This document shows positions 1 through 6,013 of a stretch of DNA of 6,013 nucleotides, piece after piece. How positions within the stretch are numbered: the first letter of the stretch is position 1; each line of letters begins with the position of its first letter. Origin of the DNA: a virus. The stretch is taken from IMG/VR virus record IMGVR_UViG_3300045988_003899, positions 1 through 6,013 of that record. One strand, given 5' to 3'. The translations under genes and the position numbers were made by a program. The notes under the pieces are model-generated. The model made no database searches. It was not told the DNA's origin and saw only the letters and a list, made by a program, of their open reading frames with translations.

Positions 1-99
1 TCAGCGGAGCAAGCATGGGACTTGCAAGCAGCAGCGCACTAGGAGTAAGCCGAAGCGGTGGATTTGTACCTAACGCATACGAAAGCAGCAGCTGGAGCA
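1..99. repeat. Terminal redundancy: first copy of a 99-nt sequence identical to 5915-6013 (wrap-around of a circular genome, unit length 5914 nt)
   Basis: Base-by-base comparison of 1-99 with 5915-6013 shows complete identity. The repeat lies inside one continuous reading frame (VP2). Confidence 0.97.
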
Positions 100-326
100 A
101 AAGCGATTGGTACAATGCAGCACAAAGCTGGCAACAGATGCTCAGTACAACACATATGTCGCCATACGGACTGCAAAAAACCTTAACAGAAATCGGAGAC
201 GACACAAGCAAAGCAATTGACAAAAACGTGCCAAAGAAAAGCAGCAAAAAAAGCAACTATCAAGCGCCGCAGGACAAAACAGGGTCATACGGAGAAAAAA
301 GGAAACCGGGTGATTACTTAAAATGA
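1..326 (+). CDS. VP2: Minor capsid / DNA pilot protein VP2, C-terminal part (continuation of 5383..6013 across the circular junction; full gene is 858 nt, 285 aa)
   Basis: The frame is open from the window edge to TGA at 324-326 (codons start at position 3). It is in phase with the ORF starting at 5383 once 5914 nt is subtracted. The Ser/Gly/Ala-rich sequence with a basic tail is typical of microvirus VP2. The stop overlaps the VP4 start (ATGA at 323-326). Confidence 0.85.
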   Translation, partial: SGASMGLASSSALGVSRSGGFVPNAYESSSWSKSDWYNAAQSWQQMLSTTHMSPYGLQKTLTEIGDDTSKAIDKNVPKKSSKKSNYQAPQDKTGSYGEKRKPGDYLK

Positions 327-1342
327 GTTGTTACAAGCCATTAATAAGGCTGTACAACCCAGACAACAAAGAAATAAGCGGGCGGGTGTATTCACTTGCC
401 CGCTTTTCTCAAGTCTGCGGAAAACAGCTCAAATATGAAGATGTGATGTACAGAAAAGATGTCATGTTGATACCATGCGGGCAGTGCATCGGATGCAGAA
501 TAAGACAGAGAGAGGACTGGACAACACGTATAGAATTAGAAGCACGAGACTATCCGAAAGAAGAAGTGTGGTTTATCACACTAACATATGACGATGACCA
601 TGTACCAGGAATGATTATAAGCACAGGCGAAATCATGAGAAAAGTGCAATACGTCTGGAAAGCCGGAAAGAAAGCGCCTGAAAGCGTACAAACGTTACTG
701 TATACTGACGTTCAGAAATTCCTAAAACGTCTCAGGAAGGCTTACAGGGGCAAATTACGCTATTTTGTGGCAGGAGAGTATGGAGAACAAACAGCAAGAC
801 CACACTACCACATGATTCTATATGGATGGAGACCAACAGACCTGGAGCACCTATACAAGATACAACACAACGGATACTTTACAAGTAAATGGCTGGCAGA
901 CCTATGGGGCATGGGTCAAATACAGATAGCACAAGCAGTGCCGGAAACCTACAGATATGTTGCAGGATACGTCACGAAAAAAATGTACGAGATAGACGGA
1001 AAGAAAGCAAACCAATACTACGAATTGGGCCAACAAAAGCCATTCGCATGTATGAGCCTAAAACCGGGACTAGGAGACCACTATTATCAAGAACACAAAG
1101 CAGAAATATGGAGACAAGGATACATCCAATGTACAAACGGAAAACACGCACAAATTCCACGTTATTATGAAAAGATGATGGAAGCTGAAAACCCACAAAG
1201 ATTGTGGAGAATTAAACAAAACAGACAGGCAGCAGCCATAGCAGAAAATCGGCTAAAGTATGAAAACGCAGACTTTTCAGAGCAATGCGAAACAAAAGAA
1301 AGAGTTATCCGGAAGCAAATGAAGAAGAGTGGGACACTCTAA
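323..1342 (+). CDS. VP4: Replication initiation protein VP4 (HUH rolling-circle endonuclease, Microviridae protein A family)
   Basis: 339-aa ORF. N-terminal PCGQCIGCR Cys cluster. Motif I is FITLTY (from nt 572). The HUH motif is RPHYHMILYG (HYH at nt 803-811). The two-tyrosine catalytic motif YVAGYVTKK (Y212 and Y216, nt 956 and 968) matches the YxxxYxxKK layout of the phiX174 A protein family. Confidence 0.95.
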   Translation: MSCYKPLIRLYNPDNKEISGRVYSLARFSQVCGKQLKYEDVMYRKDVMLIPCGQCIGCRIRQREDWTTRIELEARDYPKEEVWFITLTYDDDHVPGMIISTGEIMRKVQYVWKAGKKAPESVQTLLYTDVQKFLKRLRKAYRGKLRYFVAGEYGEQTARPHYHMILYGWRPTDLEHLYKIQHNGYFTSKWLADLWGMGQIQIAQAVPETYRYVAGYVTKKMYEIDGKKANQYYELGQQKPFACMSLKPGLGDHYYQEHKAEIWRQGYIQCTNGKHAQIPRYYEKMMEAENPQRLWRIKQNRQAAAIAENRLKYENADFSEQCETKERVIRKQMKKSGTL

Positions 1343-1353
1343 CGGTGTCACCT

Positions 1354-1385
1354 AGCCCAGTACCTATCAAGTAAGGTACTGGGCT
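1354..1385 (+). repeat. Perfect 12-bp inverted repeat (AGCCCAGTACCT / AGGTACTGGGCT) with an 8-nt loop, 12 nt after the VP4 stop
   Basis: The reverse complement of 1354-1365 equals 1374-1385 exactly. It is followed by an A/T-rich stretch (ATAATAGTTTAAAG) but no clean T-run. It is a possible terminator or an ssDNA structural signal. Confidence 0.8.
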
Positions 1386-1429
1386 ATAATAGTTTAAAGA
1401 CTCCATGTATCAGCCTAGTCAGTGAATAA

Positions 1430-1457
1430 AAGGGGTTGACTTAAAAGTCAACCCCTT
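1430..1457 (+). terminator. 28-nt perfect palindrome AAGGGGTTGACTTAAAAGTCAACCCCTT; candidate end-of-operon terminator hairpin
   Basis: 1430-1442 is the exact reverse complement of 1445-1457, with a GC-rich base (GGGG/CCCC). Only TT follows on the + strand, while an A-run precedes it. The hairpin itself is certain; terminator function is only plausible. Confidence 0.4.
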
Positions 1458-1464
1458 GCGTCAC

Positions 1465-1480
1465 GCCCCAATCATGGGGC
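1465..1480 (+). repeat. Small hairpin GCCCCA-ATCA-TGGGGC (6-bp stem, 4-nt loop)
   Basis: The reverse complement of 1465-1470 equals 1475-1480. Confidence 0.5.
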
Positions 1481-1489
1481 TGCCGCTAG

Positions 1490-1536
1490 TACGCACATGC
1501 GCACGCGCGCGAAACGCGCACGCGCACATGCGCGTA
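1490..1536. repeat. GC-rich imperfect palindrome built from two strictly alternating purine/pyrimidine blocks (1491-1511 and 1515-1536) around an AAA centre
   Basis: Pairing 1490-1511 against 1515-1536 gives 18 of 22 complementary positions, with mismatches at 1495/1531, 1500/1526, 1503/1523 and 1506/1520. Every base in each arm alternates Pu/Py (CG, CA and TG steps). The 11-mer CGCACATGCGC occurs in both arms. Confidence 0.85.
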
Positions 1537-1544
1537 AATTAGTT

Positions 1545-1717
1545 TTCAACAGTTTCAACACTTTCAACAGGTTTTCAACATAAAAGTGCACAATAAAATC
1601 CGTCATAATGACGAACATTCAACAATTCAACAAATTTTCAACAAAACTTTCAACAGAGTTTTAAAGCAATAAATTAAGTAACAACGTTAAAATTTAACAC
1701 TATTCAACAATTCAACA
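1545..1717 (+). repeat. Iteron-like array: 10 direct copies of TTCAACA in three clusters (4 + 4 + 2)
   Basis: Exact copies start at 1545, 1554, 1563, 1574 | 1618, 1626, 1637, 1649 | 1703, 1711. All are in the same orientation, with intra-cluster spacing of 8-12 nt. The 16-mer ATTCAACAATTCAACA occurs twice (1617-1632 and 1702-1717). Confidence 0.9.
1601..1613. repeat. 13-bp perfect palindrome CGTCAT-A-ATGACG between iteron clusters 1 and 2
   Basis: The reverse complement of 1601-1606 equals 1608-1613. It could be an operator-like dimer site or a small hairpin. Confidence 0.5.
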
Positions 1718-1897
1718 GCACCTACTACTACGACTACAACAAGTTATATAATAAAGCAACATAAACGCGCACAGCGCTAAAAATGAATGGATTAAGCCGC
1801 ATTCCGCTAAGCTCCATACGGCAAGGCGCTAAAGCGCCATTCAAAACAAAGGAGCAAAACCGACTGCTAATATATCAATTAAAATTTCAAAAAAAGC

Positions 1898-1926
1898 TTG
1901 ACTTTTTTCTAAAAAAATGATAAAAT
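1898..1926 (+). promoter_or_regulatory. Near-consensus sigma70/sigmaA promoter: -35 TTGACT (1898-1903), 17-nt spacer, extended -10 TGaTAAAAT (1918-1926), A/T-rich UP-like tract upstream (about 1866-1897)
   Basis: The hexamers and spacing were read directly. The promoter lies about 28 nt upstream of the first cassette gene, whose SD is AGGAAGG at 1939-1945. It is the only convincing promoter found in the genome. Confidence 0.7.
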
Positions 1927-1953
1927 ATAATTACAGAAAGGAAGGTGCTAAAA

Positions 1954-2151
1954 ATGAAACACACCTACGAACTTAGAAGATTCAACGATGACGACAGTAT
2001 AACAACAGTCCTTAAACTTGAAGCAGAACCAAAATATGCAAAAGAAAGAGCAAAAGACTACGCGAACCGACACCCAGGTCTCTACTCACTACAAAAAATT
2101 GACACCATAGCAATGTATTTTACAGAAAAGGAGCTTGACAAAGATGATTAA
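1954..2151 (+). CDS. Hypothetical protein, 65 aa (first gene after the promoter; no recognisable motif)
   Basis: ATG at 1954 lies 8 nt after SD AGGAAGG (1939-1945). The ORF-track start at 1945 is a GTG inside the SD, so it is disfavoured. The product is acidic and helical-looking, with no TM segment. The ORF overlaps the next gene by 8 nt. Confidence 0.6.
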   Translation: MKHTYELRRFNDDDSITTVLKLEAEPKYAKERAKDYANRHPGLYSLQKIDTIAMYFTEKELDKDD

Positions 2152-2533
2152 ATGCTATATCATGGATACAGATGCAAACGAAAAAGTAGGTCAACACTTT
2201 AAAGTGCGAGAATTTGCATGCAAAGATGGCTCGCAAGTCGTGTTCATCGACAGCTATTTAGTATCCATTCTGGATATCCTCAGAAACCAAGTCGGAAAGC
2301 CGGTATACATAAACAGCGGATACAGGACACCGACAAGGAATAAAATGGTAGGCGGTGCAAAATACTCATACCACATGCGAGGAATGGCAGCAGATATCCG
2401 GGTTGAAGGAATGACCGCAAAAGAAATTGCCAACAAACTGAATAAAATCATTCCGCTTGGCTGCGGCATCATCGTATACAGCAATTGGGTACACATTGAC
2501 ACGCGTACCAAAGCCTACAGAAAGGGGGTATAA
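2144..2533 (+). CDS. Zinc D-Ala-D-Ala carboxypeptidase-type cell-wall peptidase, M15 family (Peptidase_M15_3 / M15A-like), putative endolysin, 129 aa
   Basis: Family motifs were read by eye: FKVREFACKDGS, SGYRTPTRNKMVGGAKYSYHMRGMAADI and WVHID. These give the H-x6-D...H-x-D zinc triad (H77 at nt 2372-2374, D84, H117). ATG at 2144 lies 10 nt after SD AAGGAG (2128-2133). The ORF-track start at 2135 is TTG. No signal peptide or TM segment is present. Confidence 0.85.
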   Translation: MIKCYIMDTDANEKVGQHFKVREFACKDGSQVVFIDSYLVSILDILRNQVGKPVYINSGYRTPTRNKMVGGAKYSYHMRGMAADIRVEGMTAKEIANKLNKIIPLGCGIIVYSNWVHIDTRTKAYRKGV

Positions 2534-2534
2534 A

Positions 2535-2657
2535 ATGGCACTTATTTCCATTAAGGACGTCAAGCAGGCAATCCGTCTCATGATGCAGATTTTGGAAAAG
2601 CTTGACGAAATCTATCATGCGCTGCATGACAGCATCAACGAAAAAGAAAAGGAGTAA
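2535..2657 (+). CDS. Hypothetical small protein, 40 aa, predicted amphipathic helix
   Basis: ATG at 2535 lies 6 nt after the G-rich SD AAGGGGG (2522-2528) and 1 nt after the peptidase stop. The ORF-track start at 2457 is a TTG inside the peptidase gene with no SD. Sequence: MALISIKDVKQAIRLMMQILEKLDEIYHALHDSINEKEKE. Confidence 0.5.
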   Translation: MALISIKDVKQAIRLMMQILEKLDEIYHALHDSINEKEKE

Positions 2658-2660
2658 ATA

Positions 2661-2885
2661 ATGATTCACAAGACGTGGAACGTAAGAGACCAGACCAAAG
2701 AAGTACTTGAAGAGCTGCTAAACCGAAAATACAAGGAAATCGATGGAAGCTATAAGATGCTACGCAAAGTATCCAACATCGAGAACGCAAAAAAGCTAGT
2801 GGACGAAATATGGCAAATGAAAAGTTTTACGAATGCAATTGAAATGGAACTCATGAGAAGGGAGTGTAACGATGGCGTATCGTAA
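2661..2885 (+). CDS. Hypothetical protein, 74 aa (helical, charged; no recognisable motif)
   Basis: ATG at 2661 lies 6 nt after SD AAGGAG (2649-2654) and 3 nt after the previous stop. Confidence 0.6.
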   Translation: MIHKTWNVRDQTKEVLEELLNRKYKEIDGSYKMLRKVSNIENAKKLVDEIWQMKSFTNAIEMELMRRECNDGVS

Positions 2886-2991
2886 AAAGATGAAGAGAAG
2901 CAAAGACGCGAGGATCTTCAACGTAACGGCAAGAAAAACGAAAAATATCAACCTAAGCCAGAAACCCATGCGGGGCGGCATCCGACTGTAA
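2872..2991 (+). CDS. VP8: Small highly basic DNA-binding / packaging peptide (gokushovirus ORF8/VP8-like, functional analogue of phiX174 J), 39 aa; not in the supplied ORF track
   Basis: Hand translation gives MAYRKKMKRSKDARIFNVTARKTKNINLSQKPMRGGIRL. It is Arg/Lys-rich and ends in MRGGIRL, as I recall for the Chlamydia-phage ORF8 C-terminus (MRGGIRF). SD AAGGGAG (2858-2864) lies 7 nt upstream. The ORF overlaps the previous one by 14 nt. Confidence 0.75.
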   Translation: MAYRKKMKRSKDARIFNVTARKTKNINLSQKPMRGGIRL

Positions 2992-3006
2992 AAAAGGAGA
3001 AAAAAA

Positions 3007-3246
3007 ATGGAACATCTGTATTTTGGCATTTGGGACAACGTGGCAAAATGCTACGCATGGGTAGGCGAAAGCAAAAACAATGCAACGTTTGCACGCATGT
3101 GCAACACAATGGCAAAGGACGAAAAAACCTTCATTGGACAGGCGCCGGGTGATTACATCGGCTACCGGTTAGCAGAATTTAACGATGAAACCGGCGAATT
3201 TAACAACGACAAGGAAAAAGTATGGGAGGGTAAGCCGAATGAATAA
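3007..3246 (+). CDS. VP5: Gokushovirus VP5/ORF5-like non-structural protein, 79 aa
   Basis: SD AAGGAG (2994-2999) lies 7 nt upstream. The pattern FGIWDNVAKCY...NNATFARMC...PGDYIGYRLAEFNDETGEF matches the conserved ORF5 layout as remembered (F.V.D.K...Y...N.A.A.R.F...PEDY.L..IG.FD..TG). Confidence 0.7.
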   Translation: MEHLYFGIWDNVAKCYAWVGESKNNATFARMCNTMAKDEKTFIGQAPGDYIGYRLAEFNDETGEFNNDKEKVWEGKPNE

Positions 3247-3646
3247 ACGATACGAGGAAGGGCGAAAGCCCTTCTTTTCGAATTCGGGTGAAAAACTACG
3301 GAAACAATACGTATGGACAAAGGACGAAAAAGGAAAAGAAGTGCTGCAGGAAACCGAACCAATCGACATCCAGCAGGAAATCGAAAGCTATTCGGATGAA
3401 TGTGACATTAAAAACATTGTCCGGAAGGCAAGTTTCGACCCGGAATTCCTGAAAAGCCTGTCAAAAGGAGCACTGAGCCAAGAAGAAACGCCGATCTTAG
3501 ACATAACAGAATGGCCGCAAAACATCCACGAGTATCATCAGATGATCGCGACCGCACAAGTAAACGCAATGATGCTCAAAGATCTGGAAGTGCAAAGCAA
3601 AGCACAGAAAGAAGAATCAGCGGAAGGGAGTAAAACGGCAGAATGA
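3239..3646 (+). CDS. VP3: Internal scaffolding protein VP3, 135 aa
   Basis: ATG at 3239 lies 8 nt after SD GGGAGGG (3224-3230) and overlaps the VP5-like stop (ATGAATAA). The upstream ATG at 3185 given in the ORF track has no SD. The motif SYSDECDIKNIVRK resembles the gokushovirus scaffold signature (..F.DECDIN.I..). The tail is acidic. The stop overlaps the VP1 start (ATGA). Confidence 0.8.
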   Translation: MNKRYEEGRKPFFSNSGEKLRKQYVWTKDEKGKEVLQETEPIDIQQEIESYSDECDIKNIVRKASFDPEFLKSLSKGALSQEETPILDITEWPQNIHEYHQMIATAQVNAMMLKDLEVQSKAQKEESAEGSKTAE

Positions 3647-5343
3647 ACAGAAACAACGAAAGACACTTCTTACAAGTACCACAAATGCACACAAGCCGAA
3701 CACGGTTCAACCGTGACCAGACAAACCTAACCACATTCAACAGCGGCAGGCTAATTCCATTCTTTGTGGACGAAGTTTTGCCGGGAGACACCTTCCAGAT
3801 AGACACGAGCGCAATCATCCGCATGACAACACCAAAATTCCCGGTGATGGATGACGCATTCATCGACTTCTACTACTTCTATTGTCCAAACCGTATCCTG
3901 TGGGACAACTTCAAACAGTTCATGGGAGAAGTGGACAATACGCCATGGATGCCAACAAGAACATATCAAGTGCCAGAAATCGAAATCAACGGAACTGAAG
4001 CAAGCGGAAGACCGCTTAATGGCAGCATCCTAGACTACATGGGTGTGCCAACAAACGTAAAAGCACGGTTCAAAATAAACGCGTTGCCAGTCCGTGCATA
4101 CGTTATGATCTGGAACGAGTATTTCAGAGACCAAAACATTGAAAACGCAGCAAAATGGAAAAGCGACGACGGTAACGTACAATACACACAATCATACAAC
4201 GACGGTTCCGGAGCAAAAGACGAAATTGAAAAAACGCTTCAAGAAGCAATCACCGGAGGACTGTGTCTTCCCGTTAACCGTTTCCACGACTACTTCTCAA
4301 GCTGCTTGCCTTATCCGCAGCGTGGGCCGGAAGTAACCGTGCCAATGACAGGTAATGCGCCAGTAAGACTAGGAGACGCCTCCGGCAGATATGTAGATTA
4401 CGCTGGACCAGTAGAAATGGTGCTAAGTAGAAATGCCAATCAAAACGTACCGGGAAGTCTAGGATACGAGAACGCAACAGGAAAACCCAACGAAAAAAAG
4501 CAAATGCAATTCACTGGAGTTGAAAAAGCATCAGGTGAATCAGGAACGGGGGGCTGGATGTACACAGACCTAAGTTCTGTAGGAGCAACAACCATCAACG
4601 AACTGAGAAACGCAATTGCAGTGCAGCAGTACTATGAAGCAATGGCAAGAGGCGGCAGCCGATACCGTGAACAGGTACAGGCACTGTGGGACGTAACCAT
4701 CAGCGACAAAACGGCACAGATTCCGGAATATCTCGGCGGAGGACGCTATCACGTCAACATGAACCAAATCGTGCAGACAAGCGGACAGCAGAGCGAAAAC
4801 GATACACCAATTGGTGAAACCGGAGCAATGTCCGTAACGCCTATCAACGAAAGTTCCTTCACAAAGAGTTTTGAGGAACACGGGTTTGTAATCGGTGTGT
4901 TGTGCGTACGCCATAACAGAACGTACCAGCAGGGGCTTGAACGTTTCTGGAGTAGAAAGGACAGACTGGACTATTACGTGCCTCAGTTTGCAAACATTGG
5001 CGAACAGCCTGTAAAGAAAAAAGAAATCATGCTAACCGGTACGGCAACTGATGAAGAGACATTCGGCTACCAGGAGGCCTGGGCTGATTACCGAATGAAG
5101 CCAAACCGTGTAAGCGGCCTCATGCGAAGCAACGCAACAGGCACGTTGGACTTTTGGCACTACGCAGACAATTATTCGACCGTACCAACACTGTCTCAGG
5201 AATGGATGGCAGAAGGCAAAAGCGAAATTGCAAGAACACTCATCGTACAGAACGAACCGCAATTCTTTGGTGCAATCCGCGTAGCAAACAAAACCACACG
5301 TTGCATGCCGCTGTACAGTGTACCGGGCTTGTACAAACTATAA
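3643..5343 (+). CDS. VP1: Major capsid protein VP1 (Microviridae F-protein family), 566 aa
   Basis: N-terminal signature SRTRFNRDQTNLTTFNSGRLIPFFVDEVLPGDTF, then TPKFPVMDDAFIDFYYFYCPNRILWDNFKQFMGE. Further on, INELRNAIAVQQYYEAMARGGSRYRE. All are classic microvirus capsid motifs. Confidence 0.97.
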   Translation: MNRNNERHFLQVPQMHTSRTRFNRDQTNLTTFNSGRLIPFFVDEVLPGDTFQIDTSAIIRMTTPKFPVMDDAFIDFYYFYCPNRILWDNFKQFMGEVDNTPWMPTRTYQVPEIEINGTEASGRPLNGSILDYMGVPTNVKARFKINALPVRAYVMIWNEYFRDQNIENAAKWKSDDGNVQYTQSYNDGSGAKDEIEKTLQEAITGGLCLPVNRFHDYFSSCLPYPQRGPEVTVPMTGNAPVRLGDASGRYVDYAGPVEMVLSRNANQNVPGSLGYENATGKPNEKKQMQFTGVEKASGESGTGGWMYTDLSSVGATTINELRNAIAVQQYYEAMARGGSRYREQVQALWDVTISDKTAQIPEYLGGGRYHVNMNQIVQTSGQQSENDTPIGETGAMSVTPINESSFTKSFEEHGFVIGVLCVRHNRTYQQGLERFWSRKDRLDYYVPQFANIGEQPVKKKEIMLTGTATDEETFGYQEAWADYRMKPNRVSGLMRSNATGTLDFWHYADNYSTVPTLSQEWMAEGKSEIARTLIVQNEPQFFGAIRVANKTTRCMPLYSVPGLYKL

Positions 5344-5353
5344 GAAAGGAGGA

Positions 5354-5380
5354 AGCCCGGGCAAAACCCGGGCTATTTTT
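5354..5380 (+). terminator. Intrinsic-terminator-like hairpin between VP1 and VP2 (8-bp stem AGCCCGGG/CCCGGGCT, loop CAAAA, then ATTTTT)
   Basis: 5354-5361 pairs perfectly with 5367-5374 (7 GC and 1 AT pairs), followed by T5376-T5380. It lies 11 nt after the VP1 stop and ends 3 nt before the VP2 ATG. Confidence 0.6.
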
Positions 5381-5382
5381 AA

Positions 5383-6013
5383 ATGTCAGGATTATCAGGA
5401 TTCTTAACAGCACTAAACGTAGCAGGAAACGTAGCAAACACAATCGGAACTTTTGCAGGAGCAGCTAAAAACGTAGCCGGAGCGTTTGGCGGATGGGGAC
5501 AAACAGGCAATAGCCAAAGTAGCGGCGGCAGCACAAGCCAAGGCGGTGGACACTCCGAAAGCGGAAGTCAATCAGGAACTAACGTACAACAGGTCAACGA
5601 CTGGCTCAAGCAGGCATACGCATACCAAGGGCAAGAAGCAGCCATGCAGGGCAAATACAACAGCCAAAGCATGCTTAAACAGATGGGCTATAACACCTTA
5701 CAAGCAATCATGCAAGGCGTATACAACCACATCGAAAACAGTGTAGCAATGAACTACAACAGCTCAGAAGCACTAGCAAACAGAAACTGGCAAGAACACA
5801 TGTCAAGCACAGCATACCAAAGAGCAGTTGAGGACATGAAAAAAGCGGGGCTTAACCCAATCCTAGCATTCTCAAACGGTGGAGCAAGCACACCGGGCGG
5901 AAGCGCAGGAACGATCAGCGGAGCAAGCATGGGACTTGCAAGCAGCAGCGCACTAGGAGTAAGCCGAAGCGGTGGATTTGTACCTAACGCATACGAAAGC
6001 AGCAGCTGGAGCA
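5383..6013 (+). CDS. VP2: Minor capsid / DNA pilot protein VP2, N-terminal part (runs off the window; continues at position 100 after removing the 99-nt redundancy)
   Basis: ATG at 5383 is immediately preceded by an in-frame TAA. Hand translation gives MSGLSGFLTALNVAGNVANTIGTFAGAAKNVAGAFGGWG (hydrophobic, Gly-rich N-terminus) and a Gly/Ser/Gln linker. It then contains the conserved pilot-protein core NWQEHMSSTAYQRAVEDMKKAGLNPILAFS. The frame is open to the window end. Confidence 0.9.
   Translation, partial: MSGLSGFLTALNVAGNVANTIGTFAGAAKNVAGAFGGWGQTGNSQSSGGSTSQGGGHSESGSQSGTNVQQVNDWLKQAYAYQGQEAAMQGKYNSQSMLKQMGYNTLQAIMQGVYNHIENSVAMNYNSSEALANRNWQEHMSSTAYQRAVEDMKKAGLNPILAFSNGGASTPGGSAGTISGASMGLASSSALGVSRSGGFVPNAYESSSWS
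5915..6013. repeat. Terminal redundancy: second copy of the 99-nt sequence found at 1-99
   Basis: Identical to 1-99. Confidence 0.97.

Follow-up and report, generated by a model that had tools for sequence, protein, structure and literature searches.

Why does a small gut ssDNA phage carry ten same-strand copies of a single heptamer, TTCAACA, in its main non-coding region? To address this question we analysed a 6,013-nt stretch of viral DNA (hereafter, the window), which comprises one circular gokushovirus genome of 5,914 nt, positions 1-99 being repeated at 5915-6013. All genes lie on the + strand, i.e., VP2 (across the ends), VP4/Rep (323-1342), a 600-nt non-coding region, a cassette that includes a peptidase M15, an ORF5 homologue, the scaffold protein and VP1. 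The initial annotation described the repeats as an iteron-like array and listed as candidate roles the binding of VP4, a cassette protein or a host factor, a packaging or VP8-binding signal on the ssDNA, or a priming signal for complementary-strand synthesis.

The array itself was confirmed in every detail. TTCAACA occurs at 1545, 1554, 1563, 1574, 1618, 1626, 1637, 1649, 1703 and 1711, all on the + strand, with start-to-start spacings of 9, 9, 11 / 8, 11, 12 / 8; the only other copy is at 3736 and there are none on the - strand. The control count that had been suggested for the motif gave 11 copies in the window against 1.12 expected from 200 dinucleotide-preserving shuffles (largest value 6; no shuffle reached 11). 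The 16-mer ATTCAACAATTCAACA occurs at 1617-1632 and 1702-1717, 85 nt apart. The array lies between a hairpin cluster that folds very strongly as ssDNA (1343-1545; z = -8.9) and a strong promoter-like site, TTGACT-17-TGATAAAAT, at 1898-1926. An Rfam scan of the whole window found nothing relevant. Two refinements are needed: the conserved unit is longer than 7 nt, and the conserved element extends to about 1764, including a GC spacer, CTA triplets and an AT-rich stretch that had not been noted.

To determine whether the array is conserved, we searched for relatives. A segment of about 210 nt (window ~1542-1755) is conserved at 70-84% identity in about 50 GenBank gokushoviruses from human, pig and other faeces. 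Inspection of three of these showed that the segment is inverted relative to fixed flanks in MG945694 and KX513868, and in the same orientation as the window in MG945447; KT264791 also carries it inverted, judged from the motif positions relative to its VP4. A first viral scan requiring three TTCAACA copies was noisy, as about two thirds of the hits were coding tandem repeats with periods of 9 or 12 nt in large viruses. Scans of IMG/VR brought the total to 124 sequences carrying the signature, of which at least 122 are gokushoviruses, with VP4 identities of 37-95% to the window. Of the 114 that could be placed, the module is inverted and downstream of VP4 in 83 (VP4 identity 42-95%), direct and just upstream of VP4 in 26 (below 42%), and direct and downstream of VP4 in 5 (the window group; 80% or more). 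The five in the window's group have modules 89-93% identical to the window's, against 78-81% for the inverted modules of the same clade, indicating one inversion whose descendants have since diverged. Independent capture in different orientations was rejected for this clade, as the direct modules nest within its inverted modules.

The module is flanked by a 7-bp inverted repeat (TGCGCGT at 1529-1535 and ACGCGCA at 1765-1771), and relatives have analogous short GC-rich inverted repeats at the module borders, e.g., AGCGCTGT/ACAGCGCT in one relative (L002 in our numbering of loci) and CGCCGT/ACGGCG in another (L003). Both orientations exist among relatives, although at the level of assemblies the direct orientation forms a single lineage, and four assemblies of this genotype from three samples all share one orientation. 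The identical VP4 occurs on five contigs from three human-gut samples, and the four contigs that were read carry the array in the same orientation. One 9.2-kb contig joins this phage to Gram-negative-like genes, but the junction lies inside VP2 and the phage part runs off the contig end, and we regard it as a chimera or dead fragment. We found no evidence of integration or of active switching in these contigs.

These distributions bear on the phage-protein and ssDNA readings. Iterons of theta plasmids, and Rep-binding repeats of rolling-circle plasmids and CRESS-DNA viruses, are likewise same-orientation direct repeats at roughly helical spacing in an origin region, but iterons co-vary with their cognate Rep and are replicon-specific. 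Here the exact motif persists while VP4 identity falls from 95% to 37% and the accessory genes change, no theta-type Rep is encoded, and the same logo and spacing occur in bacterial dnaA-dnaN origins (below). A packaging or priming signal on the ssDNA is also not supported, because the module is inverted relative to the genes in 83 of 114 relatives, so that the packaged strand carries either TTCAACA or TGTTGAA, and because the module is almost unstructured as ssDNA (z = -2.4). Its occurrence in either orientation and at two genome positions, without ssDNA structure, points instead to function at the level of the duplex. In favour of these readings are only the direct-repeat array itself and its place in the main non-coding region next to hairpins, and we consider them very unlikely. 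One caveat is that in this window the + strand carries the CTACTAC strand, which in B. subtilis is the DnaD-binding strand, and therefore a DnaD-nucleated priming role on ssDNA is not strictly excluded.

To reveal what the unit is, we oriented 44 phage modules by the motif. They share one architecture: 3-4 units, a spacer containing GCACAA, 4 units, an AT-rich spacer of about 45 nt, 2 units, a 4-nt GC-rich spacer, CTACTACTAC(g/t)(a/c)CTACAACAAG, and AT-rich DNA. In 400 units from these modules the logo is the 9-mer (T/C)TTTCAACA, with T at position -1 in 87%. The only substitution at the fourth heptamer position (box position 6) is A to C (365 A, 35 C, 0 G, 0 T). At homologous positions the unit becomes TTTTCCACA (32 cases) or the perfect DnaA box TTATCCACA (7 cases). 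The form TTTTCAACA differs from the relaxed DnaA-box consensus TTWTNCACA only at position 6, and a proposed mollicute DnaA-box consensus, TT(T/A)TCAACA, already has A at this position.

Binding by another host regulator that recognises tandem direct repeats was considered at this point. The reverse complement, TGTTGAA, is one base from the Spo0A box (TGNCGAA; TGTCGAA in phage phi29), the central palindrome contains the only TGACGAA (1609-1615), and the spacing is about one helical turn. However, none of the 400 units has the 0A consensus TTCGACA, the only variation runs towards the DnaA consensus, and the 0A-like palindrome is not conserved across clades. Spo0A could still cross-bind such boxes, as it does at B. 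subtilis oriC, but that would be secondary. Direct repeats of the OmpR/PhoB/WalR type, like Spo0A boxes, leave unexplained the GC spacer, the trios, the AT-rich context and the identity with bacterial origins described below, and this class of reading is very unlikely.

Published work defines the oriC basal unwinding system (BUS) as one DnaA box or a tandem pair, a spacer whose last 4-5 bp are GC-rich (PMC8235120), at least three DnaA-trios with a central A (consensus 3'-GAT-5'), and an AT-rich region, and we compared the window with this order. Putative DnaA-box cluster 1 (1543-1580, +) has four head-to-tail boxes (GTTTTCAACA-type 9-mers; heptamers at 1545, 1554, 1563 and 1574), aligns with boxes of bacterial origins, and its fourth box is TTTTCCACA, which fits the relaxed DnaA consensus, at the homologous position in many relatives. 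A central spacer (1581-1616) contains GTGCACAA and the small palindrome CGTCAtaaTGACG (1601-1613); GCACAA is conserved in all phage clades, whereas the palindrome is specific to some clades and is replaced by GCACAAA..TTTGTGC in others. Cluster 2 (1616-1655, +) has four boxes (heptamers at 1618, 1626, 1637 and 1649), of which the first two form an 8-nt-spaced tandem pair and the third is TTATCCACA in seven relatives (loci L010, L016, L034, L039, L094, L113 and L116) and TTTTCCACA in others. An AT-rich spacer of about 47 nt (1656-1700) has a small AACGTT palindrome, and bacterial origins have a spacer of similar length (45-60 nt) at the same place.

The proximal tandem pair (1701-1717, +; TATTCAACA / AATTCAACA) points towards the trios, where relatives have TTTTCAACTTTTCCACA and bacterial origins have TTCAACAtTTC(A/C)ACA with the same 8-9 nt spacing. 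It is followed by the 4-nt GC-rich spacer GCAC (1718-1721), which is exactly 4 nt in the majority of 42 phage modules. The DnaA-trio element (1722-1742, - strand) reads CTA CTA CTA CGA CTA CAA CAA on the top strand, i.e., 3'-GAT GAT GAT GCT GAT GTT GTT-5' on the bottom strand, so that three consecutive consensus trios (1722-1730; the array ends in CTACTACTACGACTAC) are followed by the off-consensus CGA, then CTA, CAA and CAA. The AT-rich putative unwinding element (GTTATATAATAAAGCAACATAA, 1743-1764) is 82% AT against 55% for the genome and contains TATAAT at 1747-1752; within it CAACAAGTTATATA is conserved in all phage clades, whereas bacterial origins are simply AT-rich here. Together the window reads TTCAACAaTTCAACA-GCAC-CTACTACTACGACTACAACAAG-TTATATAATAAAG (1703-1756), with TTCAACAaTTCAACA at 1703-1717 and CTACTACTAC after the spacer, and most relatives have TTTTCCAC(A/T), exactly 4 nt, and 3-5 CTA triplets. 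The trios were not part of the pattern that first retrieved these genomes, and thus their presence in 42 of 44 modules is an independent finding. At least 122 gokushoviruses with VP4 identities of 37-95% keep boxes, spacer, trios and the AT-rich end.

The order and polarity match those of Firmicutes origins. The window reads gCACCTACTACTA and C. difficile oriC2 reads CACCTACTACTA.., a shared sequence; the C. difficile element is 5'-CACCTACTACTATTACTACTATGA-3', preceded by three boxes and followed by the unwinding element. In B. subtilis incC (DnaA-boxes 6/7, GGCC, DnaA-trios, AT-rich DNA) the strand complementary to the trios is 5'-CTACTATTACTTCTACTA-3' (PMC10201434), with the same strand relationship, and the orientation of the proximal boxes is essential (PMC6669920). 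Further boxes lie upstream and the total length is about 200 bp. The phage element differs in sitting in a 5.9-kb ssDNA phage genome, in its TTCAACA-type boxes, in being inverted or relocated among relatives, and in the phage-specific CAACAAGTTATATA after the trios. By the BUS-finder rule (a box with at most 2 mismatches to the species' motif within 0-16 bp of the trios; PMC8287927), the window's proximal boxes have 3 and 4 mismatches to TTATCCACA, the E. coli motif, but 1 and 2 mismatches to the clade consensus TTTTCAACA derived from 30 bacterial origins, so that the outcome depends on the motif chosen; most relatives have TTTTCCACA (1 mismatch to TTATCCACA) with a 4-nt spacer.

To test this similarity independently, a pattern derived only from the phage modules (TTCAAC-N1-4-TTCMAC-N3-8-CTACTACTAC) was scanned across one genome per bacterial species. 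It retrieved at least 120 loci, and of 120 loci, 76 lie between dnaA and dnaN, 25 just upstream of dnaN and 7 just downstream of dnaA (108 in total, with the same box polarity), 1 is a binned microvirus and 11 are other. The flanking DnaA and beta clamp genes were confirmed by Pfam. Most loci come from gut or rumen Clostridia labelled Ruminococcus, Oscillospiraceae, Acutalibacteraceae, Ruthenibacterium or Eubacteriales, although oversampling of Oscillospirales cannot be excluded. In these Clostridia (e.g., bacterial loci L127, L136, L147, L150, L172 and L176) the whole predicted origin is built from same-strand TTCAACA/TTCCACA boxes, up to 18 in 300 nt. Other phyla, such as Selenomonas, Prochlorococcus, Geobacter and Gemmatimonas, have only the proximal TTCAACAnTTCCACA pair together with canonical boxes elsewhere.

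A profile of 42 phage modules aligned nearly end to end with Oscillospirales origins (E = 1e-17 to 1e-10), with no hits on reversed-sequence controls. Box logo and spacing were indistinguishable between 30 bacterial origins and 42 phage modules, with position 6 being A 0.92 / C 0.08 and neighbour spacings peaking at 8, 9 and 11 in both. The 8-9-nt proximal pair, the gccc/cccc spacer and CTACTACTAC are also shared, whereas the bacterial origins have more boxes, some inverted boxes and longer perfect CTA runs, and are flanked by dnaA and dnaN. TTCAACA-rich origins co-occur with a DnaA recognition helix DHST(I/V)VY, and canonical-box origins with DHTTV(L/I/M)H. In E. coli numbering (D433 to H439, consistent with published D433 and L438 contacts) the changes are T435S, V437I (absent in the DHSTVVY variants), L438V and H439Y. 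Together these results make TTCAACA the DnaA box of this bacterial clade as inferred from sequence, the binding of TTCAACA by any Oscillospirales DnaA and the firing of these predicted origins being without experimental evidence. A strict canonical-box BUS pattern scanned in viral contigs gave five hits, none in a microvirus, and so did not show origin mimics with canonical boxes in other microviruses.

We conclude with high confidence that the array belongs to a DnaA-box/oriC-type element of about 210 bp (window ~1543-1764), a compact, phage-borne equivalent of the chromosomal origin between dnaA and dnaN in Oscillospirales (Ruminococcaceae/Oscillospiraceae and relatives). It is not a chromosomal origin, as it lies in a gokushovirus genome between VP4 and the accessory genes. 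The interpretation of the initial annotation was therefore only partly supported: the repeats are a real, non-random, origin-type set of putative protein-binding sites and a host factor was among the proposed binders, but plasmid-type iterons and ssDNA signals were not supported. In the proposed mechanism, once the incoming ssDNA has been converted to the double-stranded replicative form, host DnaA-ATP would fill the box array, oligomerise from the proximal pair onto the trio strand (the - strand in this window) and open the AT-rich region at 1743-1764. The open region would most likely be used to load the host helicase and replisome, so that the replicative form is copied or maintained by host initiation machinery alongside VP4-driven rolling-circle synthesis. 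What the analysis establishes is the sequence identity of the element, its collinearity with real origins, its conservation across a very divergent phage group, and its occurrence in two genome positions and both orientations; that DnaA binds, that the duplex opens and what the opening serves are inferred. The model as a whole is only slightly more likely than not, and a role in replication initiation or maintenance of the replicative form is about as likely as all the alternatives together. Known microviruses replicate by rolling circle and are not known to use DnaA, as in phiX174, and VP4 here is an intact HUH Rep, so a second initiation mode is not obviously needed.

The position of the module hints at coupling with VP4 rather than autonomous theta replication. 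In 109 of 114 placed genomes the unwinding end faces the VP4 gene, whether the module lies downstream (83) or upstream (26) of it, and that end abuts strong hairpins or GC palindromes. DnaA might thus open the AT-rich end only to present ssDNA, which HUH endonucleases require, or to drive extrusion of the neighbouring hairpins and palindromes for nicking by VP4, the module being an accessory part of the plus-strand origin. The phage-specific CAACAAGTTATATA, which follows the trios in every clade and is absent from bacterial origins, weakly resembles the phiX174 origin core CAACTTGATATTAATAAC (10 of 18 positions). However, inversion places the conserved sequence on the opposite strand relative to the genes, so a strand-specific nick site inside the module would change which strand is displaced and packaged. 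In addition, the window's lineage (5 genomes; 75-86% genome identity to the window for the other four) is viable with the unwinding end moved about 210 bp away from the hairpins, and no nick motif has been identified. We consider this reading possible but unlikely.

Titration of DnaA was also considered, in which many copies of the replicative form, each with 10-12 boxes, would block new rounds of host chromosome replication and derepress the dnaA-dnaN operon, as datA or plasmid-borne DnaA-box clusters can do. The box density equals that of a whole origin, a sink would be independent of orientation and position, and plasmid-borne DnaA-box regions of B. subtilis oriC (the 'inc' regions) perturb initiation. 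Titration needs only boxes, however, and does not explain the strict conservation of the 4-nt spacer, the trios, their polarity relative to the proximal pair, and the AT-rich end across phages sharing only 37% VP4 identity, which argues for opening rather than mere titration and makes a sink unlikely. Less likely still is transcriptional control, in which DnaA would time expression from the adjacent promoters (TATAAT at 1747-1752; 1898-1926) according to host replication status. DnaA regulates promoters near DnaA boxes in many bacteria (e.g., PMC13438810), and in this window the array lies upstream of the main promoter, but the module is inverted in most relatives and lies in front of VP4 in one clade, so that there is no fixed geometry with any promoter, and trios and an unwinding element are not needed for this role.

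Comparison with other replicons shows what is new. Plasmid and phage origins with auxiliary DnaA boxes (P1 oriR, pSC101, RK2 oriV, F) likewise recruit host DnaA next to an AT-rich region, but depend on their own initiator bound to true iterons, with DnaA only assisting, whereas here there is no theta-type initiator gene or iteron set and the element has the complete chromosomal BUS including trios. The phiX174 origin, a 30-bp site in gene A nicked by protein A of a phage from the same virus family, shares an AT-rich sequence near a CAAC..G core, but has no repeats, is not known to need DnaA and lies inside a gene. The datA clusters and the Spo0A boxes of phi29 are also sites for host master regulators that couple a replicon to host physiology, but datA lacks trios and an unwinding element, and the phi29 box sequence was absent from the 400 units. 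DnaA boxes, trios and unwinding elements are thus known parts, whereas our searches of open-access literature found no paper linking microviruses to DnaA or oriC and none describing a phage-borne oriC-type unwinding module.

A more speculative possibility, which we consider doubtful, is that these gokushoviruses carry a functional minichromosome origin, their double-stranded replicative form being fired by host DnaA once per cell cycle and inherited like an oriC plasmid. This would give an integrase-free, lysogeny-like carrier state in Oscillospirales, would explain the long-term stability of Microviridae in the human gut, and would allow hosts of uncultured phages to be read from their origin mimic.

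The origin match, the Shine-Dalgarno-rich ribosome-binding sites and the sigma-70-type extended -10 promoter fit a Firmicutes host, and Oscillospirales is the best and a likely candidate, within the limits of the bacterial scan. The hosts of gut gokushoviruses are largely unknown, and the clade-specific DnaA-box variant, together with matching origin architecture, points to Oscillospirales and offers a cultivation-independent marker of host. For the bacteria, the analysis shows that predicted Ruminococcaceae/Oscillospiraceae origins are built from TTCAACA boxes and that this co-varies with changes in the DnaA recognition helix, which we also did not find described. For the phages, microviruses are the textbook case of DnaA-independent rolling-circle replication, and a large group of gut gokushoviruses carrying a complete, predicted origin-opening module of host type implies a second, host-initiator-dependent step in their life cycle, be it replication, maintenance or takeover.

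Inspection of the regions flanking the module revealed four strong ssDNA hairpins directly after the VP4 stop (window 1343-1545), at 1353-1386, 1430-1457, 1458-1487, and the GC-rich alternating palindromes at 1491-1536. The predicted fold of this region is -55 kcal/mol with z = -8.9, and the first hairpin (CCCAGTACCT-loop-AGGTACTGGG) is conserved in three of the retrieved sequences, L001-L003. These hairpins are candidates for the complementary-strand origin or the VP4 nick site. In the module itself, CAACAAGTTATATA (1743-1756), which directly follows the trios, is conserved in every phage clade but not in bacterial origins, and weakly resembles the phiX174 origin core. A 7-bp inverted repeat, TGCGCGT (1529-1535) and ACGCGCA (1765-1771), brackets the module, and relatives have analogous short GC-rich repeats at the borders. 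The repeat is a plausible substrate for the inversion seen among lineages, by recombination or by template switching on ssDNA.

To the right of the module, a conserved non-coding "leader" was identified at 1757-1860 (ACGCGCACAGCGCT..GAATGGATTAGCCG..GGCGCTAAAGCGCC..TTCAAAACAAAGGAG), and is shared with L001-L003 and with two further retrieved sequences, L251 and L294. The 45-aa ORF at 1783-1920 is not conserved, given that L002 has a stop after two codons, and a search against Rfam gave no match for the leader. Two near-consensus sigma-70-type promoters are present at 1898-1926 and 2135-2163, the first of which (TTGACT-17-TAAAAT with a TG extension) precedes the accessory cassette. Similar TTGACA..TGATATAAT promoters occur at the same place in relatives.

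A 99.97% identical copy of window 215-3050 was detected in a 9,200-nt contig (L345; ENA ERZ772880, NODE_4143), where it is joined, inside VP2, to 6.4 kb of bacterial genes that include an outer-membrane beta-barrel protein. This is probably an assembly chimera, although a defective insertion cannot be excluded. Two contigs retrieved from bacterial bins are a caveat for the host inference, i.e., L200 (5,739 nt), a complete microvirus contig sitting in a bin assigned to "Bacteroides sp. CAG:545", and L237, a TTCAACA-rich origin next to dnaA in a bin assigned to "Alistipes". Both are likely binning artefacts.

Among the bacterial loci (L125-L244; for example, L176, L172, and L150), the dnaA-dnaN origins of Ruminococcus, Oscillospiraceae, and relatives are built from TTCAACA-type boxes, and this co-varies with a DnaA recognition helix DHST(I/V)VY in place of DHTTV(L/I/M)H. 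We did not find this variant origin code described in the literature searched. Two Mesoaciditoga MAG contigs (L130 and L240) carry TTCAACA arrays (8-10 copies), trios, and AT-rich DNA with the same layout but with no dnaA or dnaN nearby, and may represent an origin displaced from dnaA in Thermotogota-like genomes. Two gut viral contigs of about 20 kb (L044 and L082) carry three non-coding TTCAACA copies at 9 and 12 nt spacing, without trios, whereas a 23.6-kb viral contig (L281) carries a genuine-looking box array, CTACTACTACTAC, and AT-rich DNA. Other phages or plasmid-like elements from the same habitat may also carry DnaA-box modules.

What the first reader, a model, noticed from the sequence alone, without database searches (positions are those of the whole stretch)
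2144..2533. M15 zinc peptidase (endolysin-type) encoded by a microvirus, with no visible holin or export signal
The 129-aa product carries the M15 signature read directly from the translation (FKVREFACKDG, SGYRTPxRNxxVGGAxxSYHxxGxAADI, VHID; zinc triad H77/D84/H117). The well-studied microviruses lyse without a muralytic enzyme: phiX174 E blocks MraY. No lysis gene is characterised for gokushoviruses. As far as I recall, M15-type ORFs have only been noted sporadically in metagenomic microvirus genomes and never characterised. I cannot verify that here. No ORF in this genome has a TM helix apart from the hydrophobic VP2 N-terminus, and the peptidase has no signal peptide. How it reaches the murein is therefore open. 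It could act in lysis, or conceivably at entry.
Basis: partly seen in the sequence, partly recalled or inferred. Interest (0 to 1): 0.75.

Follow-up and report, generated by a model that had tools for sequence, protein, structure and literature searches.

The report
Known endolysin-type peptidase in gut microvirus
A small gut ssDNA phage carries a real, well-conserved cell-wall-cutting zinc peptidase taken from larger phages but no membrane-hole protein; this was first reported in 2012, and how the enzyme reaches the wall is still untested.

Summary
Window 2144-2533 (+) encodes a 129-aa single-domain Peptidase_M15_3 / MEROPS M15A enzyme (Pfam E 6.5e-23; PHROG "endolysin" E 7.8e-42). The zinc-site motifs are intact (R61, S75-x-H77-xx-G-x-A-x-D84, W115-x-H117, D119). 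The AlphaFold model (pLDDT 95) matches the LAS fold, with 1LBU as best PDB hit. The gene is under strong purifying selection (dN/dS about 0.11). It fills the same slot in every complete close relative examined.

The window is a circular 5,914-nt gokushovirus. Neither it nor about 135 related genomes has a conserved transmembrane ORF, and the enzyme has no signal or SAR sequence. Its 40-50% identical homologues in Clostridia prophages lie beside TM proteins; three of the ten scanned are Pfam Phage_holin_4_1 holins. The "endolysin without holin" puzzle is therefore real.

It is not new. Roux et al. 2012 reported M15_3 peptidases in human-gut Gokushovirinae, their horizontal origin and a proposed endolysin role. 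GenBank relatives are annotated "peptidase M15". I found no experimental work on any microvirus copy.

Most likely it is the phage's lysis enzyme, with an unidentified holin-independent route to the wall. Entry, or cytoplasmic attack on murein precursors, remain possible.

Seen in passing: an unannotated, highly conserved 40-aa gene and a TTCAACA repeat cluster.

The parts
2144..2533 (+). Peptidase gene (129 aa): single-domain Peptidase_M15_3 / M15A zinc peptidase, endolysin type
   Evidence: Pfam E 6.5e-23 and PHROG 894 endolysin E 7.8e-42. AF2 pLDDT 95.3. Foldseek best PDB hit 1LBU, prob 1.00. TM 0.92-0.96 to phage peptidases in BFVD. dN/dS about 0.11 at dS about 1.
2366..2395 (+). Codons S75-D84 (SYHMRGMAAD): the SxHxxGxAxD zinc-hydrolase motif, with ligands H77 (2372-2374) and D84 (2393-2395)
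   Evidence: Read directly from the sequence. Invariant in alignments A1 and A3. Aligned to H154 and D161 of 1LBU. Motif as defined for the characterised M15A endolysin LysPM1 (PMC13461873).
2486..2500 (+). Codons W115-D119 (WVHID): (W/F)xH motif with third zinc ligand H117 (2492-2494) and conserved acidic D119
   Evidence: H117 and D119 are invariant in A1 and A3, and nearly invariant (at least 90%) in the more diverse A2. Equivalent residues are discussed for LysPM1 (F102-x-H104, D106).
2324..2326 (+). Codon R61 (in SGYRTP): predicted substrate-carboxylate-binding arginine
   Evidence: Invariant. Aligns with R138 of 1LBU. Role of R138 as stated in PMC13461873.
2127..2133 (+). Shine-Dalgarno-like AAAGGAG, 10 nt upstream of the ATG
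   Evidence: Read from the sequence.
1898..1926 (+). Promoter-like site TTGACT-17-TAAAAT with a TG extension, upstream of ORF68 and the peptidase
   Evidence: Consensus scan, 10 of 12 matches. This is a consensus match only, not evidence of function.
1945..2151 (+). ORF68: accessory 68-aa ORF overlapping the peptidase start by 8 nt; soluble, no family hit
   Evidence: Present in only 15 of 82 peptidase-bearing genomes. No Pfam or PHROG hit. No hydrophobic segment.
2535..2657 (+). ORF40: highly conserved 40-aa amphipathic, heptad-patterned helical protein starting 1 nt after the peptidase stop. It is a clade-wide core small gene, not peptidase-specific.
   Evidence: Found in 81 of 82 genomes and in 5 peptidase-less genomes. 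Codon-position entropy 0.52/0.30/1.08, a coding signature. Hydrophobic moment 0.70, no TM. Unannotated in 27 of 31 GenBank records with a match.
2661..2885 (+). ORF74: 74-aa soluble helical protein of unknown function in the same VP4-VP5 accessory block
   Evidence: Present in 64 of 82 genomes. In a second lineage its order relative to ORF40 is swapped. No significant family hit.

Best explanation
The gene encodes a functional, free-standing Zn2+-dependent murein peptidase of the M15A / Peptidase_M15_3 family (LAS fold). This is the same kind of single-domain enzyme that dsDNA phages use as endolysin. It was captured horizontally, most likely from phages or prophages of Clostridia, the predicted hosts of gut gokushoviruses. 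It came without the holin that accompanies it there, and it is now fixed in a large lineage of gut gokushoviruses.

The most likely mechanism is as follows. The enzyme is made late with the other + strand genes and accumulates in the cytoplasm. It cuts peptide stems or cross-links of the sacculus once the cytoplasmic membrane is breached, which causes or accelerates lysis and virion release.

Shown: enzyme family, fold, intact metal and substrate residues, purifying selection, fixed synteny, absence of any TM, holin or signal sequence.

Inferred: the role in lysis, and the route across the membrane. That route must be holin-independent. Candidates are the Gly/Ala-rich hydrophobic VP2 N-terminus, the conserved amphipathic ORF40 peptide, or a general collapse of membrane integrity late in infection.
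For: Family and active site. A high-confidence model matches LAS enzymes: 1LBU at prob 1.00, then VanXY, VanY, ChiX, LdcB, Ply500 and LysB4. It matches phage peptidases at TM 0.92-0.96.

Homologues at 37-45% identity are the annotated endolysins of cultured phages, including SP6, K1-5, Proteus phages and Faecalibacterium phage FP_Toutatis. Single-domain M15A endolysins have been shown to be muralytic and Zn-dependent (LysPM1, ST79, Spp64; PMC13461873).

In Clostridia genomes the homologue lies in lysis cassettes after tail-fibre genes. It is next to Phage_holin_4_1 holins (E 1e-24 to 1e-37) or other small TM proteins, sometimes with a second lysin (Amidase_2).

Purifying selection: dN/dS about 0.11 at dS about 1, third-position entropy 0.89 against 0.25 at position 2.

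Among the 80 closest VP1 relatives, every complete genome has a peptidase in the slot upstream of ORF40.

CRISPR-based host prediction for gut Gokushoviridae is Clostridiales (PMC10159846). This agrees with the nearest cellular homologues being in Oscillospiraceae, Faecalibacterium and Lachnospiraceae. Roux 2012 reached the same reading.
Against: No membrane-permeabilising partner can be identified. There is no conserved TM ORF in any + frame of the window or of about 135 related genomes, and no signal or SAR segment. A cytoplasmic endolysin has no demonstrated way to reach murein.

A sister lineage of gokushoviruses (VP1 46-47% identical, L129-L133) has the same core genes but no peptidase. 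Cultured gokushoviruses of E. coli, Chlamydia, Bdellovibrio and Spiroplasma lyse or exit without one (PMC7062461). The enzyme is therefore not a universal requirement.

No experiment exists on any microvirus copy.
Confidence: 0.6

Rival explanations
1. Entry enzyme. The peptidase is carried with, or released from, the virion and locally opens the thick wall of a monoderm host so the VP2 pilot protein can deliver the ssDNA. It would act like virion-associated peptidoglycan hydrolases of other phages.
For: M15A domains do occur fused to cell-puncturing or tail proteins (gp5 OB-fold proteins, proteins of about 1000 aa) among the structural neighbours. This reading removes the need for a holin. 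The predicted hosts are Clostridia with thick walls.
Against: It is a free-standing 129-aa ORF, not fused to VP2 or VP1. It lies in the accessory block between VP4 and VP5 rather than among the capsid genes. No minor enzymatic capsid component is known for T=1 microvirus virions (general knowledge). The closest homologues lie in lysis cassettes next to holins, not in tail modules.
Confidence: 0.12
2. Cytoplasmic 'protein antibiotic'. The enzyme never leaves the cytoplasm. It trims D-Ala-D-Ala, UDP-MurNAc-pentapeptide or lipid II (VanX, VanY or VanXY-like DD-peptidase activity). This starves transpeptidation, so the growing cell lyses. It would be the enzymatic counterpart of phiX174 E or Qbeta A2 and would need no holin.
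For: The type enzyme of the subfamily and best PDB match (1LBU) is a muramoyl-pentapeptide DD-carboxypeptidase. The cytoplasmic VanXY and VanY enzymes are the next structural matches. The carboxylate-binding Arg (R61, equivalent to R138) is invariant. There is no export signal and no holin anywhere in the clade. Small phages typically lyse by blocking murein synthesis (PMC3394797).
Against: The microvirus enzyme shows no clade-specific change in motif residues relative to the 45-52% identical homologues that are holin-linked endolysins. Characterised M15A phage enzymes degrade sacculi from outside. Similarity to VanXY and VanY is at fold level only (E 2.5e-3 to 1e-2, TM 0.40-0.45). There is no direct evidence.
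Confidence: 0.1
3. Conventional endolysin with an unrecognised non-TM partner. The conserved amphipathic ORF40 peptide, or excess VP2 through its Gly/Ala-rich N-terminus, permeabilises the membrane and so replaces a holin.
For: ORF40 starts 1 nt after the peptidase stop. It is in 81 of 82 peptidase-bearing genomes and is more conserved than VP1 or VP4. Its 18-residue hydrophobic moment is 0.70, above melittin and magainin computed the same way. The VP2 N-terminus is the most hydrophobic non-peptidase segment (KD19 1.05, and 1.73 in L016).
Against: ORF40 also occurs in peptidase-less genomes, so it is not a dedicated partner. Its perfect a/d heptad pattern and acidic C-terminal half fit a soluble coiled coil equally well. 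Neither segment reaches a TM threshold.
Confidence: 0.15
4. Passenger or decaying gene, or an assembly chimera with no role in the phage cycle.
For: It was acquired horizontally and is absent from many gokushoviruses.
Against: dN/dS is about 0.11 over dS of about 1, and catalytic residues are invariant. More than 1,500 clusters at 90% identity were found; the 120 best listed lie on contigs from under 1 kb to about 10 kb, many of 5.4-6 kb. The slot is filled in all complete close relatives. The contig is circular with a 99-nt overlap.
Confidence: 0.02

Closest known systems
M15_3 peptidases of human-gut Gokushovirinae and Alpavirinae (Roux et al. 2012, PLoS One, PMC3394797); GenBank 'peptidase M15' of Human gut gokushovirus KX513868, KX513877 and the MG945xxx records
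   Same: This is the same gene in the same kind of virus from the same habitat. It has the PF08291 domain, was horizontally acquired, has its closest cellular relatives in Faecalibacterium and other Clostridia, and was proposed to be an endolysin. A 93% identical protein is in nr as 'peptidase [Microviridae sp.]'.
   Different: Nothing essential differs. New here are the quantification (fixed in the lineage, dN/dS, two allele groups), the clade-wide demonstration that no TM protein exists, and the contrast with holin-linked homologues.
Characterised single-domain M15A (Peptidase_M15_3) endolysins: LysPM1 of Proteus phage Homer, peptidase M15A of Burkholderia phage ST79, Spp64 of Shewanella phage Spp001 (PMC13461873, PMC5025407)
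   Same: They are of similar size (116-130 aa) with a single domain. They share SxHxxGxAxD, (W/F)xH, the conserved Arg and Tyr and the acidic residue after the third ligand, and have 1LBU as best structural match. Identity to Proteus, SP6 and K1-5 phage endolysins is about 37-41%.
   Different: Those enzymes belong to dsDNA tailed phages of diderm hosts, which have holins and spanins. Their muralytic activity and metal dependence were measured. Nothing has been measured for the microvirus enzyme.
Holin plus M15_3 lysis cassettes of Clostridia (pro)phages, e.g. Faecalibacterium prausnitzii APC923/61-1 (L105) and Faecalibacterium phage FP_Toutatis endolysin
   Same: Identity is 40-51% over the whole length, and the architecture is the same roughly 130-aa single domain. 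These are the likely donor pool.
   Different: There the peptidase is immediately flanked by Phage_holin_4_1 or other small TM proteins, and sometimes by an Amidase_2 lysin. The microvirus took the enzyme only.
Zn2+ D-Ala-D-Ala carboxypeptidase of Streptomyces albus G (PDB 1LBU), type enzyme of MEROPS M15A
   Same: It is the best sequence and fold match among solved structures. H154, D161 and R138 align with H77, D84 and R61.
   Different: It is a secreted 213-aa protein with an extra N-terminal domain. Its general-base His195 position is occupied here by W115, as in phage M15A endolysins. Fold-search identity is only about 21%.
Single-gene lysis proteins of small phages (phiX174 E blocking MraY; Qbeta A2; M LysM)
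   Same: They solve the same biological problem, lysis by a phage too small for a full lysis cassette.
   Different: phiX174 E is a membrane protein that inhibits murein precursor synthesis and has no enzymatic activity on murein (PMC3394797). No ORF with a TM segment exists here, so the microvirus does not use an E-like protein.

Membership tests
Pfam Peptidase_M15_3 (PF08291) / MEROPS M15A | Full-length match to the family HMM above the curated gathering score | tested here: met
   81.4 bits against a cutoff of 23.2, E 6.5e-23, profile positions 2-108 of 108.
Pfam Peptidase_M15_3 (PF08291) / MEROPS M15A | SxHxxGxAxD motif providing the first two zinc ligands (His, Asp) | tested here: met
   S75-Y-H77-M-R-G80-M-A82-A-D84. 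Invariant. Aligned to H154 and D161 of 1LBU.
Pfam Peptidase_M15_3 (PF08291) / MEROPS M15A | Third zinc ligand His in a (W/F)xH motif, followed by a conserved acidic residue | tested here: met
   W115-V-H117-I-D119. H117 and D119 are invariant in A1 and A3 and nearly invariant in A2. Motif definition from PMC13461873.
Pfam Peptidase_M15_3 (PF08291) / MEROPS M15A | Conserved Arg that binds the substrate carboxylate (R138 of 1LBU) | tested here: met
   R61 aligns with R138 and is invariant.
LAS (lysostaphin / DD-carboxypeptidase / hedgehog) fold | Predicted structure superimposes on solved LAS enzymes | tested here: met
   Model pLDDT 95.3. Foldseek gives 1LBU at E 1.6e-4, prob 1.00, followed by VanXY, VanY, hedgehog N-domains, ChiX, LdcB, Ply500 and LysB4. 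Inter-atomic distances of the triad could not be measured because the coordinates are not exposed.
LAS (lysostaphin / DD-carboxypeptidase / hedgehog) fold | Zinc binding and peptidoglycan-peptide hydrolysis | not testable with these tools
   Needs purified protein. Shown only for homologues (LysPM1, ST79).
Canonical holin-endolysin lysis cassette | A small membrane protein (holin or pinholin) encoded with the endolysin | tested here: not met
   The window has no ORF or frame with a TM-grade hydrophobic segment. None is conserved in 82 plus 55 related genomes. By contrast, 40 of 43 cellular or dsDNA-phage loci have one within 2 kb, and three of ten adjacent TM proteins scanned are Phage_holin_4_1.
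Canonical holin-endolysin lysis cassette | Alternatively, a secretory signal or SAR domain on the endolysin | tested here: not met
   The N-terminus MIKCYIMDTDANEKVGQHFKV is charged. The maximum KD19 of 1.22 lies in an internal core helix. No dedicated signal-peptide predictor was available.
Single-gene lysis (phiX174 E-like) proteins | Small TM protein, often overprinted in another gene, that blocks murein precursor synthesis | tested here: not met
   No hydrophobic stretch in any + frame. There is no conserved overprinted ORF inside the peptidase: the alternate + frames are interrupted, and the antisense ORF is open in only 28 of 57 genomes.
Virion-associated peptidoglycan hydrolase | Enzyme domain fused to, or packaged as, a structural protein | tested here: inconclusive
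   It is not fused to any structural protein (free-standing ORF). Presence in the virion cannot be tested here.

The most novel reading that the evidence does not exclude
The holin-less microvirus peptidase works from inside the cytoplasm as an enzymatic 'protein antibiotic'. As a VanY or VanXY-like DD-peptidase, it would destroy D-Ala-D-Ala-ended murein precursors (UDP-MurNAc-pentapeptide or lipid II). Wall synthesis would fail and the growing host would lyse without any membrane lesion. That would be a new class of single-gene lysis for ssDNA phages. A related unexcluded variant is that the conserved, unannotated 40-aa amphipathic ORF40 peptide is the clade's membrane-permeabilising lysis factor.
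Probability: 0.1. Interest if true: 0.8.

Novelty: already known. Interest (0 to 1): 0.3.

Why it matters
Gokushoviruses are among the most abundant phages of the human gut. No lysis mechanism has been characterised for them, and they lack the phiX174 lysis gene (PMC7062461). This peptidase is the only recognisable lysis-type gene in a very large gut lineage, and it comes without any membrane-permeabilising partner. That makes it a ready experimental handle on the question.

If the enzyme lyses cells alone, it defines a holin-independent or cytoplasm-acting lysis route. If it does not, a hidden permeabilising function must lie in the few remaining small proteins. The donor pool of the gene also supports Clostridia as hosts.

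The existence of the gene, its origin and the endolysin hypothesis have been in the literature since 2012. The finding itself therefore adds little beyond a cleaner statement of the puzzle.

Tried and rejected
1. The first AlphaFold run used a shallow alignment of homologues at 84% identity or more. It gave pLDDT 65, and Foldseek returned only meaningless hits. I discarded it and repeated with a 65-sequence diverse alignment, which gave pLDDT 95.

2. I tested whether ORF40 is a dedicated partner of the peptidase. This was rejected because ORF40 is also present in five peptidase-less gokushoviruses.

3. I looked for a hidden overprinted or antisense gene inside the peptidase. The hydrophobic antisense ORF 2254-2511 is open in only 28 of 57 unique sequences. 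The alternate + frames are broken, and third-position variability is uniform. This was rejected.

4. I looked for small TM ORFs below the 25-aa limit, or without start codons, in any + frame. None was found.

5. The GTDB genome scan for prophage or binned copies of this microvirus, intended for host assignment, returned 39 loci that are all non-microviral homologues at 51% identity or less. It gave no direct host evidence.

6. An Rfam scan of the window found nothing near threshold.

7. I tried to decide between one and several acquisitions from allele clustering. There are two allele groups (111 and 14 genomes), each about 58-59% identical to the other and to the non-microviral set. The comparison set also contains microvirus-sized contigs. 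The result is inconclusive.

8. The three VP1 relatives 'without peptidase' (L141, L162, L167) are truncated contigs that break in the VP4-ORF40 interval. They are not real absences.
Full report
WHAT IS IN THE WINDOW

The 6,013-nt window is a circularly permuted gokushovirus contig. Bases 1-99 repeat at 5915-6013, so the genome is 5,914 nt. All recognisable genes are on the + strand, which has a strong A-over-T skew:
- VP2 pilot protein: 5383-5914 joined to 1-326.
- VP4 replication initiator: 323-1342.
- A 600-nt low-GC intergenic region: 1343-1944.
- ORF68: 1945-2151.
- The peptidase: 2144-2533.
- ORF40: 2535-2657.
- ORF74: 2661-2885.
- A 39-aa very basic ORF: 2872-2991.
- VP5: 3007-3246.
- VP3 scaffold: 3185-3646.
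- VP1 capsid: 3643-5343.

These assignments rest. The nearest GenBank genomes are human and pig gut gokushoviruses at 76-85% nucleotide identity over parts of the genome.

CHECK OF THE OBSERVATION

The ORF is as described: ATG 2144 to TAA 2533, 129 aa, with AAAGGAG 10 nt upstream.

It matches Pfam Peptidase_M15_3 end to end (81.4 bits against a cutoff of 23.2, E 6.5e-23). It also matches Peptidase_M15_2/DUF882 and PHROG 894 'endolysin' (E 7.8e-42).

The sequence carries the M15A motifs defined for experimentally characterised phage enzymes (PMC13461873): SxHxxGxAxD (S75...D84), (W/F)xH (W115-V-H117), the carboxylate-binding Arg (R61), the conserved Tyr (Y112) and the acidic residue after the third ligand (D119). 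All of these are invariant in 23 close homologues and in 65 homologues down to about 42% identity. In the more diverse 40-sequence set, Y112, H117 and D119 are nearly invariant (at least 90%) and the others invariant. H77, D84 and R61 align residue for residue with H154, D161 and R138 of the Streptomyces albus Zn DD-peptidase 1LBU.

A first structure model from a shallow alignment was poor, and its fold search was meaningless. A second model from a diverse alignment reached pLDDT 95.3. Its best PDB match is 1LBU (prob 1.00). Next come VanXY, VanY, hedgehog N-domains, ChiX, LdcB, Ply500 and LysB4, which together make up the LAS superfamily. In BFVD it superimposes at TM 0.92-0.96 on peptidases of uncultured tailed phages. 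It also matches 'Peptidase [Microvirus mar50/52/54/59]'.

IS THE GENE REAL AND USED?

More than 1,500 clusters at 90% identity match at E of 1e-5 or better. The best 120 are 84-93% identical and lie on contigs from under 1 kb to about 10 kb, many of them 5.4-6 kb.

Across 57 unique full-length gene copies the median dN/dS is 0.11 at dS of about 1. Third-position variability is high and even along the gene. The hydrophobic antisense ORF is open in only half of the copies, and the alternate + frames are interrupted. This is therefore a protein-coding gene under strong purifying selection, with no overprinted gene inside it.

Among the 80 closest VP1 relatives in IMG/VR (VP1 70-81% identical), every complete genome has a peptidase in the same slot upstream of ORF40. 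The three exceptions are truncated contigs that break in that interval. Allele identity to the window ranges from 43% to 95%, while VP4 stays at 79-94%. The alleles form two groups.

A second gokushovirus lineage, with VP1 only 40-45% and VP4 38% identical, carries peptidases that are 72-89% identical. This repeats the inter-family recombination of a peptidase region reported by Kirchberger et al. 2022. A third lineage (VP1 46-47%, L129-L133) has no peptidase at all.

THE MISSING HOLIN

No + strand ORF of 25 aa or more in the window reaches a TM-grade hydrophobicity. The maxima are 1.22 in the peptidase core helix and 1.05 at the VP2 N-terminus. A frame-by-frame scan that ignores start codons finds nothing else.

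The same scan on 82 peptidase-bearing genomes and 55 further relatives finds no conserved TM ORF. The few hits are one VP2 N-terminus, a few isolated short ORFs in single genomes, and unrelated sequence in oversized, probably chimeric contigs. The enzyme's N-terminus is charged and not hydrophobic.

The non-microviral homologues behave differently. These are 36-52% identical and nearly all from Clostridia MAGs and isolates such as Faecalibacterium prausnitzii, Oscillospiraceae and Lachnospiraceae. In 40 of 43 such loci a small same-strand TM ORF lies within 2 kb, and about 25 of these abut the peptidase. Three of the ten I scanned are Pfam Phage_holin_4_1 holins (E 1e-24 to 1e-37). These cassettes follow tail-fibre genes and sometimes include an Amidase_2 lysin. 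The microvirus therefore carries the enzyme of a holin-endolysin cassette without the holin.

MECHANISM

What is shown: a catalytically intact M15A murein-peptidase fold, selection, fixation, and lack of any export device.

What is inferred: the enzyme's role. The most economical reading (confidence about 0.6) is the one proposed in 2012. The enzyme is the phage's endolysin and digests the host sacculus at release. The host is most likely a member of the Clostridia. This fits the CRISPR-based prediction for gut Gokushoviridae (PMC10159846) and the donor pool of the gene.

How the enzyme crosses the membrane is unknown. Peptidase-less relatives and cultured gokushoviruses also get out of their hosts. 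The core gene set may therefore already damage the envelope, with the peptidase completing or accelerating lysis of a thick wall. Two candidates can be named but not tested:
- The Gly/Ala-rich VP2 N-terminus.
- ORF40, a strongly amphipathic 40-aa peptide (hydrophobic moment 0.70) that starts 1 nt after the peptidase stop. ORF40 is not peptidase-specific, and its heptad pattern fits a soluble coiled coil equally well.

There are two rivals:
- A virion-associated entry role (about 0.12). M15A domains are used that way in tailed phages, but here the ORF is free-standing and sits outside the capsid genes.
- Cytoplasmic attack on D-Ala-D-Ala-ended precursors, VanY or VanXY-like (about 0.10). This would explain the absence of a holin and would parallel the 'protein antibiotic' logic of small phages. 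However, no residue pattern distinguishes the microvirus enzyme from its holin-linked homologues.

COMPARISON WITH WHAT IS KNOWN, AND NOVELTY

Membership in Peptidase_M15_3 / M15A is met on every sequence and fold criterion I could test. Activity is untested. Membership in a canonical holin-endolysin system, or in the phiX174 E-like single-gene lysis class, is not met.

The finding itself is already in the literature. Roux et al. 2012 (PMC3394797) reported M15_3 peptidases in 5 human-gut Gokushovirinae and 6 Alpavirinae. They noted that 4 of the 5 gokushoviral enzymes were closest to Faecalibacterium prausnitzii and that the bacterial homologues lie next to holins, and they suggested an endolysin role. 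Later work treats peptidases as recurrent lysis-associated accessory genes of microviruses, including cultured isolates. GenBank relatives are annotated 'peptidase M15' or 'similar to peptidase'. A 93% identical protein is in nr as 'peptidase [Microviridae sp.]'.

My searches found no experimental characterisation of a microviral copy. I rate novelty as 'already known' and interest at 0.3.

SIDE OBSERVATIONS

- ORF40 is a real gene. Its codon-position entropy is 0.52/0.30/1.08 and the core ILEKLDEIYHAL is invariant. It is more conserved than the capsid or replication proteins, and it is unannotated in 27 of the 31 GenBank records where it occurs.
- The VP4-peptidase intergenic region holds ten same-strand TTCAACA copies within 173 nt, against 1.1 expected in the whole window. 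They lie in a block conserved across 121 related genomes, in some of them in inverted orientation. Two perfect 13-nt hairpins lie just after VP4.
- Neither feature was pursued to a function.

Noticed in passing
window 2535-2657 (+): ORF40 (MALISIKDVKQAIRLMMQILEKLDEIYHALHDSINEKEKE) is a real, very highly conserved small gene. Its codon-position entropy is 0.52/0.30/1.08 and its core ILEKLDEIYHAL is invariant. It occurs in 81 of 82 peptidase-bearing genomes and in peptidase-less gokushoviruses with only 46% VP1 identity. It is unannotated in 27 of 31 GenBank records. It is amphipathic with a heptad pattern, has no TM segment and matches no Pfam or PHROG family.
   Followed up: partly
window 1545-1717 (+), within conserved block ~1520-1850: Ten same-strand copies of TTCAACA lie within 173 nt, against 1.1 expected in the whole window. 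They sit in an intergenic block with about 0.9 column identity that gives blastn hits in 121 related genomes, in some of them in inverted orientation. This is an iteron-like array of unknown function, possibly an origin or a regulatory protein-binding site.
   Followed up: partly
window 1353-1386 and 1430-1457: Two perfect 13-nt inverted repeats (loops of 8 and 2 nt) lie immediately downstream of the VP4 stop. GC-rich imperfect palindromes lie at 1491-1536.
   Followed up: no
window 2872-2991 (+): A 39-aa extremely basic ORF (MAYRKKMKRSKDARIFNVTARKTKNINLSQKPMRGGIRL) is present in 82 of 82 related genomes. It is probably the J/VP8-like DNA-condensing protein. It overlaps the end of ORF74.
   Followed up: partly
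window 1-99 and 5915-6013: A 99-nt exact terminal direct repeat is an assembly overlap of a circular genome. The true length is 5,914 nt, and VP2 (285 aa) spans the junction (5383-5914 plus 1-326).
   Followed up: yes
L134-L180 and L001-L082, slot between VP4 and ORF40: The peptidase slot behaves as an exchange hotspot. Allele identity to the window ranges from 43% to 95% in genomes whose VP4 is 79-94% identical. A lineage with 40% VP1 identity carries peptidases that are 72-89% identical. Two allele groups (111 and 14 genomes) are each about 58% identical to the other and to non-microviral homologues.
   Followed up: partly
window 1945-2151 (+): ORF68 overlaps the peptidase start by 8 nt (ATGATTAA). 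It occurs in only about one fifth of related genomes, always directly upstream of the peptidase. It has no family hit and no TM segment.
   Followed up: partly
L084-L086 (dsDNA phage contigs), 5658-7824: Homologous M15_3 peptidases in gut tailed-phage contigs lie in cassettes with two flanking small TM proteins, a DUF7338 protein and a second lysin (Amidase_2), directly after tail-fibre genes. These phages therefore carry two different lysins.
   Followed up: no
BFVD structural neighbours of the model: The same M15A fold occurs fused to gp5-type OB-fold cell-puncturing proteins and to proteins of about 1000 aa in uncultured tailed phages. The domain is therefore also used as a virion-associated entry enzyme.
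   Followed up: no
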